From Escherichia phage ST0, in sequence record MF044457: a stretch of 64,000 bases of DNA; one strand, 5' to 3'. Within the stretch, counting starts at the first letter, position 1. Every line of letters begins with the position of its first letter. A model generated the notes under the pieces. The model was not told where the DNA came from and did not search any database. It worked only from the letters and a program-made list of their open reading frames with translations. Shown one piece after another: positions 1 through 64,000 of the stretch. A program made the position numbers and the translations under genes.

Positions 1-113
1 ACTACACTGTTCTCCTTGAGAAGACATTTATTAAACCACTTGAAGGATTCACATCAGCAGCGAAACTCGATTACGAGAAGAAAGCATCTCTGTTCGATAT
101 GTTCGATTTTTGA
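1..113 (+). CDS. 43: 3' end of DNA polymerase (gene 43), partial
   Basis: Frame ending TGA at 111-113 translates ...KPLEGFTSAAKLDYEKKASLFDMFDF*; the tail matches the sliding-clamp-binding C-terminal peptide I recall for RB69 polymerase. Position upstream of the 42/uvsX block fits T4 synteny. Confidence 0.6.
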   Translation, partial: YTVLLEKTFIKPLEGFTSAAKLDYEKKASLFDMFDF

Positions 114-153
114 TATAATGACATGGACGGTAAACTAATTAAATGAGAGAAAT

Positions 154-789
154 ATGAAAACTACTCCTATTACTATCGCTATTGACGCAATCATAAAACA
201 AGCTTCTTCTTTGGCCGCTATGGCCAAAGTAATTAGTCAAAACCCTGCTCGTTATAATGCTATTCTAGAAACTCTTCGACGCCCAGGACTTAGTAATTAT
301 GAAAGCCGAGTAATTATTACAGGTGTTGGTAAGAATGCTAATATTGCAACTAAAGCTTCTGAGACATTTGCTTCACTCGGTATCCCGAGTATGTACTTGA
401 ACACCGGGCATTATTCTCACGGTGATGCAGGATTCATTGCGCCTAATGATGTGTTGATTCATATTAGTCGTTCTGGTAAAACTGAAGAAATGATAGGCGT
501 GGCTAAGCATCTTAAAATGATTCGTCCGAACGTCAAACAGATTCTGTTGCATTGTAACCCAGACATTCCACAAGAAAATGAAGCCCTTTTTGATTACTCT
601 TTCTGTACAGGCATCGCAGTAGAGGTTGATGAGAATTCTCTGGCTCCGACCATGTCCACTACATTGTTGTTAGCGCTTATCGATACTTTTGCTATCAACC
701 TTTCGTCTGAGCGTGGATTTACCTCTAATGACTTCCTTAAGTTCCACCCTGGTGGTGCACTAGGTGCCATGTTACGAGGCGAACAATGA
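154..789 (+). CDS. SIS-domain sugar-phosphate isomerase, KdsD/GutQ-like arabinose-5-phosphate isomerase without CBS domains
   Basis: ORF track 211 aa. Motifs typical of the KdsD/KpsF SIS domain: GVGKNANIATK, SHGDAGFI, ISRSGKT, APTMSTT, FHPGGALG. RBS GAGAG upstream. Confidence 0.8.
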   Translation: MKTTPITIAIDAIIKQASSLAAMAKVISQNPARYNAILETLRRPGLSNYESRVIITGVGKNANIATKASETFASLGIPSMYLNTGHYSHGDAGFIAPNDVLIHISRSGKTEEMIGVAKHLKMIRPNVKQILLHCNPDIPQENEALFDYSFCTGIAVEVDENSLAPTMSTTLLLALIDTFAINLSSERGFTSNDFLKFHPGGALGAMLRGEQ

Positions 790-929
790 AAGCAATAACA
801 ATAGGACTTTTACTATTGATGCTTATCATGACTATCTACTGGAGCTTAACGGCTCCGGTAATGATTCCGACTCTTATAATCGGATGGATTATGATTGGAC
901 TACAAGCAAAGTATGAATGCTTTAACTAG
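786..929 (+). CDS. small hydrophobic protein, 47 aa, below ORF-track size cutoff
   Basis: ATG at 786 overlaps the stop of the preceding gene (ATGA). Translation MKAITIGLLLLMLIMTIYWSLTAPVMIPTLIIGWIMIGLQAKYECFN is almost entirely hydrophobic. Confidence 0.35.
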   Translation: MKAITIGLLLLMLIMTIYWSLTAPVMIPTLIIGWIMIGLQAKYECFN

Positions 930-970
930 AATAGTGTACAATACTCCTACTTACCAATGAGGACCACAAT

Positions 971-2656
971 ATGAAAAAAGCTGTTATTCTTGGTGCTGGA
1001 CTGGCAACTCGTTTGTATCCAATAACGCATCATATTCCTAAGGTGCTTGTTAACTATAAACAAGACACTATTCTGAGCAATTTGTATACAATTTATTCTG
1101 ACCTTGGTGCAGACGAAATTATTGTAGTAGTTCATTCAAAATTTGCTGAAACTGTTCGAGCTTATTGTGAGCAAGAAGGGTTCAATGTGACTATTCGTAC
1201 AGTTGATGAAGCATATGGTTCTGCTTATGCTCTTGCTAAATTGCACAAAGATTTAGACGGCCATAATGTAATTGTTAACTGGTGTGATATTATTCCCGAT
1301 TTTGGTTCATGGTCTTGGAATGTTAACGCAATCTATGTTAAGGGTGACGAATGTCGATATAATTTCGACGGTGAAAATATCACTAACGTAGGTTCAACAG
1401 GTGGTAATGTTGTAGGAATTTATCAGTTCAAAGACTGGGAATTCTATATGGGTTCTACTGATGAGGAAATTCATGAATACTGCAAAGGACGTGATTTCGT
1501 AGAATTCCTTTACGGCAGCGCATTCAATAAATCAGAGCTTATGAATCTAATTGATTTAGGTGATATGCCTAAACTTGAAAAAGCTCATGAAGTTCGTGAA
1601 CTTAATCGTAGTTTTAATGCAGTTGAAATCGGTGAAGAAACTGTAACTAAATTCGCATTAACCGAACAGGGCCGAGCTCTTCAGAAAGATGAGATTTCAT
1701 GGTATCTTAAAGTGAAATCAGATTCAGTTCCTCAGTTAGTTTCTGTTAATGAAAATAACTTTGAAATGGAACGCATTAAAGGTAAGCCAGCATTTGAATA
1801 TATTAAATCCAAATCGAGTCTTGCTCGTCCACAAATTGTTGATGCAATTTTAGATGCACTGAAATTCAGCACAGACACTTATTTTGTAAGTCCTGAAACT
1901 GTTCGCCGTGATTTCACTAAAGAGTTCTATACGAAAGTTATTGATCGTTGTGAAAGTATTCAACCATTGATTGATTCATTCGGTAAAATCACACATGTGA
2001 ACTACACTAAGATTGGACGTCTGAAGCCAATGTTGAAACAAGCTTTAGAACACCTTATTCGTTATCATAACCGTTCTCAGGGACAGTACTCTGTTATTCA
2101 TGGTGACCCGAACTTCAGTAATACTATGATTACTGATAATGGTGAAGTCAAGTTTATCGACCCTCGTGGATATTTTGGTGAAACCAAGATTTACGGGCCA
2201 AAATTGTATGATGAAGCTAAAGTGCTTTATGCTGTTTCAGGTTATGATGAATTCAACGCTAATCCGACCTGGGGGCAATTTACTATTGATGAAACAACTT
2301 GTAATGTGACTATTAACATCAATCCATTAGTTTACAAATATGGAAAGATGAGTTCGTTTAACGAGTATCATCATTTGGCAGTTGCAATTATCTGGATTGC
2401 ATTAGGCGGTTATTTCAAGAATAATCCACTTAAAGCGGTAGCCGCATATTATAAAGGTATGGAACTTCTGACTAAGCAATTACGCAACATGGGCCGTGTA
2501 CTTCAGGACGGCTCTATTAGTTATGACGTAGCAGAACCTGTAACGGCTACTCTGATTACAAAAAATCCTGGTAAATGGGTACTAACTGATAAAGAAACTG
2601 GTGTTTCCTATCGTCCAATCGGTGGCGATATCACTCATCAATGGGAACGAATCTAA
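971..2656 (+). CDS. bifunctional sugar-1-phosphate nucleotidyltransferase (N-terminal) / sugar kinase of the choline-kinase/APH fold (C-terminal)
   Basis: ORF track 561 aa. N-terminus ILGAGLATRL is the G-x-G-x-R loop of LicC/RmlA-type nucleotidyltransferases. C-terminal half has HGDPNFSNTMI and FIDPRG, resembling the catalytic loop and DFG-like motif of LicA/APH kinases. RBS GAGGA. Confidence 0.8.
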   Translation: MKKAVILGAGLATRLYPITHHIPKVLVNYKQDTILSNLYTIYSDLGADEIIVVVHSKFAETVRAYCEQEGFNVTIRTVDEAYGSAYALAKLHKDLDGHNVIVNWCDIIPDFGSWSWNVNAIYVKGDECRYNFDGENITNVGSTGGNVVGIYQFKDWEFYMGSTDEEIHEYCKGRDFVEFLYGSAFNKSELMNLIDLGDMPKLEKAHEVRELNRSFNAVEIGEETVTKFALTEQGRALQKDEISWYLKVKSDSVPQLVSVNENNFEMERIKGKPAFEYIKSKSSLARPQIVDAILDALKFSTDTYFVSPETVRRDFTKEFYTKVIDRCESIQPLIDSFGKITHVNYTKIGRLKPMLKQALEHLIRYHNRSQGQYSVIHGDPNFSNTMITDNGEVKFIDPRGYFGETKIYGPKLYDEAKVLYAVSGYDEFNANPTWGQFTIDETTCNVTININPLVYKYGKMSSFNEYHHLAVAIIWIALGGYFKNNPLKAVAAYYKGMELLTKQLRNMGRVLQDGSISYDVAEPVTATLITKNPGKWVLTDKETGVSYRPIGGDITHQWERI

Positions 2657-3042
2657 TGCACCGTGTAGAAAACATGCTTAATCTTTGTTTTGATGTCGAT
2701 GATTGTATAACAGAGTGGAATAACAATCGTGATTACGTGAACTTCAAACCAGACGTCGAAATGGTGTCTGCCATTAATGCCCTGTATGATGCAGGGCATA
2801 CCATAACGCTTTACACTGCTCGCGGTATGAAGTCAGTAGGCCCTGGTCGTATAGCAATTGACATTCTCCCAAGTCTGATTCAGAACTTGGCAAACATTGG
2901 ATTGAAGTACCATAATTTGCTAACACATAAACCAGTATATGATTGGATTATCGACGACAAAGCTATGCGTCCTGACGAATTCAAAGCTCTTATGAATAAA
3001 GGCGAATTCGAAACATTTAAATCATATAAACCGAATCTATAA
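2656..3042 (+). CDS. HAD-superfamily phosphatase-like protein
   Basis: ORF track 2641..3042; start moved to ATG at 2656 overlapping the upstream stop (TAATG). Motif I-like FDVDDC near the N-terminus, T in LYTAR, K in THKP, IIDDK motif IV-like. Confidence 0.6.
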   Translation: MHRVENMLNLCFDVDDCITEWNNNRDYVNFKPDVEMVSAINALYDAGHTITLYTARGMKSVGPGRIAIDILPSLIQNLANIGLKYHNLLTHKPVYDWIIDDKAMRPDEFKALMNKGEFETFKSYKPNL

Positions 3043-3096
3043 TAATTTAAGTAAGACCTGCAAAAACCATCGCAACAATTAACGCGAGATGCAAAA

Positions 3097-4257
3097 ATGA
3101 ATACCTTTAAAATCGGAACGAATTTTGATTTAGCTCTTCTTGATAAAATCGTAGAGCTCAATAAAACTTATCCTAATAGCTTGATAAACGAAGTATACGG
3201 CTCTACAAGAGAAATGGCTTTTGTAGCAGCCAGACCTGATTTTAGGCTTCCTGACGTTGACAAAAAGATGTTAGAAGATTACGTTAAACGTTGTAACGAA
3301 TTAGGTATTTGCTTTAACTATACACTCAACACGATAAATCCTGGTTCAAAAAGAGAACTAGTTGAGTGGAAGAAGAAAGCTATTCAGGATTATGTTCAGT
3401 ATCTTTGGTCAATAGGCGTATGGCGTATTACTATCGCTAACCCTGTTGTTATGGAAATTGTTCGTGAAGTCAATAAAGACATTGAGATTGAAGTTTCAAC
3501 AATTCTACATGTCGATGCTGTAACTCAAATCAAATACTTGCATGACCAATATAATATCAAAAAGGTCTGCTGCGGAATTCATAAGAACCGTTCAGTTTCT
3601 TTCCTGAAGCGTGCAGCAGAGTTTTGTAATAAGAACAATATAATATTTGAAGTTCTTGTAAATGAGTTCTGTTCTAATGCTGGTAAAGGGTATACAACAC
3701 ATTGTAGTTATCGTGACTCTTGCTATATTTTCCATAGCACCGATGTTACAGTAGATGATGCCAAATCTTTAAATGGATATCCAATGCAACATTGTATTAA
3801 AGCTCGTGATACAGATCCATTTAACTGGTTGAGAACTCGTTTTGTTCGTCCTCAAGATTTGAAACTTTATAATGATATTGGTATCACTCAATTCAAAGTT
3901 TCAGGACGTACAGGTAGCACAGACTACATTTTGAAAGTTCTTGAAGCTTATGCTTCTGAAAAGTTTGAAGGTAATTTGTTGGAATTGTGGAAGCCTTTAG
4001 AGACCATTTTCACTCTTGAAAATGAGACTGAGTTTTCACATACGGTAAATATTGAAACCTCTTTGTTAGATGGCTTTTTAGAAAAAAGGTGGTTCAGACA
4101 TCCAGATTTCGATTGTGCTAATGAAATCTGCGGGACGACGTGTACATATTGTGAAAGATATTATAAACGTCAATTATCTAAAAACGGGTTAGCAGAAAAC
4201 TCTATATCTATTATTGATATAACTAACTCTGATGACGCTTTGAGGTACCCGGAATGA
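3097..4257 (+). CDS. Cys-rich protein with U32-family-like signature, function unknown
   Basis: ORF track 386 aa. EVLVNEFCSNAGKGYTTHCSYRDSC resembles the U32 family signature (E-x-F-x2-G-x-x-C...C-x-x-S); C-terminal CANEICGTTCTYC cluster. Confidence 0.55.
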   Translation: MNTFKIGTNFDLALLDKIVELNKTYPNSLINEVYGSTREMAFVAARPDFRLPDVDKKMLEDYVKRCNELGICFNYTLNTINPGSKRELVEWKKKAIQDYVQYLWSIGVWRITIANPVVMEIVREVNKDIEIEVSTILHVDAVTQIKYLHDQYNIKKVCCGIHKNRSVSFLKRAAEFCNKNNIIFEVLVNEFCSNAGKGYTTHCSYRDSCYIFHSTDVTVDDAKSLNGYPMQHCIKARDTDPFNWLRTRFVRPQDLKLYNDIGITQFKVSGRTGSTDYILKVLEAYASEKFEGNLLELWKPLETIFTLENETEFSHTVNIETSLLDGFLEKRWFRHPDFDCANEICGTTCTYCERYYKRQLSKNGLAENSISIIDITNSDDALRYPE

Positions 4258-4397
4258 TTTCTAGAAAAACTTTTAACCACCAACTTAACGAAGAGATTTT
4301 GACTATGAAAATTAACAGCAACGAACAAATTCTTAAAAAGGCCCTAATGGGCCTGTTTGAAACTAAAGCGGCTAAAGTGATTAAAGAACCTGTTTAA
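4254..4397 (+). CDS. small ORF, 47 aa, below ORF-track cutoff
   Basis: ATG overlaps the stop of the preceding gene (ATGA); translation MISRKTFNHQLNEEILTMKINSNEQILKKALMGLFETKAAKVIKEPV. Confidence 0.25.
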   Translation: MISRKTFNHQLNEEILTMKINSNEQILKKALMGLFETKAAKVIKEPV

Positions 4398-4535
4398 TTG
4401 GAATACTACGCTGATGCATTTCTTCATAGTGTTCTTGGAAGTATCGATGCTGAAGCTTTACGTTATATCAACATTGTCAAGAAATTCAAATAAGCTTTAC
4501 GAATTGAGTATATAATAAATTGTATTGAGGTAAAC

Positions 4536-5252
4536 ATGGGAAAACATAACACAATGAAATATATCAAAGCCGCAGATTTTCAAACCGCATTTAAAGCAGT
4601 CAATCGTGAAATTTTAGAAAACCCGGAATTCGTAACTGATTCTCGTATTGGACGTTGTAATGAAATTGGGTCTATGACAGTAGTTGTTGACACTCCGTCA
4701 TCATTCAAAATGACTGACCCACGTATTAACCGCATCTCTTATGAATATGCCGAAGACTTCTGGAAGTTTATGATTTCTGGTGGTACCAACGCAGAAGAAG
4801 CGTTTAAGGCATATCCTAATGTCGCTAAATTTATTTCTAAACCAAAATCAGATGTTTTGCCGGCGAACTTCAACACTTTCTATGGTCCTCGCATTGTGGC
4901 CCAATTACCAGCTCTTCTAAAAGAACTTAAAGAGAAGCCTAACTCTCGAAGAGTTGTGTTCCAAATTCTAGAAAGTTCTGATCAGGCTTTGCTTGATTCG
5001 GACGAAACACTTGAATATCCATGTACTGACTCAGTGACTTATTATATTCGCGATGGTAAGCTTTATACCCACTGTCATATGCGTTCTCAGAACTGTGCTG
5101 TTGTTATGCAGTTGGATTTTTATCTCCAAGGAAAATTACTTCATTATATCGCTAACGAATGTGGTGTAGAAGTTGGTGATTATACTCATACCATGGTAAG
5201 TGCCCATGTGTTTGAACGTGATTTTGATTATGTTAAAGGATTCCTTGACTAA
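4536..5252 (+). CDS. 42: thymidylate-synthase-fold pyrimidine hydroxymethylase, gene 42 (dCMP hydroxymethylase) position
   Basis: ORF track 238 aa. NSRRVVFQI, YPCTDSVTYYIRDGK and HMRSQNCAV parallel the SRR, catalytic Cys and MRSND regions I recall for T4 gp42, but overall divergent. RBS GAGGT. Confidence 0.7.
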   Translation: MGKHNTMKYIKAADFQTAFKAVNREILENPEFVTDSRIGRCNEIGSMTVVVDTPSSFKMTDPRINRISYEYAEDFWKFMISGGTNAEEAFKAYPNVAKFISKPKSDVLPANFNTFYGPRIVAQLPALLKELKEKPNSRRVVFQILESSDQALLDSDETLEYPCTDSVTYYIRDGKLYTHCHMRSQNCAVVMQLDFYLQGKLLHYIANECGVEVGDYTHTMVSAHVFERDFDYVKGFLD

Positions 5253-6151
5253 TGGCTATTTTCCGCGTACCTATCTTGAGTATGCGGTCTTATGAAACTG
5301 GACAGTATGCTATCCTTAAGGATGGCAACTTCCAACTTCATTTGCACCGTGCTAATCCGGGTGATGTGATTACATATCCACGTAATGCATCTGATATTAA
5401 AGAATGTGAACGTCTTTTCCCAGAATTTAAGTTTGTTCCATTATGGTATAAAGATAACGCGTATAACACTCGTAAATATTTCTGGTCTGAAAATGAATTT
5501 GTGGTTGATTCATTAATTGCTTATTATGATTGTGATTTTCTAATCACAGATATCACTGGATACGACGGCGCTTTTGACGTAGAATTCAATTTCAATATCA
5601 CTGCAGACCCTAATAAACCACGTTTTTATATTGACGAATTCTTAAAAACCGATATGTTGTCGGTTAATCGTTCACTTCAAACTACCGTGTTGAATAAACG
5701 TCAAAAGGAAGTGCTGGTTAACGCTGGTGCAGATGGTAATAAGATTATCGTAACGCAGAAAGTTATACGTCCTTCCATCATGCAGCGTCTTGTAGGTGAT
5801 TTGGCTCCTATTCATCTAGATGGTATTTTTCATCCATTTCGAATTAGTGACCCGTGCTATCGTTTTGAACAAGTGGTTGAATGTGCAATTCAATTAGGCC
5901 AACCGCTTTATATAACCGATCCAAATAATAGCTTCGACAGAAATAAGTATCCTGAAGAAGCGCTGATTCGAATTTTTAAACCAACTAAAACTGAGTACTA
6001 TCAAATTCTTAAAGGACGGCCGAAGATTCAATATTTCGAAAATCCTGAAGAAGTATTCCATCCAGGTCTTGGTGAGTTCATCTACTTTAATGCTTTAATT
6101 TCTTCACCGTATAATATACCTAAATACGAAGATGTCGTAATCGAGGAATAA
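5252..6151 (+). CDS. hypothetical protein at the beta-glucosyltransferase locus
   Basis: ORF track 299 aa; start overlaps the stop of the hydroxymethylase gene by 1 nt. No motif recognised. Confidence 0.5.
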   Translation: MAIFRVPILSMRSYETGQYAILKDGNFQLHLHRANPGDVITYPRNASDIKECERLFPEFKFVPLWYKDNAYNTRKYFWSENEFVVDSLIAYYDCDFLITDITGYDGAFDVEFNFNITADPNKPRFYIDEFLKTDMLSVNRSLQTTVLNKRQKEVLVNAGADGNKIIVTQKVIRPSIMQRLVGDLAPIHLDGIFHPFRISDPCYRFEQVVECAIQLGQPLYITDPNNSFDRNKYPEEALIRIFKPTKTEYYQILKGRPKIQYFENPEEVFHPGLGEFIYFNALISSPYNIPKYEDVVIEE

Positions 6152-6152
6152 A

Positions 6153-6701
6153 ATGGCTAAAATTATTTTAGTAGATGGCCCAGATAATGCTGGTAAAACA
6201 ACTTTCATTAATGACATAATGGAAATTAGTGAAAGATATGTAAAGATTGATTTCCCTAAACGAACAGTTGATGGACGTTTCGATGTTAAGTCTCGAAATG
6301 AAGTTGGCTGTTTCGAAACGATGTTGAATTATTTAGACCCTACTAAGATTTATCTGTTAGACCGTGGATATATTAGTAACTGGGTTTATGGACGTATTCG
6401 ACAAGATGCGGACTCGGTTCTTGACGTTTATGAACAGGATTATGTTCGTCTTTGCCAAAACCATGATGTGTTCACAATTATTTTAACACGTAACGAAATG
6501 ACTGAAAGTTTTGAAGACGATCTTATTACTTTGTCTTCATTCGGTTTTAATACAGTCATTTCATATTTTGAAGAGTTTGCAATTCATAACAAAATCCAAA
6601 CGTATCAATTACTTAATCATGACGGTGCTAACAAAGTTATAGGATTTAATGCAAGCGAACGTAATTATTTGATTACAGAAATTATCAAATGGGCTCGTTA
6701 A
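6153..6701 (+). CDS. P-loop NTPase, small nucleotide/sugar-kinase-like
   Basis: ORF track 182 aa; Walker A GPDNAGKTT at residues 9-17; starts 1 nt after the upstream stop. Confidence 0.6.
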   Translation: MAKIILVDGPDNAGKTTFINDIMEISERYVKIDFPKRTVDGRFDVKSRNEVGCFETMLNYLDPTKIYLLDRGYISNWVYGRIRQDADSVLDVYEQDYVRLCQNHDVFTIILTRNEMTESFEDDLITLSSFGFNTVISYFEEFAIHNKIQTYQLLNHDGANKVIGFNASERNYLITEIIKWAR

Positions 6702-6800
6702 GAGCCTGTTTAAAGTTTTAAATGCTGTATAACCCTTAGTATATAATCGTCTTATCTTTTAAACATGAGTAAAATATAATGATGCCTATGGAAAAATACA

Positions 6801-7973
6801 ATGTCTGATTTAAAATCTCGTCTGATTAAAGCTTCTACTTCTAAAATGACTGCAGACTTGACTAAGTCTAAGCTGTTTAATAATCGTGATGAAGTCCCTA
6901 CTCGTATTCCGATGTTGAATATTGCATTAGGTGGTGCACTGAATGCCGGGTTGCAATCAGGCTTAACTATTTTTGCTGCTCCTTCTAAACACTTTAAAAC
7001 GTTGTTTGGACTGACCATGGTTGCAGCATATATGAAGAAATATAAAGATGCAATCTGTTTGTTCTATGATTCAGAATTTGGTGCTTCAGAATCTTATTTT
7101 CGTTCAATGGGTGTTGATTTAGACCGTGTAGTTCATACTCCGATTCAATCTGTCGAACAACTTAAAGTTGATATGACTAATCAGCTTGACGCTATTGAAC
7201 GCGGTGATAAAGTTATTATCTTTATCGATTCAATCGGTAATACTGCATCTAAGAAAGAAACTGAAGATGCATTGAACGAGAAAGTTGTAGGTGATATGTC
7301 TCGTGCTAAGGCACTTAAATCTCTGTTCCGCATTGTGACTCCTTATCTGACTATTAAAGATATTCCATGTGTTGCAATCAACCATACAGCAATGGAAATC
7401 GGTGGATTGTATCCTAAAGAGATTATGGGTGGTGGTACAGGTATTCTTTACTCTGCTAACACTGTATTCTTTATCTCTAAACGTCAGGTTAAAGAAGGTA
7501 CAGAATTGACCGGTTATGACTTCACGTTGAAAGCAGAAAAATCTCGCACCGTTAAAGAAAAATCTACTTTCCCAATCACGGTTAATTTTGATGGCGGTAT
7601 TGACCCATTCAGTGGCTTGTTAGAAATGGCAACTGAAATTGGTTTTGTGGTTAAGCCTAAAGCTGGGTGGTATGCTCGTGAATTTCTTGACGAAGAAACA
7701 GGTGAAATGATTCGTGAAGAAAAATCATGGCGTGCTAAAGCTACTGATTGTGTAGAATTCTGGGGGCCGTTGTTTAAACACAAACCTTTCCGAGATGCAA
7801 TTGAAACTAAATATAAACTAGGTGCTATCTCTTCTATTAAAGAAGTTGATGACGCTGTTAACGACCTTATTAATTGCAAAGCAACAACTAAAGTTCCGGT
7901 TAAAACTTCTGATGCTCCGTCTGCAGCAGATATAGAAAACGACCTTGACGAAATGGAAGATTTCGATGAATAA
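6801..7973 (+). CDS. uvsX: UvsX RecA-like recombinase
   Basis: 390 aa; near-collinear with T4 UvsX as I recall it (MSDLKSRLIKASTSK..., GWYAREFLDEETGEMIREEKSWRAK). Confidence 0.95.
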   Translation: MSDLKSRLIKASTSKMTADLTKSKLFNNRDEVPTRIPMLNIALGGALNAGLQSGLTIFAAPSKHFKTLFGLTMVAAYMKKYKDAICLFYDSEFGASESYFRSMGVDLDRVVHTPIQSVEQLKVDMTNQLDAIERGDKVIIFIDSIGNTASKKETEDALNEKVVGDMSRAKALKSLFRIVTPYLTIKDIPCVAINHTAMEIGGLYPKEIMGGGTGILYSANTVFFISKRQVKEGTELTGYDFTLKAEKSRTVKEKSTFPITVNFDGGIDPFSGLLEMATEIGFVVKPKAGWYAREFLDEETGEMIREEKSWRAKATDCVEFWGPLFKHKPFRDAIETKYKLGAISSIKEVDDAVNDLINCKATTKVPVKTSDAPSAADIENDLDEMEDFDE

Positions 7974-8307
7974 TCTTGATGATTTAAATCTAGAAATCGT
8001 TGATGAATCCCCTTCTTCGGAAGGGGAAGACATTCGCAAAGAACGAGTGTTTAATGAATCTCTTAAAATTATCCGTTCAGCAATGGAAAATGTCATTCAA
8101 GAGATTCTGATTACACTTGAAGATGGTTCTCATCATATAGTCTATATTACAAAACTAGACTGGGTTGATGGTAAAATCGTAATGGACTTTGCAGTTCTTG
8201 ACCAGGACAGAAAAGCAGAACTTGCACCGCATGTTGAAAAATGTGTTACAATGCAAGTACAACAAGCTTTTAATGAACGGACCAAGAAAAAATTTAAATT
8301 CTTTTAA
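7966..8307 (+). CDS. 40: gp40-like head assembly protein
   Basis: ORF track 7945..8307; start moved to ATG at 7966 overlapping the uvsX stop. Position between uvsX and 41 as in T4. Confidence 0.55.
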   Translation: MNNLDDLNLEIVDESPSSEGEDIRKERVFNESLKIIRSAMENVIQEILITLEDGSHHIVYITKLDWVDGKIVMDFAVLDQDRKAELAPHVEKCVTMQVQQAFNERTKKKFKFF

Positions 8308-8316
8308 GGAGTTATC

Positions 8317-9759
8317 GTGGTAGAAATTATTTTGTCTCATCTAGTATATGACCAGGCTTATTTTTCTAAGGTCTGGCCTTATATGGATTCTGAGTATTTT
8401 GAGCGTGGACCGGCAAAAAATGTCTTTAAAATTATAAAGAGCCACGTTAACGAATATAATGCAATGCCGTCTATCAATGCATTAAAGGTGGCTTTAGATA
8501 ACAGTTCTTTAACTGAAGCCGAATATAAAGGAACTTCAGATCTAATTGAAAAATTGGCTGATACTCCTGAAGACCACGAATGGTTGGTTAAAGAAACTGA
8601 GAAATATGTCCAGCAAAAAGCGATGTATAACGCTACGTCTAAAATCATTGAGATTCAGTCTAATGCTGAACTACCTCCAGAACAACGTAACAAGAAAATG
8701 CCTGACGTAGGAGCTATTCCTGATATTATGCGTCAAGCACTTTCAATTTCGTTTGATAGTTATGTTGGACACGACTGGATGGAAGACTATGAAGCACGCT
8801 GGCTTTCTTATCTAAACAAAGCACGTAAGGTCCCGTTCAAATTAAACATTCTGAATAAAATCACTAAAGGTGGTGCTGAAACCGGTACACTGAATGTTTT
8901 AATGGCTGGTGTTAACGTCGGTAAATCTTTAGGCCTTTGTTCACTTGCTGCGGATTATCTTCAAACAGGTCATAATGTTCTTTATATTTCCATGGAAATG
9001 GCTGAAGAAGTTTGTGCTAAGCGTATAGATGCAAACATGCTTGACGTATCACTCGATGATATTGATGATGGTAACGTATCTTATGCTGAATATAAAGCCA
9101 AGATGGAAAAATGGCGTTCAAAATCCACATTAGGACGTTTAGTAGTTAAACAGTATCCTACTGGTGGAGCTAATGCTAATACATTCCGTGCATTGCTTAA
9201 TGAATTGAAACTCAAGAAGAACTTTGTGCCATCTGTAATCATGGTTGATTACTTAGGTATTTGTGGGTCTTGTCGTATCAGAGTTTACACTGAAAATAGT
9301 TACACATTAGTTAAAGCTATCGCAGAAGAACTTCGTGCATTAGCAGTAGAATCTGAAACAGTTCTATGGACTGCAGCTCAAGTAGGACGTGCAGCATGGG
9401 ATGCTTCGGATATGAACATGAGTGATATTGCAGAATCAGCAGGTTTACCAGCAACGGCAGATTTCATGTTGGCCGTAATTGAAACCGAAGAACTTGCACA
9501 AGCTGAACAACAACTTATCAAACAAATCAAATCACGATACGGCGATAAGAATAAGTGGAATAAATTCCTGATGGGTGTACGTAAAGGCAACCAAAAATGG
9601 ATTGAGATTGAGCAAGAAGGCATGAACACATCTAACACAGTAAATGAAAACGCAGGTGCCCAGATGCGTCAGGCAGAGGTGAATCGTACGGAACGCGTAG
9701 GTAAAGCCAAAGCAACACGTGCTGACCTAGATAGCTTAGCCAATGAGTTAAAATTTTAA
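8317..9759 (+). CDS. 41: gp41 replicative DNA helicase (DnaB-like)
   Basis: 480 aa with GTG start; MVEIILSHLVYDQAYFSKVWPYMDSEYFE and Walker A GVNVGKS match T4 gp41. Confidence 0.95.
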   Translation: MVEIILSHLVYDQAYFSKVWPYMDSEYFERGPAKNVFKIIKSHVNEYNAMPSINALKVALDNSSLTEAEYKGTSDLIEKLADTPEDHEWLVKETEKYVQQKAMYNATSKIIEIQSNAELPPEQRNKKMPDVGAIPDIMRQALSISFDSYVGHDWMEDYEARWLSYLNKARKVPFKLNILNKITKGGAETGTLNVLMAGVNVGKSLGLCSLAADYLQTGHNVLYISMEMAEEVCAKRIDANMLDVSLDDIDDGNVSYAEYKAKMEKWRSKSTLGRLVVKQYPTGGANANTFRALLNELKLKKNFVPSVIMVDYLGICGSCRIRVYTENSYTLVKAIAEELRALAVESETVLWTAAQVGRAAWDASDMNMSDIAESAGLPATADFMLAVIETEELAQAEQQLIKQIKSRYGDKNKWNKFLMGVRKGNQKWIEIEQEGMNTSNTVNENAGAQMRQAEVNRTERVGKAKATRADLDSLANELKF

Positions 9760-9765
9760 TAAAAA

Positions 9766-9781
9766 GGAGACTTCGGTCTCC
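9766..9781 (+). terminator. UUCG-tetraloop hairpin terminator after gene 41
   Basis: GGAGAC-TTCG-GTCTCC followed by TTTCGGGG. Confidence 0.6.
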
Positions 9782-9847
9782 TTTCGGGGTTTACATCTTC
9801 CTCTAGGCATGATATGATGTACTTACACAAACCAAGAGGAAAACACT

Positions 9848-10222
9848 ATGAATATGTCTCAAGCAATTTTTACTGCAATCACCGAAAACACAACTGTTGA
9901 AGTAGTTTCTCCGCCGGCAACCTACGTTATTCTTGCTCCTAAAACTATTGTATCTCGTATGGAAAACATGGGCAAACGTATCGTACAAATTGTTGGAGCC
10001 GGAAATCAAAAACTTGATTATCTGCGAACCATCAAAGCTTATGAACATTTCCAACTCGAAAAAGGTTCTCCTATCCAGGTAGAACTCGTAAATGGTGATA
10101 TCGTTCGAGCAATGTTCCATCATTTCTATGCATTGAATGACCCATCTAAAGCGGTTCGTTTAATTGCATATGACGCAAACCAAAACGAAATCAACGCAGA
10201 TATATCTAAATTACATTTTTAA
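9848..10222 (+). CDS. hypothetical early protein
   Basis: ORF track 124 aa; RBS AGAGGA upstream. Confidence 0.5.
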   Translation: MNMSQAIFTAITENTTVEVVSPPATYVILAPKTIVSRMENMGKRIVQIVGAGNQKLDYLRTIKAYEHFQLEKGSPIQVELVNGDIVRAMFHHFYALNDPSKAVRLIAYDANQNEINADISKLHF

Positions 10223-10223
10223 G

Positions 10224-10252
10224 TTTACTTCTCCAGTAGTTGTGTTATTATA
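10224..10252 (+). promoter_or_regulatory. early promoter (GTTTAC -35, TATTAT -10)
   Basis: GTTTAC, 17 bp spacer, TATTAT, then AGACCTATCA extension. Confidence 0.55.
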
Positions 10253-10277
10253 GACCTATCAACTACCGGAGAACAAA

Positions 10278-10595
10278 ATGAAAACCATCGATTGTAAAGC
10301 AGAATTTAAGATTTTTTATCACGGTTCAAGTAGTTCAGCTAACATCGAAAACATGCTTTGTCCTCCTGAGGAAACAGGAGTTCTGTCTGAAACTGGACGT
10401 AAGAAAAACTTGGATCGTGTATTCTTTACTGAAGATATCGGTTTAGCAAAGATTTATGCAGGACGAGCAGCACGCTCTTATGGAGGTGAACCACGTCTCT
10501 ATCGAGTAATTTCTCCGGTAGACGTAGTTCAAATGAATAATACTAAAGGTGCTACAGTTTATCACGCTGAATGGGCATTTTGCGAGGAAATATGA
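10278..10595 (+). CDS. hypothetical early protein
   Basis: ORF track 105 aa; RBS GGAGAA. Confidence 0.5.
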   Translation: MKTIDCKAEFKIFYHGSSSSANIENMLCPPEETGVLSETGRKKNLDRVFFTEDIGLAKIYAGRAARSYGGEPRLYRVISPVDVVQMNNTKGATVYHAEWAFCEEI

Positions 10596-10783
10596 GCAAA
10601 TTAACTAAAGTTACTTTTATTGGCTGGTTTAAAAGCGGTGAGATGTTCACTAAAGATATCATGTTATCAGGTGATCGCGAAGAAATCGAGTGGGTTACGG
10701 TACAACTTGCTGAAGTGAACAACGCATTAGTTAAAGCATTTGTTAATGACGAGAAAGTTTTTGAAGCTGATTTCAGAGGATAA
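10592..10783 (+). CDS. hypothetical small protein
   Basis: Start moved to ATG at 10592 overlapping the upstream stop (ATGA). Confidence 0.4.
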   Translation: MSKLTKVTFIGWFKSGEMFTKDIMLSGDREEIEWVTVQLAEVNNALVKAFVNDEKVFEADFRG

Positions 10784-10784
10784 T

Positions 10785-10997
10785 ATGTATTCAACTGTGT
10801 TTAAACCATCAACATACGAATTTGCATCAACTACACAATGGAAAGCTCTTATTCTGGAAGGATGGGAACTAATGATGGACTGTGAAGCATCTGAAAAGTT
10901 TCCACACGGCAAAGTGGACTTCGTTAAATTTGCTGTACGTCCGACTAAACGACAGATTCGTCAAGAAAAACGCAAATTTCGCAAAAGTTTAAAATAA
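10785..10997 (+). CDS. hypothetical small basic protein
   Basis: Start moved to ATG at 10785, 2 nt after the upstream stop. Confidence 0.4.
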   Translation: MYSTVFKPSTYEFASTTQWKALILEGWELMMDCEASEKFPHGKVDFVKFAVRPTKRQIRQEKRKFRKSLK

Positions 10998-11000
10998 CTG

Positions 11001-11030
11001 TTTACAAGCACCACATACTGTGTTACTATC
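11001..11030 (+). promoter_or_regulatory. early promoter
   Basis: GTTTAC, about 18 bp, TACTAT. Confidence 0.5.
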
Positions 11031-11057
11031 TTTTTATCAACTACAGAGGAAATTAAA

Positions 11058-11426
11058 ATGAAAAAATTAATCGCTTTAACAATGATATTTGGATTAACCG
11101 GATGTGGTGCCCATGGCTTTATCCCTAATAACGTTGGCCAACTGATTTACAATCCGAATGTTAAACAGTATGACCAACCTAAAGTTGAAGTGGAAGACCC
11201 GGTTACTGTAGGTAATCGAATGGTTCAAGCTGATGCCCATGCTCAACGTTATCGTGACTCTGATACTGTAGCATTGCCAAAAGAACAACGCGTTAAAGAA
11301 CATTGTCTACAGGCTACTGAAATCGCATTCATTCGCTATGTTGAAACAACCGGTAAAGAGCCCACCCAGAAACAAATCGCAAATAACTACGTCCAGTGTA
11401 TTGAACGTTTAAACAAATTTAACTAA
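11058..11426 (+). CDS. putative lipoprotein
   Basis: 122 aa; signal peptide MKKLIALTMIFGLTGC with lipobox LTGC. Confidence 0.6.
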   Translation: MKKLIALTMIFGLTGCGAHGFIPNNVGQLIYNPNVKQYDQPKVEVEDPVTVGNRMVQADAHAQRYRDSDTVALPKEQRVKEHCLQATEIAFIRYVETTGKEPTQKQIANNYVQCIERLNKFN

Positions 11427-11429
11427 TTG

Positions 11430-11459
11430 GTTTACACCAAAGTTAAAATAAGATATTAT
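11430..11459 (+). promoter_or_regulatory. early promoter
   Basis: GTTTAC, about 18 bp, TATTAT. Confidence 0.5.
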
Positions 11460-11487
11460 AAACATAACAAATCAAGAGGAAATTAAC

Positions 11488-11736
11488 ATGGAATTATTCG
11501 TAGCTAGTTCAGTAGCGGTTTTAATCGCAGGTATTGGTTCAATCATCATTTACATGTTGCCTTGGGTAATCGCACTTATTCGTGGCACAAAAAGCACAAC
11601 AGCAATCTTCTTTGTATCTTTACTCTTTAACTGGACGATGGTTGGTTGGATTGGAACTTTAATTTGGTCTATCGTTGCCGAAAAGAAATCTGCTCAGCAG
11701 CCTCAACAAGTAATTATTATTCGCGAAAAAGAATAA
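11488..11736 (+). CDS. small integral membrane protein (two predicted TM helices)
   Basis: 82 aa; two long hydrophobic segments; RBS AGAGGA. Confidence 0.6.
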   Translation: MELFVASSVAVLIAGIGSIIIYMLPWVIALIRGTKSTTAIFFVSLLFNWTMVGWIGTLIWSIVAEKKSAQQPQQVIIIREKE

Positions 11737-11740
11737 ACTT

Positions 11741-11770
11741 GTTTACATTATAGATGGACTATAGTATAGT
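11741..11770 (+). promoter_or_regulatory. early promoter
   Basis: GTTTAC, about 18 bp, TATAGT, then TAGTCCTATCA extension. Confidence 0.55.
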
Positions 11771-11799
11771 AGTCCTATCAAATCAACTAAGGAGTTAAA

Positions 11800-12093
11800 A
11801 TGAAAAAGTTATCATTGGCAGCAATCTTACTCGCAGTATCATGTGCACCAGCTCCAGTTACGGCAGGTTATGATAAAGACCTCTGTGAGTGGTCAATGAC
11901 TGCAAATCAAGAAGATGTTGAACAACAAATCTTCTCTGATATCATGAACATCACTAAACGAGACCGTCCTAATATGGTTAATAAAGTTGTTGAACAACTT
12001 AAGTCTGGCGGTATCATGCAGTACAATTATGTTTTGTATTGTGACCCTAATTTCGATAACAAAGATATCGTAACCGAAATCACAGGTGAATAA
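11800..12093 (+). CDS. secreted periplasmic protein, possibly spackle (Sp)-like
   Basis: 97 aa with N-terminal signal peptide MKKLSLAAILLAVSCAPAPVTA; size and signal peptide match T4 Sp (97 aa precursor). Sequence match is from vague recall only. Confidence 0.55.
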   Translation: MKKLSLAAILLAVSCAPAPVTAGYDKDLCEWSMTANQEDVEQQIFSDIMNITKRDRPNMVNKVVEQLKSGGIMQYNYVLYCDPNFDNKDIVTEITGE

Positions 12094-12094
12094 T

Positions 12095-12745
12095 ATGATT
12101 TATTACATGCACAAAAACGCGCCATTTAAATATGGTAAATTTCCTAATGCACAATGTTATAATATAACGCCGAACGAAAATAATAACGGATACCATATTG
12201 GTGTAATTTTTGTAATTGTTAAAGATAACGAAATCGTTGCCTGGGCAGATTTTAAAGGTACAACGTATGATGTTAATCCGGTGCCTTTCACATATTACAA
12301 TATAATGGATTTGGCATATGATTATAATTGGTTTAATCATGACGCGTTGGCTCATATTGAAGGTGTAGGATTTGACATCTCTTATTCTAGCTATTCATTA
12401 TGTCCTATGAGCCGAGCTCACGGTAAAGATGCATCATATCTTTCATTTCGGAAACGCGTAAACTTCAAACGTAGTACAGAGTATGTTGGTGGTCTCTTTG
12501 TTAAAGATAATAAAATAACCCGTATTAGTTATCCTTTAAGTGTAGGTCAAAAAGATGTTGATGTTGATTTAGACTTAACCGAAAATAACATTAATCGTAT
12601 TGCTTCTGTATATTTTGATATCGATGAAAAAATTGTAGTGTGTGGATACGAATTACCACCTGAAGAAAAGGCTGAAGCAATCGAAGTCGAATTAGAAATT
12701 TCTGTTGATGACCAAATATTTAATGCATTTATGAATCGAGGTTAA
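12095..12745 (+). CDS. hypothetical protein
   Basis: ORF track 12086..12745 (GTG); start moved to ATG at 12095 just after the upstream stop. Confidence 0.5.
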   Translation: MIYYMHKNAPFKYGKFPNAQCYNITPNENNNGYHIGVIFVIVKDNEIVAWADFKGTTYDVNPVPFTYYNIMDLAYDYNWFNHDALAHIEGVGFDISYSSYSLCPMSRAHGKDASYLSFRKRVNFKRSTEYVGGLFVKDNKITRISYPLSVGQKDVDVDLDLTENNINRIASVYFDIDEKIVVCGYELPPEEKAEAIEVELEISVDDQIFNAFMNRG

Positions 12746-12746
12746 A

Positions 12747-12944
12747 ATGACTACTGCAATTTGCACTGGTTCTAAAATTAGTGTTTTTACAAGTTTTGAA
12801 GATTATGAAGTTGTTTCAAAACACCAATACCATATTAGCGTAAAAGCTAATGACGGTGTAATTTGGAATATTCCACAGTATGAAGGCACTACGTATGAAG
12901 TCACAGATATAAATGGTGACAAAGCAATCTTTGTAATTGATTAA
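12747..12944 (+). CDS. hypothetical small protein
   Basis: ORF track 65 aa; starts 2 nt after the upstream stop. Confidence 0.4.
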   Translation: MTTAICTGSKISVFTSFEDYEVVSKHQYHISVKANDGVIWNIPQYEGTTYEVTDINGDKAIFVID

Positions 12945-12963
12945 ATATACTCAGGAGGTACCT

Positions 12964-13431
12964 ATGGGTATTATTAACACTGCAATAGATTCTGTTTATG
13001 CATATAAGTTTATTCGACTAATGCAAAAACCTTTTACCGAATGGAAAGCATACGAAGCCAAAATCATCGATGAACGTGGAAGTGTTCTTAAACGTCCTTC
13101 TACTCCCGAAGAAAAAGCGGCTTATACACCTTTTCATGCTTCAGTTCGTTCAATGAAGCGAATGATGAGCACTGTTCCAGGTCTTAATGGAATGGCCTCA
13201 ATGATGTCTGCCTGGAGTGCTGTAGCTTCACGCTATAACATTACGGAAGAACAACAGAAAGAAATATTTAAAGAACTCCCTTTATTTGAGGATATGGTTG
13301 CTGGTGATTCAGGTGGCAGCTCTCAAGCTATTGCATCAGGAACAACTACAGGTGCAGTCGTAAATAAAGGTCCAGAACAAATTCCTTCCAAGAAAAGAAA
13401 GCGAATTAAAGTAAATATTAATAAGTTGTGA
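12964..13431 (+). CDS. hypothetical protein
   Basis: ORF track 12937..13431; start moved to ATG at 12964 preceded by AGGAGG. Confidence 0.5.
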   Translation: MGIINTAIDSVYAYKFIRLMQKPFTEWKAYEAKIIDERGSVLKRPSTPEEKAAYTPFHASVRSMKRMMSTVPGLNGMASMMSAWSAVASRYNITEEQQKEIFKELPLFEDMVAGDSGGSSQAIASGTTTGAVVNKGPEQIPSKKRKRIKVNINKL

Positions 13432-13470
13432 TATGATGGCCTTATTAATTTAAGGCCTCTGGAGAATACT

Positions 13471-14493
13471 ATGGCTGAATGGATAGATAATGAATTTGCT
13501 TATCGTGCGTTTTCTCACCTACCTCGTTTTAGACAAATCAATAATTCAAGCACATTTAAATTAACATTTCGTTGTCCAGTTTGTGGCGACTCCCAGACAG
13601 ATGCAATGAAAGCTCGCGGATGGTATTACGGCGGTACTCCTGGTAATGTACATTGCTATAATTGTCAATACCACAATACAATTTCCGGATACTTAAAAGA
13701 ATATGACGAAGAGCTTTATCGCGAATATCTAATGGAAGTTCGTAAAGAAAAAGCTAGAATGGAACCAAAGATTGAAAAGGTTCCTGAAACTAAGCCGGAG
13801 CCAGAGAAAAAGACTATAAATTCTTTGCCGTCTTGTTCTCGTCTGGACAAGCTGCCTGAAGAGCATCCTATTGTGAAATATGTTAAGTCTCGATGCATTC
13901 CTAAAGAATCATGGAACAGATTATGGTTCACATTAGAATGGCCTAAATTGGTCAACAAGATTCAACCTGGTACGTATAAGAAAGAGATTCCCGAACCACG
14001 TTTAGTGATTCCTATTTTTAATAAAGACGGGAAGGCTGAGTCATTCCAAGGACGTGCACTTCGTAAAGATGCTCCTCAGAAATATATCACTATTAAAGCG
14101 TTTGAGTCTGCAACAAAAATTTATGGTGTTGAACGTGTTAAGGAAGGAGACGTCTGGGTAATGGAAGGCCCTATTGATAGTTTATTCATACCCAATGCAA
14201 TCGCTATTACAGGCGGCTCAATAGATTTAGATGTAGTACCATTTAAAGAACGTCGGGTATGGGTAATGGATAATGAACCTAGGCATCCGGATACTATAGC
14301 TCGCATGAAGCGATTAGTTGATGCAGGCGAACGTGTCATGTTCTGGGACCGAGCTCCGTGGAGATCAAAGGATGTGAATGATATGGTAATGAAAGAAAAT
14401 GCAACACCACAAGAAATTTTAGAATATATGAAACAGAATATTTCAAGTGGGTTGCATGCTAAAATGAGATTATCTCGTTATTCTAAGATTTAA
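13471..14493 (+). CDS. 61: gp61 DNA primase
   Basis: 340 aa; zinc ribbon CPVCGD...CYNCQY and near-identity with remembered T4 gp61 (FKLTFRCPVCGDSQTD, RVWVMDNEPRHPDTIARMKRLVDAGERVMFWD). Confidence 0.95.
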   Translation: MAEWIDNEFAYRAFSHLPRFRQINNSSTFKLTFRCPVCGDSQTDAMKARGWYYGGTPGNVHCYNCQYHNTISGYLKEYDEELYREYLMEVRKEKARMEPKIEKVPETKPEPEKKTINSLPSCSRLDKLPEEHPIVKYVKSRCIPKESWNRLWFTLEWPKLVNKIQPGTYKKEIPEPRLVIPIFNKDGKAESFQGRALRKDAPQKYITIKAFESATKIYGVERVKEGDVWVMEGPIDSLFIPNAIAITGGSIDLDVVPFKERRVWVMDNEPRHPDTIARMKRLVDAGERVMFWDRAPWRSKDVNDMVMKENATPQEILEYMKQNISSGLHAKMRLSRYSKI

Positions 14494-14687
14494 ACAAGCC
14501 CTATAATAGCAAATGCCAAATCAACTACAGTATCCAATGGAACAGAAGGAACCATAACACCATGGGCAACTAACAATGGCGCAATCCCGAAGTTCCATGA
14601 AATAATGCCACCTACAACTATTGCGGCGATAGCAGTTTTCTTTTTATTGCCTTTAATAGCGTTGATTAACGATGGAAGTTTAAACAT
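14490..14687 (-). CDS. small hydrophobic membrane protein encoded antisense to the surrounding early genes
   Basis: 65 aa; strong RBS AAGGAGA 5 nt upstream of ATG on the minus strand; two hydrophobic stretches. Confidence 0.5.
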   Translation of the reverse strand: MFKLPSLINAIKGNKKKTAIAAIVVGGIISWNFGIAPLLVAHGVMVPSVPLDTVVDLAFAIIGLV

Positions 14688-14775
14688 AATATCTCCTTAG
14701 TTACCTATTATTTATTACGCTTTATAAAATTAATGTTAGAATTAACTCTCTTATACTGAATTGAAAGGAAAAATA

Positions 14776-15297
14776 ATGGCACACTTTAACGAATGTTCAC
14801 AACTTATTTCTGGTGTTGATAAAGCAGAAGAAGCTTATTTTAATGCTCTGATTCACGAAGATAAAGACCCACTGCAGGTAATGCTTGATATGCAGAAATC
14901 TTTACAGGTTCGTCTGGCAAATGACAAGCCTGAACATAACAAACATCCTGATGAATTGGCCACTGCTGGTGATGTTGTTGATTGGCTGCGTAATCAGAAA
15001 GATTATATTGATGATGAATTCCGTGAACTGCTGACTTCACTTGGTGGTATGAGCAATGGTGAAAAAGCCGCTAGCTCTGTATGGAAACCGTGGAAGGCGC
15101 AACACGCTGAATATCGAAATCGTCGTATCGATGAACTGTCTCCTGAAGACCAGCTTGAAATTAAATTCGAGATGATTGATATTCTACATTTCGTTCTAAA
15201 TATGTTCCAAGGTCTAGGACTTTCTGCTGAAGAAATCTTCAAACTGTATTACCTGAAAAACCAACACAACTTTGAACGCCAGGATAATGGTTACTAA
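14776..15297 (+). CDS. 56: gp56 dCTP pyrophosphatase (MazG-like dCTPase/dUTPase)
   Basis: ORF track starts at a TTG at 14761; ATG at 14776 gives MAHFNECSQLI... matching the remembered T4 gp56 N-terminus; RELLTSLGGMSNGEK and EIKFEMIDILHFVLNMF conserved. Confidence 0.85.
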   Translation: MAHFNECSQLISGVDKAEEAYFNALIHEDKDPLQVMLDMQKSLQVRLANDKPEHNKHPDELATAGDVVDWLRNQKDYIDDEFRELLTSLGGMSNGEKAASSVWKPWKAQHAEYRNRRIDELSPEDQLEIKFEMIDILHFVLNMFQGLGLSAEEIFKLYYLKNQHNFERQDNGY

Positions 15298-15303
15298 TTA
15301 AGT

Positions 15304-15311
15304 TATAAATA
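15304..15311 (+). promoter_or_regulatory. late promoter TATAAATA upstream of soc
   Basis: Exact TATAAATA about 30 nt upstream of the soc start. Confidence 0.6.
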
Positions 15312-15342
15312 CACCTGTAATTAAACAACAAAGGAGTTAATT

Positions 15343-15579
15343 ATGGGTGGTTATGTAAACATCAAAACCTTTACGCATCCTGCTGGTGAAGGTAAAGAAG
15401 TTAAAGGTATGGAAGTTTCTGTGCCGTTTGAGATTTATTCAAACGAACATCGGATTGCAGATTCTCATTACCAAATCTTTCCATCAGAAAAGGCAGCATA
15501 TTCTACTGTAGTTTCTGATGCAGCTGATTGGAAAACTAAGAACGCTGCAATGTTTACGCCTACAGCAGTAAGTGGTTAA
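15343..15579 (+). CDS. soc: Soc small outer capsid protein
   Basis: 78 aa; GYVNIKTF...HYQIFPSEKAAYSTV matches remembered T4 Soc. Confidence 0.9.
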   Translation: MGGYVNIKTFTHPAGEGKEVKGMEVSVPFEIYSNEHRIADSHYQIFPSEKAAYSTVVSDAADWKTKNAAMFTPTAVSG

Positions 15580-15588
15580 ATAATTTAA

Positions 15589-15615
15589 GGAATCCTTCGG
15601 GATTCCTTTTTTTTT
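15589..15615 (+). terminator. UUCG-tetraloop terminator after soc
   Basis: GGAATCC-TTCG-GGATTCC followed by nine T. Confidence 0.8.
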
Positions 15616-15624
15616 GTTTCTACA

Positions 15625-15654
15625 GTTTACAACCACTAAAAACTGTGTTAAGAT
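15625..15654 (+). promoter_or_regulatory. early promoter
   Basis: GTTTAC (duplicated GTTTACAGTTTAC), about 18 bp, TAAGAT. Confidence 0.45.
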
Positions 15655-15682
15655 ATTCTTACTTACTCAAGAGGAGAACAAT

Positions 15683-15910
15683 ATGTTAAATCGTTGGATT
15701 AAACCTAATAACACATTAGGTGCTTTGATTGCTCAAGAAGTTTCGTTGAAATACGGTCTTGGATATTACGATGATGTAGTCGTACACTCATTCATGATGG
15801 ACGGCGAAGACGTCAAATTTAATGCCGAAATCCGTTGGGATGACGGTGGTGTCCGTTTTGTTCGAGGAACAATTAATGCTTACGATGCTGAAGAAGTTGT
15901 TTGCTGTTAA
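15683..15910 (+). CDS. hypothetical small protein
   Basis: Start moved to ATG at 15683 after RBS GAGGAGAA; the ORF-track start lies inside the terminator/promoter. Confidence 0.4.
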   Translation: MLNRWIKPNNTLGALIAQEVSLKYGLGYYDDVVVHSFMMDGEDVKFNAEIRWDDGGVRFVRGTINAYDAEEVVCC

Positions 15911-15923
15911 ACCAGGCGAAGGT

Positions 15924-16124
15924 ATGATGCCTATTCCTGATACACACGAAAAAAGTTGGGAATATATCGGTGACGGAATGATGGAAGAAGTTGTTCGTCC
16001 AAAAACAAAACAGGTTAATGCTTCAAGCTCTTCCGATTATAATCATTCATACGTATCGTCTTGGCCTGGTGATTCCGGGTCAAGTTATTCTGATTGTGGT
16101 TCAAGCTCAGGGAGCTGCGAATGA
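15924..16124 (+). CDS. hypothetical small protein with Ser/Gly-rich C-terminus
   Basis: Start moved to ATG at 15924 after RBS GAAGG. Confidence 0.35.
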   Translation: MMPIPDTHEKSWEYIGDGMMEEVVRPKTKQVNASSSSDYNHSYVSSWPGDSGSSYSDCGSSSGSCE

Positions 16125-16300
16125 ACAAGATAGTTAAATGGTTTAAAAGCTGGGACGATGGTGTCGGTCCAGAAGATTGGCTGGATGTTCTTGAAGAGAA
16201 TATGGCTAAAGAATTCCAGAAACACGAAGAGAAGCTCATCGAAGATGAAGGCGAACGTATTGTAAAACTTTATATGGGTGAACCATCGAGGAAATTATAA
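16121..16300 (+). CDS. hypothetical small protein
   Basis: Start ATG at 16121 overlaps the upstream stop (ATGA). Confidence 0.35.
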   Translation: MNKIVKWFKSWDDGVGPEDWLDVLEENMAKEFQKHEEKLIEDEGERIVKLYMGEPSRKL

Positions 16301-16764
16301 TGGATGCTATGTTATTTAAAATGTATTTGCTTGAAGCCAAGTCGTTTAAACATATACCAGTAGAAGATAAGACTCCACTAGAAATAGCTATTCTCATTAA
16401 CAAAAGTCTAAATAATCCGCAATATATCGTAGAAGAATTCTGCAAATTGCAGATTCCTAAAGGTTACAAAATTCGTGTAGAGCGAGTTGGAGCTATTACT
16501 CATTCTAAAAATTCTCCGTTTAGTCTTGAAGAAGGCATAAAGGACTTAGGTTATGAATCTACGGAAAATGCAATTTATGTGAATCCTGAAAAGCGTTTAG
16601 ACTTGTTTGAAAAGCGAGACCATAAGTATTTTGCCAAAAAATACTTTATTACATCATTAGCAGATTTAATCCATTTGCAACGAGCTATTTGGAAATTTTT
16701 TAAGACAAAAGGTGTAGCGCTAGAAACATTCTCCGAACCTGCTAGTTTTTATCTCGGTGAATAA
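16300..16764 (+). CDS. hypothetical protein
   Basis: ORF track 154 aa. Confidence 0.5.
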   Translation: MDAMLFKMYLLEAKSFKHIPVEDKTPLEIAILINKSLNNPQYIVEEFCKLQIPKGYKIRVERVGAITHSKNSPFSLEEGIKDLGYESTENAIYVNPEKRLDLFEKRDHKYFAKKYFITSLADLIHLQRAIWKFFKTKGVALETFSEPASFYLGE

Positions 16765-16945
16765 TATGGACTTGATGAGTATGTTTGATGAGCCTGAAGT
16801 TGAGGCTCCTAAAGTGCATCGTAGTGAACTTGTTGATGAACTAGATAGTATTATACAACGTCACGGCTTTAGTTTACCTGTTGAAGCCCTGAAAGACCTT
16901 GCCTCTTATTATGACGACCCTCCACCATGGAGTCCTTGGAAATGA
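16757..16945 (+). CDS. hypothetical small protein
   Basis: ORF track 62 aa; overlaps the upstream gene end. Confidence 0.4.
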   Translation: MNNMDLMSMFDEPEVEAPKVHRSELVDELDSIIQRHGFSLPVEALKDLASYYDDPPPWSPWK

Positions 16946-17105
16946 AAGAGAAATTTAAAGAGAAATTCTTACTAGAAATCAAGGAAAAAGACTTTGAGAC
17001 ATGGTATCGAATGGTGAAAGGGTTGGCATTGCTTTTTAAAGCATCCTTATTCATGTTAGAACAACCTGGACCTGATGGACCTTTAGTAGGAAAGCTTAAA
17101 AAGTA

Positions 17106-17134
17106 GTTTACATTCCCTCCTCTCGTGTTATGAT
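17106..17134 (+). promoter_or_regulatory. early promoter
   Basis: GTTTAC, 17 bp, TATGAT. Confidence 0.5.
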
Positions 17135-17161
17135 AGGCTTATCTTTAAATGGAGGTCTATC

Positions 17162-17743
17162 ATGACATGTCAATCTGAACTTCAAGAACGCGAATACCTA
17201 ACAAATCTGATTGATAGCAAATTCACCAACCAAGAACAAAACATTCTCTGGGCTTGCACCGATTCTAAGGAAGACCCGGATTTCCACTATGAATTAGACC
17301 ATCTTGTTCGTAAGCATATGACTTCTACAGTACCAGTAGAACTCTACCGTGGTGTAACTCCAGAAGAAGTAGAACGTCTTTCCCTTCTTTCTGTTGGATG
17401 TCATTGGTCTCCTGGACGAGTAACATCGTTCACAACTGATTTCAGTACAGCTCGTCAATTCTCCGGGAGCTGGGAATATCAGACGTACACTATTCTTAGT
17501 CTCAGGAATGCTCCATTCATTTTTGATTACTACCAAAACATGGTTAACATTGTACTTGCCGGAAAGAATCCTAAGCATGTTATGGAAGAAACTCGTATCG
17601 ATGTCCTAGATATGATTGAATCTGAACAAGAGTATATGGTCTCAGGTATCTCTAGATTTGAGATTGTGGAAATTGAAGACTTAGAATATGACCCTTTATC
17701 TCGGTTATACAAAATCATTCATTTGAAAATGTTGAATTTTTAG
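17162..17743 (+). CDS. ADP-ribosyltransferase, ModA/ModB family (R-S-E type)
   Basis: 193 aa; ELYRGV (Arg), VTSFTTDFSTARQF (S-x-S/T region), ESEQEYMVSG (catalytic E-x-E-like). Confidence 0.75.
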   Translation: MTCQSELQEREYLTNLIDSKFTNQEQNILWACTDSKEDPDFHYELDHLVRKHMTSTVPVELYRGVTPEEVERLSLLSVGCHWSPGRVTSFTTDFSTARQFSGSWEYQTYTILSLRNAPFIFDYYQNMVNIVLAGKNPKHVMEETRIDVLDMIESEQEYMVSGISRFEIVEIEDLEYDPLSRLYKIIHLKMLNF

Positions 17744-17772
17744 TGTACAAACTCTACCGACGATGATACTAT
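17743..17772 (+). promoter_or_regulatory. early promoter
   Basis: GTGTAC, about 18 bp, TACTAT. Confidence 0.45.
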
Positions 17773-17800
17773 ACTTTTATCAACCACAGGAGAAACCTAA

Positions 17801-18409
17801 ATGTTTATGCCGTGTAATGAATGTGAAATTGAGGAAATGGTTCGACGTGCTCAATGCCCAGACTATCAGGATATGCTTCAGTACAAAATCGATGAGCAAT
17901 TCAGTGACATTGAACAAAGTGTACTATGGCAGTGTATGGAAAACAAGCCAGACAGCATCCAACAAGATTTAAGTGCAATTGTTCGTAGAAATTGGTCTTC
18001 TTCAGTTCCTGAGACAATGTATCGTGGAATCTCTAAGAAAACTATGGCCACACTCGATGATAAAGGCGTTGGTAGTATTATTAAATTTGACAGAGTAATG
18101 AGCTTCAGCCCAGTGTTCAGTGTAGCACGTAACTTCGCTTCATATAATTTTTATGGAACATTTAATATGTTCTGCATCAAAGATGTACCATTTGCTTTCA
18201 ACTTCCGTGAACATATGCTTAATATGATTCTGGCTGCACCGTCTTGTGAGTTCAATGGAGCTTTCCCTGAAGCGACAAGACGGTCTAATGCTAGACTTAT
18301 ATCTGACGAATGTGAATTTATGCTCCCTATAGGGACTACACTGCGTGTAGATTCTATTATTCAAGATGGACGTTATACAATCTGGAATCTGTCTATTGTC
18401 GGTTACTGA
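17801..18409 (+). CDS. ADP-ribosyltransferase, ModA/ModB family (second paralog)
   Basis: 202 aa; TMYRGIS, VMSFSPVFSVARNF, SDECEFMLP follow the same R / S-x-S / E-x-E layout. Confidence 0.75.
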   Translation: MFMPCNECEIEEMVRRAQCPDYQDMLQYKIDEQFSDIEQSVLWQCMENKPDSIQQDLSAIVRRNWSSSVPETMYRGISKKTMATLDDKGVGSIIKFDRVMSFSPVFSVARNFASYNFYGTFNMFCIKDVPFAFNFREHMLNMILAAPSCEFNGAFPEATRRSNARLISDECEFMLPIGTTLRVDSIIQDGRYTIWNLSIVGY

Positions 18410-18483
18410 CTGGATTGGAATAACCGGATGGAACTCAGAACCATTATAACACATAAAAAATTAAAGCATTTTATGAAAAAAGA

Positions 18484-18512
18484 GTGTACACTACCTGAGG
18501 GCATGATATTAT
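18484..18512 (+). promoter_or_regulatory. early promoter
   Basis: GTGTAC, 17 bp, TATTAT, then AGACCTATCA. Confidence 0.5.
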
Positions 18513-18561
18513 AGACCTATCAGCTAAATGACCTAACGTCCGTAAGACAGAGGAAAATATT

Positions 18562-19308
18562 ATGTTATCAAATAATAAAATTAACAAAATCAATCGTCGT
18601 CTTGACCACACCAGAGCTTCTGCGAAGAGACGCTCTAAGGATTTTAACTTAGACTTTAATTACCTTAAAAACATTCTTGATCAAAAGGTCTGCGCTTACT
18701 CAGGTGAATCTTTCAATAACTCTGTTGAAGGTGAGAAATTATCCTTAGAACGTTTTAATAATGATATAGGCTACATTAAAGGTAATGTTATCCCAGTTAA
18801 GAAAAAATATAACACGGCTCGTTCTGATTTAACATTAGAAGAACTTATTGAGAAACGTGACGCTGTTGCAAGACGTATCGCTAATCCTTCTGCCCGTAAA
18901 GTAGAGAAACTTAATCTCGACGAGAAGAAATGGGCCCAAATTAAAAAGGTTTATGGTACTATTTTAAAAATCCGAGCAAAACGTGAAAATCGTGTTAAGC
19001 ATATGGCGAACATGATGAAAAATCAACCTTTATCTAACGAATCTAAACTTAGAATTGTTGCTTTGAAAGCACGCATTAATGGCTCACATCAAGCAGAAGG
19101 CCATGAACTTACTAAACTCAACGTTCTTCTTAAAGGCTCTGACTGGAAAACTAAAACTAAATTAACTGACGCTGAATCGCTTTTCGATACATATGATAAA
19201 GTTATCCAAGGTCTGCAACGTTTTGAAAAGATCGGTTTCATTGGTAAATTAAAATTGAAACGTGGCTTACCACTTAGCGCATCATTATTCCAACTGATTA
19301 AAGGTTAA
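18562..19308 (+). CDS. basic protein at the srd position
   Basis: 248 aa, Lys/Arg-rich; position between the mod genes and dda matches T4 srd; no sequence recall. Confidence 0.45.
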   Translation: MLSNNKINKINRRLDHTRASAKRRSKDFNLDFNYLKNILDQKVCAYSGESFNNSVEGEKLSLERFNNDIGYIKGNVIPVKKKYNTARSDLTLEELIEKRDAVARRIANPSARKVEKLNLDEKKWAQIKKVYGTILKIRAKRENRVKHMANMMKNQPLSNESKLRIVALKARINGSHQAEGHELTKLNVLLKGSDWKTKTKLTDAESLFDTYDKVIQGLQRFEKIGFIGKLKLKRGLPLSASLFQLIKG

Positions 19309-19310
19309 TT

Positions 19311-19622
19311 ATGGTTTATGTATATGCAATAGTTTATCGAGATATGGAAGGATTTACTGTCCCGGTTCCACTTGATGAGCATTGTCCTGCGGTATTTTTT
19401 AGAAAGGATATTGCAGATAAAGTTTTCGATACTCTGAAAACACAGTATAAAACAGATTTAAAAATGGGAGTTCTAAGAATGGTCGAAACTCCGCGTAAGT
19501 TCTGGTTTAATAAGCTTGAAATGAAACACGTTAAACTAGATGCGGAGACGCAAAAATTGTATCAACGAATCCTGGATACAGGCCGTATTGTTAGTATTCC
19601 AATTGCAGGGACTTTACGATGA
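19311..19622 (+). CDS. hypothetical protein (dda.1 position)
   Basis: ORF track 103 aa; overlaps the dda start. Confidence 0.45.
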   Translation: MVYVYAIVYRDMEGFTVPVPLDEHCPAVFFRKDIADKVFDTLKTQYKTDLKMGVLRMVETPRKFWFNKLEMKHVKLDAETQKLYQRILDTGRIVSIPIAGTLR

Positions 19623-20932
19623 CATTTGATGATTTGACTGAAGGCCAGAAAAACGCCTTCAACGTTGTTATGAACGCTATTAAAGAAAAGAAACATCACG
19701 TAACTATTAATGGGCCTGCTGGTACAGGTAAAACAACCCTTACTAGATTCATCGTTGAAGCCCTTATTTCTTCTGGAGAATCAGGTATTATTTTAGCAGC
19801 CCCTACACATGCCGCTAAAAAGGTTCTAAGCAAACTTGCTGGTCAAGAAGCATCGACTATTCATAGCATTCTTAAAATCAACCCAACTACATACGAAGAA
19901 AACGTATTGTTTGAACAGAAAAAGGTTCCAGACTTAGCCTTGTGCCGTGTACTGTTATTTGATGAAGCGTCAATGTGCGACCGCTCTCTGTTTAAAATAA
20001 TGTTAGCTAGTATCCCTAAATGGTGTACAGTAATTGGAATCGGCGACCGATGCCAGATTCGTCCGGTAGACCCAGGCGAATCAACTGCGTATCTAAGTCC
20101 TTTCTTCACTCACAAAGACTTCGTGCAATGCAACCTTACAGAAGTTAAACGTAGCAATGCACCAATTATTGATGTTGCTACTGATATTCGTAATGGCAAA
20201 TGGATTTACGATAAAGTAGTTGATGGACATGGTGTTCACGGATATACAGACCTTAAATCGTATATGATGAACTATTTTAACGTCGTTAAAACTCCTGAAG
20301 ACCTTTTCGAAAATCGAATGATGGCATTCACAAATAAGTCGGTGGACAAGTTAAATTCAATTATTCGCCGAAAACTTCTTGAAACAGAAAAACCATTTAT
20401 TAAAGACGAAGTCATTGTTCTACAGGAGCCATTTACTAAGACATATAAGCTAGATGGTAAAAATATGACCGAAATGCTTTTCAATAACGGCCAATTCGTT
20501 CGTATTCGAGATGCTGTAGAAACGTCTACATTCGTTAAAGCACGTGGTGTTTCAGGCGAATATATGATACGATACTGGAATCTTACAGTAGAAACATATG
20601 GGGATGATGAAGAATACATCCGCGAAGATATAAAGGTTATTTCTTCCGAAGAAGAGCTTTATAAATTCAATTTGTTTTTGGCTAAGACCGCAGAAACATA
20701 CAAATTTTGGAATAAAGGTGGTAAAGCTCCATGGAGCGAATTCTGGGATGCTAAACGTATGTTCACTAAGGTGAAGGCACTACCAGTATCAACCTTCCAT
20801 AAGGCCCAGGGTATGTCTGTTGACACGGCCTTTGTTTATACACCGTGTATCCATTATGCCGATTCAGAATTAGCTAAACAGTTATTGTATGTCGGCACAA
20901 CTCGTGGTCGGTTTGACGTCCATTTTATTTGA
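19619..20932 (+). CDS. dda: Dda SF1 DNA helicase
   Basis: 437 aa; MTFDDLTEGQKNAFN..., Walker A GPAGTGKTT, and C-terminal region match remembered T4 Dda. Confidence 0.95.
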   Translation: MTFDDLTEGQKNAFNVVMNAIKEKKHHVTINGPAGTGKTTLTRFIVEALISSGESGIILAAPTHAAKKVLSKLAGQEASTIHSILKINPTTYEENVLFEQKKVPDLALCRVLLFDEASMCDRSLFKIMLASIPKWCTVIGIGDRCQIRPVDPGESTAYLSPFFTHKDFVQCNLTEVKRSNAPIIDVATDIRNGKWIYDKVVDGHGVHGYTDLKSYMMNYFNVVKTPEDLFENRMMAFTNKSVDKLNSIIRRKLLETEKPFIKDEVIVLQEPFTKTYKLDGKNMTEMLFNNGQFVRIRDAVETSTFVKARGVSGEYMIRYWNLTVETYGDDEEYIREDIKVISSEEELYKFNLFLAKTAETYKFWNKGGKAPWSEFWDAKRMFTKVKALPVSTFHKAQGMSVDTAFVYTPCIHYADSELAKQLLYVGTTRGRFDVHFI

Positions 20933-20943
20933 GAGAGAAAATT

Positions 20944-21621
20944 ATGAGCACTGATGTTATTATAGATTTTGAAACATTCGGCAATACATCAAAAGCGGCT
21001 GTTATTGACCTTGCGGTTATTGCATATAATTCCGACCCTGAAGTTGTTGAATCATTTGAAGAACTTGTTCAACGAGGTAAGCGAATTAAATTTAATTTGG
21101 CTTCTCAGAAAGGGAAGCGAGTTTTTGCTAAATCCACTATGAAATGGTGGAAAGAACAATCGGCTGAAGCACGTAAAAACTTGGCTCCGTCTGAAGACGA
21201 TGTCACTACGCTTGAAGGCATTAAAATCTTTTTAGACTATTGCCGAGCTAATAAAGTTGACCAATGGAAATCACAGATGTGGTGCCGTGGTATGAGCTTT
21301 GACTTCCCGATCTTGGTCGATTTGATTCGTGACCTCTATCGTGATGAAGGTGTTCTTGAACCAGATATTGATACTGATAAATTAGAACCGGTTAAATTCT
21401 GGGCTCAGCGCGATATTCGTACTGCAATCGAAGCTTACTCGTTGACACGAGGATTAAGTATGTGTCCATTACCGATGGGTACGCTAAAAGGATTCGTTGC
21501 CCATGATAGTATTCATGATTGTGCTAAAGATATTTTGATGTTAAAATATGCTCAGCGTTATGCGCTTGGTCTTGAAGATGTCCCTGAGAATCCTGATCCG
21601 TTAAGTGTAAAACAGCGATAA
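20944..21621 (+). CDS. dexA: DexA exonuclease A (DEDD 3'-5' exonuclease)
   Basis: ORF track 20929..21621; ATG at 20944 gives MSTDVIIDFETFGN..., resembling the remembered T4 DexA start. Confidence 0.8.
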   Translation: MSTDVIIDFETFGNTSKAAVIDLAVIAYNSDPEVVESFEELVQRGKRIKFNLASQKGKRVFAKSTMKWWKEQSAEARKNLAPSEDDVTTLEGIKIFLDYCRANKVDQWKSQMWCRGMSFDFPILVDLIRDLYRDEGVLEPDIDTDKLEPVKFWAQRDIRTAIEAYSLTRGLSMCPLPMGTLKGFVAHDSIHDCAKDILMLKYAQRYALGLEDVPENPDPLSVKQR

Positions 21622-21626
21622 AACCA

Positions 21627-21656
21627 GTTTACAACCAAGGACGGTTGGAGTATAAT
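21627..21656 (+). promoter_or_regulatory. early promoter
   Basis: GTTTAC, about 18 bp, TATAAT. Confidence 0.55.
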
Positions 21657-21686
21657 CTTTCTATCTTAACCAAACAGGAAAACATT

Positions 21687-22181
21687 ATGAATATCAATAC
21701 TACGGCTACTTACATCCTGAAAGACGAAAAACAAATCAACTGGTACGGTGCTTCAGTGCGAGCTTATGAAAAGTTTTGTGAAATTTTAGGCGCCACTCAA
21801 GGTAATAGTTTCACTATTGTTAACTTCATTAAACAAGCTGAAGGCCCTTGGTTATTCTTAGAAATTAAAAATTCATATGGTACAATTTCTACTACCGCCC
21901 TTCCAAGCACCGACTTTGAACTCTTGATTGAAGAAGCACCTGTTAAAGATGGTCTCCACTTTGATATGGATATCGTTTGTATGTACGGTACTCTGATTAA
22001 GCCTATTGAGCCTACTGATTTATTGTGTAAATATGTTTCAATTCGACGCCCATTCGCTGGTCCAGTAAATGGATGGGTAACTGACCAATGGATTGAAGAT
22101 GGTGTTGAACTTCTGAACGTTGTTCATGCAGGTGATTTTAGTGTAGTTCCGCGTAGTGCTGTGGTTAATATCCTTAATTAA
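21687..22181 (+). CDS. hypothetical protein, tandem paralog family member 1
   Basis: ORF-track TTG start lies inside the promoter; ATG at 21687. C-terminus GWVTDQWIEDGVELLNVVHAGDFSVVP is shared with the next two genes. Confidence 0.5.
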   Translation: MNINTTATYILKDEKQINWYGASVRAYEKFCEILGATQGNSFTIVNFIKQAEGPWLFLEIKNSYGTISTTALPSTDFELLIEEAPVKDGLHFDMDIVCMYGTLIKPIEPTDLLCKYVSIRRPFAGPVNGWVTDQWIEDGVELLNVVHAGDFSVVPRSAVVNILN

Positions 22182-22183
22182 TG

Positions 22184-22213
22184 TTGTACATCCAAGGATG
22201 GATGGAGTATAGT
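22184..22213 (+). promoter_or_regulatory. early promoter
   Basis: TTGTAC, about 18 bp, TATAGT. Confidence 0.45.
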
Positions 22214-22243
22214 GAATTCAATTTAAACAAAGAGAGAGAAATT

Positions 22244-22774
22244 ATGATTACTATTGGTGAAATCCTTCGTGTATCTCCTGCTTCTCGTTCTAAAGCTGCA
22301 GGTCGTCTGGTTGAAGTAGCAGGGCTTCGTACTAACGGCATGGGACGTGTTAAAGAAGTTAAAGTTCGAATCATGCCCAGTTTTGGCGGACAAGATGCCC
22401 AGTATGCTTACGTAAGTCCTAAATTCCTGGAAAAACATATACGAGTCCAATTTGCTTCAAGCGAAGAAGTTGCACCTGCACACTTTGCTTCTGTTGAAGA
22501 AGTTGAATCACGTGATGGATACGTATGTGAATCCGCTGAGCCTAATGTACAGTTCAAATGGGCCCTTTGCAAAGGCGTTGAATTTATAACCGATAAAGAA
22601 TTTGATTACATCGACGAATACGGTTATCCAAGCACAACTGATATCATGTGTGGCTTCATTAGTGACCAATGGGTTGAAGATGGTGAAAAGCTATACAATA
22701 TCGTATTCTTAGGTGACTTCCGAGTTGTTAAAGAATCTGAAATCACTCGCTATGCTTCTCCTCGTAAAGCTTAA
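22244..22774 (+). CDS. hypothetical protein, tandem paralog family member 2
   Basis: Start at ATG 22244 (MITIGEILRVSPASRSKAAGRLVEV); C-terminus GFISDQWVEDGEKLYNIVFLGDFRVV. Confidence 0.5.
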   Translation: MITIGEILRVSPASRSKAAGRLVEVAGLRTNGMGRVKEVKVRIMPSFGGQDAQYAYVSPKFLEKHIRVQFASSEEVAPAHFASVEEVESRDGYVCESAEPNVQFKWALCKGVEFITDKEFDYIDEYGYPSTTDIMCGFISDQWVEDGEKLYNIVFLGDFRVVKESEITRYASPRKA

Positions 22775-22783
22775 GGAATTATT

Positions 22784-23203
22784 ATGAATATTGTAAATCT
22801 CTCTACTGGTGATTACGTATATGTATCTGTTGCTTCTCGCTCTAAAGTTGCCGGGAAGTTGGTTGAAGTTCTTTATGTGAGTGATCCGGTTTTTGGACGT
22901 AACGAAGTTAAAGTTCGTGACGCCGATGGTAACATTGGTTATGTTAAAAGCCAATTCATTGAACCAGAAGAACGTGCGTTCAAATGGAAACTGTGCAGGT
23001 CTGTTTTAGTTGTAAAAGACCATGAATTTACTATTGCTTCTGCAACTGACGGGTCTCCATGGACAACGAATCAAGTTGCTGGTTTTATTTCGGACCGTTG
23101 GGTAGAAGATGGTGTTAAGCTTTATAACATCGTTTTCGCTGGACAGTTCATGGTAGTTCCTGAGTTCCAAATCAAAAAATATTGTCCAGCATCTTTTGCA
23201 TAA
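22784..23203 (+). CDS. hypothetical protein, tandem paralog family member 3
   Basis: 139 aa; N-terminus VSVASRSKVAGKLVEV and C-terminus GFISDRWVEDGVKLYNIVFAGQFMVV. Confidence 0.5.
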   Translation: MNIVNLSTGDYVYVSVASRSKVAGKLVEVLYVSDPVFGRNEVKVRDADGNIGYVKSQFIEPEERAFKWKLCRSVLVVKDHEFTIASATDGSPWTTNQVAGFISDRWVEDGVKLYNIVFAGQFMVVPEFQIKKYCPASFA

Positions 23204-23207
23204 AGTT

Positions 23208-23236
23208 GTTTACTTCTCCTCCGGTTTTGATATTAT
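23208..23236 (+). promoter_or_regulatory. early promoter
   Basis: GTTTAC, 17 bp, TATTAT. Confidence 0.55.
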
Positions 23237-23262
23237 AACCATATCAACCAGAGGAGAATAAT

Positions 23263-23787
23263 ATGTTAGTTTACCGCGTAGAACGTAGTTTTTGTACTCA
23301 ACGTGAATCATTACCAGGAATTGCTATCAAAGACGGTAAAGCCGTCAGAATTTGGGAAACCTCTTGGAATAAAGAACCTCGTTCGCCATACGGTTGGTCG
23401 GGCACCGACAACTCTGAAGAAACATGGGAGTTCCTTGATAAACATGGAATAATCTCAGGTAACTTCTACCATCACGGCGACAACTACAATGTCCCTAATC
23501 GTCCTACAGTAAATGAAGACAAACTCCTTGAACAAAATATCTTAAGATACTATAGAATTGAGCACACATTTGAATTGAGTGAAGATTGGGCTCAAGGGTT
23601 CTATTTTGGATTTGAAAGTGTTGACGCGGTTTATGCATGGTTTGATGACCAGGTGGATGTTGAACTCTTGAAAGCTAAAGGATACTACATCGCGGTCTAT
23701 GAAGCACCTGATTTCATCCTCGGAAGTTGTCAATTAATGTTTAGACGTTCATTGGCAGAACAAGTTGATTTTATTTTGCTAAAATGA
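23263..23787 (+). CDS. hypothetical protein
   Basis: ORF track 174 aa; RBS AGAGGAGAA. Confidence 0.5.
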   Translation: MLVYRVERSFCTQRESLPGIAIKDGKAVRIWETSWNKEPRSPYGWSGTDNSEETWEFLDKHGIISGNFYHHGDNYNVPNRPTVNEDKLLEQNILRYYRIEHTFELSEDWAQGFYFGFESVDAVYAWFDDQVDVELLKAKGYYIAVYEAPDFILGSCQLMFRRSLAEQVDFILLK

Positions 23788-23844
23788 TGTACAACAACTA
23801 TGGTCTATGATACTATAGACCTATCAAAACAAGAGGAGAATATT

Positions 23845-24072
23845 ATGAAACGTCAAATCATTAAAAACGTAACTACAGATTCAAACATCGATGAGTTTGA
23901 AGATGTTCTGTTTAATCCTGATTTAGTTGTTGTACAGAAAAACTGGACCGAATTTTTATGCTACACCGAAGTGGTTTACGTTTACGAAAAACTCGGTGAT
24001 GAAATGCCTATCTATGGTATCTTCCGTGAAATCACTGAAAATGGTACAACTTATTGGAAGGAAACTTACTAA
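23845..24072 (+). CDS. hypothetical small protein
   Basis: ORF-track ATG lies in the promoter -10 region; start moved to ATG at 23845 after AGAGGAGAA. Confidence 0.4.
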
Positions 24073-24482
24073 TGGCTAATAAATTCCGCGTTAACTCATG
24101 GTACCAATTTATAGATAAACGTGCCCAAGAAGAGTTTATTAAAGACCACACTGATAATGGGATTTATGCACGACGTCTTGGCATGGAACCATTTAAAGTA
24201 TTAGATGTTGACCATCTTGGACGTCCTACTAAAATTGTGACATCTACCGGCACGGTTGGATACGCAACAGGCGGTGATATCCTTGATGAAAACTTTATCT
24301 GGCTCTCCACGAATGAAGCAGAGTTTTTTGATGAAGTGGGAAATCCATATCAAGCGTCCGAAGAGCAAGATTCTGATGAACTTGACGAATTGTCTGAATT
24401 TCCGGTGATGACGATTACTATCGAAAATAACGACCAGGCATGGTCTTTGTATCAAATGTTGAAAGCACATTTTAAGGAATAA
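24072..24482 (+). CDS. hypothetical acidic protein
   Basis: Start moved to ATG at 24072 ([10 protein letters not shown]...), overlapping the upstream stop. Confidence 0.45.
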
Positions 24483-24484
24483 TA

Positions 24485-24664
24485 ATGCCATTATACGACT
24501 ATAAATGTCAATCTGAAGATTGTGGCCATGAATATGAAAAAATTAAAAGAATTTCTGAACGAGAAAACGATGTTTGCCCTGAATGTCATCGTCTGTCTAC
24601 TCGTCGGGTTTCTGCTCCTAAACATGTGAACGGTGGTTTTTACGACTTACTTAAGAAGGGTTAA
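24485..24664 (+). CDS. FmdB-family-like zinc-ribbon protein, 59 aa, missed by the ORF track
   Basis: Translation MPLYDYKCQSEDCGHEYEKIKRISERENDVCPECHRLSTRRVSAPK... has two CxxC pairs and the MP-x-Y-x-Y-x-C N-terminus typical of FmdB zinc ribbons. Confidence 0.5.
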   Translation: MPLYDYKCQSEDCGHEYEKIKRISERENDVCPECHRLSTRRVSAPKHVNGGFYDLLKKG

Positions 24665-24666
24665 TT

Positions 24667-25092
24667 ATGGCTTTTAAAGGTTTTGAAGTTGGTAAGAAAT
24701 ATCGTATTATCAAAGGACAGGAAGATAATTTCTTGAGAATTCTTAATACGACTGGTAAACGTCTTAATACTAATCTGCATACTACTTTATTGTCCAAAGA
24801 TTTTATTGTGGAAGAGATGATTGGTTACGGCGTTTCGGTGATTGCTGTAGAAGCCGTAGGCGATTATGGCCGAACTATTCATAGTATGCAAGGTGATATT
24901 CTGCTTTATGGTGCAGAATTTAAATTCTTTGAAGAAGTTCCGGAACCAGATACAGCTGTCGATTTCAAAAAAGGCTCTATAGAATTTGTTGATGGTTCGG
25001 TGATCGTATCAGGCGATGTGGTCATTACAGTTAAAAGTGAACAAGGGCGTTTGGCTGCAATTGATGCACTTCAGAAAATTAAATTTAAATAA
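24667..25092 (+). CDS. hypothetical protein
   Basis: ORF track 141 aa; followed directly by a terminator. Confidence 0.5.
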   Translation: MAFKGFEVGKKYRIIKGQEDNFLRILNTTGKRLNTNLHTTLLSKDFIVEEMIGYGVSVIAVEAVGDYGRTIHSMQGDILLYGAEFKFFEEVPEPDTAVDFKKGSIEFVDGSVIVSGDVVITVKSEQGRLAAIDALQKIKFK

Positions 25093-25109
25093 GGGCTTCG
25101 GCCCTTTTT
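25093..25109 (+). terminator. UUCG-tetraloop terminator
   Basis: GGGC-TTCG-GCCC followed by TTTTT. Confidence 0.75.
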
Positions 25110-25133
25110 GCTTTAGATTTCGGATGATAGAAT
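25107..25133 (+). promoter_or_regulatory. middle (MotA-dependent) promoter upstream of gene 39
   Basis: MotA-box-like TTTGCTTTA about 12 bp upstream of a TAGAAT -10; no -35 GTTTAC. Confidence 0.45.
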
Positions 25134-25155
25134 ACCTTCATAACGAGGAGACAAC

Positions 25156-26973
25156 ATGATTAAAAATGAAATTAAGGTATTGTCAGATGTAGAACATATT
25201 AAGAAACGCAGTGGCATGTATATTGGTTCTTCGGCCAAAGAAGCCCACGAGCGTTTTTTGTTTGGTAAATATCAACAAGTTGAATATGTTCCTGGTCTGG
25301 TTAAATTAATCGATGAGATTATTGACAACTCGGTTGATGAAGCTATTCGTACATCATTTAAGTTTGCAAATAAAATCGATGTGCAAATTAAAAATAATCA
25401 AGTTTCGGTGGAAGATAACGGACGTGGTATTCCTCAAGCAATGGTCACCGACCAAAATGGTGAACAGATTCCAGGTCCTGTAGCTGCCTGGACTATTCCA
25501 AAGGCCGGTGGTAACTTTGGTGATGACTCTGAACGTAAGACCGGTGGTATGAACGGCGTCGGGAGTAGTTTAACTAATATCTTCTCTACGTTGTTTACAG
25601 GCATAACGTCAGATGGCGAAAATGAAATCACTGTTAACTGTTCAAACGGGATGGAAAACAAATCATGGTCTTCTAAGAAATCTAAAGGTAAAGGCACTAA
25701 AGTAATCTTCACTCCTGATTTCTCTTCATTTGAAGAGCATAATTTATCTCAAATTTATTTAGATATTACTTTAGACCGACTTCAAACGTTGGCAGTCGTT
25801 TATCCTGATATCAAGTTCACATTTAATGGTAAAAAGGTTGACGGTAATTTTAAACGATTTGCTAAACAATTTGGCGAAGATAACATCATTCAAGAAAATG
25901 ATAAAGTCTCTATAGCATTCACAACATCACCAGACGGCTTCCGTCATTTAACTTATGTGAATAACATCCATACTAAAAATGGTGGTCATCATGTTGAATG
26001 TGTAATGGATGATATCTGCGAACATCTTTTGCCCGGCATTAAAAAGAAATATAAGGGTATTGAAGTCACTAAAGCTCGTGTTAAAGAATGTCTCACAATG
26101 TTGATGTTTATTAGAGACATGAGCAACATGCGTTTTGATTCTCAGACTAAAGAACGTTTAACGTCAACGTATGGTGATATTCGTAATCATATCCAATTAG
26201 ATGCTAAGAAAATTGCTCAGGCACTTCTTAAAAACGAAGCCTTGATTATGCCTATTGTTGAAGCAGCATTAGCTCGTAAATTGGCAGCAGAAAAGGCTGC
26301 AGAAACTAAAGCAGCTAAAAAGGCAACTAAAGCTAAGGTTCATAAGCATATTAAAGCTAACCAATGTGGTAAAGATGCAGATACGACATTGTTTTTAACA
26401 GAAGGTGATTCGGCAATTGGTTATCTCATTGATGTTCGTGACCGTGAACTACACGGTGGATTCCCATTACGTGGTAAGGTGATGAATAGCTGGGGTATGA
26501 CATATGCTGATATGATGAAGAACAAAGAGCTCTTTGATATCTGTGCTATCACAGGTCTTATTCTTGGTGAAAAGGCAGAGAATACGAACTATCGTAATAT
26601 TGCAATTATGACCGATGCCGATCATGACGGTCTTGGAAGTATTTATCCGGCTTTGCTTGCTTTCTTTAGTAATTGGCCTGAATTGTTTGAACAAGGACGT
26701 ATTCGCTTTGTTAAAACGCCTGTAATTATTGCACAAATTGGCAAAACTCAAAAATGGTTTTATACTGTAGCTGAGTATGAAGAAGCTAAAGATACACTAC
26801 CTAAGCATAGTATTCGATACATCAAGGGATTAGGCTCCCTTGAAAAGTCAGAATATCGTGAAATGATTCAGAACCCTGTGTACGACGTAGTTAAACTTCC
26901 TGAAAATTGGAAAGAACTCTTTGAAATGTTGTTGGGTGATGATTCAGAACTTCGTAAAGAATGGATGTCCTAA
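25156..26973 (+). CDS. 39: DNA topoisomerase II large subunit, genes 39 and 60 fused in one ORF
   Basis: 605 aa; N-terminal GHKL ATPase (LSDVEHIKKRSGMYIGS, IDNSVDEA); C-terminal 130 aa match remembered T4 gp60 (IAIMTDADHDGLGSIYP...KLPENWKELFEMLLGD). Confidence 0.95.
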   Translation: MIKNEIKVLSDVEHIKKRSGMYIGSSAKEAHERFLFGKYQQVEYVPGLVKLIDEIIDNSVDEAIRTSFKFANKIDVQIKNNQVSVEDNGRGIPQAMVTDQNGEQIPGPVAAWTIPKAGGNFGDDSERKTGGMNGVGSSLTNIFSTLFTGITSDGENEITVNCSNGMENKSWSSKKSKGKGTKVIFTPDFSSFEEHNLSQIYLDITLDRLQTLAVVYPDIKFTFNGKKVDGNFKRFAKQFGEDNIIQENDKVSIAFTTSPDGFRHLTYVNNIHTKNGGHHVECVMDDICEHLLPGIKKKYKGIEVTKARVKECLTMLMFIRDMSNMRFDSQTKERLTSTYGDIRNHIQLDAKKIAQALLKNEALIMPIVEAALARKLAAEKAAETKAAKKATKAKVHKHIKANQCGKDADTTLFLTEGDSAIGYLIDVRDRELHGGFPLRGKVMNSWGMTYADMMKNKELFDICAITGLILGEKAENTNYRNIAIMTDADHDGLGSIYPALLAFFSNWPELFEQGRIRFVKTPVIIAQIGKTQKWFYTVAEYEEAKDTLPKHSIRYIKGLGSLEKSEYREMIQNPVYDVVKLPENWKELFEMLLGDDSELRKEWMS

Positions 26974-26988
26974 GCTCCTTCTGGAGCT
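26973..26988 (+). terminator. hairpin after gene 39/60
   Basis: AGCTCC-TTCT-GGAGCT followed by TTCATTTTAATTTT. Confidence 0.5.
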
Positions 26989-27015
26989 TCATTTTAATTT
27001 TAATAAGGCTTAATT

Positions 27016-28116
27016 ATGAAAGTTATGTTTATCCCATCTCGTGCAGTCCCATTTAATCCTGACCGTGTACAAGGTGGCCTTGAAGCAGTACATTTAAATG
27101 TGTTGAAATATCTTGTGTCCATCGGTGCTGATATTGATTATATCGGCTTTGATAATGACACGTTTGGTGACTGGAAAGTTACACACCATCCTGTTGGTCA
27201 TCTGACTAAATTCAGTCTAGGTATGAGTTATACTATGGCTCGTAAGATTGTTGAACTAGCCGACATCCATGAATACGATTTTGTTGTTACTATGGAACCG
27301 ACTAAACTAACCGTTCAGGCAATTAAAGACGCAGGTCTCTCTAAAGTTCATAAGAATTTTATGGCAACACCATTTGAACCGGTATCTCGTGGCATTGTTC
27401 AAATTTGGGACCAGACTATTCAAATTCATAAGAATGGTGGTAAGAGTTATGCTCCTACTAAAGCCTTCCGTGAATTTGAACGTAAATATTGCCATATGAC
27501 TTCAGCTCTGACTGACAAAATTGATTATGATTATTGGCGAGCAAATCCGTTGTTTGAAGCCGAAGATTATCCGGTTATTTGTTTGAATGAGAAACCTGAA
27601 GTTCTTCCAGCGACTGATCTGATTATTAGTGCACAACGTTATGACACTAAAATGCGTCGTACTGATGTTGCTCTTGAAGCAATTAAAGCACTAGGCGAAA
27701 ATGGTATTGGTTATTGTCCTAGTAAATGGGCACCACCAGCTAAATATCCTGTTATTATTGATGCTCCACACAGTGAAATCATGGAACGTCTTAAAACAGC
27801 TAAAGCACTTATTAATACGTGTCCTGACACAGGTACGGTAGAGAATAGTTCTATTGAAGCCATCTCTAAAGGTGTCCCTGTAATCCAGTTAGCTTTTAAG
27901 GATTATCCTCATGCGACATTCGAATACGACCCAGATACTGTGCGTGTCGAAATTGATTCCTCTACTCCTAAGAAAGAAGTAGTTGCGCTTTACACAAAAG
28001 CTGTATTAGAATTCACTGACACATACGAAGCTCGAGTTAAACGTGCTGAAGCAGTATGGAAGAAGTATAATCGAGATGCAGTTGTTGCGATGTGGGATAA
28101 AATCTTCACAGCGTAA
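27016..28116 (+). CDS. GT-B-fold glycosyltransferase-like protein (candidate DNA hmC glycosyltransferase)
   Basis: 366 aa; C-terminal ENSSIEAISKGVPVI resembles the E-x-x-x-x-EA...G-x-PVI donor-binding motif of GT4-type GT-B enzymes. Lies between 39/60 and rIIA. Confidence 0.65.
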   Translation: MKVMFIPSRAVPFNPDRVQGGLEAVHLNVLKYLVSIGADIDYIGFDNDTFGDWKVTHHPVGHLTKFSLGMSYTMARKIVELADIHEYDFVVTMEPTKLTVQAIKDAGLSKVHKNFMATPFEPVSRGIVQIWDQTIQIHKNGGKSYAPTKAFREFERKYCHMTSALTDKIDYDYWRANPLFEAEDYPVICLNEKPEVLPATDLIISAQRYDTKMRRTDVALEAIKALGENGIGYCPSKWAPPAKYPVIIDAPHSEIMERLKTAKALINTCPDTGTVENSSIEAISKGVPVIQLAFKDYPHATFEYDPDTVRVEIDSSTPKKEVVALYTKAVLEFTDTYEARVKRAEAVWKKYNRDAVVAMWDKIFTA

Positions 28117-28208
28117 ATCCTGAATAGCCTGAGGCACTATTACACATAAGATGATAAATTATATGGTCTTTAGTAATAGTGCCCTAGGAATCTACTGAAG
28201 AGAATATT

Positions 28209-28409
28209 ATGAGAACATATAACGTGGACTTGGACCTTTTTGATAAAGCGGTGCTCCGGGAATTCCGGCTTATCCAAAGATTTTTTGATATCGAATCAGC
28301 TGAAGCCTTTAAAGAACGCTTTAAGGAAATTCGATATAAAATACAAACCGATACAGCTACTAAAGAAGAACTTCTTGAAGTAGCAGAAATTTTTAAACGT
28401 AACTTGTGA
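28209..28409 (+). CDS. hypothetical small protein (rIIA.1 position)
   Basis: ORF track 66 aa. Confidence 0.4.
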   Translation: MRTYNVDLDLFDKAVLREFRLIQRFFDIESAEAFKERFKEIRYKIQTDTATKEELLEVAEIFKRNL

Positions 28410-28421
28410 TGAGAGAAAAAT

Positions 28422-30635
28422 ATGATTATTGAAACGGCTAAAGAAACGATTATTGGTTCAGGCGGTAAGAGCACAGCATTTACTATTCAAGGCAATAGCA
28501 AAGTTTATAAGATTTTGTCTAATGACCTTTATACAAACAAAGAATTGGCTTGTGTACGTGAATTAATCACAAACTGTATCGATGGCCAAATTCTTAATGG
28601 TTGCACTGATAAGTTTATTGTTCAGGCTCCAGGTCGTTTAGACCCACGTTTTGTAGTTCGTGATTTTGGACCTGGTATGAGTGATTTCACTATTCGTGGT
28701 AATGACGAAGAGCCAGGAATTTATAACTCATATTTTGCTTCAACTAAAACATCGAGTAACGATTTCATTGGTGGATTCGGACTCGGCTCTAAAGCTCCAT
28801 TAGCATATACTGATACGTTTAACCTTACGTCTTATCATAATGGTGAAGTTCGTGGTTACGTAATCTACCAAGATGACACAGGTCCACAGATTAAGCCGAC
28901 CTTTGTAGATAAGATGGGTCCTGATGACCGTACGGGTGTAGAAGTAGTTGTACCGGTTAACCCGGAAGATTTTGAAAAGTTTGCATCCGAAATTGCATAT
29001 GTTATGCGTCCTCTAGGTGATATTGCAGAAGTTCGTGGTGTTAAAGATATTAAATACTTCCCAGAATTTGATGATGTATATTTGGCCAAGGAAGCTCCAT
29101 GGGGTGAACGTGGTAATATCATGGCTGTTTATGGCGGTATTGTATATCCAATCGGAAGTGTTATTAAAGAACAAACATGGATGATGACACGATGCACTAC
29201 AGCTTATATTAAATTCCCAATGGGTGAACTAGATGTTGCTCCGTCTCGCGAAGCATTGTCATTTGATAAACGTACAGTAGCAAATATCCATAAACGCGTT
29301 GCAGAAATCGATGCTAAATTGTTCGCTGAAGATTCTAAGAAATGGATTGATTGTAAATACCCACGACATGTGTTCCGCGAAATTGATTCTCTTGGCTATA
29401 CCGCTCGTAAATACATGGAAAAGGCCGGGTCTAATATTGAATCACTGAAATACTCTAAAGAACAACTAACCTATTCTGAGTTGTACAAACGTTTTAAAAT
29501 GGGACCTGAGTGGTGTAATCTTGGTGTCGTATACGATATCGTTGAATCCCCTCGTCTTCGTCGTATTCGTGAAAGTGGTAGCTCATCATCAACCATTTCA
29601 ATTAACAGCCTGATTGGCATTAACATTAAAAACGTTGAAATTGTTATTGACGATGTTAAGGGACGCGTTCCATTAATGCGAGCTCTTAATTCAATTGAAA
29701 TGTCTAAAGACGAGGTTAAATTATCCGGTAAAGTTCCACGCGGTTTTGGTAAAAGCGTACTATTCGTTGACCCTACAGACGAAGATGCAATGAAACTTCT
29801 GGAACGCCTTAAAGTTATCTTTGATGGCGACAACATTAACATATACAAGACTTCAGAGCTTTTACAAATCGTTAAGCCATGGATTGAAGTCAGGAAACGG
29901 ACTAATGAGCCTCGTCCTAAATCCCCGAGTGCTCATCGATTCTTTAAGAATGAAAACGATGTTTGGGTATCAGAAGACCTCTTTATTCCGGCAAGTGAAG
30001 CAGATGAAATCCAAGGTTATGCTATAGTTCGTAATCGTTCTAATGCTGAATGTCTTGACGCAGATAAAGGTTGGTTGAACTATGACTCCAATTTCTTGAC
30101 CCGTATTGCTGATTTGTCAGGTATTAAAGAGTTCACTGTAGTTCGTCCACAGATTGCTAAGAAAGTTCGTAAACTTGGTGAAGTAGAATGCTTGTTCGAA
30201 AAATCAATTAATGACTATATTACGCTAATTGATAAAGTGGATTATGATGAGTATGTATCACCAAGTCGTAGAGCACAGCCTTATTTGAATCATATTACTC
30301 GTAACGAAGAGCTTAACTTCCTTAGTAAGTATTTTAGCTCTAAGAACAAAGAAATCAGTAAAGACTTTGCAAAACTCTCAACAGTAAATAATCGTTGGGG
30401 ATGGAATCGATTCGCAGGTGCTACTAATACAGACCTGAATAAGAAGTTAGAATTGTGTGCTAAAATTTTCGATAAGCTTAAAGATAATGCTTACGATAAT
30501 GATGATAAAATGGTTATTGAATTCGAAACCAATTATCATATTGTGTCAGAATACATGGGACGACGTGGTACTCTTTCCAAAGAACAGGTCGCTCAAATCG
30601 TTAAATTCATGAAGGCCGTGGAAGCGGCCAAATAA
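28422..30635 (+). CDS. rIIA: rIIA protein
   Basis: 737 aa; N-terminus MIIETAKETIIGSGGKS... and GHKL-like ELITNCIDG match remembered T4 rIIA. Confidence 0.9.
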   Translation: MIIETAKETIIGSGGKSTAFTIQGNSKVYKILSNDLYTNKELACVRELITNCIDGQILNGCTDKFIVQAPGRLDPRFVVRDFGPGMSDFTIRGNDEEPGIYNSYFASTKTSSNDFIGGFGLGSKAPLAYTDTFNLTSYHNGEVRGYVIYQDDTGPQIKPTFVDKMGPDDRTGVEVVVPVNPEDFEKFASEIAYVMRPLGDIAEVRGVKDIKYFPEFDDVYLAKEAPWGERGNIMAVYGGIVYPIGSVIKEQTWMMTRCTTAYIKFPMGELDVAPSREALSFDKRTVANIHKRVAEIDAKLFAEDSKKWIDCKYPRHVFREIDSLGYTARKYMEKAGSNIESLKYSKEQLTYSELYKRFKMGPEWCNLGVVYDIVESPRLRRIRESGSSSSTISINSLIGINIKNVEIVIDDVKGRVPLMRALNSIEMSKDEVKLSGKVPRGFGKSVLFVDPTDEDAMKLLERLKVIFDGDNINIYKTSELLQIVKPWIEVRKRTNEPRPKSPSAHRFFKNENDVWVSEDLFIPASEADEIQGYAIVRNRSNAECLDADKGWLNYDSNFLTRIADLSGIKEFTVVRPQIAKKVRKLGEVECLFEKSINDYITLIDKVDYDEYVSPSRRAQPYLNHITRNEELNFLSKYFSSKNKEISKDFAKLSTVNNRWGWNRFAGATNTDLNKKLELCAKIFDKLKDNAYDNDDKMVIEFETNYHIVSEYMGRRGTLSKEQVAQIVKFMKAVEAAK

Positions 30636-30644
30636 GGAAACATT

Positions 30645-31592
30645 ATGTACAATATTAAATGCTTGTCCCAAGAAGAACAGTTAGAAGCTTATGGCCTGGT
30701 TGAATCAGGCAAATGGACTCGTAAAGAAATTGCCGATTACTTCGACATTTCAACAGATACTCTTCGTAAGATTGTTAAGAATTTTAAAGCAGAAGGCGTT
30801 GTCCCTGAAGCAAACGATGCCTCTTATGTAATCGAAGAAGTTCCAGAAAATGATGAACCTATTATCGGCGGACATCGTCCTGAAATCGTATGGAACGCGT
30901 CATCTAAATTTATTTCAATTATTGAAGGACGCGTAGCATACAATGCGACTCCATCAAGTCATGCAAATTTTGAAGAAATTAAAGCTAATCTGGTCGCAGG
31001 AAACCTTAATAAAGCTGTCGAACTTATTAACATCAAGAAAGCTATTAGTAAGTTTGTTGACGGTAATGTTGTTATTGAAGGTGGTAGTTTATTTTATCAA
31101 GGTATAGAGATTCGTTCTGGTCTGGTTAATCGTATTATTGATTCTATGGAAAAAGGCGAAGACTTTAAATTCTATCTACCGTTCCTTGAAAACCTGTTAG
31201 AAAACCCAAGCGAAAAAGCTGTACAACGTTTATTCGACTTCTTGGTTGCAAATGATATTGAAATCACTGAAGATGGGCATTTCTACGCGTGGAAAGTAGT
31301 TCGTAAAGATTATTTAGATTGCTATAGCGGTACATTTGATAACTCACCAGGTAAAGTTGTTTCAATGCCTCGTACTCGTGTTAACGATGATGATACACAA
31401 ACCTGCTCCCGTGGTCTACATGTTTGCGCTAAATCGTATATTCGTTACTTTGGTTCTAGCTCAGATAAAGTTGTTAAGGTTAAAGTTCATCCACGTGATG
31501 TTGTGTCCATCCCAGTTGACTATGGCGATGCTAAGATGCGTACTTGTCGTTATGAAGTAATTTCAGACGTTACTGAATTATTTGCAGAATAA
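30645..31592 (+). CDS. rIIB: rIIB protein
   Basis: 315 aa; MYNIKCL..., FLENLLENPS, DFLVANDIEITEDG, KMRTCRYEVI match remembered T4 rIIB. Confidence 0.9.
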   Translation: MYNIKCLSQEEQLEAYGLVESGKWTRKEIADYFDISTDTLRKIVKNFKAEGVVPEANDASYVIEEVPENDEPIIGGHRPEIVWNASSKFISIIEGRVAYNATPSSHANFEEIKANLVAGNLNKAVELINIKKAISKFVDGNVVIEGGSLFYQGIEIRSGLVNRIIDSMEKGEDFKFYLPFLENLLENPSEKAVQRLFDFLVANDIEITEDGHFYAWKVVRKDYLDCYSGTFDNSPGKVVSMPRTRVNDDDTQTCSRGLHVCAKSYIRYFGSSSDKVVKVKVHPRDVVSIPVDYGDAKMRTCRYEVISDVTELFAE

Positions 31593-31597
31593 TAATT

Positions 31598-31620
31598 GGG
31601 GACTTCGGTCCCCTTTTTTT
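31598..31620 (+). terminator. UUCG-tetraloop terminator after rIIB
   Basis: GGGGAC-TTCG-GTCCCC followed by seven T. Confidence 0.8.
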
Positions 31621-31634
31621 CTTTAGGGGTAATT

Positions 31635-31922
31635 ATGATTCATCCATTTGACGTATCAGAATCCAAAATTGCTAATCTTCGTGGTCATCATAAGTGTAAA
31701 TCAGTTTATTGTGCTAAATTGGTAAAACATCCTGGCGATGCACACTATGGTTGGTTAGAATGCGACGAAGTTGTTATTGAAATCCCACCGGTAGATGCAG
31801 AATATCTTGAAGAAGGTGACCGCATTTATTTTGGCGAACTACACATCAGAGGTATCTATGGTAAAGACGAACTTGGGACTGTTGAGACTGAAGAATCTTC
31901 CGACATTTATCCTGTCGAATGA
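31635..31922 (+). CDS. hypothetical protein
   Basis: ORF-track start overlaps the terminator; start moved to ATG at 31635. Confidence 0.4.
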   Translation: MIHPFDVSESKIANLRGHHKCKSVYCAKLVKHPGDAHYGWLECDEVVIEIPPVDAEYLEEGDRIYFGELHIRGIYGKDELGTVETEESSDIYPVE

Positions 31923-31938
31923 GTTTTTGACTAGTGAA

Positions 31939-32415
31939 ATGAAGGTGAAGATTGCTGACACTGCTCGGTATTCCCTGAGCCAAAATCCTGACCAAAACAA
32001 AGAAGATGTAGTTCGACGTTGTAAGGTTGCGGTCTTTGCAGAGTATGTAGTAGCAAATTGGCTAGACGGATATGTTAATAAAGGTATTGAAGACGTAGAA
32101 GACCCGTACACGTATGCATGGGACGTGTTAGCCCATCCCAAGTATTGTGGAATTCGTGTAGAAGTCAAGACACACCAGATAGATTCTAAATGGATTTCTG
32201 TTACCACAGGATACAGTGGTGATTATCCAGGTGGCAACGGAATCAACATAGGGCCCTTCTTGAACCATCGAGTCGCAGATTGCATTATTATATTAGATGT
32301 CAAAGAAACCTCACCTGACGTCTTCTCTTATTCTATAAAGTTCGTGGGAGACCATGAAGACCTAAAGAAAATCGTCCGCAAGAGCAACTACAACGGGTGG
32401 TATCTTCAACTTTAA
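31939..32415 (+). CDS. hypothetical protein (denB position by synteny only)
   Basis: ORF track 31795..32415 overlaps the previous gene in another frame; in-frame ATG at 31939 gives a 158 aa product. Confidence 0.4.
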   Translation: MKVKIADTARYSLSQNPDQNKEDVVRRCKVAVFAEYVVANWLDGYVNKGIEDVEDPYTYAWDVLAHPKYCGIRVEVKTHQIDSKWISVTTGYSGDYPGGNGINIGPFLNHRVADCIIILDVKETSPDVFSYSIKFVGDHEDLKKIVRKSNYNGWYLQL

Positions 32416-32427
32416 TTTCATAAAAGT

Positions 32428-32457
32428 GTTTACAACTAAGTAGGACTATGATATAGT
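32428..32457 (+). promoter_or_regulatory. early promoter with inverted repeat around the -10
   Basis: GTTTAC, about 18 bp, TATAGT; TAGGACTA and TAGTCCTA flank the -10. Confidence 0.55.
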
Positions 32458-32483
32458 AGTCCTATCTAAAAGAGGATAACATC

Positions 32484-32747
32484 ATGAAATTTAAATTTTT
32501 CTACGCAAAACATAAAGTAACAGGCGAATTTGTTTCAATGTACAACACTGCAGATGACGAAGGGATGATTTATACCCATTTGGGTCTATCTCATTGGGAC
32601 TCAGACGTGCCTTATATGTCATCTGAAGCCGAAATAACTCGTCTGGTTAATGGACATATGAACGACCATTTTAGTGTTATTCTTTCTAAAGACCTTAAAG
32701 AGGTTATCAACAAAGGATATATGGAACTCGCGGAAGTTGAGATATGA
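32484..32747 (+). CDS. hypothetical protein
   Basis: ORF track 87 aa; RBS AGAGGA. Confidence 0.45.
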   Translation: MKFKFFYAKHKVTGEFVSMYNTADDEGMIYTHLGLSHWDSDVPYMSSEAEITRLVNGHMNDHFSVILSKDLKEVINKGYMELAEVEI

Positions 32748-32939
32748 GCTCTAAAATGTGGATCGGAATATGGTTGCTTAGTATCCCTATGATTTGTATA
32801 GTATTTTCAATTGTATTGAGGTACTTATGAAAAATGCACTTATTATTGTACTAAGAACAATTTGTGATACGGGTTTTTACATCGCATGTTCGTTCACTGG
32901 ATCATGGTTGGCTTTAACATATTTTAATGTAATTTAATT

Positions 32940-32969
32940 GTTTACAACAAGGTAGGATTATGGTATAGT
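32940..32969 (+). promoter_or_regulatory. early promoter
   Basis: GTTTAC, about 18 bp, TATAGT, then TAGTCCTAC. Confidence 0.55.
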
Positions 32970-32997
32970 AGTCCTACTGAAACATGAGGAACACAAA

Positions 32998-33198
32998 ATG
33001 GCTAAGCTTTTTAAAGATGTTGAAATTGGTGAAAAATTTGTTCTGAATAATGGTCAGCAGCTTATTCGTGTAGCTTCTATCGCCGGACAAACTCATAACT
33101 GTATCGCCCCAACGTGTTGGACTCGATTCTTTATTGAAGATGACACTGAATGTTTAACTGTTGAAGAGCTTTTTGAACGTTCTGATATAGCCGAATAA
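32998..33198 (+). CDS. hypothetical small protein
   Basis: ORF track 66 aa; RBS GAGGAA. Confidence 0.45.
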   Translation: MAKLFKDVEIGEKFVLNNGQQLIRVASIAGQTHNCIAPTCWTRFFIEDDTECLTVEELFERSDIAE

Positions 33199-33200
33199 AA

Positions 33201-33230
33201 TTGTACAAACTCTTGAGAGCAGAGTATAAT
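33201..33230 (+). promoter_or_regulatory. early promoter with -10 inside a GAGAGC/GCTCTC inverted repeat
   Basis: TTGTAC, about 18 bp, TATAAT. Confidence 0.55.
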
Positions 33231-33274
33231 GCTCTCATGGATTACAAAAACATTAATCAATTGAGGAAATTAGC

Positions 33275-33721
33275 ATGTCCAAATATTTAACTCGTAAAGA
33301 CCTTCTGGCAGTTGGCGGTGAAGTTGTTGCAGTAGTTCGTAATGGCGAATACGGTTCTGAAGTTTCTAAAGAGTTTCGTTCTCGTGAAGGTTTTTACTTC
33401 TTTGTTAAAGGTTCATCTGACTGGCGTCAAGTTGCAGCACGATTCTTTGTAGGACGTCAACGTTCTAAACAAGGGTTGGATGCAATTCTTTCTCACATTC
33501 GTCAAGGCCGTTCGCAACTAGCCCGTACTATGGGCACTAACAATATTGAATATGATGTAATCTTTGTTGCAGCTAAGAACATGAAACCCCTGACTACTGG
33601 TTATGGTAAAGGACAATTGGCTCTGGCATTCACTCGCAATCATACATCAGAATATCAAACACTCACTGAAATGAACCGTCTTCTGGCAGATAATTTCAAA
33701 TTCGTTCTGCAGAGTTACTAA
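33275..33721 (+). CDS. ndd: Ndd nucleoid disruption protein
   Basis: 148 aa; QRSKQG...[34 protein letters not shown] and C-terminal ADNFKFVLQ match remembered T4 Ndd. Confidence 0.8.
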
Positions 33722-33728
33722 TTTATAC

Positions 33729-33760
33729 GGGCCTATTAAGTTAGGCCTTTAATTTATTTT
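33729..33760 (+). terminator. hairpin plus T-rich tract after ndd
   Basis: GGCCT-attaagtt-AGGCC followed by TTTAATTTATTTTT. Confidence 0.5.
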
Positions 33761-34064
33761 TGAGGTAATTAAAATGGTAGCATGGATTATTGCATTGCTG
33801 TGTTGGTCGTTTTTATTCGTTAACACTTTAGTTACAGGCGAAACAACAGTATTTCAACAGGCTGTGTCACAAGGTACCTTAGCGGTCTTAGCTCTTCTTA
33901 ACGTATTAAAAGGCGAGCAATGATTAAGAAAATCTTAGCAGGAGCCTTCGGGCTCTTGTTTTTGCTTACGGTTCTGTACTACGGTGTGATGTTTGGGCTA
34001 ATCCAAGTAGTGCTTTTCATTTCAGATGTTATAATGGTTATTCGTTCATTAATATGGTGAAAAT

Positions 34065-35390
34065 ATGCAATTGAATTCTCGTAATCTAAAAAGTATTATT
34101 GATAACGAAGCCTTAGCATATGCGATGTACACCGTTGAAAACCGTGCAATCCCAAACATGATTGATGGATTTAAGCCGGTTCAACGTTTTGTGGTTCATC
34201 GTGCGTTAGATTTGGCTCGTGGTAATAAAGAAAAATTTCATAAACTTGCGTCAATTGCAGGAGGTGTTGCAGATTTAGGTTATCATCATGGCGAATCTTC
34301 TGCACAAGATGCAGGTGCATTGATGGCTAACACATGGAACAACAACTATCCGTTGTTAGATGGCCAAGGCAACTTTGGTTCTAGAACAGTCCAAAAAGCT
34401 GCAGCATCTCGTTATATTTTTGCTCGTGTAAGTAAAAATTTCTATAACGTATATAAAGATACTGAATATGCTCCAGCTCATGAAGATAAAGAACACATTC
34501 CGCCAAAATTCTATCTTCCTATTATTCCGACAGTTCTTTTGAATGGCGTCTCCGGTATTGCAACCGGTTACGCAACAAATATTCTGCCTCATAGTTTTAA
34601 ATCAGTCAAAAAGGCTGTATTACAAGCTCTTCAAGGTAAAAATGTCACTAAGCCAAAAGTTGAATTCCCGGAATTCCGTGGTGAAGTACATGAAGTTGAT
34701 GGGCGTTATGAGATTCACGGAACATATAAGTTCACATCTCGCACTCAAATGCAGATAACTGAAATCCCATATAAATTCGACCGTGAAACGTATGTGAGTA
34801 AGGTTCTTGACCCGTTGGAAGACAAAGGTCTAATCTCATGGGAAGATGATTGTGGTGAACACGGCTTTGGGTTTAAGGTGAAGTTCCGTAAAGAGTACTC
34901 GCTTCCTGATGATGAAGAGCTACGTCATGAAAAAATCATGAAAGATTTTAGTCTCATCGAACGTCGTTCACAAAACATCACAGTGATTAATGAAAAGGGT
35001 AAATTAGCAGTCTACGATAACGTAGTGGACTTAATCAAAGATTTTGTTGAAGTCCGTAAGACTTACGTTCAGAAACGTATTGACAACAAAATCCTTGAAT
35101 CTGAAAAAGCGTTTAAACTTGCTTTTGCTAAGGCACACTTCATCAAAAAAGTTATTACAGGTGAAATTGTGATTCAGGGCAAGACTCGTAAAGCTTTGAC
35201 TGAAGAGCTAGCACAAATCGAAATGTATAAAGAACATGTCGATAAACTGGTAGGTCTTAACATCTTCCATATCACTTCCGACGAAGCACGTAAACTGGCA
35301 GAAGAAGCTAAAGCTAAGAAAGAAGAAAATGAGTATTGGAAGTCTACCGATGTTGTGACAGAGTACACTAAAGACTTGGAGGCACTTTGA
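34065..35390 (+). CDS. 52: DNA topoisomerase II medium subunit gp52
   Basis: 441 aa; MQLNSRNLKSIIDNEALAYAMYTVENRAIPNMIDGFKPVQR... matches the GyrA-like N-terminus of T4 gp52. Confidence 0.95.
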   Translation: MQLNSRNLKSIIDNEALAYAMYTVENRAIPNMIDGFKPVQRFVVHRALDLARGNKEKFHKLASIAGGVADLGYHHGESSAQDAGALMANTWNNNYPLLDGQGNFGSRTVQKAAASRYIFARVSKNFYNVYKDTEYAPAHEDKEHIPPKFYLPIIPTVLLNGVSGIATGYATNILPHSFKSVKKAVLQALQGKNVTKPKVEFPEFRGEVHEVDGRYEIHGTYKFTSRTQMQITEIPYKFDRETYVSKVLDPLEDKGLISWEDDCGEHGFGFKVKFRKEYSLPDDEELRHEKIMKDFSLIERRSQNITVINEKGKLAVYDNVVDLIKDFVEVRKTYVQKRIDNKILESEKAFKLAFAKAHFIKKVITGEIVIQGKTRKALTEELAQIEMYKEHVDKLVGLNIFHITSDEARKLAEEAKAKKEENEYWKSTDVVTEYTKDLEAL

Positions 35391-35466
35391 GTGCCCTAGC
35401 CTTAGGATTTCTCGGTGCAATAGCTGCACTAGTGATTTGGCTGTATTGGTTGGACAAACATGATTA

Positions 35467-35486
35467 GGGAGCTTCGGCTCCCTTTT
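35467..35486 (+). terminator. UUCG-tetraloop terminator after gene 52
   Basis: GGGAGC-TTCG-GCTCCC followed by TTTT. Confidence 0.75.
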
Positions 35487-35507
35487 GTGCATTTTTCTCG
35501 CAAAACA

Positions 35508-35536
35508 GTTTACATGTGCTTCAAACATGATATTAT
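35508..35536 (+). promoter_or_regulatory. early promoter
   Basis: GTTTAC, 17 bp, TATTAT, then AGACCTATCAAAACAAA. Confidence 0.55.
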
Positions 35537-35575
35537 AGACCTATCAAAACAAAACAACCAAATTGGAGAAATAAA

Positions 35576-35791
35576 ATGTCTAAAATGAAATTAACCCAAA
35601 ACACAACTACTCGTTTTGGTAAAGTTAAACCTGGTATGAATGCTCCCCGTAAAGCACTTGTTGAAGAATTAAATTTCTTAGAAGTTGAAATCAATTCTTT
35701 AGTGGTTCGCGGTTCAAATGGTCATCATTTAGAAAAGCTTCGTTCTAAAAAGGCAAAACTTATTGGCCTTATTAAAGAAATGAGTTTGTAA
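35576..35791 (+). CDS. hypothetical small basic protein
   Basis: ORF track 71 aa; leader and first codons near-identical to those of motA. Confidence 0.45.
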   Translation: MSKMKLTQNTTTRFGKVKPGMNAPRKALVEELNFLEVEINSLVVRGSNGHHLEKLRSKKAKLIGLIKEMSL

Positions 35792-35827
35792 ATTTTACCA
35801 GGGCTTTTGAAAAAGAGCCCAAAATAA

Positions 35828-35856
35828 AGTTTACTTTTGCTTCAAACATGATATTA
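35828..35856 (+). promoter_or_regulatory. early promoter of motA
   Basis: GTTTAC, 17 bp, TATTAT. Confidence 0.55.
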
Positions 35857-35894
35857 TAGACCTATCAAAACAAATACTAATTTGGAGAAATAAA

Positions 35895-36527
35895 ATGTCT
35901 AAAGTTACTTACATCATCAAAGCTTCTGAAAACGCTCTGAATGAAAAAACTGCTGCAATAATGGTTTATATCATTAAGAACAACTTCACCACTGCTGCCA
36001 ATGTCCGTGAAGCTCTGGAAGCGGAATACAATGCATCGGTTGTTAACTCTAACATTGGTGTATTGATTAAGAAAGGTTTAGTCGAAAAATCTGGTGATGG
36101 ACTTATAGCAACAGGCGAAGCAATGGATATTATCCAAAAAGCTGCAGACCTCTTTGCCCAAGAAAATGCTCCAGAACTTCTTCAGAAACGTAACACTAGA
36201 AAAGCACGTGGAGTTACTCCTGAAATGCATGAATTAGCAAACTTTGTTTTTGAAAATATTAAAGATAAAGTTGAAGTTAAAGAAATTGGTGAAAACCGTA
36301 GTAACTTGGAAGTTCGATTTGCAAAACGAGTTCTAGGTATTCGTCAGATCGAAATTCGTCGAAATGGTTCTCTTAGAATCTTTGCATACAACATGTCAGA
36401 AACCGAATCAAAGCTGTTTACTTCTCTTGAAAATGATGTTAAGATTAAGATCGGTGGTAAATATACTTACATTGACTTCCCTAATGTGTCCAAAGAAATC
36501 ATTACCCTTGTAACTAACGTACTGTGA
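35895..36527 (+). CDS. motA: MotA middle-transcription activator
   Basis: 210 aa; MSKVTYIIKAS...NSNIGVLIKKGLVEKSGDGLI...QENAPELL matches remembered T4 MotA. Confidence 0.9.
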   Translation: MSKVTYIIKASENALNEKTAAIMVYIIKNNFTTAANVREALEAEYNASVVNSNIGVLIKKGLVEKSGDGLIATGEAMDIIQKAADLFAQENAPELLQKRNTRKARGVTPEMHELANFVFENIKDKVEVKEIGENRSNLEVRFAKRVLGIRQIEIRRNGSLRIFAYNMSETESKLFTSLENDVKIKIGGKYTYIDFPNVSKEIITLVTNVL

Positions 36528-36537
36528 GGAATACATA

Positions 36538-36882
36538 ATGAATAAGCTGAATATTATTAACGAACTTCGTAAATGTGCAGAACCTACTCAGGAAGGATGG
36601 GATATTTGGTACCACGGGGCTTATCTTGGAACTATAGTTAAAGTTAAAGCTGGGTTATATTTAATTATTCGCGAAAATTCTGAATTCCCTAATGGAGTAG
36701 CTCCTGGCGGTATACGTAAAAACTTTATGGCAGCGATCAGTTCATTTGTTGATGCCGCTTACGAAATCTATAAAGAAGATTATAAAGAATATCAGCAGTC
36801 ACAACCGGTTATTCGTTCGATTGGTGTAAATAAACAAGCACAAAAATCTATTTGGCAACGTATTAAGGAATGGTTTAAATGA
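36538..36882 (+). CDS. hypothetical protein
   Basis: ORF track 114 aa. Confidence 0.45.
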
Positions 36883-37340
36883 AATCATTTAAAGAACGTT
36901 TAGAGCTATTAGATTTGGCCTTGTCTCGTGAGACTCCTGAAAGTCTAGCAGAAAAATTCCAGTCCTACGGTTATAATTATTCTGCTGATGATATAATGAA
37001 TGAAGTTCCTGAAATCTGTTGGCAAACGTGCTATTGGAATAATGACCAAAAAGTTCAACGTGTTATAGTATGTGCAGCTAATAGGTTTAAATTGAAGAGT
37101 GGTGGAACTCTGGTTATTCCTGGAGTTCGTCATTACTCTAAAGATATGGCTGAAGTACTTGATATAGTTGGTCCTCAATTAGTCTCGCAACAAGTTTGTG
37201 GTGACGACCAAGGCTTTATCGACCAATACTCTAATTACTGGACTCGTGAAGAAGCAATGATTATTGCAACGTATGCTGGACAGGCACGTATTGAACGTGG
37301 CGGAAGTGAGAAAGAACTTTATTCAGAGGACCTTTATTAA
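36879..37340 (+). CDS. hypothetical protein
   Basis: ORF track 153 aa; ATGA overlap with upstream gene. Confidence 0.45.
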
Positions 37341-37621
37341 TGAATATTAAACAACTCCAGAAAGATGCTATTGAATCACGTATCCAAGATATCAAACGTC
37401 TTAATCATATGATGGAAGAAAACTATGGTATGTATGCTAATCAGCCTGGTTGGGACGCTTTAGACCATCCTTATTTGGTTAATTTATGTAAAGGTGATAC
37501 GTTAGCAATTATTCGTGATGGGTTAAAACCTTTCTTGCGTGACATGTATATTAAAATGAACGAAGAAATTATTAGCTCGTTGCAATATCAATTAAGGAAA
37601 TTAGATGATAAGAATAATTGA
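37340..37621 (+). CDS. hypothetical protein
   Basis: ORF track 93 aa. Confidence 0.4.
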   Translation: MNIKQLQKDAIESRIQDIKRLNHMMEENYGMYANQPGWDALDHPYLVNLCKGDTLAIIRDGLKPFLRDMYIKMNEEIISSLQYQLRKLDDKNN

Positions 37622-37823
37622 TTCTAAAGTAGATTATTTTAATTCTGTTAATGATAAGAATAAAGCTTTAATTCGCCACTTTATTACTGAGATGGGATAT
37701 ACTGACTCTAAAGATTTGAAAGAGCACATTATCGAATGTTCTGTGGCTAAAAAGTTTTCTTTTACCGATAAATGTTTAAATGAGGTTATAAATCATTATG
37801 AACAATCTTGTAGCAAAACATGA
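37605..37823 (+). CDS. hypothetical small protein
   Basis: ORF track 72 aa. Confidence 0.35.
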   Translation: MIRIIDSKVDYFNSVNDKNKALIRHFITEMGYTDSKDLKEHIIECSVAKKFSFTDKCLNEVINHYEQSCSKT

Positions 37824-37906
37824 TTTCAATAAGGCTTCCGTCCATAAGGACAAGAAGAAATCAGAACTTCAATCTAAACGTAAACAAAAACATAAGGGTA
37901 AAGACT

Positions 37907-38206
37907 ATGCTTACTAAAATCAAAGAAAATCCTGCCACTGAACTTGTTATTCGTTGTGAAGAACTTGCAGAGCTTTATCAGGTTAACCGAGAAGTATATC
38001 GTAGTGTTGTTGCAGATATGGCAGACGAAGTATGTTCTCGTATTCCTTTTAGTGTTGATTTCAATCACATGAAGCCTGGTGAAATCACTATCGTCTTTGG
38101 TTCTGACTATACTGAAGAACGGGCTCTTAATGCCCTAGAATATGAAATGTCATTCTTCGACATACAGGACTACATTGATAGTTATAAGGAACGATATGAG
38201 TCATAA
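37907..38206 (+). CDS. hypothetical acidic protein (arn position by synteny only)
   Basis: ORF track 37820..38206; start moved to ATG at 37907 after AAGGG. Confidence 0.4.
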   Translation: MLTKIKENPATELVIRCEELAELYQVNREVYRSVVADMADEVCSRIPFSVDFNHMKPGEITIVFGSDYTEERALNALEYEMSFFDIQDYIDSYKERYES

Positions 38207-38340
38207 TCTTCAGAACGTAGTAGAGGCCGAACGTGAGCGTGAGGCTTTAGTCTATAATGAACTATTAGTTCAGTTCTTGGCCTTACACTCGTACGAACAG
38301 GAAGACTATACCAATTACGTTAAAAGCGTAGAAAAAGCCG

Positions 38341-38370
38341 TTTACAATCAACACTGATATTGGTACTATA
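38341..38370 (+). promoter_or_regulatory. early promoter of asiA
   Basis: GTTTAC, about 18 bp, TACTAT. Confidence 0.5.
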
Positions 38371-38403
38371 TCCATATCAACTAAGTGGAATGAATAAAAC
38401 GTT

Positions 38404-38676
38404 ATGAATAAAGACATTGAAATCGTACGTGAAATTATTACTATTGCTTCTATTTTGATTAAATTCTCTAGGGAAGATATTGTTGAAGACCGAGCAAGTT
38501 TCATCGGATTCTTGAATGAGATTGGAATTAAAAAAGATGGTCGGCAGCTAAATCAGAATTCGTTTAGAAAACTAATTACAAATTTAACTGCCGAAGAAAA
38601 GAAAACACTGATTAGTGAATTCAATGAAGGTTTTGAAAATATTTATCGTCATTTAGCGATGTATTCTAACAACTAA
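38404..38676 (+). CDS. asiA: AsiA anti-sigma-70 factor
   Basis: 90 aa; MNKDIEIVREIITIASILIKFSREDIVE...NQNSFRK matches remembered T4 AsiA. Confidence 0.9.
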   Translation: MNKDIEIVREIITIASILIKFSREDIVEDRASFIGFLNEIGIKKDGRQLNQNSFRKLITNLTAEEKKTLISEFNEGFENIYRHLAMYSNN

Positions 38677-39336
38677 TTATTTAGCCCTTCCTAGTATTCG
38701 GACCGCTTGGTTGCATATAGCCGCTAAGCGGTCTTCCTCAAGTATATTACTCCCCTTATACCAATACATCGTCACAGTTCCGGCATAGATGTTATCCAAA
38801 TTAAAGTATGGACAACTATACATATAAGAAAGTTCGGCAGTCTTAGATTTTGTAGGCAAAAATGCAAATTCTGATTTAGATGAGAAATGACGGCCACTTA
38901 AATGAATTATATATTCATTGGCCGTTTTATCCACCGGGAATCCGCCAAGGGACTTTTCAGAAATTGTGCTAGGTAGTTTGCCTTCATAAGCTATAAGGTC
39001 GACGAAATAATTTAAGTTTTTAGGTCTGAAAGAATACACAGCACTAAAATCCGCACCAGATGAGATATGAACTATTTGCAGTTGTTCTAGAGCCGCAGAT
39101 TCAAAACGTAAAGCTCGTTCTTTTTGGATTATTTCAGTATAAGTATCATACTTAGCTCTTACATAATAATCCAGCAAAATACTTCCTTTGTACCATATTA
39201 GTGCCATTAGGAACAAAAGAATAATTACCGCTACTCGGGACATTAAAACCTTTCCAGTAGCGTTATCTTTGAAAATACGATCTAGCAACCCAAATAGAAT
39301 ATCACTAAGTGAAAATGATACTTTTGGTGTTGCCAT
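38677..39336 (-). CDS. t: holin T
   Basis: 219 aa; MATPKVSFSLSDILFGLLDRIFKDNATGKVL...AVYSFRPKNLNYFVDLIAYEGKLPSTISEKSLGG matches remembered T4 holin. Confidence 0.92.
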   Translation of the reverse strand: MATPKVSFSLSDILFGLLDRIFKDNATGKVLMSRVAVIILLFLMALIWYKGSILLDYYVRAKYDTYTEIIQKERALRFESAALEQLQIVHISSGADFSAVYSFRPKNLNYFVDLIAYEGKLPSTISEKSLGGFPVDKTANEYIIHLSGRHFSSKSEFAFLPTKSKTAELSYMYSCPYFNLDNIYAGTVTMYWYKGSNILEEDRLAAICNQAVRILGRAK

Positions 39337-39345
39337 AATACCTCC

Positions 39346-39897
39346 TTACTTAAAGATATTTATAATCGCTTTGACAATAGATTTGTTTTCAAGGTCAGGG
39401 AATTTAGGGAATTCACCGCCAAGATGTTCATGCTTTTCTAAAAGGGCAAAGAATTTTTTGAGCTCTTTATATTTTCGTTTTTCTTCTCTATTAGCAACCT
39501 CTGCGTCAATAAGAGAATTTAAAACACTGAATAATTTATAGAGTTCATGAATTTTCTTATCACGTTGAACTACGCGTTTATATGCTTCATCTTCCTTCCA
39601 CCCGTCGCCGGTCCAAATGTCAAATTCACCAGGTTCTTCTGTAGTAACATTTTGAAGAGCACCTGGTGTGTCAATAACAATTTTTTGCTTATCATAAGTC
39701 CATACTGTTTTTCCACGATGGTCTTCAACATATACCCATTCTTGCTCGCGTTCGTCAAATATAACAGCATAGCCTTCTTTAGGGTCTAAAGGTTTTTTTG
39801 GTGTCGAATGAGCCGGAAATCCTACGCCTTTTAATGGTTTATAATTTTCTTCTTTGTAAAATTCTTTAGTGTCAAAATAATAGTGATAGAGTTTCAT
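39346..39897 (-). CDS. 38: gp38 distal tail fibre assembly chaperone (T4 type)
   Basis: 183 aa; MKLYHYYFDTKEFYKEENYKP...FALLEKHEHLGGEFP matches remembered T4 gp38. Confidence 0.92.
   Translation of the reverse strand: MKLYHYYFDTKEFYKEENYKPLKGVGFPAHSTPKKPLDPKEGYAVIFDEREQEWVYVEDHRGKTVWTYDKQKIVIDTPGALQNVTTEEPGEFDIWTGDGWKEDEAYKRVVQRDKKIHELYKLFSVLNSLIDAEVANREEKRKYKELKKFFALLEKHEHLGGEFPKFPDLENKSIVKAIINIFK
39357..39364 (-). promoter_or_regulatory. late promoter TATAAATA for holin t
   Basis: Minus strand reads TATAAATA, then AAGGAGGT RBS and ATG of t. Confidence 0.6.
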
Positions 39898-39906
39898 ATT
39901 ATAAAA

Positions 39907-39920
39907 GGGACAGAAGTCCC
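39907..39920 (-). promoter_or_regulatory. hairpin between Shine-Dalgarno and start codon of gene 38
   Basis: Minus strand: GGAG right after the gene 37 stop, then GGGAC-TTCT-GTCCC, then TTTTATAT-ATG. Confidence 0.55.
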
Positions 39921-39926
39921 TTCTCC

Positions 39927-42900
39927 TTATGCTAAACGAACGATATAGTTAAAAGCAACGTTTTTAACTGTGTTTTCTGTATTACCTGTACTATTTACAG
40001 TGATAGTATGACCGTGCGAACCAATAGCTACTGAATGAGTGTGAGCGCCAATACCTACGGTGTGAGTATGAGCGCCAATACCTACCGTATGCGCATGGTT
40101 GCCTGTGGTGCTAGTAGTACCAGACCAACTATGGGTGTGGGCACCATCATTTGATGTTTTACCGACCTTAGTTGCTAAAGTCGAACCAGTGATACCTGAG
40201 TTAAGTTTAGCGTATGCGTTTGCACTTATCGTAGTAACCCCGTCTCTAAACAAATCGTCTGCCCATGCAGCAGTGACCTGTGGACCTGAACGCGTGTGTT
40301 GGTGAGCACCAGCGGAACTAGTATTACCACTCACTGTATGGCTATGGTTGCCAGTGGTATTACTGGTCTTAGTACCATAATCAAAGCTTGAAGTCGTTTT
40401 GCTACCGTAATCAAAACTTGACGTATTTTTAGTACCCAAATCTGTGTTTGATGCACTTGCACTATGGCTATGTGACTTAACACCGTCTGCTTCTGTACTT
40501 AATACAGCACGACCAGATGGTTTACCCTTGATAGTTTGACCACGCATATCAGGCAGAGTGCCGGAAGGATACACTGCAGCTAACTTAGGATACAAGCCAG
40601 CATCAAATGTTTGACCTTCCATTATGGCATAGCCTTCAGGAGGTGTATCAGTAGGCCAAGGAATCGGAGCACCAATCGGGTAACTCGAGACAATATCCGT
40701 CTTAAGGTTATTTATTGTGGTATTCAAGTTAGCAAAATTACCAGAACCACCAGTGATATTACCATCAGTACCAATACGAACATTACCAGCGCCTAATTTA
40801 CCAGGAGAATAAAAATCACCGTTTTTATTAAATTCCCATCCAAGATCCTTTATAACAGCACCAGTAGAAACGCCGTCACCACCTTCGTGATAATGAACTC
40901 TAAAGTTACCACCATTAATTAAAGTACCAATAGAATAGCAACTATTATTTTGAACGTATCTTTGTTTCACAATAGGAACATAAGTGCTTGTATCGGTTCT
41001 ATCTATATTCATGTAGAACGGAGCACGAACGTTTTCATTATTTTGTGAAGCAAAAGAACCAGCTCCAGCAGGTCGTGCAGTATCAGTACATTCAGCGTCG
41101 ATATATGCCGATTGTCCTAATTGCATACGGTAATTAGGAGAAATGCGACTATGGCTAGTTATAACAACAAGTTTATTATCATTATCAACGGTCACCATAT
41201 TACCGCCAGCACCGTCATCACCTAACGTAACAGAATGGCGCATTTGAACCATACCATTATTAAGACTAATACTTAGTGGACGGAGATTACTTATTCCACC
41301 ACTTTCACCTGCATCTTTAAGTGTAGGTATAATATGCAAAGACGCTTCAGAACGACGGAAAATAGCTCCATATTCAGCATTGTAAATACGGAAAGCATCT
41401 GCGGTATTACCGATTTTAACTTGACCGGTAATAGAACCGCCACCGGATAAAACAAGCCCGTTATCCATAGTAACTTGTCCGGATAATGCACTTAATCCAT
41501 TAACTCTAAGACTTCCATCGGTGATAATGCTCCCTCTAGCATTAACTTGTCCATTGAACTGGGTTACAACAGGTCCCACAGTTTCTGAATCGGTTGGAGC
41601 TATGCGCTGAGAATAAAAATAATATCCCTGCCCGTCAGCTACTTCAAAAACTGTTTCACGAGTACGATCGCCGGATGCGTTAAATGAATTACCCCATGCT
41701 TTAACAGTTACGTAGCTTTTATTCTGCCCAGCACGAGTACCACCTTCCCACAAAATTTGCTTAGTGCCATCAACTGTAGTAGTTGGAGCGAATGTTAGCC
41801 CGGCAGTAGAATTATTAGCTGCTAAATATACACCATTATATATTGAAAGCTGCTTAGTGGATGTAATACCGCCATCAGCATAAAACATCACATTATTTGC
41901 ACCGGTTACCAATTTCAAAATACCCGGGTTAATTTCCATACCTTGTTGGGTATTGATATTCATCTGACCTGTACCACGGAAATAATGGGAAAATTTACCG
42001 CCAGAATTATATCCAATGTGGGTTTGACCATCACCTGCATTGTTTGTATCAGCCTGGGTTTGAACCGATAAAAGCGCGGCGTTGGTTCCAGGCATTGTCC
42101 AGGTTCCGCCTTGGTCTTCTGAGCGTCCAAATAATGCTTTACGAGTACTACGGAAACTATCAGGAGTAATAGAAGCAACAGAATTCCAATTACCTACTAA
42201 ATCATAAACGCCTTGCTTAATATATTTTAAACCAGTTGCAGCATCGCCCAAAGCAATATATCTTTCTCCCATTGGAGTAGGAGAGCCATAGTTGTTAGTA
42301 TTTTCGTCAGCAGTAATTGTGCCAATAGCAAGTGAACGACGTAATACCATTGCGCCATCATTACGAAGACCCATTAATTTAGTAGTAAGTGTATTTCCGG
42401 TCCACCAAGAAATTTCATCGTTCTTACCAGTTTGAGCTGAAGCGATTTCATGGTAAATAGTTCCGCCTGATTTAGCTCGAACTTTACGAAGATAGTTTAT
42501 ACCATTTTCTTCACCTGTTCCAGGATAAACATATTGAACTAATGATTGTGAATCATATTGTCCGAATGCCTTTGTATCTAAAATAATATTTTTAGTATTA
42601 ATCTGAGGTGAAGTAATATTTCCGAGAGCTGCAATATTTCCAGATGTAGTTATACTACCTCCTGATACTGCTAAACCTCCGCCGTCAACAGTAAATCCGC
42701 CGTCGCGTCGAAACGTCCAATATTTCGAATCGCCAGATTCATTGATATAATGAATCTTCAACGAACCTTCAGAAACTAAAGTACCTAATGAAAAAGTTCC
42801 ATCTTTAAAGCGTTGTTTAATTATAGGATTATATTCCGAAGTAGCGGTTGATGCGGAAATATCCATGAAAATAGGGGCTTTTGCCGTGTGTTGACCTGCC

Positions 42901-43199
42901 CAAGAACCAACTCCGGTGGCCTTATAAGCAAATTCGATATATCCACCAGATGCAACATTTTGTGAGCCTATTAAATTAAATGTACCTGTCTGAGTATAGT
43001 TACCTACGTGAGTTACATTACCGTTAATATCGCCGCCTTTAGCAAAGCCTAGGCTAATAATATTACCGAGGTCATCTTTAGTAAAAAGAGTTCGATCTTT
43101 TAAGTTTATCGCTAATTCGCCTTCGGCTAATTGTGCTGCAGTAGGATTAACTCCTGCCACTTTGCTTCTTTTAAATTGTATCTGTTTTAATGTAGCCAT
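39927..43199 (-). CDS. 37: gp37 long tail fibre distal subunit
   Basis: 1090 aa; N-terminus [13 protein letters not shown]...; C-terminal His-x-His repeats ([34 protein letters not shown]). Confidence 0.95.
39995..40100 (-). repeat. tandem nucleotide repeats encoding the His-x-His units of gp37
   Basis: GTGTGAGCGCCAATACCTACGGT and GTATGAGCGCCAATACCTACCGT are adjacent near-identical copies. Confidence 0.6.
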
Positions 43200-43207
43200 A
43201 AGTCCTC

Positions 43208-43873
43208 TTAATAATAGCCGAAATCTTGAACAGAATCTTTAATTACAATCTGGTCGAAACGAGGAACATGATTAGCCTCAGACGCCGGATTCTGTGAGAA
43301 AAAGTTTGGTGCTGTTAAAGTACCAGCCATGGTATCGCCAGAACGCAATACACGGGAATTTGCGTTATCTGTAACAATATTTATTCGTCCATCAACGTAA
43401 TCTTTTCTTGTGAGATCATTTGCTGCAACCGGAGCAGTCATATCGCTTCTTACTTGTCCTGAAGCAGATACAACGCCTTTTGTACTAATATCGCCATTAC
43501 GTGTGTTAATTACAACAGTTCGAGCTGCTGAACCTTGCGATGATTTAAAACCAATACCATTCCACGAAACAATATCGATATTTGCTACAGCAAAAGTAGC
43601 ATTATCACCGTTACCTGGATAAACGCCGCATGGGTTTGTGTTGTTTACAGCATACGGAACTTGAACGCCACCGTTAAATGTTACCTTTGATGCATACGTA
43701 CCACCATTAGCTTTAGAAACGAAATCATTATCAGCCGCTTGTGGTTTATTATATTCTGAATAGAGTTTAAACGTTTTATACAGGACGTCATCACCTGCTG
43801 GCATTAAAGGGAAATTACCTTGATGCCATATGACAGCACCGCCAGTTGTACTACCAGCTTTTAAATCGGCCAT
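43208..43873 (-). CDS. 36: gp36 tail fibre hinge connector
   Basis: 221 aa; position and length as T4 gp36. Confidence 0.9.
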
Positions 43874-43897
43874 AGTTGTCTCCTTATATGTATACCA

Positions 43898-43905
43898 TAT
43901 TTATA
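43898..43905 (-). promoter_or_regulatory. late promoter TATAAATA for gene 36
   Basis: Minus strand reads TATAAATA about 25 nt upstream of the gene 36 ATG. Confidence 0.55.
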
Positions 43906-43912
43906 CAAAAAT

Positions 43913-43930
43913 GGGAGACCGAAGTCTCCC
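43913..43930 (-). terminator. UUCG-type hairpin between genes 35 and 36
   Basis: Minus strand GGGAGAC-TTCG-GTCTCCC followed by ATTTTTG. Confidence 0.5.
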
Positions 43931-43935
43931 TAAAT

Positions 43936-45063
43936 TTATTCCGATGCTTCTTTAAATTCTTGTCCAAATACCTTACCAGTATCAGTTGAAGATTGAGTAG
44001 GTAATGTCATTATGTCTGGGGCACTTAAAGATTCTGAAACATAATTTACACGAATACCATTTATACCAAACTCGGCAGGTTTTGAAACGCTTCCATTACA
44101 TGATACTTCAGTGAATATAACGTTTCTTAATCCACCTTGCCCGACTGGAGCTGTACGATAACAATAAATCGTGAACCCGTCAGCACCAGCAGGAATTTCT
44201 ACGTAGTCTTCATATATCTTCCATTCACCTGCGGCCCCATCAAAGTTTGTATCTTTAAATGAAATAGGTGAAGTAGAAGGAGATTTAAAGAAACGAATAG
44301 AAAGTCGTGTCGTCCCTTGTGCTAACAAATCAGCATCGGCCATTAGTTGGAATTTCATATAAAGGAAATCTCCAGGCTTCAATTTATACCCAGCGAGAGG
44401 TGTAATAAGGGATGTTGTAGGCATCCTTTTAATTTCATTATTAGTACCTCCAACAGCAGATAAAAATGTGTCTGTCGATTCGTACGTACGACTAGGGAAG
44501 CCGGTAGCACCAATATCATCGATCGTGTCGTACACAACATCAAGTGGTGTACTATAGTCGGTTGAAGTTTTCTTATTACTATACTTAATATGCTCTAGTG
44601 CTATAGCATTCTTACCAGAAATATAAAATGCTGAATAAGAAATGTCCACTATATTTAAAACTTGTTGAGCTAATGGAATAACAGAACTCCCAGCTTTAGT
44701 AAACCACGCAAGAACTTCTGGCGGAAAGTTTGTTTTAGCGTTAGTAACAAGAGCAAATATAAAATTAGAAGCGTATGTGTCCATGTAAGTAACAAATGCA
44801 CTTGACGTGGCGTCGTTTTCAGTAGAGAAATTATATGACTTAGATTCAACTACTGCACCTGTTGTAGGATTTATTACACGAACGTTTAATCCAACAGAAA
44901 AAACCTGGGACCCAAGTGGATTATCTTGGAACTTAATATAAGCAGGAGATGTTGATAGCGGGCAAGAGCCCGCTATGCTTAATTTAAATCGTACTGAATT
45001 GCTTTCCGATAAAAATGGCGTTTGGACGTATCCTTGTCCGAACTTAGCCATAAATTTTTCCAT
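43936..45063 (-). CDS. 35: gp35 tail fibre hinge protein
   Basis: 375 aa; position and length as T4 gp35. Confidence 0.9.
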   Translation of the reverse strand: MEKFMAKFGQGYVQTPFLSESNSVRFKLSIAGSCPLSTSPAYIKFQDNPLGSQVFSVGLNVRVINPTTGAVVESKSYNFSTENDATSSAFVTYMDTYASNFIFALVTNAKTNFPPEVLAWFTKAGSSVIPLAQQVLNIVDISYSAFYISGKNAIALEHIKYSNKKTSTDYSTPLDVVYDTIDDIGATGFPSRTYESTDTFLSAVGGTNNEIKRMPTTSLITPLAGYKLKPGDFLYMKFQLMADADLLAQGTTRLSIRFFKSPSTSPISFKDTNFDGAAGEWKIYEDYVEIPAGADGFTIYCYRTAPVGQGGLRNVIFTEVSCNGSVSKPAEFGINGIRVNYVSESLSAPDIMTLPTQSSTDTGKVFGQEFKEASE

Positions 45064-45071
45064 AATACCTC

Positions 45072-48000
45072 TTATTCAATCCACTCAAATTTAACAGTTT
45101 TATTCACAGGGTCTGGAATAATGCGAACATTACCAATCCTTAAGAAATCCCTTATTGTCAAGTTTCCGATTGTTGCATTATCAGAAGGTAAAGCGCCAAT
45201 ATCAGAAGGTTGAGGAGGGTTTCCGCCATCAAATACCTGAACAAAACTCGACCAAGAATTTTTAGTTTTCTGCCATGTACGTGTCCAACGGGTTGTACGT
45301 GCTTCTGGAGTTGTTGGATAAGTAATCCAATCTTGGTAAAGTGAATCAAGTGTATTACCAAACTGAGTCAATGTACCAGGAGATTTAACTTCTTCGCCAC
45401 GTTCTAAGTATGGAAGCCCAGTCACTTCATTAGTTTTTTCAACCATTTTAAAATAACCCGGGAATTGGTTATAAGTAGCTGAATCATTAATGTCAATTGA
45501 CCAGAATCCTACAGTATCAGATGTCGGTGCACGGGTGTATAAATCAGCGGTTTTAGTGCCCTGAGAACGAATTCTCGAGTTAACAGTTAAACCACCTGAA
45601 TTTATAGTAGCACCTTTGGCAATGATTAAGCTTTCACCAACCGTTACTTGGCCGGATGCATTATTAATAGCTAAAGGACGTAATCCATTAAATCCGCCAG
45701 TCTGATCACCTGATGCAGTAAGCATAAAATAGGTATTAGCAGCATCATTACGAATAAAGAATCCGTAATTACCACTAATTGCTCTGAATGCGTTTGCACT
45801 ATAGGTTATAAATTCACCCTGTGCTGTCACCGAACGTCCAAATGTTGCCGCACCATTAGCATTCAATGTTCCGGATGCATTAACATTAATCGGCCGAACT
45901 GTACCGTTGATGCTGAAAGTAATATTACCAAGGTTATCCCGTTGTGAATAAAAGTGGTTAGATGTTTCATCACCAACTTCAAATATCGTAGCACGAGATG
46001 TATCAGAACCGCCGGCGAATTGGTTACCCCATACACGGATATTCATCGCCTGAGCAGGGTTGTTTCCAGTTTGTGGACCTTTTTCAAATATTAAGCGAGT
46101 TGAAGCACCTGTATTAGAAATAGTTAATGTACTATTAGCAGATACCGAACCACCAAACGTAGCCGTACTAGATGATACAAGAGGGGCACTCAGATTCGTT
46201 TGTTGGGTTAAGGTTAGTGAACCATTAACCGTCTGTGCAATGTCCCTACGAATGAACTGAGATGAATCTAGGCCATCTAATAAATTTGCGTCAGCAGCTT
46301 TTGCTTTTAATGGCAAGTAATTTGCCAATACACGGTTTAATTCATACGGTGATACTGCATAGCTATTTTTCTCGTATAGCTCTAAGTTTTGTGTAGAACC
46401 GACTGTATCATTACCAACGAATGTAATAGAACCGGATGAAGTTTTAACGAATCCGCGAATTGCTGTAGTAGCAGCCCATGTTGGTTCGTTCTGGACAATC
46501 CATTTTAAATTCTTAGGAGATACAGCAGTGTTCGCTGACGTTCCAGTCACAGTTTCAGCCTGAGTAGCAACCTTGATTACACCTTCAGACGTTTCAGTGG
46601 ACTTAGTCCCTAAAAGCTTTTTAGGAGTAATAAGAACATCATCTAAAGTTCCTGCATTAGATTCTGCCTGGGTCGCTACGCGAAGTGTACCACGTTGTGT
46701 TTCATTTGCTTTAGAAATATCAAGAGTATAATGGTTCCACAAGGTTCCTTCTTCAATAAGTCCGGAATCAGAATTAACACTGGTACGGTCAGAAGAATCA
46801 AAATGAGTTTTAATTTTCAGTGGAGTCGAGATACGAGTATCATCAGTTCCAGTATCAAATTCAACTTGCGTAGCAATTTCGGCTATGCCGGATAATCCTT
46901 CCGTCGCTCTCCTATCATTTAACGTCTTAGGCGTTACTGCACGTGTATAATCAGTCCCAGCATTAGTTTCTGCTTGCGTAGCAATTTCAATTAAACCAAT
47001 ACGTCCATCAGTAGAAGTTTTCTTATGTAGTGTTTCAGGAGTTACTACAGCATGAGAGTATCCAGACTGAGATTGTCCAGCAATTACTTCACTATCAATA
47101 GCTAAAATTACTGCACCTTGTTGGGCGTAAGTTGCTTTATATTGGTCAAGGGCTTTAGGAGAAATAGTTAAATTATTTACGGTTTTATTATAAACGTTAG
47201 TGCCTGCGGCCCCACGAGTTTCAGCAGGAGTAGCAGAAGTAGTTGATACATATTTAACTATACCCGATAGTGTTTCGGAACCCTGACGTGCCTGTAATTT
47301 CTTAGGTGTAATAATCGTTGTGTCATCAAGACCAGCATCGGTTTCAGTCTGAGTAGCAATTTCAGCAAGACCGCGACGAGTTTCAGTTGCTGTACGCTCA
47401 TTTAGTTTTTTAGGCGTAACAATAGTATCGTCCACAAATGATGCTGTGGAATTCTGGTTAACTTGTGCTGTTGTAGCAATTTTAGCGATACCACGTCGAG
47501 CTTCAGTTGCTGTACGATTTGCCAATGTTTCCGGAGTAATAGCAACTTCTTTAGCCGGAGTATTCTCTAAATCAACATTTGCTTGCGCTTGAGTAGCAAG
47601 AGCAATAACACCTAAACGAGCTCGTGTAGCATCAGTTCCAGCATCAACACGTTCTACAGTTGGGACGTTTTGTTGAACAACCCAATAACGTGTACCAGCA
47701 ACGGTGTCTTCGATATACGATAATTCTAATACAGGAACATATGAAGTAGTGCCATTGAATTCTAGTTCAGTAACAGAGACCCATTGAGCATCAGGTGGAT
47801 ATTCAGAACGTTTAGGGAACTGAAGCAACGCAACAGAAGAAGCAATTGTATCACCTTCGGCAGCTTTAATTTTTACGGTTTGGCCTTTACGCATGTAGTT
47901 CATTGAAATTTTAACAGTGTCACCACTCAAAATTCCAGTAGGCAGCGTAAGATTAATAGTTCCGGTTGTAGCGTTATTTGTGCCAAAAATAAGAACTTCT

Positions 48001-48947
48001 TCATTTGGACGAATATTTGAATCAGCACGGATAATACGAAGACGCGATTTCTGGTCGCCTTCCCATATACGCCATAAACTATTTGAAGCATCAAAAACAA
48101 AAAACGCGTCAGAGTCATTTCTGCCTTCGGCAATATGAGTCCCGACTTCACCAATAGACGTTGTATCATCAAATGTTTTAACAATTGTATGATACAGTGG
48201 GTTTAATTTATCTAAATCGACTAGGGTGATTATATCACCATTGTTAGCATTACGTGGAAGTGTAATGTTGATTGGTGCTGCACTAGTAAAACGACGAACG
48301 ATAAAATCATTTGCTTGTGCTTGATATGGTGTCGCAGGTGTAACAGTGATTGATTCTTTACCGTAATCAATGATATACATCTGCCACAAACGATTACTAA
48401 ACACAAACAATAGTTGTGAACGTGGACGCGTCATTAAAACTGTACGAACTTGTTCACCTCTAAAGTTTAAAATACTCTGCACAGACGCGTTAATCTGTAC
48501 TTTAACTGTCCCGGTTCTTCCACCAATATCAGCCAAAACAACAGTATCACCATCAACCGGCGCATTTGGCAACGTGAAAACCATATCATTGCCGGCCCCA
48601 GTGTTAACCGAAATAGAATCACCTGAAGAAAGTTGATAAGTCCCAGAAGAGACAGTTATCCATTGTGCATCGGTACGAACTGCACGCCATTGTAAAAGGT
48701 TAAATGCCCCGGAAGGAGACACGATATCATTTATTGCTTGATATAAACGGTTGTCATAAAGAACAACAAATCCTTTGTTATATCCACGCGTAGAATCATA
48801 TACTTGAACGGTGTTTTCTTGTACCAGGAAGTCAACGTTTACGCCATCAGTACCTACTGTACGGTCGGCTAATGCTACGTTAACAATCTTGTCGCCACCG
48901 GCGTCCAGACCGTCTTCGGCTCTGAACTTACGTTTGATGTCGGCCAT
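45072..48947 (-). CDS. 34: gp34 long tail fibre proximal subunit
   Basis: 1291 aa; N-terminus MADIKRKFRAEDGLDAGGDKIVNVALADRTV...; internal repeats of the TPKKL type. Confidence 0.95.
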   Translation of the reverse strand: MADIKRKFRAEDGLDAGGDKIVNVALADRTVGTDGVNVDFLVQENTVQVYDSTRGYNKGFVVLYDNRLYQAINDIVSPSGAFNLLQWRAVRTDAQWITVSSGTYQLSSGDSISVNTGAGNDMVFTLPNAPVDGDTVVLADIGGRTGTVKVQINASVQSILNFRGEQVRTVLMTRPRSQLLFVFSNRLWQMYIIDYGKESITVTPATPYQAQANDFIVRRFTSAAPINITLPRNANNGDIITLVDLDKLNPLYHTIVKTFDDTTSIGEVGTHIAEGRNDSDAFFVFDASNSLWRIWEGDQKSRLRIIRADSNIRPNEEVLIFGTNNATTGTINLTLPTGILSGDTVKISMNYMRKGQTVKIKAAEGDTIASSVALLQFPKRSEYPPDAQWVSVTELEFNGTTSYVPVLELSYIEDTVAGTRYWVVQQNVPTVERVDAGTDATRARLGVIALATQAQANVDLENTPAKEVAITPETLANRTATEARRGIAKIATTAQVNQNSTASFVDDTIVTPKKLNERTATETRRGLAEIATQTETDAGLDDTTIITPKKLQARQGSETLSGIVKYVSTTSATPAETRGAAGTNVYNKTVNNLTISPKALDQYKATYAQQGAVILAIDSEVIAGQSQSGYSHAVVTPETLHKKTSTDGRIGLIEIATQAETNAGTDYTRAVTPKTLNDRRATEGLSGIAEIATQVEFDTGTDDTRISTPLKIKTHFDSSDRTSVNSDSGLIEEGTLWNHYTLDISKANETQRGTLRVATQAESNAGTLDDVLITPKKLLGTKSTETSEGVIKVATQAETVTGTSANTAVSPKNLKWIVQNEPTWAATTAIRGFVKTSSGSITFVGNDTVGSTQNLELYEKNSYAVSPYELNRVLANYLPLKAKAADANLLDGLDSSQFIRRDIAQTVNGSLTLTQQTNLSAPLVSSSTATFGGSVSANSTLTISNTGASTRLIFEKGPQTGNNPAQAMNIRVWGNQFAGGSDTSRATIFEVGDETSNHFYSQRDNLGNITFSINGTVRPINVNASGTLNANGAATFGRSVTAQGEFITYSANAFRAISGNYGFFIRNDAANTYFMLTASGDQTGGFNGLRPLAINNASGQVTVGESLIIAKGATINSGGLTVNSRIRSQGTKTADLYTRAPTSDTVGFWSIDINDSATYNQFPGYFKMVEKTNEVTGLPYLERGEEVKSPGTLTQFGNTLDSLYQDWITYPTTPEARTTRWTRTWQKTKNSWSSFVQVFDGGNPPQPSDIGALPSDNATIGNLTIRDFLRIGNVRIIPDPVNKTVKFEWIE

Positions 48948-48977
48948 TCGTTTTTCCTTTATTGTTTCAATAATACT

Positions 48978-48985
48978 TATTTATA
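48978..48985 (-). promoter_or_regulatory. late promoter TATAAATA for gene 34
   Basis: Minus strand reads GGTATAAATAAG about 30 nt upstream of the gene 34 ATG. Confidence 0.6.
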
Positions 48986-49050
48986 CCAGTTTACGCTTTC
49001 AAATGAGTATGTTACTATAGATAAGTTGACTAACTGAACAAGAGGTTCAT

Positions 49051-49968
49051 ATGGATTTAGAAATGATGTTGGATGAAGATTACAAAGAAGGTATTGCACT
49101 TGCCGACTTTAGTAACATTGCATTAGCAGCCGCATTAAACAACTTTGAAGACGGTGATAAAATTACTGTTCCGATGGTTCGTCATGTAATCTTGAATTCA
49201 ATTCGTAAAAACGTAGTGATGTTCCGTAAGCAAGGCTATACAAAATTTGTATTGTGTATGGATAATGCTACTTCAGGTTATTGGCGTCGTGACTTTGCTT
49301 ACTATTACAAGAAAAATCGTAAAACCGATCGTGAAGCTTCAAAGTGGGATTGGGAAGGATATTTTACTGCGCTCCGTCAAGTTGTTGATGAGATTAAGAA
49401 ATACATGCCATACGTTGTAATGGATATTGACAAGTATGAAGCGGATGACCATATCGGTGTATTAACTAAATATTTGTCATTAGCTGGACATAAGGTATGT
49501 ATTGTTGCATCAGATGGTGACTTTACACAATTACACAAATATCCTAACGTTAAACAGTGGTCGCCACCACAGAAAAAATGGGTTAAAATTAAGAACGGTT
49601 CTGCTGAAATTGATTGCATGACTAAAATTCTTAAAGGTGACCGTAAAGACGGCGTTGCATCTGTTCGAGTTCGTGGCGACTTCTGGTTTACCAGAGTTGA
49701 TGGTGAACGAACTCCGAGCATGAAAACAACGATTATTGAAGCAATTGCCAATGACCGTTCTCAAGCTGAAGTATTATTAAGTGCGGAAGAATATAAACGG
49801 TATCAAGAAAATTTGGTTCTTATTGATTTTGATTATATCCCTGATAATATTGCTTCAACCATTATAGAGTATTATAACTCATATAAACCACAACCTAAAG
49901 GCAAGATTTATTCATACTTTGTAAAATCTGGACTTTCTAAATTAACAAGTGTAATTAATGAATTCTGA
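49051..49968 (+). CDS. rnh: RNase H (5'-3' exonuclease, FEN family)
   Basis: 305 aa; MDLEMMLDEDYKEG...GYWRRDFAYYYKKNR...DKYEADDHIGVL match remembered T4 RNase H. Confidence 0.95.
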   Translation: MDLEMMLDEDYKEGIALADFSNIALAAALNNFEDGDKITVPMVRHVILNSIRKNVVMFRKQGYTKFVLCMDNATSGYWRRDFAYYYKKNRKTDREASKWDWEGYFTALRQVVDEIKKYMPYVVMDIDKYEADDHIGVLTKYLSLAGHKVCIVASDGDFTQLHKYPNVKQWSPPQKKWVKIKNGSAEIDCMTKILKGDRKDGVASVRVRGDFWFTRVDGERTPSMKTTIIEAIANDRSQAEVLLSAEEYKRYQENLVLIDFDYIPDNIASTIIEYYNSYKPQPKGKIYSYFVKSGLSKLTSVINEF

Positions 49969-49975
49969 GGTAAAC

Positions 49976-50245
49976 ATGGCTAAGAAAGAAGCAGTTGAAT
50001 TTAATCAAGATGTGCATGGTGAAGAACTGGCTAAACTAGTCAAGGAAGCTTCCGATAACAAACTTAAAATTTCTGGTTATAATGAACTGATTAAAGACAT
50101 TCGTACTCGTGCTAAAGAAGAGCTTGGCGTCGATGGAAAAATGTTTAATCGTTTGTTAGCTCTTTATCATAAAGACGCTCGTGATCAATTTGAAGCTGAA
50201 AACGAAGAGGTAGTCGAGCTTTATGACACAGTTTTCACTAAGTGA
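49976..50245 (+). CDS. dsbA: DsbA double-stranded DNA-binding late transcription factor
   Basis: ORF track 49958..50245; ATG at 49976 gives MAKKEAVEFNQDVHGEELAKLVKEASDNKLKISGYNELIKDIR... matching remembered T4 DsbA. Confidence 0.85.
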   Translation: MAKKEAVEFNQDVHGEELAKLVKEASDNKLKISGYNELIKDIRTRAKEELGVDGKMFNRLLALYHKDARDQFEAENEEVVELYDTVFTK

Positions 50246-50561
50246 TATTAAACCGGTTGATGAGGCCGGTTTATCTGAACAAGAATTAGCAGTAAAACAC
50301 GATAAAGATGATATCGCTAAATTACTTGACCGACAAGAAAACGGATTCATTATCGAATCCATGGTTGAACGATTTGGTATGTCTTATTTAGAAGCAACAA
50401 CTGCTTTCTTGGAAGAAAATTCTATTCCAGAAACACAATTTGCTAAATTTATTCCTACAGGAATTGTTGAAAAAATTACAAGCGAAGCAATTGACGAAAA
50501 CATGCTTCGCCCATCAGTTGCTCGTGGTGAAAAAACTAATACGTTAGATTTCTTATTATGA
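50223..50561 (+). CDS. 33: gp33 late transcription co-activator
   Basis: 112 aa, same length and position as T4 gp33; partial sequence recall only. Confidence 0.7.
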   Translation: MTQFSLSDIKPVDEAGLSEQELAVKHDKDDIAKLLDRQENGFIIESMVERFGMSYLEATTAFLEENSIPETQFAKFIPTGIVEKITSEAIDENMLRPSVARGEKTNTLDFLL

Positions 50562-51211
50562 TTAAAATACGCATGCCTCCTGACGGAGAACGTTATATTA
50601 ACGGAAAATCGGTATACAAACTATACTTGATGTGCAAACAACATTTTAATGGTCGGTATGACGTAATCAAATATAACTGGTGCATGCGTGTTTCGGATAA
50701 TGCGTATCAAAAACGCCGAGATAAATATTTCTTTGAAAAGCTAGCAGAGAAATATAAATTGAAGGAACTCACCTTGATATTCATCAGTAACTTAGTTGCT
50801 AACCAAGATGCATGGATTGGTGAGATATCAGACGCTGATGCATTAGTTTTCTATAGGGAATATATTGGACGTCTCAAACAAGCCAAGGAGACGTTTGCTG
50901 AAGATGTACGTAACATCTACTATTTCAGTAAGAAAGTTGAAGTTAGCGCGCTTCAAGAGATATTTGATTATAATAACAACGTTCAGTCGAGCTACATATT
51001 CAAATTGCTACAAAGCAATATAATTTCATTTGAGACTTTCTTATTGTTGGACTCATTTTTGAATATTATAGATAAGCACGACGAACTTACTGACAATTTA
51101 GTCTGGCAAAATTATTCTACCAAATTAAAGGCATATCGAAAAATACTTCAAATCGATGGAAATGCTGCTAAGAAATTGTTCATAGAAACAATCAAATCAT
51201 GTAGGTATTAA
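50558..51211 (+). CDS. 59: gp59 helicase loader
   Basis: 217 aa; MIKIRMPPDGERYINGKSVYKLYLMCKQHFNGRYDVIKYNWCMRVSD... matches remembered T4 gp59. Confidence 0.92.
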   Translation: MIKIRMPPDGERYINGKSVYKLYLMCKQHFNGRYDVIKYNWCMRVSDNAYQKRRDKYFFEKLAEKYKLKELTLIFISNLVANQDAWIGEISDADALVFYREYIGRLKQAKETFAEDVRNIYYFSKKVEVSALQEIFDYNNNVQSSYIFKLLQSNIISFETFLLLDSFLNIIDKHDELTDNLVWQNYSTKLKAYRKILQIDGNAAKKLFIETIKSCRY

Positions 51212-51240
51212 GCTTTATTTCTTGTGTGTTAAAATTACTT

Positions 51241-51248
51241 TATAAATA
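51241..51248 (+). promoter_or_regulatory. late-type promoter TATAAATA upstream of gene 32
   Basis: Exact TATAAATA about 85 nt upstream of the gene 32 ATG. Confidence 0.4.
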
Positions 51249-51333
51249 AATCATACCAGCTACGAGGTATAAGTGTCGTAGCAACCAACTGTAAGTAAAT
51301 AAATTAAATAATCTAAATAAAAGGTAATAATCC

Positions 51334-52236
51334 ATGTTTAAACGTAAATCTACTGCTGACCTCGCTGCTCAAATGGCTAAACTGAATGGTAACAAAGGTT
51401 TCTCTTCAGAAGATAAAGGCGAATGGAAGCTGAAGCTAGATGCATCCGGTAATGGTCAAGCGGTAATTCGTTTCTTGCCAGCAAAAACTGATGATGCACT
51501 ACCATTTGCAATTCTTGTTAACCACGGTTTCAAGAAAAATGGTAAATGGTATATTGAAAATTGCTCTTCTACACATGGTGATTACGACTCTTGTCCTGTA
51601 TGTCAGTACATTAGTAAAAATGACCTGTACAATACCAACAAAGCTGAATATTCTCAACTGAAACGTAAAACTTCTTATTGGGCTAATATTCTGGTTGTTA
51701 AAGACCCTCAAGCTCCAGATAACGAAGGTAAAGTATTTAAATATCGTTTCGGTAAAAAGATTTGGGACAAAATCAATGCAATGATTGCAGTTGATACCGA
51801 AATGGGTGAAACTCCAGTTGATGTTACTTGTCCGTTTGAAGGTGCTAACTTCGTTCTGAAAGCTAAGCAGGTTTCTGGTTTTAGCAACTATGACGAATCT
51901 AAATTCTTGGGTCAATCTGAAATTCCTCGTATTAATGATGAAGCATTCCAGAAAGAACTATATGACCAGATGGTAGACCTTACCACTTTGACGGCTAAAG
52001 ACCAGTTCAAATCCTTTGAAAAATTAAATGAATCTTTCGCTAAGGTTCTTGGTACTGCCGCTCTTGGTGGTGCAGCAGCCGCAGCAGCTTCTGTTGCAGA
52101 TAAAGTTGCTTCTGACCTTGACGATTTTGATAAAGACATGGAAGCCTTTAGTTCTGCAAAAACTGAAGATGACTTCATGAGCTCTACCTCATCCTCTGAT
52201 GATGGTGACCTCGATGACCTGTTAGCCGGTCTATAA
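51334..52236 (+). CDS. 32: gp32 single-stranded DNA-binding protein
   Basis: 300 aa; [36 protein letters not shown]...[12 protein letters not shown] matches remembered T4 gp32; acidic C-terminal tail. Confidence 0.95.
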
Positions 52237-52242
52237 TAAATC

Positions 52243-52264
52243 GGGAGACTTCGGTCTCCCTTTT
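52243..52264 (+). terminator. UUCG-tetraloop terminator after gene 32
   Basis: GGGAGAC-TTCG-GTCTCCC followed by TTTT. Confidence 0.8.
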
Positions 52265-52291
52265 GAGTATCTGTAAATTGCCAAAAAAGAT

Positions 52292-52320
52292 GTTTACTTC
52301 TTCCCTAGATGTGATATTAT
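52292..52320 (+). promoter_or_regulatory. early promoter
   Basis: GTTTAC, 17 bp, TATTAT, then AGTCCTATCA. Confidence 0.55.
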
Positions 52321-52349
52321 AGTCCTATCAACAACATGAGGAAATCAAA

Positions 52350-52754
52350 ATGGAAATCGGAAAATCTTATATCATTAACCCTTTGTTTAAAGACGACTTT
52401 GTTCAAGAAGCACCACACAATAACGCTAAGATGTTAAAATTGATTGAACTCCACGGGCCTAGTTTTGTTGTAAACGGAATGGAACCTGATTATGACGGCG
52501 ATACGCCAAACGTAGTAAGTGTAACTATGGAAGATGGTACTGTATGTTCTGCCGGTGGTGAAATTGAAACTTATTTTGAGATTTATCCTGACGAGTTCAA
52601 ATACTTTATTGAGTACTTTACTGAGGTAACTTTAGAAAAGCCTCAACCTACTAACGAAGGTATAACTTTAGGTGTAACAAAAATCCATTGTATCGTAGAT
52701 GAAACCAACGTCGACGAAATCATCAAACTTTTGCAAAAAACTTTTAAAAAGTAG
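52350..52754 (+). CDS. hypothetical protein
   Basis: ORF track 134 aa; RBS GAGGAAA. Confidence 0.45.
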   Translation: MEIGKSYIINPLFKDDFVQEAPHNNAKMLKLIELHGPSFVVNGMEPDYDGDTPNVVSVTMEDGTVCSAGGEIETYFEIYPDEFKYFIEYFTEVTLEKPQPTNEGITLGVTKIHCIVDETNVDEIIKLLQKTFKK

Positions 52755-52783
52755 TGTACAATCAGATAGGGTTATGTTATAGT
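52755..52783 (+). promoter_or_regulatory. early promoter with GATAGGG/CCCTATC inverted repeat around the -10
   Basis: GTGTAC, 17 bp, TATAGT. Confidence 0.5.
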
Positions 52784-52818
52784 AGCCCTATCAAATCAAA
52801 AGTGAAGCGGAGAATAAA

Positions 52819-53067
52819 ATGAGATTGCAACGCCAGAGCATCAAAGATTCGGAAGTTAGAGGTAAATGGTACTTCAACATCGTCGGTAAAGACGCTGAAC
52901 TCCTTGAACAAGCTGAAGAAGCTTTACGAGAAATGGGTTGGAACGAAGAATGTGATGGATGTCCACTCTACGAAGATGGTGAAAGTGCAGGATTCTGGAT
53001 TTATCATTCTGACGTCGATCAGTTTAAAGCTGATTGGAAAGTTGTTAAGAAAAATCTGAGGAAATAA
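52819..53067 (+). CDS. hypothetical small protein
   Basis: ORF track 82 aa. Confidence 0.4.
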   Translation: MRLQRQSIKDSEVRGKWYFNIVGKDAELLEQAEEALREMGWNEECDGCPLYEDGESAGFWIYHSDVDQFKADWKVVKKNLRK

Positions 53068-53069
53068 TT

Positions 53070-53318
53070 ATGAATGTTGTTGTTGAATACTCTCAAGGCG
53101 CTGATGTCGGATATGAAGTTTATACTTCAGTTAATTTAGACCATCCGGATTTGGCCGAATTCATTGGCGACGCATTTGATTTGTCTGGGCGATACACAAC
53201 AAAACCTCGCGTTTGTGTTATAACATTTGACCCGACCGACGGCTGTCAAATCCAGACTGATTTGGTTTCTTCTAAATCACAAATCCAAAAAGTTATTAAA
53301 GGACTTAAAAATGCTTAA
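53070..53318 (+). CDS. hypothetical small protein
   Basis: ORF track 82 aa. Confidence 0.4.
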   Translation: MNVVVEYSQGADVGYEVYTSVNLDHPDLAEFIGDAFDLSGRYTTKPRVCVITFDPTDGCQIQTDLVSSKSQIQKVIKGLKNA

Positions 53319-53898
53319 ATTAGTATTCGCATGTGCTCCGACTAAAACAGTTGATGATAAGCTGGAATATGCTTTTGGATTAGGTGATATGCTTCCATGG
53401 AAGCATATCAAACAAGATATGAGTAACTTTGTTGCTCGCACTAAAAACACTGTAATGGTTATGGGTGCTAAGACTTTTGCATCATTACCTCGTCTACTCC
53501 CAGACCGTACTCATGTGGTTGTCACTGATATGGCCAGAAAACTGCCTAGGACTAAAACTGATGAACTTGCACGGTTCTATATCACCCAATCTGAATTTAT
53601 TACCTTGGTAACAGGTGGTGAAATTAACCTGTTTAGCCATGCAACTGACGTACCGTTTAAACTTTCTACTGAACATGTTGATGTCTCGGTTATTGGTGGT
53701 CCTGCTTTATTAAAACAAGCACTGCCTTATGCCGATGAAATCGTGATGACTAAAATCATTAAGAAATGTCGTGTTAATTCCGATGTTCAACTTGATAAAG
53801 ATTTCGTCCAAGATATTATGCTTCAACGTTCTATGGTAGAATCTCATTACTACAGAATCGATGAACTCACCGAAATTACTGAGAGCGTTTATAAATGA
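53311..53898 (+). CDS. frd: Frd dihydrofolate reductase
   Basis: ORF track 53227..53898; ATG at 53311 (overlapping the upstream stop) gives MLKLVFACAPTKTVDDKLEYAFGLGDMLPW..., close to remembered T4 Frd; C-terminus ...ITESVYK. Confidence 0.9.
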   Translation: MLKLVFACAPTKTVDDKLEYAFGLGDMLPWKHIKQDMSNFVARTKNTVMVMGAKTFASLPRLLPDRTHVVVTDMARKLPRTKTDELARFYITQSEFITLVTGGEINLFSHATDVPFKLSTEHVDVSVIGGPALLKQALPYADEIVMTKIIKKCRVNSDVQLDKDFVQDIMLQRSMVESHYYRIDELTEITESVYK

Positions 53899-54755
53899 AA
53901 CAATACCAATACCTGATTAAAGATATCTTAGAAAATGGCTACGAAACAGACGACCGTACAGGTACCGGCACTATTGCCCTGTTCGGAACTAAATTGCGAT
54001 GGGATCTGACTAAAGGATTCCCTGCGGTAACAACTAAGAAATTAGCATGGAAAGCTTGTATTGCCGAGTTACTGTGGTTCATGTCTGGTTCTACCAATGT
54101 TAATGATTTGCGTATTCGTACTCATGGTAGTCTTATTCAAGGTAAAACTATTTGGGACGACAACTATGAAAATCAGGCAAAAGACCTTGGGTATCATAGC
54201 GGCGAACTTGGTCCTATTTATGGTAAGCAATGGCGTGATTTTGGTGGTGTAGACCAATTAGTTGAAACAATCGACCGTATTAAAAAATTACCAACTGATC
54301 GTCGTCAAATTGTTTCTGCCTGGAATCCAGCTGAAATAAATCAAATGGCTCTTCCTCCTTGCCATATGTTCTATCAGTTCAATGTGCGTAATGGTCATCT
54401 TGATTTACAATGGTATCAACGCAGTGTAGATGTTTTCTTGGGTCTGCCGTTCAACATTGCCTCGTACGCTGCCTTGACGCATATTGTAGCGAAGATGTGT
54501 AACCTTATCCCAGGTGATTTAGTGTTCTCAGGCGGCAACACGCATATCTACAGCAATCATGTAGAACAATGCAAAGAAGTTCTTCGTCGTGAACCTAAAG
54601 AGTTATGTTCTCTTGAAATTAATTGGCCTAGTAATTTTGAGAATTGGCCTACAAAAATCCAAATGGACTGGGTTACTGGAACGATGACATATTCTGATTT
54701 CGTTCTTAAAAATTACGAATCACATCCAGCTATCAAAGCTAAAATGGCGGTATAA
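53895..54755 (+). CDS. td: Td thymidylate synthase, uninterrupted
   Basis: 286 aa in one frame; MKQYQYLIKDILENGYETDDRTGTGTIALFG and catalytic PPCHMFYQFNV match T4 Td. Confidence 0.95.
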   Translation: MKQYQYLIKDILENGYETDDRTGTGTIALFGTKLRWDLTKGFPAVTTKKLAWKACIAELLWFMSGSTNVNDLRIRTHGSLIQGKTIWDDNYENQAKDLGYHSGELGPIYGKQWRDFGGVDQLVETIDRIKKLPTDRRQIVSAWNPAEINQMALPPCHMFYQFNVRNGHLDLQWYQRSVDVFLGLPFNIASYAALTHIVAKMCNLIPGDLVFSGGNTHIYSNHVEQCKEVLRREPKELCSLEINWPSNFENWPTKIQMDWVTGTMTYSDFVLKNYESHPAIKAKMAV

Positions 54756-54756
54756 A

Positions 54757-55011
54757 ATGATTTTACGTTTTATTAATTCATATGGCACCACAATTTTTGA
54801 AATGAAAAATCCTACCGAACTGGATATCCCTTCACCGAATAGTGAAATCACAGTTAAAGGTGAACGATTCATTTGCTATTCACATGAACGAATTTATGAC
54901 TATCGTGAATTTTGTGGTGGTTACGGTATAGAAAAAGAACCGTTGGTTTATTTCGATATCACAGTCTTGACACCTAAAGAATACGAAGAAATTATTGCTG
55001 AGGATAATTAA
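54757..55011 (+). CDS. hypothetical small protein
   Basis: ORF track 84 aa. Confidence 0.4.
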   Translation: MILRFINSYGTTIFEMKNPTELDIPSPNSEITVKGERFICYSHERIYDYREFCGGYGIEKEPLVYFDITVLTPKEYEEIIAEDN

Positions 55012-55098
55012 CGCTTCAGTTTAAAAGTGTATAATAAATTAACGGGATAAATACTATCCCGTTTGGAGTAATGTCTATCAACCTATACTGAGGACTAT

Positions 55099-57354
55099 AT
55101 GCAAGTAACTAAGAGCAGTGGTGTATCCCAAAATTTTGATGCACAGAAAATTATTCAAGTCTTAACTTGGCAATGTGAAGGAACACAAATTGACCCATAT
55201 GAATTGTACGAAGAAATTAAGACCCATCTTGTTGACGGGATGAGCACCAAAGATATCCAGAAGATTTGTATTAAAGTTGCAGCTAACTCGATTTCTGTCG
55301 AAGAACCTGATTATCAGTATGTCGCCGCCAAAGGGCTAATGTTTGCACTCCGTAAAGATGTATACGGACAGTTTGAACCGCCTGCTTTTATCGACCATAT
55401 TTCTTATTGTGTTAATGAAGGCAAATACGACCCTGAGTTGTTGTCTAGATATTCTGCAGAAGAAATCATTTATCTTGATTCTCAGATTAAACATGAGCGA
55501 GATTTTGACCTGACTTATGCTGGTGCTATGCAGCTTAAAGAAAAATATCTAGTTAAAGATAAAACAACTGGGAAGATTTATGAAACTCCCCAGTTTGCTA
55601 TCATGGCTATTGGCATGGCCTTACATCAAGACGAAACTCATGACCGTTTGAAACATATTATTCGTTTTTATGATGCCGTTTCTACTCATCAAGTTTCATT
55701 GCCTACCCCAATTATGGCAGGTGCTCGTACTCCGACTCGCCAGTTCTCTAGTTGTGTAGTTATTGAAGCAGGTGATTCGTTAAAATCTATTAACAAAACT
55801 TCAGCATCAATTATTGAATATATTTCTAAACGAGCTGGTATCGGTATCAACGTTGGTATGCTTCGTGCAGAAGGTTCTAAGATCGGTATGGGTGAAGTTC
55901 GACATACAGGTGTTATTCCATTCTGGAAACATTTCCAAACTGCAGTAAAATCTTGTTCTCAAGGTGGTATTCGTGGTGGTGCTGCTACAGCGTATTATCC
56001 GATGTGGCACTTAGAAGTAGAGAACCTATTAGTTCTGAAAAATAACAAAGGCGTGGATGAAAACCGTATTCGACATATGGACTACGGAATTCAGATTAAT
56101 GACCTTATGATGGAACGCCTTGGTAAAAATGATTATATTACTTTATTTAGCCCTCACGAAATGTCAGGCGAACTATACTACTCGTTCTTTGAAGATCAAG
56201 ATAAATTCCGTGAGCTTTATGAGAAAGCTGAAAAAGACCCGACAATCAGAAAGAAAAGAATCAAAGCACTAGAACTCTTTGAATTGTTCATGACTGAACG
56301 TTCTGGCACTGCTCGAATTTATCCACAATTCGTTGATAACACGAATAACTACACTCCGTTTATTCGCGAAAAAGCTCCAATTCGTCAGAGTAACTTATGT
56401 TGTGAAATCGCTATTCCGACTAATGACGTGAATGGTCCTGATGCTGAAATTGGTTTATGCACATTATCTGCTTTTGTATTAGATAAATTTGATTGGCAAG
56501 ACCAAGATAAAATTAATGAACTTGCTGAAGTACAAGTACGTGCACTTGATAACCTGTTAGACTATCAAGATTATCCGGTTCCAGAAGCTTTAAAAGCTAA
56601 AAAGCGACGTAACTTGGGTATTGGTGTTACGAACTATGCCGCATGGTTAGCTTCTAACTTTGCTTCATATGAAGACGCTAACGATTTGACTCATGAATTG
56701 TTTGAGAGATTGCAATATGGCCTTATCAAAGCTTCAATCAAACTCGCCAAAGAAAAAGGACCTTGTGAGTATTATTCAGACACTAAATGGTCTAGAGGCG
56801 AATTACCTATCGACTGGTACAATAAAAAGATTGACCAAATCGCAGCCCCGAACTACGTCTGTGACTGGGAAGAACTTCGAGCTGAACTCAAAGAACATGG
56901 AATTCGTAACTCAACGTTGTCTGCACTCATGCCTTGTGAGTCAAGCAGTCAAGTATCGAACTCTACAAACGGTATCGAACCTCCGCGCGGTCCAGTAAGT
57001 ATTAAAGAATCTAAAGAAGGCAACTTCCGTCAGGTTGTTCCTAATATAGAACATAACATGGGTCTTTATGACTACGCGTGGAAACTTGCTAAGAAAGGTA
57101 ATAAACCTTATTTGACCCAAGTTGCTATCATGTTGAAATGGGTGTGCCAATCTGCTTCTGCTAATACTTACTATGACCCTGCAGTATTTGAGAAAGGTAA
57201 AGTGCCAATGTCAGTAATGCTTGACGATCTGCTTTACTTCTGGTACTTTGGCGGAAAAAACCTCTACTATCATAACACTCGTGATGGGTCAGGTACAGAT
57301 GACTATGAATTAGAAACACCTAAAGCTGAAGATTGTTCTGCTTGTAAGCTTTAA
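55099..57354 (+). CDS. nrdA: NrdA ribonucleotide reductase class Ia large subunit
   Basis: 751 aa; active-site region SNLCCEIAIP, C-terminal Cys pair CSACKL; ATP-cone N-terminus. Confidence 0.95.
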   Translation: MQVTKSSGVSQNFDAQKIIQVLTWQCEGTQIDPYELYEEIKTHLVDGMSTKDIQKICIKVAANSISVEEPDYQYVAAKGLMFALRKDVYGQFEPPAFIDHISYCVNEGKYDPELLSRYSAEEIIYLDSQIKHERDFDLTYAGAMQLKEKYLVKDKTTGKIYETPQFAIMAIGMALHQDETHDRLKHIIRFYDAVSTHQVSLPTPIMAGARTPTRQFSSCVVIEAGDSLKSINKTSASIIEYISKRAGIGINVGMLRAEGSKIGMGEVRHTGVIPFWKHFQTAVKSCSQGGIRGGAATAYYPMWHLEVENLLVLKNNKGVDENRIRHMDYGIQINDLMMERLGKNDYITLFSPHEMSGELYYSFFEDQDKFRELYEKAEKDPTIRKKRIKALELFELFMTERSGTARIYPQFVDNTNNYTPFIREKAPIRQSNLCCEIAIPTNDVNGPDAEIGLCTLSAFVLDKFDWQDQDKINELAEVQVRALDNLLDYQDYPVPEALKAKKRRNLGIGVTNYAAWLASNFASYEDANDLTHELFERLQYGLIKASIKLAKEKGPCEYYSDTKWSRGELPIDWYNKKIDQIAAPNYVCDWEELRAELKEHGIRNSTLSALMPCESSSQVSNSTNGIEPPRGPVSIKESKEGNFRQVVPNIEHNMGLYDYAWKLAKKGNKPYLTQVAIMLKWVCQSASANTYYDPAVFEKGKVPMSVMLDDLLYFWYFGGKNLYYHNTRDGSGTDDYELETPKAEDCSACKL

Positions 57355-57407
57355 GACTTTTTATTATAATTTACTCATGGATGAGTTAAACTAAGTGAGA
57401 AAATATA

Positions 57408-58586
57408 ATGAGTACAGTTTTTAACACACAACAAGTCGATGTTTTGAATGAACCGATGTTCTTTGGTTCTGGTCTTGGTATTGCGCGTTATGATATTCAA
57501 CGCCATAAAGTTTTTGAAGATTTGACCGAAAAGCAATTATCATTTTTTTGGCGCCCAGAAGAGGTAAACTTGATGTTGGACTCTGCGCAGTTCAATAAGC
57601 TTCCTCAGTTCCAACAGGACATCTTTACAAACAATCTTAAGTATCAATCATTATTAGATTCTATCCAAGGCAGGGCCCCGTCTGCGGTACTTATGGCACT
57701 GATTTCTGACCCTTCATTAGATACATGGGTTGCAACATGGACATTCAGTGAAACTATTCACTCTCGTTCGTATACTCATATTATGCGAAATCTTTATACT
57801 GATCCATCCAAAGTATTTGATGAGATTGTATTAGACGAAGCAATCATGAAACGAGCTGAATCAATAGGTAAATATTACGATGATGTTCTGGTTAAAACTC
57901 GTTATTGGGAAAACGCTAAAGCTGATATCGAATACCAAAAAGAAATTAATGCAGACGAAGACGTTATTGAAGATGCTATTGAGCATGAGACATATTGGAA
58001 GCGTGAGCTAATGAAATCTCTTTATCTCTGTTTGCATGTTATCAACGCCTTAGAAGCTATTCGTTTTTACGTATCATTTGCATGTACCTTTAACTTCCAT
58101 AAAAACATGGAAATTATGGAAGGTAATGCAAAGATTATGAAGTTCATTGCTCGTGACGAACAACTCCACCTCAAGGGTACTCAGTACATTATCCGTCAAC
58201 TTCAATCTGGTACTGATGGTGATGAGTGGGTTCAAATTGCTAAAGAATGTGAACAGGAAGCAGTTGACATTTTTATGGAAGTAAATAGACAAGAGAAGGA
58301 ATGGGCTGCACATCTCTTTAAAGACGGTACATGCCCAGGTATCAATACACAGAGTATGTGTGCTTTTGTTGATTACTTGACTGTGTCTCGTATGAAACAG
58401 TGTGGTTTGCCATGTCCAATTACTGATGCTCCTACAAAGCATCCGTATCCTTGGATTCGTGAATATCTGAACTCTGATTTAGTTCAAGCAGCTCCTCAGG
58501 AAGTTGAAATCAGTTCTTATCTTGTCGCACAAATTGATAATGATGTAGACCAAAATGTAATCAATTCATACAAAAAATATTTCTAA
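57408..58586 (+). CDS. nrdB: NrdB ribonucleotide reductase small subunit, uninterrupted
   Basis: 392 aa continuous ORF; di-iron ligand regions (TFSETIHSRSY, FIARDEQLHL). Confidence 0.95.
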   Translation: MSTVFNTQQVDVLNEPMFFGSGLGIARYDIQRHKVFEDLTEKQLSFFWRPEEVNLMLDSAQFNKLPQFQQDIFTNNLKYQSLLDSIQGRAPSAVLMALISDPSLDTWVATWTFSETIHSRSYTHIMRNLYTDPSKVFDEIVLDEAIMKRAESIGKYYDDVLVKTRYWENAKADIEYQKEINADEDVIEDAIEHETYWKRELMKSLYLCLHVINALEAIRFYVSFACTFNFHKNMEIMEGNAKIMKFIARDEQLHLKGTQYIIRQLQSGTDGDEWVQIAKECEQEAVDIFMEVNRQEKEWAAHLFKDGTCPGINTQSMCAFVDYLTVSRMKQCGLPCPITDAPTKHPYPWIREYLNSDLVQAAPQEVEISSYLVAQIDNDVDQNVINSYKKYF

Positions 58587-58589
58587 GGA

Positions 58590-58603
58590 CGGGACTTCGG
58601 TCC
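58590..58603 (+). terminator. UUCG-tetraloop hairpin after nrdB
   Basis: GGGAC-TTCG-GTCCC; weak T tract. Confidence 0.5.
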
Positions 58604-58612
58604 CACTTTATT

Positions 58613-59023
58613 ATGAAAGATATTGCCGCCGAATATTCCTTTATTAAATATACAGAATTGGAGCTATTAGAAGATGCAACAATTAAAACAGTTGATGTCC
58701 CTAATAAGAAAAATGTCATATACGCTATTGCTATAGATGACGAACTTGTGTATATTGGTAAAACCAAGAATTTAAAGAAACGCATTAACTATTATCGAAC
58801 AGCCATAAATCGAAAAGACCAGACTTCAGATTCAAGAAAATCTCTTATGATTTTGGATGCCTTAATGCAAGGCAAAAAGGTTGAATTCTGGGCCCGCCAA
58901 TGTTTTGACCTTTCAGTCACCAACGAACTTGGTTCAATGACCATCGCAACAATGGACCTTGAAGAACCGCTTTTTATCAAAAAGTTCAACCCGCCTTGGA
59001 ATATCCAACATAAGAAAAAGTAG
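58613..59023 (+). CDS. denA: DenA endonuclease II (GIY-YIG family)
   Basis: 136 aa; IYAIAIDDELVYIGKTKNLKKRINYYRT carries the GIY-YIG core; C-terminus LFIKKFNPPWNIQHKKK matches remembered T4 EndoII. Confidence 0.85.
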   Translation: MKDIAAEYSFIKYTELELLEDATIKTVDVPNKKNVIYAIAIDDELVYIGKTKNLKKRINYYRTAINRKDQTSDSRKSLMILDALMQGKKVEFWARQCFDLSVTNELGSMTIATMDLEEPLFIKKFNPPWNIQHKKK

Positions 59024-59052
59024 TTTACATACCACAAGGATTGTGGTACAAT
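59023..59052 (+). promoter_or_regulatory. early promoter of rnlA
   Basis: GTTTAC, about 18 bp, TACAAT. Confidence 0.5.
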
Positions 59053-59070
59053 TTAAAAAAAACTAACTGA

Positions 59071-60204
<1,134 letters not shown>

Positions 60205-60206
60205 TG

Positions 60207-60236
60207 GTTTACAAACACCAAGGATGGTGTTACTAT
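60207..60236 (+). promoter_or_regulatory. early promoter
   Basis: GTTTAC, about 18 bp, TACTAT; lies inside the ORF-track start of the next gene. Confidence 0.5.
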
Positions 60237-60266
60237 GGCTTTTATCAACATCACGAGGAGAAAATT

Positions 60267-60767
60267 ATGAATATGCAATTGATTACTAACGATATGGTTG
60301 TGGCAGCATTTGGTGATTCTTCAGATGGAATCAGGGTCTTTAAGAAAGGACGTCCAGTTGGTTATCTTACTGACCTACGTGTTACACTGGCCAAAAATCT
60401 TAAAAAGAAAGTAAAACAAAAAGAGTATTCCACCCGATACGCTGAAGAGAAACGCGAAGCGATGCCGGAAGCAGTTAATGCTATGGTAGAATTTCTTCAA
60501 AACAATTTGTCTAAATACGACGCTAACGTGTTCATTAATATTAGTCAACCAAATGTACATATCGCAGGTATAAAATTCTACATTATTTGCGACCCTCTTA
60601 CCGACAAATTCAACCGCCTCGGAATTTCAAGTCCGTATCATACAGCAGAAGAGTTGTGTGTATTGTTTGAATCGTACAAAATCCAGTGCGATGGTCCGAA
60701 AACCGTTCTTATCAATGGATTATCCCGAGATGAAATCATTGAGATTATTAAAACATGCTTAAAGTAA
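60267..60767 (+). CDS. hypothetical protein at the alc position
   Basis: ORF track 60204..60767; start moved to ATG at 60267 after GAGGAG; 166 aa, same size and position as T4 Alc; no sequence recall. Confidence 0.45.
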   Translation: MNMQLITNDMVVAAFGDSSDGIRVFKKGRPVGYLTDLRVTLAKNLKKKVKQKEYSTRYAEEKREAMPEAVNAMVEFLQNNLSKYDANVFINISQPNVHIAGIKFYIICDPLTDKFNRLGISSPYHTAEELCVLFESYKIQCDGPKTVLINGLSRDEIIEIIKTCLK

Positions 60768-61111
60768 ATCCGATTTATACTATAGTAGCAGCTTTTGCTC
60801 TAGTTTCTACGGTAACAATAGTTGTCTTAAACAACAAAGTTGATTCGTTGAATACTGAATTAGCTTCTGTCAAAGAGACCGCTAAAAACAATGCTAAAGT
60901 ATTAGACGACTTCAAGGTTCAGTATCAGTCAATCGAAGAAATGACTTATAAGAACCGTGTTTTAGTTGACCAACTTAAGGCCGAAAATGAAAAGCTCCGT
61001 AAGGATTCGAAGAAGAAGAACGTGGTGGCGAGTAAGCCAGGATTGGTCGAAAAACAAATCAACAAGTCCTTCGATTCCTTTGCAGAAGACCTCAGGAAGC
61101 TCTCAGAATGA
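60755..61111 (+). CDS. i-spanin-like protein (N-terminal TM helix plus coiled coil)
   Basis: 118 aa; hydrophobic IYTIVAAFALVSTVTIVVL then charged helical region (ENEKLRKDSKKK). Confidence 0.6.
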   Translation: MLKVNPIYTIVAAFALVSTVTIVVLNNKVDSLNTELASVKETAKNNAKVLDDFKVQYQSIEEMTYKNRVLVDQLKAENEKLRKDSKKKNVVASKPGLVEKQINKSFDSFAEDLRKLSE

Positions 61112-61398
61112 TTAAATTAACCGCAGTTGTATTATTTATTGGCATTTTGGCCGGATGTGCCCAGGATGTGCCTTTAAGCCCTAAAGAAACTTTACATCCG
61201 CCATGGCCAGAATCTATTGTTGAATATAACCAGAAATGGCAAGTAAAGGTTATTGATGGTAATCCATGGGTTGGAATGCCATTTGAAGACTCTCAAGAAT
61301 TTCGTATCTGGTTAAACGACGTAAAAAGATATGTACATGACCAGAAGACTATGTTATGTTATTATCGTAGTGGTTTAAAAGAGGAAAAATGCCAATGA
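61108..61398 (+). CDS. o-spanin-like outer-membrane lipoprotein
   Basis: 96 aa; signal peptide with lipobox LAGC; start overlaps the upstream stop (ATGA); several Pro and two C-terminal Cys. Confidence 0.6.
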   Translation: MIKLTAVVLFIGILAGCAQDVPLSPKETLHPPWPESIVEYNQKWQVKVIDGNPWVGMPFEDSQEFRIWLNDVKRYVHDQKTMLCYYRSGLKEEKCQ

Positions 61399-61613
61399 CT
61401 AAAGAACAGCATGAATACATTAAAGGGCTTATCTATGAATCTGAAATGGCGGCCATGATTTACGGGCGACAGATTCAACGATTAGAATCTTTGCCTCCGA
61501 CTAATGACCGCTTGTTAGTTCAGTCTCGTGCTAATCTGAAAAATGAATATCAGAATAAGTGGGCGGTAGCGACTAAAGCTCTTCATGAGTATATTGAATC
61601 TTTAGTAAAATAG
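61389..61613 (+). CDS. hypothetical small protein
   Basis: ORF track 74 aa. Confidence 0.4.
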   Translation: MPMTKEQHEYIKGLIYESEMAAMIYGRQIQRLESLPPTNDRLLVQSRANLKNEYQNKWAVATKALHEYIESLVK

Positions 61614-61642
61614 TTTACAAACTCTCGGGAGCAGAGTATAAT
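61613..61642 (+). promoter_or_regulatory. early promoter, near-duplicate of the one at 33201
   Basis: GTTTAC, about 18 bp, TATAAT inside a GGAGC/GCTCC inverted repeat. Confidence 0.55.
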
Positions 61643-61670
61643 GCTCCTATGGATAATTGAGGAAATCTAA

Positions 61671-61969
61671 ATGAAAACAATACTAGAGAATTACGTCAAA
61701 CGGTCTGATGAGTATATTGATATCTGCCGTGGAATGTCACTTGCCAATTATGACAAAGATGCAGCAAAGGCACTAGATGAAGCAGGTAAAGCTCTTCGTA
61801 AAGCTGCTAAAGAAAAAGGGTTGGATTTGCAACAACTCAAAAGTCATATGATTAAATTTATTTCTTCAAACGTTAGAAGTAAGTCAATTAATAAAAACGT
61901 TGCTGAAATTAATAAAGACCGGCGCGAGCATAACATTCGTATTCTTGAAACTTTCTTAGGAATAAAATA

Positions 61970-61970
<1 letters not shown>
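61671..61970 (+). CDS. hypothetical protein
   Basis: ORF track 99 aa. Confidence 0.4.
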
Positions 61971-63056
<1,086 letters not shown>

Positions 63057-63057
<1 letters not shown>

Positions 63058-63248
63058 TGAAACGATTATATGAAGTGATTGAGGCCATCGAACAGCATAA
63101 AGAATATTTGTTTGTAGTATGGCCTTTAGTAAATGGACGGTTCGGTATTGATGTGCTGGACTATGAACATGAAGAATGGTTGGACGGCGGTATATTTGAT
63201 AACGTCGACCAGGCAATTGAATGGTTAAATGAAAACTATGTACGATAA
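63057..63248 (+). CDS. hypothetical small protein
   Basis: ORF track 63 aa. Confidence 0.35.
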
Positions 63249-63453
63249 ACATCATGAAATCGAAGATGAAGCATACAAAATGCTTCGTAAACTAGTGGGA
63301 CTTAATATGAGTCCTACATTAATCAACAAACTCGCAGGAATTCGTAATGATCTGAATACTCGTTACAAAGGTGAATATCATGTAGAGTTTGTTCCTGTAG
63401 GTGAACCGACCGAGCGATTTGTTGTTCGAGTTAAAGTAAATACTGTACACTGA
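63229..63453 (+). CDS. hypothetical small protein
   Basis: ORF track 74 aa. Confidence 0.35.
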   Translation: MKTMYDKHHEIEDEAYKMLRKLVGLNMSPTLINKLAGIRNDLNTRYKGEYHVEFVPVGEPTERFVVRVKVNTVH

Positions 63454-63460
63454 GGTAATT

Positions 63461-63736
63461 ATGTTCCCAACTTATTCTGAAATTGTAAAGGTAGTCTTCA
63501 GTCAGATTATTGCTAATAATATGTTTGAAGTGCTTGATAATGCAGCCGAACTCAGAGTTCATGCTCAACTAACTCATGTACTCAATGCTTTGCTCCCAGA
63601 CCAAGTAGATTCTATTGCTATTACTCTTCTCCCTGGGTCTGCACACGTCATAGTGGTATTTGATCTTGACGGCGATTTAGTTATCCAATGTGATATCAAT
63701 TTCGGTACACAAAAAATTGAATGCAAAGCAATTTAA
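63461..63736 (+). CDS. hypothetical protein
   Basis: ORF track 91 aa. Confidence 0.4.
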   Translation: MFPTYSEIVKVVFSQIIANNMFEVLDNAAELRVHAQLTHVLNALLPDQVDSIAITLLPGSAHVIVVFDLDGDLVIQCDINFGTQKIECKAI

Positions 63737-63739
63737 TGG

Positions 63740-63770
63740 GTTTACAACATGGTGGAGTTGTGATACTATA
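63740..63770 (+). promoter_or_regulatory. early promoter
   Basis: GTTTAC, 17-19 bp, GATACT/TACTAT. Confidence 0.45.
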
Positions 63771-63797
63771 ACTCTACCAACAAATGAGGAAATAGAA

Positions 63798-64000
63798 ATG
63801 CTAAGTGAAAACCCAATTACAGTACACGAATTTCAGATTAAAGTAAAAGAATTTGCTCAAGCACTCATCAATAAAGTGTCTGAACGTTTCCAAGATGCAA
63901 CATTACGAGTTATTCAAGAATCTCCACGTTCTTTTCTCATAATCGTTAATCCTAAAGATGGTGACCAAATTACTAATCTTAAATTAGGCAGTGATGGTCT
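63798..64000 (+). CDS. hypothetical protein, 5' part only (runs off window end)
   Basis: ATG at 63798 after AATGAGGAAATAGAA; open to the window end. Confidence 0.3.
   Translation, partial: MLSENPITVHEFQIKVKEFAQALINKVSERFQDATLRVIQESPRSFLIIVNPKDGDQITNLKLGSDG

Follow-up and report, generated by a model that had tools for sequence, protein, structure and literature searches.

The closest described systems are bacterial U32-family proteins and a flavin-dependent phage enzyme. RlhA (YdcP), the E. coli 23S rRNA 5-hydroxycytidine-2501 synthase, is a protein of 653 amino acids with extra domains beside the U32 TIM barrel and with the canonical cysteine pattern CX6CX15CX3C; its function is prephenate- and iron-dependent, prephenate use by RlhA and TrhP being known by genetics. 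TrhP and TrhO, which produce ho5U34 in tRNA, combine a prephenate-dependent U32 protein with an O2-dependent rhodanese-type enzyme for one hydroxylation across the oxygen range (Sakai et al. 2019, PMC6599085). UbiU and UbiV are U32 proteins with cysteine-ligated [4Fe-4S] clusters, one per subunit of a heterodimer, which act on a lipid, require UbiT and use prephenate as the proven oxygen donor; the flavin monooxygenases UbiI/H/F perform the same step aerobically. Prephenate is the product of chorismate mutase, and the chorismate mutase domain of PheA restores the UbiU/V pathway (PMC10990095).

The modification of DNA with 5-hydroxycytosine and arabinose was worked out only in 2025-2026. Cytosine is fully replaced in RB69 DNA, and RB69 gp48, a member of the ThyA superfamily like DLP3 gp80 and the HY126 enzyme, was shown by experiment, including 18O2 labelling, to make 5-hydroxy-dCMP with flavin and O2; this synthase and a kinase suffice for 5hodC formation in E. 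coli (PMC13326640). RB69 gp50, the same gene as the one analyzed here, was tabulated as "sugar or heterocycle reductase" with neither data nor discussion (PMC13326640 Table 1; Lee et al. 2026), and the U32 gene is not discussed in the Thanatos and Durham-collection papers. In the literature other than He et al. 2026 and Mahler et al. 2025, no published link of a phage U32 protein, chorismate mutase and anaerobic 5hoC formation was found.

The DNA analyzed in this study, referred to as the window, is a stretch of 64,000 nucleotides from Escherichia phage ST0 (MF044457), an RB69-like Mosigvirus, and all features described below lie on its + strand. The gene at 3097..4257 (ATG start) encodes a protein of 386 amino acids that is 99.2% identical to RB69 gp50 (RB69p050; NP_861740.1) and 99.5% identical to that of HY126. 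The profile search agreed with the initial annotation, which had assigned the protein to the U32 family: residues 94-286 matched Pfam PF01136 (Peptidase_U32) with 42.4 bits (E 6.3e-11), above the gathering cut-off of 22.4 bits, and the protein has the U32 TIM-barrel fold. It also matched PHROG phrog_5757, 'peptidase' (E 1.8e-266), and database records label the gene 'peptidase' or 'collagenase-like protease'. At 50% identity, the subfamily falls into 1,181 clusters, most of them of uncultivated origin.

The AlphaFold2 model of the protein had a pLDDT of 90.8. Its best Foldseek match in the PDB was 5d88 (U32 peptidase Mk0906; E 3.3e-7, TM 0.72, target-normalised), followed by generic TIM barrels; 5d88 was the sole U32 structure among the matches, which included no UbiU/V, RlhA or TrhP structure. 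A sequence search of the PDB found no significant relative, and a structure search of BFVD yielded nothing beyond near-identical copies in phages and generic TIM barrels. When the phage profile was compared with the E. coli paralogs by hhalign, RlhA was the closest (probability 82%, E 1e-5), while TrhP, UbiU and UbiV reached probabilities of 9%, 4% and 0.6%, suggesting a weak profile similarity to the characterised U32 hydroxylases. The initial annotation had pointed to the O2-independent hydroxylases of pyrimidine C5 in RNA (RlhA and TrhP) and of ubiquinone precursors (UbiU/V), and this proved a productive lead, the ho5C synthase RlhA being the nearest paralog.

The U32 gene lies within a complete arabinosyl-5-hydroxycytosine cassette (154-6701), in a region 98.6% identical to Mosigvirus genomes. 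Upstream are genes for an arabinose-5-phosphate isomerase (SIS/KpsF-like, RB69 gp55; 154..789), a bifunctional sugar kinase/nucleotidyltransferase (AfhE-like, RB69 gp52:53; 971..2656) and a HAD-type sugar phosphatase (AfhF-like, RB69 gp51; 2641..3042). Downstream are genes for the ThyA-family 5-hydroxy-dCMP synthase (RB69 gp48 homolog; 4536..5252), a candidate DNA arabinosyltransferase 1 (RB69 gp46:47; 5252..6151), homologs of which directly adjoin U32 in distant phages, and a thymidylate-kinase-like nucleotide kinase (RB69 gp45; 6153..6701). A promoter and terminator scan over positions 1-7000 found nothing above chance level. The cassette genes are present in RB69 order, in accordance with the earlier placement of the U32 gene inside a DNA-modification cassette and without a T4 counterpart. 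The same annotation had taken the neighbouring enzyme for a hydroxymethylase. However, this ThyA homolog (Pfam Thymidylat_synt, 57.8 bits) is 98.7% identical to RB69 ORF048c (gp48), the 5-hydroxy-dCMP synthase, and therefore the DNA base is arabinosyl-5-hydroxycytosine rather than a sugar on hmC. Since the base is already 5-hydroxylated by the ThyA homolog, the extra oxidation of the base that had been suggested for the U32 enzyme is most likely absent, and a second, O2-independent route to the same C5-hydroxyl is more likely.

The U32 signature region EVLVNEFCSNAGKGYTTHCSYRDSC (3649..3723, residues 185-209) contains C192, C203 and C209. Alignment with the E. coli paralogs placed C203/C209 on C169/C176 of UbiU, C169/C176 of RlhA and C170/C177 of TrhP; in UbiU, these cysteines are the family's first and second Fe-S ligands (PMC6747719). 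The segment originally singled out as the signature is thus the correct region, but the strict PROSITE PS01276 pattern, E-x-F-x(2)-G-[SA]-[LIVM]-C-x(4)-G-x-C-x-[LIVM]-S, had 0 matches in the protein, because 10-14 residues are inserted, C192 among them, and because the family spacing of CX6C is here CX5C. The canonical CX6CX15CX3/4C arrangement is only half conserved in the phage protein, whose core pattern is C-X10-C-X5-C-X23-C. C192 and C233 (codon at 3793..3795), the latter a putative fourth core Fe-S ligand, occupy non-canonical positions relative to the Fe-S U32 hydroxylases, yet are invariant. The reported C-terminal cysteine cluster is also real (4114..4152), although its spacing is C340-X4-C345-X3-C349-X2-C352 and not CxxxC-xxx-CxxC.

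Among 30 homologs with 47-87% identity, 10 of the 13 cysteines are invariant (C158, C177, C192, C203, C209, C233, C340, C345, C349 and C352). Both clusters are kept in a set of 37 homologs reaching down to 26% identity, where no homolog lacks C192, C203, C233 or C352, and the conservation of C340, C345 and C349 is 90% or higher. The U32 protein probably binds iron-sulfur clusters, and its C-terminal cysteines may form a second site for a metal or an Fe-S cluster.

Most other T4-like genera have a gene for chorismate mutase between the U32 gene and the synthase gene. The products of this gene in Entb_45 and LC53 pass Pfam CM_2 (40.9 and 44.6 bits; cut-off 27), and its start and stop codons overlap with those of its neighbours. 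The phage chorismate mutase was found by tblastn in 54 phage records, with about a dozen host genera among the matches listed, and all annotated matches listed adjoin a U32 gene and/or a ThyA-homolog gene. No recognisable chorismate mutase was found in the window's own phage, in which the corresponding slot holds a small ORF (4254..4397), the RB69 ORF049c homolog, which overlaps the U32 stop codon (ATGA) and is shortened to 47 aa by a CAA to TAA change at 4395-4397. This ORF had no CM_2 match in Pfam at E <= 10 and scored <1 bit when compared with a profile HMM of the phage chorismate mutases that was made for this analysis; for lack of such a signal, the possibility that ORF049 is a degenerate chorismate mutase was rejected. 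Its N-terminus alone resembles the N-terminal extension of the LC53 chorismate mutase. For the window's phage, only homology would provide the link to prephenate.

The U32 gene was detected in 220 phage records, and the host genera among the matches listed, a listing that left out 12 records in 7 name groups, are all Enterobacterales or Shewanella, which are facultative anaerobes. Among isolate phages, no U32 match had less than 80% identity to the window's protein. The ThyA-like synthase was detected in 372 records, including those of 57 Acinetobacter and 20 Rhizobium phages. The Acinetobacter phages, whose hosts are strict aerobes, have the synthase and lack U32, and in the Maestro cassette the HAD gene is directly joined to the synthase gene. 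Dhakaviruses of E. coli such as VR5 have the synthase without U32 in a host that is a facultative anaerobe; therefore, the host correlation is one-way only, and the strict form, in which U32 would occur with every facultatively anaerobic host and with no other, was ruled out.

In uncultivated phages, U32 genes with 40-55% identity were found at 25 distant IMG/VR loci, next to homologs of the window's glycosyltransferase, arabinose-5-phosphate isomerase, kinase/nucleotidyltransferase, HAD phosphatase and TMK-like kinase genes, as well as genes for MazG and dCMP deaminase. No ThyA-family ORF was present within 10 kb of U32 at these 25 loci, with the exception of a canonical thymidylate synthase in one of them (L029); the loci cover about 10 kb on each side of U32, and a synthase farther off in the same genomes is possible. 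On a 466-kb phage contig, U32 directly follows a dCMP deaminase gene, with MazG, a TMK-like kinase and a glycosyltransferase-like gene nearby. Furthermore, a DAHP-synthase/chorismate-mutase fusion is encoded one gene from U32 at two loci in unrelated phages (84.8 and 86.1 bits in L042; 88.7 and 71.8 bits in L038), and the U32 locus L002 carries genes for dNK, NT5C and nucleoside deoxyribosyltransferase.

These sequence comparisons suggest, with a probability that we put at about 0.55, that the U32 protein hydroxylates cytosine deoxynucleotides at C5 with prephenate and without O2, and that it forms with the synthase a dual pathway like that of TrhO and TrhP. The comparisons themselves show family membership, fold, cysteine conservation and gene linkage of the protein; we infer its Fe-S binding, its prephenate use, its substrate and its oxygen independence, the last from the cassette context and the substitution pattern. 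In the proposed mechanism, prephenate would be supplied by the host or, in other genera, by the phage chorismate mutase. The U32 enzyme would oxidise and hydroxylate a cytosine deoxynucleotide, most likely dCMP, at C5, with the oxygen atom coming from prephenate and with electrons relayed by both cysteine clusters, the one in the core and the CX4CX3CX2C cluster at the C-terminus. Phage kinases would then convert the product to the 5-hydroxy triphosphate, which the polymerase would incorporate, and glycosyltransferases would add arabinose. In this way, the arabinosylation acceptor 5-hydroxy-dCMP would have a second source during anaerobic growth of the host, when the flavin- and O2-dependent ThyA-like synthase cannot work.

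The proposed enzyme would share with RlhA the TIM barrel and the C5-hydroxylated cytosine product, but it is a shorter protein with a C-terminal cysteine cluster of its own and a gene context pointing to deoxynucleotides instead of rRNA. In comparison with the tRNA system, the O2-dependent partner is a flavin-binding ThyA homolog rather than a rhodanese-type protein, the substrate would be a DNA precursor, and the genes of the two enzymes are neighbours in a viral genome. Unlike in the UbiU/V heterodimer, both conserved Cys4 groups of the phage protein lie on one polypeptide, and its substrate would be a soluble nucleotide. The 5-hydroxy-dCMP synthase, encoded 280 nt downstream, has the product and pathway that are proposed for U32; the two differ in that the synthase has an unrelated fold, uses flavin and O2, and has a function established by experiment, whereas that of U32 is proposed.

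The same chemistry might instead take place on the polymer, with the U32 enzyme hydroxylating cytosine in replicated DNA and not dCMP. The characterised pyrimidine-hydroxylating U32 proteins, RlhA and TrhP, use RNA polymers, and RlhA is the nearest E. coli paralog. We nevertheless consider this unlikely, since U32 genes recurrently occur together with those of nucleotide-pool enzymes (dCMP deaminase, MazG-type pyrophosphatase and TMK-like kinases, in addition to those of L002), the phage protein does not have the large C-terminal extension of RlhA (386 versus 653 aa), and the complete cytosine replacement in RB69 fits a pre-replicative route.

It is rather doubtful that the U32 protein is an accessory redox protein, for example one that passes electrons to or from the flavin of the 5hodCMP synthase or that modifies the pentose. 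Electron transfer would be a fitting role for two conserved clusters of cysteines, and the published reductase label points in this direction, although it came with no supporting data. Such a role would not explain why U32 is repeatedly linked to chorismate mutase and DAHP synthase, distant phages have U32 with no synthase nearby, and the synthase and kinase alone already yield 5hodC in E. coli. Oxidation of the sugar, which the initial annotation had also suggested, is disfavoured because Acinetobacter phages make arabinosyl-5hoC without a U32 gene.

Hydroxylation of RNA, either to ho5U34 in phage or host tRNAs or to ho5C in rRNA, so as to tune translation during infection, is improbable. T-even phages encode tRNAs, and the known pyrimidine roles of U32 proteins are RNA modifications. 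However, the gene lies inside a DNA-modification cassette and is coupled to it in translation; in isolate phages it always occurs with 5hodCMP-synthase and arabinosylation genes, with no match outside such cassettes, and in distant phages it adjoins homologs of DNA glycosyltransferases and nucleotide kinases. A true peptidase or collagenase, as in the GenBank annotation, was rejected on context as very improbable, since this identity follows the historical family name and database annotations, whereas U32 members with an assigned cellular role are all tied to hydroxylation and none to proteolysis, and the conserved cysteine clusters and nucleotide-metabolism context are unfit for a protease.

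The deoxynucleotide C5 hydroxylase may be part of a wider picture, for which we consider the odds to be about even. The substrate of virus-encoded, prephenate-dependent U32 hydroxylases would be a soluble precursor of DNA, namely dCMP or, for some phages, dUMP. In T4-like phages that infect facultative anaerobes, these hydroxylases would form an aerobic/anaerobic pair with the flavin-dependent ThyA-like synthase. For many uncultivated phages, whose hosts are probably anaerobes, they would be the sole hydroxylase feeding O-glycosylated pyrimidines into DNA, with a phage chorismate mutase or DAHPS-CM fusion boosting prephenate. The observations that are new here are the linkage of U32 to chorismate mutase, the U32 cassettes of uncultivated phages without a nearby synthase-like ThyA homolog, and the presence of the synthase without U32 in Acinetobacter phages.

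If the proposed function is true, a U32 enzyme would for the first time be connected with DNA and with a virus, and the unexplained gp50 would be given a role. In vitro hydroxylation is yet to be demonstrated for any U32 protein (Ferizhendi et al. 2024); the substrates known so far are a lipid and folded RNAs, and prephenate-dependent hydroxylation would be much easier to reconstitute with an enzyme whose substrate is a nucleotide monophosphate. The cassettes that do not contain a ThyA homolog suggest that a widespread, unrecognised route leads to the hydroxylation and glycosylation of DNA bases among phages of anaerobes. A second, O2-independent hydroxylase would explain how the modification is maintained in the gut, where host bacteria often grow anaerobically, and would preserve without oxygen the protection from restriction and CRISPR that the modification gives. 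In RB69-like candidates for phage therapy, DNA modification may vary with oxygen.

The 386-aa open reading frame at 3097-4257 (+) belongs to the U32 family, as the initial annotation had proposed: it matched Pfam Peptidase_U32 with 42.4 bits against a curated threshold of 22.4 (E 6.3e-11), it matched the phage family phrog_5757 over the full length of the protein, and a confident AlphaFold2 model (pLDDT 90.8) had the U32 protein Mk0906 (5d88) as its top PDB match. The strict PROSITE U32 pattern had no match in the protein; the segment quoted in the initial annotation, residues 185-209, was identified as the homologous U32 region by alignment with E. coli UbiU, UbiV, RlhA and TrhP. Phage residues C203 and C209 were placed by this alignment opposite C169/C176 of UbiU, C169/C176 of RlhA and C170/C177 of TrhP, and C169 and C176 of UbiU are [4Fe-4S] ligands by experiment (PMC6747719). 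Just half of the canonical cysteine motif is kept in the phage protein, in which C192 sits in a 10-14-residue insertion carried by the phage subfamily, C233 lies further downstream, and the C-terminal cluster has the spacing C340-X4-C345-X3-C349-X2-C352. Conservation of the cysteines was borne out, with ten invariant across 30 homologs (47-87% identity); in 37 representatives with identity down to 26%, C192, C203, C233 and C352 were invariant and C340, C345 and C349 were at least 90% conserved. The annotation of Escherichia phage OLB35 divides the U32 gene into two ORFs of 269 and 108 aa (BFVD A0A3G3MCS7, A0A3G3MCT7), which may reflect a frameshift or a sequencing error, as with the split ORFs known in the RB69 record.

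Over its first 7 kb the window shares ~98.6% identity with Mosigvirus genomes, among them S143_2, JS09 and phi25-307; at the protein level, U32 has 99.2% identity with gp50 of RB69 and 99.5% with its counterpart in HY126. The plus-strand cassette includes genes for an arabinose-5-phosphate isomerase (154-789), a kinase/nucleotidyltransferase (971-2656) and a HAD phosphatase (2641-3042) before the U32 gene, and then a small ORF homologous to RB69 ORF049c (4254-4397), a ThyA homolog (4536-5252), a glycosyltransferase (5252-6151) and a TMK-like kinase (6153-6701), with UvsX next. A sigma-70-like TTTAAA-16-TATAAT site lies at 3016-3043, within the 54-nt gap that directly precedes the start codon of the U32 gene; across window 1-7000, sites of this kind occur at chance level. 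RB69 DNA contains arabinosylated 5-hydroxycytosine (Lee et al., NAR 2026, PMC13326640), and the RB69 ThyA homolog gp48, which binds flavin, produces 5-hydroxy-dCMP with oxygen derived from 18O2 (PMC13326640). Because the window's ThyA homolog is 98.7% identical to gp48, the neighbour of the U32 gene, labelled thymidylate synthase or dCMP hydroxymethylase in many GenBank records, is an O2-dependent hydroxylase (here, the synthase) instead of the hydroxymethylase named in the initial annotation.

A link to prephenate was found in related phages. Genes located between the U32 and synthase genes passed the chorismate mutase (CM) profile CM_2 (cut-off 27) in Enterobacter phage Entb_45 (40.9 bits) and Serratia phage LC53 (44.6 bits), and in both phages the gene overlaps each neighbour at the stop/start codons. 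By tblastn, the CM gene was present in 54 phage records, from phages of Klebsiella, Serratia, Yersinia, Enterobacter, Proteus, Erwinia, Edwardsiella, Providencia, Pectobacterium, Morganella, Kosakonia and Shewanella and from Escherichia phage EcS1; in the annotated records among the matches listed, a U32 and/or ThyA-homolog gene was among the features under every CM match. A small AroQ-type CM gene, mostly annotated as 'hypothetical protein', is translationally coupled between the U32 and synthase genes in Kanagawavirus, Winklervirus and many further T4-like genera, as at 6158-6397 of locus L006 and 5660-6004 of L007. The product of chorismate mutase is prephenate. For UbiU/V, the oxygen donor has been proven to be prephenate, the CM domain of PheA by itself restores the UbiU/V pathway, and prephenate-dependent hydroxylation has been proposed to be general to U32 proteins (PMC10990095). 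No CM was recognisable in the cassette of ST0 itself, where the slot is occupied by the ORF049c homolog, which had no CM signal; RB69 and IMG/VR locus L013 have this ORF intact, at 79 aa (window frame 4254-4493), and in the window it is shortened to 47 aa by a CAA->TAA change at 4395-4397 (codon 48) relative to RB69. The Mosigvirus U32 enzyme would depend on host prephenate.

Clustered at 50% identity, the U32 subfamily comprised 1,181 clusters with a cut-off of E <= 1e-3, or 111 with E <= 1e-30, and its members were mostly full-length (~350-390 aa). An IMG/VR scan yielded 40 loci, whose content was read with phmmer probes. All 15 T4-like loci carried isomerase, kinase/nucleotidyltransferase, HAD, U32, synthase, glycosyltransferase and kinase genes, and CM was absent from two of them, a Mosigvirus locus and one other. 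In the 25 distant loci (40-55% identity; contigs not T4-like, up to 230 kb), U32 adjoins homologs of the window's glycosyltransferase, with overlapping genes in several; eight also had the arabinose-5-phosphate isomerase and kinase/nucleotidyltransferase, and others had TMK-like kinases, MazG or dCMP deaminase. Four distant loci carried a DAHP-synthase/CM fusion, confirmed by Pfam in L042 (84.8 + 86.1 bits) and L038 (88.7 + 71.8 bits), and thus encode the first committed step of the shikimate pathway together with the prephenate-forming step. The fusion lies one gene upstream of U32 (L042, 8332-9384; L038, 8411-9430; also L039 and L041). No ThyA-family ORF was detected within 10 kb of U32 in the distant loci (profile, E <= 10) except in L029, where the match was a canonical thymidylate synthase (243.6 bits) and not a synthase-like protein. 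In these cassettes, over 10 kb on each side, U32 is the sole candidate source of the hydroxyl needed by the adjacent glycosyltransferase.

On a 466-kb phage contig (L001, JGI Ga0672870_0000001), U32 directly follows a dCMP deaminase gene, and the region 900-12000 also encodes a MazG/dUTPase-like pyrophosphatase, a radical-SAM/SPASM protein, a TMK-like kinase, UDG, a DnaE polymerase, a 402-aa glycosyltransferase-like protein with a weak queuosine-mannosyltransferase-like match, and a 254-aa protein of no assigned kind. This cassette, whose layout recurs on a 60-kb contig, has the look of an uncharacterised pathway for pyrimidine hypermodification that does without a ThyA homolog. An 86-kb ENA contig of bacterial or prophage-like appearance (L002, 7100-17500) carries U32 together with an NT5C 5'-deoxynucleotidase, a deoxynucleoside kinase, a PnuC-type transporter, a nucleoside 2-deoxyribosyltransferase, a radical-SAM/SPASM protein, methyltransferases, a phage GP88-like protein and another, more diverged U32 paralog. 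The set may amount to a system for modification or salvage at the nucleoside level. Genes for radical-SAM/SPASM proteins were seen near U32 again in L001 and L042.

With family, fold, conservation and gene linkage established, we propose, at a probability of roughly 0.55, that the U32 protein hydroxylates a cytosine deoxynucleotide at C5, depending on prephenate and not on O2; Fe-S binding, use of prephenate, the substrate and oxygen independence are what we infer for it. Among the E. coli paralogs, the closest was RlhA, the one that makes 5-hydroxycytidine (hhalign probability 82% vs <=9% for the others). The two conserved Cys4 groups on one chain may stand in for the cluster pair found in the UbiU-UbiV heterodimer. 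It is possible, at a much lower probability, that the same chemistry acts on cytosine in polymer DNA. Slightly less probable still is an accessory reductase or electron carrier serving the synthase or the sugar, in keeping with the label "Sugar or heterocycle reductase" that gp50 received, from its 5d88 match, in Table 1 of PMC13326640, the only place where it appears, the main text being silent on it; such a role leaves unexplained both the CM and DAHP synthase linkage and the cassettes that lack a synthase. The discussion of that paper describes the enzymes of the two known pathways for RNA pyrimidine hydroxylation as unrelated and draws no tie to gp50. Hydroxylation of RNA by the phage protein is improbable, given that its gene is tightly embedded in DNA-modification cassettes. 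GenBank labels for the gene include "hypothetical protein" (HY126) and "putative peptidase" (LC53); a true protease is very improbable.

The U32 gene was found in 220 isolate-phage records, each at least 80% identical to the window protein; among the matches listed, which took in all but 12 records (7 name groups), every host genus named was Enterobacterales or Shewanella. The synthase was found in 372 records, of which 57 are from phages of Acinetobacter, a strictly aerobic genus, and 20 from phages of Rhizobium. Acinetobacter phage Maestro has neither U32 nor CM, its HAD gene lying directly against that of the synthase, and the published DLP3 cluster is likewise without both. The correlation between U32 and host holds in one direction only, as VR5, a Dhakavirus of E. 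coli, carries the synthase and lacks U32. Its locus (L009, 5800-10600) contains kinase/nucleotidyltransferase, HAD, kinase, synthase and glycosyltransferase genes and no U32, CM or recognisable arabinose-5-phosphate isomerase, which makes VR5 a natural 'minus-U32' comparator in the same host species.

The proposed U32 hydroxylase would run parallel to the flavin- and O2-dependent synthase, a logic shared with TrhP/TrhO (tRNA ho5U) and UbiUV/UbiIHF (ubiquinone), and echoing the way T-even phages carry both an aerobic and an anaerobic ribonucleotide reductase; nrdD serves as a landmark flanking the cassette region in RB69. The U32 gene, annotated for twenty years, and its family are already known, and the literature searched yielded no mention of a virus that pairs an anaerobic, prephenate-fed DNA-base hydroxylase with an aerobic enzyme. 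The hypothesis is directly testable with simple genetics and LC-MS and, if it is true, U32 chemistry gains a soluble substrate.

Follow-up and report, generated by a model that had tools for sequence, protein, structure and literature searches.

Described Enzymes of Cytosine Modification

Phage T4 gp42 is a dCMP hydroxymethylase (EC 2.1.2.8; PDB 1B5E). Re-use of this folate enzyme fold for flavin monooxygenase chemistry was published in 2025–2026, and in vitro reconstitution of the enzyme in question, AfhB of phage HY126 or gp48 of phage RB69, has reportedly been achieved by He et al. (Nat Chem Biol 2026). RB69 gp48 in combination with a dNMP kinase gives rise to 5hodC in E. coli DNA, with incorporation of oxygen from 18O2, and co-purifies with an FMN-like flavin, the gp1-type dNMP kinase phosphorylates 5-hydroxy-dCMP according to the literature on orthologs, and NMR and MS indicate an ether link from C5-O in the modified DNA (PMC13326640). 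An older account had described RB69 DNA as containing arabinosyl-hmC (PMC6024577). The HY126 enzyme is represented by PDB entries 9IQC, 9IR2, and 9IQU, with the titles "Monooxygenase dependent on riboflavin with dCMP and FAD" and "phage HY126 dCMP hydroxylase-AfhB with substrate dCMP," so the flavin species differs by source, being FMN in PMC13326640 and FAD or riboflavin in the PDB titles.

Correct annotation concerns hundreds of T4-like genomes in which the gene is called either "thymidylate synthase" or "dCMP hydroxymethylase." An AfhB-type gene marks a different DNA chemistry, 5-O-arabinosyl-cytosine. This chemistry governs how sensitive the DNA is to restriction, CRISPR, and type IV systems, and it is relevant to phage therapy and genome sequencing.

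Identity of the ORF at the Gene 42 Position

The window, i.e., the whole stretch of 64,000 nucleotides from Escherichia phage ST0 (MF044457) that was analyzed, contains at 4536–5252 (+) an ORF encoding a 238-aa protein of the thymidylate-synthase fold (Pfam Thymidylat_synt, E 1.2e-15, 57.8 bits at a cutoff of 24.3). Its location, with the end of gene 43 and uvsX on either side and a glycosyltransferase gene coming next, corresponds to the gene 42/beta-gt position of T4. The sequence-only reading had flagged this protein as far more divergent than its neighbors, and tblastn with T4 proteins against the window clearly bears this out, as identity to T4 gp42 amounts to 24.8% over 218 aa (E 1e-10), whereas gp41, gp40, uvsX, and Imm reach 85, 81, 68, and 64%, respectively. 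By the same search, no second gp42-like gene is present in the window, the 25% match at 4614–5225 being the only one. The protein is 98.7% identical to RB69 gp48 (NP_861738), differing by the three substitutions N85D, V107A, and V121A, and 97% identical over its full length to HY126 AfhB (E 3e-160). An AF2 model (pLDDT 85) matches 9iqc with a TM score of 0.94.

Carrying over the function of these 97–99% identical orthologs, the gene at the T4 gene 42 position is predicted to encode a dCMP 5-hydroxylase (5-hydroxy-dCMP synthase) employing flavin and O2 instead of methylene-tetrahydrofolate, a reading to which we assign a probability of about 0.93. The label "hydroxymethylase" given by the sequence-only reading has to be dropped accordingly, while its suspicion that the protein is no ordinary gp42 ortholog and that the product handed to glycosylation is unlike that of T4 agrees with the 5-hydroxy-dCMP formed by the orthologs. 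The oddity at the gene 42 position is real, but it is explained by an already published enzyme and is in this sense already known.

The family is conserved at 53–99% in phages (372 records) and in hundreds of metagenomic sequences. Judged from pairwise and profile scores, it is roughly equidistant (21–29% identity) from gp42, ThyA/td, and MilA. It may have arisen by divergence in place or by cassette replacement. T4 gp42 structures do not appear among the best 60 PDB sequence matches and the best 50 fold matches of the 238-aa protein.

Signature Residues and Substrate

The landmarks listed by the sequence-only reading (SRR, the catalytic Cys region, and MRS-x-N) are all present. In S137-R138-R139 (4944–4952, +), both arginines align with the phosphate-binding R126/R127 of ThyA and are invariant in an alignment of 120 homologs. 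The motif E160-Y-P-C163 (5013–5024, +) ends with the catalytic nucleophile C163 (5022–5024), equivalent to ThyA C146 and T4 C148, and begins with E160 replacing ThyA L143 (T4 D145). Within MRSQN (aa 182–186; 5079–5093, +), R183 corresponds to ThyA R166 and N186 (5091–5093) to ThyA D169/T4 D171, the aligned T4 gp42 motif being MRSND. This difference had been noted correctly and is meaningful as a D169N exchange; it does not, however, involve the base-specificity residue, as had been assumed, since this position (ThyA N177/T4 D179) is taken by D194 (5115–5117, +). In thymidylate synthases, ThyA D169 is the folate-side Asp. Its replacement by Asn is a published diagnostic signature of the 5-hydroxylase clade, Glu or Asp at L143 is a published signature as well, and the role of N177D has been described (PMC13326640). 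E160, C163, N186, V190, and D194 are all invariant among the 120 homologs (53–99% identity), with N186 and D194 each found in 120/120. V190 replaces ThyA G173, and the ThyA W80 position is occupied by Ala or Lys and hence not aromatic. From the same alignment, a family-specific, near-invariant segment at aa 93–120 (YPNVAKFI.KPKSD.LPANFNTFYGPRI; 4812–4895, +) replaces the W80/W83 folate-contact region of ThyA. Residues ~91–120 show a pLDDT of only 52–68 in the AF2 model, and these low values point to a probable mobile loop above the cofactor site. Altogether, the protein combines Asn at D169, the catalytic Cys, Asp at N177, and an acidic residue at L143 with a close sequence and structure match to a characterized member of the AfhB/5hodCMP synthase clade.

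An alternative would be a gp42 ortholog that is functional despite strong divergence, i.e., a folate-dependent dCMP hydroxymethylase forming 5-hydroxymethyl-dCMP that is then arabinosylated, as implied by the label in the sequence-only reading, by many GenBank records and by the 2018 RB69 model. Besides the T4 gene 42 position with a glycosyltransferase next to it, this assignment can draw on an acidic residue at the ThyA L143 (T4 D145) position and Asp at N177 (T4 D179), just as in T4 gp42, on a family profile that aligns 201 columns with T4 gp42 at E 3.9e-12 and thus scores slightly better than against ThyA, and on some records stating dCMP hydroxymethylase as well as the report of arabinosyl-hmC (PMC6024577). 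However, the 25% identity is far from high similarity, Asn replaces the Asp of T4 D171 (ThyA D169) in 120/120 homologs, Trp is missing from the W80 position, and the 97–99% identical orthologs make 5hodC with oxygen from O2, have been crystallized with flavin and yield DNA with a C5-O ether link (PMC13326640). The published LC-MS and 18O2 data largely rule out a folate-dependent hydroxymethylase, which appears very improbable. With regard to the two features by which the sequence-only reading would have tied the protein to T-even gp42 orthologs, the specificity Asp is indeed conserved (D194, 120/120), whereas tight clustering with these orthologs is not seen at 25% identity.

The choice between dCMP and dUMP, which had been left open, can be narrowed as well, since Asp at the D194 position predicts cytosine specificity and therefore dCMP as substrate. 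An enzyme acting on dUMP, be it a second thymidylate synthase or a hydroxymethylase/hydroxylase of dUMP, is still less probable than a gp42-type enzyme. It would fit the annotation "thymidylate synthase" in most records and the finding that the best non-self PDB sequence matches are classical thymidylate synthases (E ~1e-12), but D194 is not Asn in any of the 120 homologs, the crystal structures contain dCMP, which is also the substrate described in the literature, and the window already encodes a canonical td elsewhere (53895–54755; 45% identity to E. coli ThyA, RSVD...PFN motifs). Moreover, the protein deviates from classical ThyA/td at N177 (D194), L143 (E160), and D169 (N186), and it scores only 17–70 bits against the NCBIfam thymidylate synthase equivalogs, all far under the cutoffs of 108–427.

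Upstream Region

Putative expression signals of the dCMP 5-hydroxylase gene lie at 4492–4530 (+), comprising AAGCTTTA (4492–4499), an 11-nt gap, TATAAT (4511–4516) and the Shine-Dalgarno sequence GAGG (4527–4530), which ends 5 nt ahead of the ATG at 4536. From reading by eye against the MotA-box consensus, we infer that AAGCTTTA and TATAAT may form a T4 middle-promoter-like site; a scan of positions 1–8000 for sigma-70 promoters and terminators gave nothing above shuffled expectation. Further upstream, a small ORF at 4254–4493 (+) is orthologous to RB69 gp49 but, in contrast to the latter, bears a nonsense codon (in-frame TAA at codon 48, nt 4395–4397). Its homolog in a Serratia phage contig is a separate ORF of 74 aa. 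An assignment of the small ORF as the chorismate mutase of relatives was rejected, as it shows neither a Pfam match nor BLASTP similarity to CM_2 ORFs.

That the gene itself is a decaying, non-functional gene 42 relic, as the low identity to T4 and the broken ORF upstream could hint, can practically be dismissed in view of an intact reading frame with a good Shine-Dalgarno sequence, a confident structure model, and 53–99% conservation over the phage and metagenomic sequences with invariant catalytic residues.

Pathway Genes and Proposed Route to Arabinosylated Cytosine

The genes at 154–6701 match RB69 gp45–gp55, the published cluster being present as a whole at 96–100% identity, and thus place the dCMP 5-hydroxylase gene together with genes for a DNA glycosyltransferase, a nucleotide kinase, and NDP-sugar synthesis. 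The same gene core is found in phage contigs from Klebsiella, Serratia, Shewanella, and Acinetobacter. An arabinose-5-phosphate isomerase (154–789, +; RB69 gp55 ortholog, 100% to RB69p055; SIS/KpsF, E 2e-32) represents the first step of the sugar-donor branch (PMC13326640). It is followed by an AfhE-like bifunctional sugar kinase/nucleotidyltransferase (971–2656, +; 99.5–99.7% to RB69p052 and p053; NTP_transferase and kinase-like Pfam matches), for which the equivalent of RB69 gp52:53 is a single 561-aa ORF here, and by an AfhF-like HAD-type sugar phosphatase (2641–3042, +; RB69 gp51, 99% to RB69p051; TIGR01689 capsule-biosynthesis phosphatase, E 4e-13), both roles being assigned according to PMC13326640. 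At the T4 beta-gt position, a glycosyltransferase predicted to be DNA arabinosyltransferase 1 is encoded (5252–6151, +; 98–100% to RB69p046 and p047; phrog_3891), a single 299-aa ORF equivalent to RB69 gp46:47; a second glycosyltransferase (27016–28116, +; RB69 gp3 ortholog, 98% to RB69p003) is the predicted beta-arabinosyltransferase 2 (roles according to PMC13326640). A thymidylate-kinase-like nucleotide kinase (6153–6701, +; RB69 gp45, 98% to RB69p045; phrog_761, E 6e-45) is also encoded. Of seven related contigs examined, six have an ORF of 168–186 aa after the genes for AfhB and the glycosyltransferase, with a faint thymidylate-kinase match where annotated. Finally, gp56 dCTPase (14776–15297, +; 97% to RB69p028) supplies dCMP and removes dCTP.

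By homology, C163 would attack C6 of dCMP, as in all enzymes of the thymidylate synthase family, while D194 would read the N3/N4 face of cytosine. The activated C5 might then attack an oxygenated reduced flavin located in the usual place of folate, with N186, V190, and the 93–120 loop taking over from the folate contacts, and elimination of the Cys adduct would conclude the enzyme reaction. As independent, albeit indirect, support for flavin use in homologs, a gene of the Flavodoxin_2 family (FMN-dependent oxidoreductases) is found directly upstream of a distant homolog in three large T4-like contigs. A search of the whole window revealed neither a flavin reductase nor Flavodoxin_2 homologs, so reduced flavin would have to come from the host. 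The resulting 5-hydroxy-dCMP would be converted to the triphosphate, and the phage polymerase would build it into DNA where dC would normally go, dCTP being removed by gp56 dCTPase. On the DNA, the 5-OH group would be arabinosylated by the glycosyltransferases encoded at 5252–6151 and 27016–28116, using UDP-arabinose presumably made by the products of 154–789, 971–2656, and 2641–3042. Decoration of cytosine with arabinose in the phage DNA would begin with the reaction of the dCMP 5-hydroxylase.

A U32-Family Neighbor as Candidate for an Anaerobic Route

Between the phosphatase gene and the small ORF, a Peptidase_U32-family Fe-S-type protein is encoded at 3097–4257 (+; RB69 gp50, 99% to RB69p050; Pfam U32, E 6e-11, 42.4 bits at a cutoff of 22.4). 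Besides the U32 domain, it possesses conserved Cys ligands for Fe-S clusters, nine Cys being invariant in 120 homologs. Alignment of a 29-sequence profile with RlhA by hhalign gave a moderate match (E 2.9e-5), in which C203/C209 align with the CX6C motif, while a shallow 4-sequence profile gave no informative match. Sequence searches of PDB with the protein and its profile did not return any match, whereas by fold, the U32 protein 5d88 is the best match in the PDB. In 51 phage records, a CM_2 chorismate mutase gene is found beside the U32 gene, which it follows in related phages, and the two occur together in phages of Klebsiella, Serratia, Yersinia, Enterobacter, Edwardsiella, Erwinia, and Shewanella. 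CM_2 homologs were not detected anywhere in the window.

U32 enzymes are O2-independent, prephenate-dependent hydroxylases (PMC10990095, PMC6599085), and the protein at 3097–4257 may therefore provide an anaerobic route to 5-hydroxycytosine. On the basis of gene association, we tentatively consider it a candidate for such a second, prephenate-dependent route beside the O2/flavin-dependent AfhB, although this is rather unlikely to hold. The phage chorismate mutase would then make prephenate as the oxygen donor. If true, DNA modification could be kept up under anoxia by gut and sediment phages, where AfhB cannot work, and this would be the first U32/prephenate hydroxylase in DNA precursor metabolism. 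An anaerobic U32 route is not mentioned in the literature found, which did not extend to He et al. (2026) and Mahler et al. (2025), where it may be described already; neither gene, U32 or chorismate mutase, is taken up in the Thanatos paper or in a phage Tn-seq preprint. Unlike the main finding, this side lead may be new.

Comparison With Known Systems

The idea of two routes to one hydroxylated product parallels the pairs UbiI/H/F versus UbiU/V and TrhO versus TrhP. With E. coli ThyA and phage td, the 238-aa protein shares the fold, the catalytic Cys, the phosphate-binding Arg, and His207, but identities are only 24 and 21%, respectively, N177 is exchanged for Asp, D169 for Asn, and L143 for Glu, and, at 238 versus 264–286 aa, the protein lacks the folate-closing tail at the C-terminus. 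The closest non-self solved structure is the CMP 5-hydroxymethylase MilA (PDB 5JNH, 5B6D; Foldseek E 6e-19, TMq 0.83), which is likewise specific for cytosine nucleotides and bears Asp at both the N177 and the L143 positions. At 22–23% identity, however, MilA differs in its ribonucleotide substrate, its folate-dependent hydroxymethylation, and its length of ~320 aa. T4 gp42 is alike in fold, catalytic Cys, specificity Asp, the acidic residue at L143, dCMP as substrate, the location between gene 43 and uvsX, and the DNA glycosyltransferase gene next to it. Differences are Asn at T4 D171, Val at ThyA G173, and a W80 position without Trp, and while T4 gp42 uses methylene-THF and forms a 5-CH2OH product, the AfhB type employs flavin and O2 for a 5-OH product. 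In HY126 AfhB and RB69 gp48, finally, the same fold, signature residues (E160, C163, N186, and D194), gene cluster, and genomic position are found, with only 3–6 conservative substitutions in the protein studied here and none of them at a signature position.

Identity of the protein in the gene-42 slot

The 238-aa product of the ORF at 4536-5252 (+) gives a Pfam match to Thymidylat_synt (E 1.2e-15). As expected from the sequence-only reading, this protein is far more diverged than its neighbours. Whereas gp41, gp40, UvsX and Imm of T4 find counterparts in the window at 85, 81, 68 and 64% identity, respectively (tblastn), T4 gp42 (sequence from NC_000866) only reaches 24.8% (E 1e-10), and with this query no second gp42-like sequence was found in the window. 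When searching the PDB sequences by phmmer, the protein matches entries 9iqc, 9ir2 and 9iqu over its full length at about 97% identity (E 3e-160), with the titles 'Monooxygenase dependent on riboflavin with dCMP and FAD' and 'phage HY126 dCMP hydroxylase-AfhB with substrate dCMP', both released 2025-07-16. The next matches, classical thymidylate synthases (E ~1e-12) and MilA (E ~3e-11), are far behind, and T4 gp42 is absent among the best 60. An AlphaFold2 model obtained with a 26-sequence alignment (pLDDT 85) agrees with 9iqc at a TM of 0.94. The protein, here termed AfhB, shows only three differences to RB69 gp48 (N85D, V107A and V121A).

The biology of this ORF is already published. In DNA of RB69 and Acinetobacter phage DLP3, 5-hydroxycytosine is arabinosylated through an ether link at C5 (Lee et al., NAR 2026, PMC13326640; also bioRxiv June 2025), and 5-hydroxy-dC enters E. 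coli DNA when RB69 gp48 and a phage dNMP kinase are co-expressed (PMC13326640). In the gp48 reaction, 18O from 18O2 is incorporated, and the enzyme purifies as a yellow protein from which an FMN-like flavin is released (PMC13326640). For orthologs, conversion of dCMP and O2 with flavin to 5-hydroxy-dCMP, subsequently phosphorylated by the dNMP kinase, has been shown (PMC13326640). A structure of the HY126 enzyme with flavin and reconstitution of its reaction are attributed to He et al. (Nat Chem Biol 2026).

Active-site residues and proposed mechanism

For residue mapping, one alignment was made with RB69 gp48, T4 gp42 and E. coli ThyA, and another with 120 database homologs. The thymidylate synthase landmarks previously noticed are present, with SRR at aa 137-139, the catalytic C163 within EYPC and MRSQN at aa 182-186, the latter indeed reading MRSND at the aligned place in T4 gp42 (NC_000866). 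Corresponding residues in ThyA and gp42, respectively, are C146 and C148 for C163, L143 and D145 for E160, R126/R127 and R123/R124 for R138/R139, R166 and R168 for R183, D169 and D171 for N186, G173 and a glycine for V190, N177 and D179 for D194, and H207 and H216 for H224. None of the 120 homologs (53% to 99% identity) deviates at E160, C163, N186, V190 or D194. The base-specificity residue (ThyA N177, T4 D179) is, by alignment, D194 and not the asparagine of MRSQN, as had been assumed. The suspicion that the enzyme is not a normal gp42 and delivers a different product was right, while the role of this residue was misassigned and the choice between dCMP and dUMP, regarded as open, is not really in doubt with the specificity Asp conserved; tight clustering with gp42 orthologs was nevertheless not seen. 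The difference between MRSQN and MRSND, as aligned, matches exactly the D169N exchange (ThyA numbering), a signature published as diagnostic for 5hodCMP synthases, with validation on nine diverse homologs (PMC13326640). Furthermore, no Trp is found in the region aligned with the folate contacts W80/W83 of ThyA. This region is covered by the family-specific and nearly invariant aa 93-120, where the low model confidence suggests a mobile loop.

Considering the conserved thymidylate synthase machinery, C163 would add to C6 of the substrate, with D194 selecting cytosine, and the activated C5 might then be oxygenated by a reduced, oxygen-activated flavin bound in the former folate site, where N186, V190 and the 93-120 loop would replace the folate contacts; elimination of the enzyme would be the last step. 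In three T4-like metagenomic contigs of 200-380 kb, a gene of the Flavodoxin_2 family (E 1e-13), having the fold of FMN-dependent NAD(P)H oxidoreductases, lies directly 5' of the AfhB homolog (L007 8162-8668, L014 8492-8992 and L015 8475-8969). This gene order lends independent support to a requirement for reduced flavin, and the encoded protein is a candidate for a dedicated flavin reductase partner. The window does not contain a Flavodoxin_2 gene and, therefore, reduced flavin would need to come from the host.

Genomic setting and arabinosylation pathway

Bases 1-8000 are 97.8-98.5% identical over the full length to Mosigvirus genomes, among them those of Shigella phage phi25-307 and Escherichia phage JS09 (megablast), and the encoded proteins of the window show 93-100% identity to those of RB69, thus identifying it as an RB69-like T-even relative. 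From the end of gene 43, the order is uvsX, 40, 41, 61, dda, 39 and rIIA, collinear with T4 in reverse map order. The imm gene at 11488-11736 (+), 64% identical to T4 Imm, sits between genes 41 and 61, while the T4 gene is found between genes 42 and 43, an interval filled by the arabinosylation cluster in ST0. A Shine-Dalgarno GAGG 5 nt upstream of the ATG at 4536 is a good match supporting the start codon, and the MotA-box-like AAGCTTTA followed after 11 nt by TATAAT just upstream of the ORF may be a MotA-type promoter.

The remaining pathway genes are 96-100% identical to RB69, with concordant family assignments across Pfam, NCBIfam and PHROGs. They encode an arabinose-5-phosphate isomerase (154-789), a bifunctional kinase/nucleotidyltransferase (971-2656 (+), 561 aa), a HAD phosphatase (2641-3042), a glycosyltransferase (5252-6151 (+), 299 aa), a thymidylate-kinase-like kinase (6153-6701 (+)), the gp56 dCTPase (14776-15297) and a second glycosyltransferase (27016-28116). 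In RB69, the 561-aa and 299-aa proteins are split into gp52/gp53 and gp46/gp47, respectively, which the authors ascribe to sequencing errors (PMC13326640), and the intact ORFs in ST0 support this view. At the position of the thymidylate-kinase-like gene, 3' of afhB and the glycosyltransferase gene, six of the seven related contigs examined have an ORF of 168-186 aa with a faint thymidylate kinase match where annotated. The kinase encoded in the window may serve specifically the modified nucleotide.

Between the Peptidase_U32 gene and afhB, the ortholog of RB69 gp49 (4254-4493 (+)) is interrupted by an in-frame TAA at codon 48 (nt 4395-4397). The phi25-307 counterpart has a frameshift, RB69 gp49 is intact (79 aa), and this protein appears dispensable in some Mosigviruses. 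A chorismate mutase function was rejected, as the ORF is homologous to a 74-aa ORF located between the U32 and chorismate mutase genes of a Serratia phage contig and not to the mutase itself.

A U32 protein possibly enabling anaerobic hydroxylation

Between the sugar genes and afhB, the ORF at 3097-4257 (+) encodes a 386-aa Peptidase_U32 protein (Pfam 42 bits, cutoff 22), the ortholog of RB69 gp50. The U32 proteins characterised so far are Fe-S enzymes that hydroxylate independently of O2. UbiU/UbiV, which correspond to the flavin hydroxylases UbiI/H/F under anaerobic conditions, take the oxygen from prephenate (PMC10990095), and TrhP catalyzes prephenate-dependent 5-hydroxyuridine formation in tRNA alongside the O2-dependent TrhO (PMC6599085). 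E. coli RlhA is annotated as '23S rRNA 5-hydroxycytidine C2501 synthase'. RB69 gp50 itself is only listed in a table as 'sugar or heterocycle reductase', without discussion (PMC13326640).

The AfhB clusters in contigs of Klebsiella, Serratia and Shewanella phages have an ORF of 81-85 aa 3' of the U32 gene, with at most one small ORF in between (regions L008 7620-9022, L012 7360-9004 and L006 11178-12568), and the two re-scanned ones score 33-40 bits for type II chorismate mutase (Pfam cutoff 27). Chorismate mutase makes prephenate. The phage enzyme occurs in 51 phage records (tblastn), adjoining genes annotated 'thymidylate synthase' and 'peptidase' among the matches listed with informative annotation. 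Across Escherichia, Klebsiella, Serratia and Shewanella phages, the U32 protein shows 81-85% identity compared to about 71-80% for AfhB and is, thus, the more conserved of the two. Nine cysteines (C158, C192, C203, C209, C233, C340, C345, C349 and C352) are conserved without exception in 120 homologs with identities as low as 48%. With a profile built from 29 sequences, the best alignment is to RlhA (E 2.9e-5), with C203/C209 falling on its CX6C motif, and the one to UbiU is weaker (E 0.012). The AF2 model (pLDDT 89) has the U32 structure 5d88 as best match.

AfhB was found in 372 phage records (tblastn; Escherichia 175, Acinetobacter 57, Klebsiella 26, Rhizobium 20, and others) and U32 homologs in 220, which according to the organism counts and rows shown all belong to Enterobacterales or Shewanella. 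Acinetobacter and Rhizobium are absent from the ten commonest organism names of the U32 records, hence at most a few of their records can carry the gene; both host genera are aerobes. Since U32 enzymes are O2-independent and prephenate-dependent, the neighbouring chorismate mutase, the cysteines, the RlhA match and this distribution suggest that 5-hydroxy-(d)cytosine may also be reached by a prephenate-dependent anaerobic route complementing the O2-dependent AfhB, the evidence being one of association only and host taxonomy being confounded with phage phylogeny. This route may be new. Chorismate mutase is absent from the window and likewise from Mosigviruses, which would therefore depend on host enzymes. 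In further large metagenomic contigs (L016 6447-8086; L017 7001-9888 and 11160-14428), more distant U32 homologs of about 50-55% identity lie beside genes for dCMP deaminase, thymidylate kinase, UDG, 5'-nucleotidase, deoxynucleoside kinase, a radical SAM enzyme and nucleoside deoxyribosyltransferase, with no AfhB homolog within the ~7 kb flanks examined, which hints at a wider role of the subfamily in modified-nucleotide metabolism.

Comparison with related enzymes

When a profile of the AfhB family is compared with T4 gp42, the alignment extends across 201 columns (26% identity, E 3.9e-12), and with ThyA it is limited to the C-terminal 108 columns (E 3.5e-9). MilA is the nearest non-self structure to the AfhB model by fold (TMq 0.83). 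The window also encodes a canonical thymidylate synthase, td (53895-54755 (+), 286 aa), which is 45% identical to E. coli ThyA and has normal RSVD...PFN motifs but shares only 21% identity with AfhB; the phage thus has two proteins of this fold that are quite unlike each other. Judged from these profile and fold distances, AfhB represents a separate deep branch of the superfamily rather than a tightly clustering gp42 ortholog. Its gene holds the gene-42 slot with a glycosyltransferase gene next in line, resembling T4, where beta-gt comes after gene 42.

Follow-up and report, generated by a model that had tools for sequence, protein, structure and literature searches.

In the 64-kb stretch of Escherichia phage ST0 DNA analysed here (the window), the interval between helicase gene 41 and primase gene 61 is, judging by its sequence, very probably an already known block, the annotated accessory island of RB69-like Mosigvirus. 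The window itself derives from an RB69-like Mosigvirus, a T4-type phage. A preliminary description had proposed that the small genes of this interval serve superinfection exclusion or anti-defence, and the genes that can be identified are of this kind—Dmd, TifA, AdfA, Imm, and Spackle; the search for orthologues with unrelated functions turned up the opposite. The evidence supports the guessed class of function, yet the block is not new, having been annotated and in part tested experimentally in RB69 and T4. Because no function has been demonstrated for ORF041c, ORF040c, imm.1, ORF033c, and 61.1, five of the ten genes, the label "anti-defence island" can be taken as proven only for half of the block or less. 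Two sets of proteins would be made right after infection—cytoplasmic toxin inhibitors, and envelope proteins that exclude later T-even phages.

Gene content of the 41–61 interval

The gene identities, sequence features, promoters, and cassette structure described below are observations of this analysis, and all features lie on the + strand. Exactly ten forward-strand ORFs, the number given in the preliminary description, fill positions 9848–13431 between gene 41 (8317–9759) and gene 61 (13471–14493), each preceded by a Shine-Dalgarno sequence, in the order ORF041c, ORF040c, dmd, 61.4 (tifA), imm.1, imm, sp, 61.2 (adfA), ORF033c, and 61.1. Region 9760–13470 is 98.1% identical to RB69 at the DNA level, and the annotated RB69 genes correspond one to one (protein identity 96–100%), with all ten in unchanged order in the interval RB69p041–RB69p031 (NC_004928, 17278–20986). 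In the RB69 reference, the last gene is split into ORF032c and 61.1, whereas ST0, GADS24, HX01, PHB12, and LF82-16 carry a single 155-aa ORF in their place.

The T4 layout (41-dmd-61.4/tifA-sp-61.2/adfA-61.1-61) shares its flanks and the arrangement of the five common genes with ST0, with early promoters likewise preceding dmd and sp and with 57–72% identity between shared proteins. Both dmd and sp do lie in the T4 interval, as previously claimed, and this region has been named the "anti-TA island" (Srikant et al. 2022, PMC9391042). Compared with T4, ST0 additionally has ORF041c and ORF040c upstream of dmd as well as ORF033c, and it houses imm.1 and imm in this interval rather than between genes 43 and 42. 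Individual products differ too—61.1 is 155 aa long in ST0 and 54 aa in T4, ST0 TifA is without the C-terminal extension of T4 TifA, and position 164 of AdfA is R in ST0 and H in T4.

The term "hypervariable", used in the preliminary description, holds for gene content but not for sequence. Between genera, the contents of the interval are replaced wholesale while the replisome is unchanged, and within Mosigvirus, tifA and ORF041c are optional, dispensable cassettes; the block is nonetheless present in 153 Mosigvirus genomes at 95–99% DNA identity. RB69-type tifA was found in 67 records and is deleted in PHB12 and LF82-16. ORF041c (9848..10222), a Mosigvirus-restricted cassette encoding a cytoplasmic protein of 124 aa that is 98% identical to RB69ORF041c, occurs in 131 phage records at at least 95% identity and in 2 distant ones, and is absent from LF82-16; it falls in phrog_10668, to which no function is assigned, and had no match in Pfam, NCBIfam, or PDB. 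ORF033c (12747..12944; 65 aa, phrog_3249) appears in 261 phage records, chiefly Mosigvirus and Dhakavirus.

Early promoters and cassette architecture

Five early promoters, rather than the previously suggested one per gene or gene pair, divide the block into units of 1, 3, 1, 1, and 4 genes. P1 (9789..9818; GTTTACA, 17-nt spacer, TATGAT) drives ORF041c, P2 (10223..10251; GTTTACT, 16-nt spacer, TATTAT) drives ORF040c-dmd-tifA, P3 (11000..11029; GTTTACA, 17-nt spacer, TACTAT) drives imm.1, P4 (11430..11459; GTTTACA, 17-nt spacer, TATTAT) drives imm, and P5 (11741..11770; GTTTACA, 17-nt spacer, TATAGT) drives sp-adfA-ORF033c-61.1. The earlier GTTTAC/TATAAT assignment was right about the first element, as GTTTAC-type promoters are strongly enriched on the + strand of the window (22 observed, 1.6 expected), with 5 of the 22 falling in the five intergenic gaps of the 3.6-kb block; exact TATAAT, on the other hand, is found in no -10. 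Genes inside units are tightly coupled by a 4-nt overlap or 1-nt gaps, and no MotA-box or late promoter was present in the block. The T4 dmd-tifA operon, homologous to the P2 unit, also has an early promoter (PMC9391042). Host sigma-70 RNA polymerase would read these five T4-type promoters right after infection.

Directly 3' of gene 41 lies a terminator-like stem-loop (9763..9784) with a 9-bp stem and UUCG loop (RNA fold over 9755–9800, -12.9 kcal/mol), which together with the next promoter is a PeSL-type unit. Relative to the PeSL cassettes, mobile promoter-terminator elements of T4-type hyperplastic regions (PMC2839356, PMC4122927), the block promoters fit the PST/T4 -35 consensus TTTACW and agree with the spacer of about N17, except for one N16; three of the five hexamers fit the -10 consensus TAYWAT, with TATGAT and TATAGT each off at one position. 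A further likeness is that the presence/absence junction of ORF041c falls between one promoter's -35 and the following promoter's -10. The arrangement differs from PeSL in that a stem-loop precedes the first block promoter only, the other four promoters directly following a stop codon.

Toxin inhibitors and envelope proteins

The biochemical activities of these products come from experiments on RB69 and T4 orthologues, and we infer by analogy that they hold in ST0. Dmd, TifA, and AdfA would act stoichiometrically to inhibit toxin-antitoxin abortive-infection systems of the host. The product of dmd (10592..10783; 63 aa), whose start overlaps the ORF040c stop (ATGA), matches PF17587 (4e-21), is 57% identical to T4 Dmd and identical at 62 of 63 residues to PDB 5i8j, and also matches 5hy3_B; this antitoxin-like protein would inhibit the RNase toxins RnlA and LsoA. 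TifA (61.4; 10785..10997; 70 aa) matches DUF7279 (3.5e-20) and is 100% identical to RB69 gp61.4, which has been shown to inhibit ToxN (PMC9391042); by this identity, the ST0 protein would likewise inhibit the ToxN RNase. AdfA, or anti-DarT factor A (61.2; 12095..12745; 216 aa, or 212 aa if begun at 12107 as in the RB69 annotation), matches PF23813 (1.3e-120), is 98.6% identical to RB69 AdfA, and would bind DarT DNA ADP-ribosyltransferases. AdfA was discovered in RB69, and against DarT1 the R164 form is inactive and the H164 form active (PMC11257639). ST0 AdfA has Arg at RB69 position 164, a residue that marks it as the allele not neutralising E. coli DarT1, the one DarT1 tested.

The envelope trio recognised in the preliminary description is borne out by three consecutive products—a lipoprotein whose lipobox reads LTGC, a protein of 82 aa containing two hydrophobic segments, and one of 97 aa with a signal peptide, the last of which, then described as being of Sp-like size, is Spackle itself. 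Imm.1 (11058..11426; 122 aa) has a hydrophobic N-terminus, with Cys16 in the lipobox and Gly at +2; it matches DUF5481 (1.3e-8) and is 31% identical to T4 Imm.1, its structure prediction (pLDDT 59) is too poor for comparing folds, and nothing on its function was found in the literature searched. Imm (11488..11736), hydrophobic at residues 1–34 and 40–59, matches PF14373 (Imm_superinfect, 1.8e-15) and is 64% identical to T4 Imm; in the inner membrane, it would block DNA entry (superinfection immunity). Spackle (sp, 61.3; 11800..12093) matches PF25676 (T4_Spackle, 1.1e-42) and PDB 6x6o (1.4e-39) and is 66% identical to T4 Sp. Its N-terminal signal peptide would export it to the periplasm, there to bind and inhibit the lysozyme domain of the incoming tail-spike gp5.

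The roles of Imm and Spackle are established in the T4 proteins only and would extend to ST0 by homology at 64–66% identity. The homology is full-length, predicted topology and signal peptide agree, and the residues described for the T4 system (PMC7677548) are conserved—Spackle retains the disulfide pair Cys29 and Cys81 and the gp5-lysozyme contacts S32–A35, Q37, and N76. No exclusion assays of RB69-type Imm or Sp were found in the literature searched.

Alternative readings of ORF040c, Imm.1, and 61.1

ORF040c (10278..10595; 105 aa) is a minimal Arr-clade ADP-ribosyltransferase fold and a putative enzyme, translationally coupled to dmd and more conserved than gp41 or gp61; no characterisation of it was found in the literature searched. 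Set beside Arr (PF12120), Tpt1/KptA, and AcrIF11, which are small H-Y-type ADP-ribosyltransferases, it is shorter and gives no direct HMM match, and the third catalytic acidic residue of such enzymes is not assignable in it. We think it improbable that ORF040c is a true Arr orthologue, a rifamycin-resistance enzyme that would shield host RNA polymerase, which the phage needs, from rifamycins and would have no host macromolecule as its target. Remote homologues do pass the Pfam Arr-ms cutoff, the very strong conservation of ORF040c in phages of different host genera is compatible with a small-molecule substrate that is itself conserved, and Arr-family enzymes of other phages have been interpreted as rifamycin resistance (PMC9503650). 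ORF040c itself, however, has no Arr-ms match at E 0.1, and the Arr chain that it matches (9iaf, 19% identity) has 140 residues to its 105; Tpt1, whose substrate is nucleic acid, scores as well as Arr, the protein-modifying anti-CRISPR AcrIF11 is also among the matches, and the gene shares a transcript with two anti-toxin genes. The domain is moreover found in multidomain proteins with ART-PolyVal, NUDIX, CHAP, Toprim, and GNAT partners, domains characteristic of polyvalent proteins, which have been read as phage and plasmid effectors in host conflicts (PMC5512222).

That Imm.1, Imm, and Sp form one three-part exclusion module, the lipoprotein working with the other two, seems somewhat unlikely; in such a module, Imm.1 might act from the outer membrane to block a receptor or a step in the periplasm, like T5 Llp or Cor. 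The imm.1 and imm genes are adjacent both in T4 and in ST0, where they lie between tifA and sp, and therefore moved as a pair; in Mosigvirus, this pair directly adjoins sp, the Imm.1 family occurs in Mosigvirus and Tequatrovirus only, both of which also have imm, and Gly at +2, which directs lipoproteins to the outer membrane under the Lol sorting rule, implies that location for Imm.1. Yet separate promoters drive imm.1, imm, and sp, the T4 pair is about 6 kb away from sp, the Imm.1 homologue P0122 is without the lipobox cysteine, and Lu and Henning reportedly obtained partial exclusion from cloned imm or sp alone. Turning from this module to the accessory island as a whole, the long form of 61.1 (12964..13431; 155 aa, RB69 ORF032c and 61.1 as one ORF; phrog_2086, 2e-73) may fall outside the anti-defence theme because it is near-universal in T4-like phages and immediately precedes the gene for primase. 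Over its C-terminal 40 aa, it shares 72% identity with T4 gp61.1. It occurs in 1463 phage records; in 589 of these, among them that of Acinetobacter phage 133 (56% identity, compared with 57% for gp41), the match spans at least 80% of the query. This retention, and the helicase and primase genes bracketing the block, would suit small genes acting as replisome accessory factors unrelated to defence, a reading that we regard as highly implausible: for half of the genes, functions outside replication have been demonstrated in orthologues, the replisome stays constant as its neighbours are swapped, and phages of the genus can do without tifA and ORF041c. Known gene functions already refute a replication role for the entire block. 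A second hairpin (13435..13459; RNA fold -12.0 kcal/mol) separates 61.1 from the Shine-Dalgarno sequence of gene 61.

Gene layout, promoters and cassettes between genes 41 and 61

All ten ORFs that the preliminary description had placed at 9848–13431, between helicase gene 41 and primase gene 61, were recovered there, each behind a Shine-Dalgarno sequence of the GAGG/GGAG type. The RB69 annotation fits them one by one—ORF041c, ORF040c, dmd, 61.4, imm.1, imm, sp, 61.2, ORF033c, and ORF032c plus 61.1—with protein identities of 96–100%; uvsX (6801–7973), gene 40 and gene 41 (8317–9759) lie upstream, and gene 61 (13471–14493) followed by gene 56 lies downstream. Region 9760–13470 matches 404 phage records, 153 of which span at least 80% of it at 95–99% identity. 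RB69 itself is 98.1% identical over this region; those of the 153 that were listed are all phages of Escherichia or Shigella and RB69-like, and the records examined belong to Mosigvirus. Six of the ten proteins score above curated Pfam cutoffs, with PHROGs concurring, and direct searches of Pfam, NCBIfam and PDB sequences returned nothing usable for ORF041c, ORF040c, ORF033c or the long form of 61.1. Some RefSeq product names appear to be spurious here: in T4 and HX01 Imm.1 is called “iduronate sulfatase”, and in HX01 TifA is called “DNA polymerase”. The island as such is already known, its genes being annotated in RB69; because of this annotation, and because half of the genes have experimentally characterised orthologues, the block is in itself a finding of little weight.

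The T4 counterpart, which had been expected to encode Dmd and spackle, does hold both genes: its record reads 41, dmd, 61.4, sp, 61.2, 61.1, 61, a layout identical to that of the window for the genes in common. Identity to the T4 proteins is 57% for both Dmd and TifA (61.4), 31% for Imm.1, 64% for Imm, 66% for both Sp and AdfA (61.2), and 72% over the C-terminal 40 aa of 61.1, with gp41 and gp61 on the flanks at 85% and 74%. Relative to T4, the window carries ORF041c and ORF040c as extra genes 5′ of dmd, and ORF033c as a further one; its 61.1 product is 155 rather than 54 aa long, and imm.1-imm lies between tifA and sp, whereas in T4 the pair lies between 43 and 42.

The plus strand of the window has 22 T4-type early promoters (GTTTAC, a 16–17-nt spacer and a TATAAT-like hexamer) and the minus strand has four, against an expectation of 1.6 under a first-order Markov model. 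Five predicted promoters, at 9789, 10223, 11000, 11430 and 11741 (P1–P5), fill the block's five intergenic gaps, their −10 hexamers ending at 9818, 10251, 11029, 11459 and 11770. All conform to the PST/T4 consensus at −35 (TTTACW) and have spacers near N17, and three of the five −10 hexamers match TAYWAT (consensus from PMC4122927). Elsewhere the genes are tightly packed, with an ATGA overlap joining ORF040c to dmd and gaps of 1 nt at dmd/tifA, sp/adfA and adfA/ORF033c, so that the block resolves into the units ORF041c, ORF040c-dmd-tifA, imm.1, imm, and sp-adfA-ORF033c-61.1. The idea that every gene or gene pair has its own promoter is therefore not borne out: five promoters serve ten genes, including three- and four-gene units. 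Neither middle promoters with a MotA box nor late promoters were seen in the block.

A UUCG-loop hairpin with a weak U-tract (9763–9784) stands directly 3′ of gene 41 and is followed by P1, an arrangement of the type found in PeSLs (mobile cassettes of a stem-loop plus early promoter), while P2–P5 are without a stem-loop. A GC-rich hairpin of 7–9 bp (13435–13459) lies just 5′ of the gene 61 Shine-Dalgarno sequence. Neither matched an Rfam family, and a scan of 9000–15500 likewise gave none, its lone miRNA match being sub-threshold. The direct and inverted repeats of the block consist entirely of shared promoter-leader-Shine-Dalgarno sequences and chance matches. We observed that the stretch from −10 through leader to Shine-Dalgarno recurs at 64–94% identity before ORF041c, ORF040c, imm.1 and imm (copies at 9827–9842, 10241–10273, 11019–11051 and 11449–11481; motif like TATCAACTAC.GAGGAA). 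Such short repeats could act as recombination substrates.

The interval had been called hypervariable, a label that suits its gene content but not its sequence. Within Mosigvirus, where the sequence is 95–99% conserved, two cassettes vary, tifA and ORF041c. For RB69-type tifA there are 67 records, compared with 153 for the whole block, and the gene is cleanly missing from PHB12 and LF82-16; the deletion (window 10774–10987, absent in PHB12) also takes the last residue of Dmd. ORF041c, which is essentially genus-specific, is present in 131 records and lacking in LF82-16, where comparison of window 9789–10251 with 336–351 of the LF82-16 locus (L006) puts the junction from just past the P1 −35 GTTTAC (9795) to the P2 −10 region (10243). 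An early promoter thus marks each end of the cassette, which suggests gain and loss through promoter-promoter recombination, and the junction fits the pattern described for modular shuffling by PeSLs in the hyperplastic regions of T4-type phages (PMC4122927, PMC2839356). The window has the island in its complete ten-gene form; elsewhere, tifA and ORF041c are gained and lost as promoter-bounded cassettes.

Between genera, turnover is strong. The 41–61 interval holds five genes in T4, eight in Dhakavirus WG01 (the ORF040c-type ADP-ribosyltransferase, or ART, gene, dmd, an extra ORF, 61.4, sp, a different ORF33, an ORF033c homologue and a short 61.1), the ART gene plus five unrelated small ORFs in Kanagawavirus KLB31, and around a dozen ORFs in Acinetobacter phage 133, the ART gene and the long 61.1 among them. 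ORF033c is, besides Mosigvirus, common mainly to Dhakavirus. Given this turnover and the 95–99% sequence conservation within Mosigvirus, we regard the interval as hyperplastic in gene content, not hypervariable in sequence.

Superinfection exclusion and anti-toxin genes

The three consecutive envelope proteins reported from the raw sequence proved real, with a lipobox (LTGC, Cys16) in one, two hydrophobic segments in the next and a signal-peptide-like N-terminus in the third; Pfam matches and the T4 comparison identify them as Imm.1, Imm and Spackle (Sp), respectively. Imm matches PF14373 (Imm_superinfect; 1.8e-15, 56.9 bits, cutoff 27.9), with hydrophobic segments at residues 1–34 and 40–59. 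A block to DNA entry by superinfecting phage is established for T4 Imm only. Spackle matches PF25676 along its whole length (1.1e-42, profile 1–96 of 96) and the T4 Spackle structure 6x6o at 1.4e-39. Its N-terminus is hydrophobic at residues 4–24 and ends in VTA|G, aligning with the T4 site AMA|G (a heuristic signal-peptide call). Spackle inhibits the gp5 tail lysozyme in the periplasm, as shown for T4 Sp only, and acts with Imm in superinfection exclusion; the contacts to gp5 lysozyme named for it are Ser32, Met33, Thr34, Ala35, Gln37 and Asn76, together with a Cys29–Cys81 disulfide (PMC7677548). In an ungapped alignment of the window protein with T4 Sp, all eight of these residues are identical.

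Imm.1 matches DUF5481 (1.3e-8, 35.6 bits, cutoff 27) and was confined to Mosigvirus and Tequatrovirus in the phage record search, with six clusters only among 5.8 billion proteins. An AF2 model built from this shallow alignment has a pLDDT of 59, its confident part being the C-terminal helical hairpin alone, and the literature searched yielded no functional study. Because imm.1 and imm are still adjacent across their translocation, a functional link is suggested, though adjacency is no proof of one. Speculative roles considered for Imm.1 are those of a receptor blocker or a lysozyme inhibitor.

The remaining families identified argue for an anti-defence role as well. Dmd matches PF17587 at 4e-21 (75.6 bits, cutoff 27; profile 3–60 of 60) and, judged by this coverage, is a full-length member of the Dmd family; it is identical to a chain of PDB 5i8j at 62 of 63 residues, also matches T4 Dmd in 5hy3, and is without a hydrophobic segment. 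T4 Dmd is described in PMC9391042, citing Otsuka and Yonesaki, as binding and inhibiting the RnlA/LsoA toxins (PDB 5hy3). TifA, encoded immediately 3′ of dmd, matches DUF7279 at 3.5e-20, has the central basic cluster RPTKRQIRQEKRKFRK and is 100% identical to RB69 gp61.4. Srikant et al. renamed 61.4 tifA for a protein inhibitor of ToxN, found that the RB69 protein, identical in sequence to that of the window, inhibits ToxN, apparently more potently, and termed the region an anti-TA island comprising tifA, dmd (against RnlA) and adfA (61.2, against DarT) (PMC9391042).

AdfA matches PF23813 over its full extent (1.3e-120, 400.9 bits, profile 1–211 of 211); a PDB search found no solved homologue of either AdfA or TifA. 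AdfA was discovered in RB69, where the wild-type protein, with Arg164, neither binds nor neutralises DarT1, whereas His164 variants do both (PMC11257639). His164 is absent from the window protein, which has Arg at this position (NINRIAS), while T4 has His. We therefore predict from the allele that the window AdfA, although a family member, is inactive against the E. coli DarT1 tested with RB69, so that DarTG1 resistance, if any, would have to come from elsewhere, for example from AdfN (PMC11257639), whose gene 30.3 (adfN) lies outside the window. Taken with this literature, the identification of the Dmd, TifA, AdfA, Imm and Sp families supports the proposal of exclusion or anti-defence functions. 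That interpretation was right in kind, yet it describes a known block, since the RB69/T4 literature already covers TifA, Dmd, AdfA and Spackle; its main lesson is that signal peptides, lipoboxes and early promoters in raw sequence can rightly flag exclusion and anti-defence genes.

ORF040c as a candidate ADP-ribosyltransferase

ORF040c (10278–10595; homologues at L008 3474–3797, L010 3062–3379 and L007 3525–3815) has 140 close homologues in a large protein set and is present in 608 phage genomes from many T4-like genera, with identities of at least 64% for nearly all. Among Escherichia-phage records just 214 have the gene, far fewer than the several hundred Tequatrovirus genomes recovered in the Imm.1 and TifA searches, which indicates that it is missing from T4-type genomes; in T4 itself, the gap from gene 41 to dmd is short and ORF040c is absent. 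Where present, its conservation exceeds that of the core replisome proteins in the comparisons made: 73% identity against 57% for gp41 in Acinetobacter phage 133, 89% against 68% (gp41) and 62% (gp61) in WG01, and 82% against 62% for gp61 in KLB31.

ORF040c alone did not match PF12120 (Arr-ms) at E 0.1, only two of 32 family members reached E 0.12, and PDB sequence searches with the single sequence or a profile gave no match. A profile run against 1.84 billion representatives produced 224 matches, many of them a domain of about 95 aa, often C-terminal or nearly so, in proteins of 500–3900 aa. Three of the matched proteins (P0137, P0154 and P0133; about 1e-24 to 1e-28) score 26.9–29.4 bits against Arr-ms (cutoff 25) in the matched regions. 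Through these intermediates, ORF040c is a transitive Arr-ms homologue, and it was assigned the ART fold. Partner domains of the ORF040c-like domain include ART-PolyVal, NUDIX, CHAP, GNAT and Toprim, a multidomain architecture like that of polyvalent proteins encoded by phages and conjugative elements (PMC5512222). Across the wide family, His15-Gly16, Tyr60 and a basic loop (E38, R41, K43, N44) are invariant; Glu103 is invariant in the T4-like subfamily only and varies elsewhere. A strict H-Y-E enzyme was considered and dropped, as E103 is unconserved outside the T4-like subfamily in the wider alignment. Some GenBank records already call the gene “ADP-ribosyl transferase”; a survey of viral NAD+/ADPr functions names Arr-family ARTs for actinobacterial and Sinorhizobium phages only (PMC9503650), and we found no functional study of ORF040c, ORF041c or Arr-like phage ARTs in the literature searched.

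We tentatively propose, as a possibility with the odds against it, that ORF040c is an active minimal ART of 105 aa from the Arr clade, which would add an enzyme, as fourth member, to the counter-defence operon of dmd and tifA. Its target would then be a highly conserved one in the host, either a macromolecule of defence or housekeeping or a small molecule. Such a role fits conservation above that of helicase and primase across T4-like phages of Escherichia, Klebsiella, Acinetobacter and Aeromonas, the absence of the gene from T4 itself, and the occurrence of the same domain in multidomain proteins built like polyvalent proteins. We rate a putative macromolecular or counter-defence role as more likely than one in rifamycin resistance. 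A weaker addition to the active-enzyme proposal is that Imm.1 may be a third exclusion factor acting with Imm. Very strongly conserved and coupled to dmd, ORF040c makes a well-defined, inexpensive target for experiments, and the phage system is already well developed.

Gene 61.1 and an antisense-oriented small ORF

Homologues of 61.1 were found in 1463 phage records, 589 of which span at least 80% of the query. The long form is a single 155-aa ORF in the window (12964–13431) and also occurs in GADS24, HX01, PHB12, LF82-16 and Acinetobacter phage 133, whereas the RB69 reference (L001, 5704–6170) has the overlapping ORF032c and 61.1 in its place; the reference is probably frameshifted here, whether really or through sequencing error. 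T4 gp61.1 (54 aa; L003, the T4 locus, 4967–5131) corresponds to the C-terminal third of the long form only. Its N-terminus, MKTFKEFIKE, resembles what we take to be the capsid-targeting sequence of T4 internal proteins (MKTYQEFIAE); in the long form of the window, the equivalent residues (QKEIFKELPLFED) are internal, not N-terminal. In several GenBank records, homologues of 61.1 are named “major capsid” or “head morphogenesis” protein, and the “major capsid protein” label looks spurious, as do other RefSeq names in the region. The literature searched contained no functional study of gp61.1.

Beyond gene 61, a hydrophobic ORF of 65 aa lies on the minus strand at 14490–14687, overlapping the 3′ end of the primase gene by 4 nt. 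Small reverse-strand ORFs occupy the equivalent place in RB69 (ORF029w), KLB31 (MVRL031, annotated “transmembrane”) and WG01 (ORF29). The ORF is a conserved small membrane gene, antisense in orientation, within an early region that otherwise runs in one direction.
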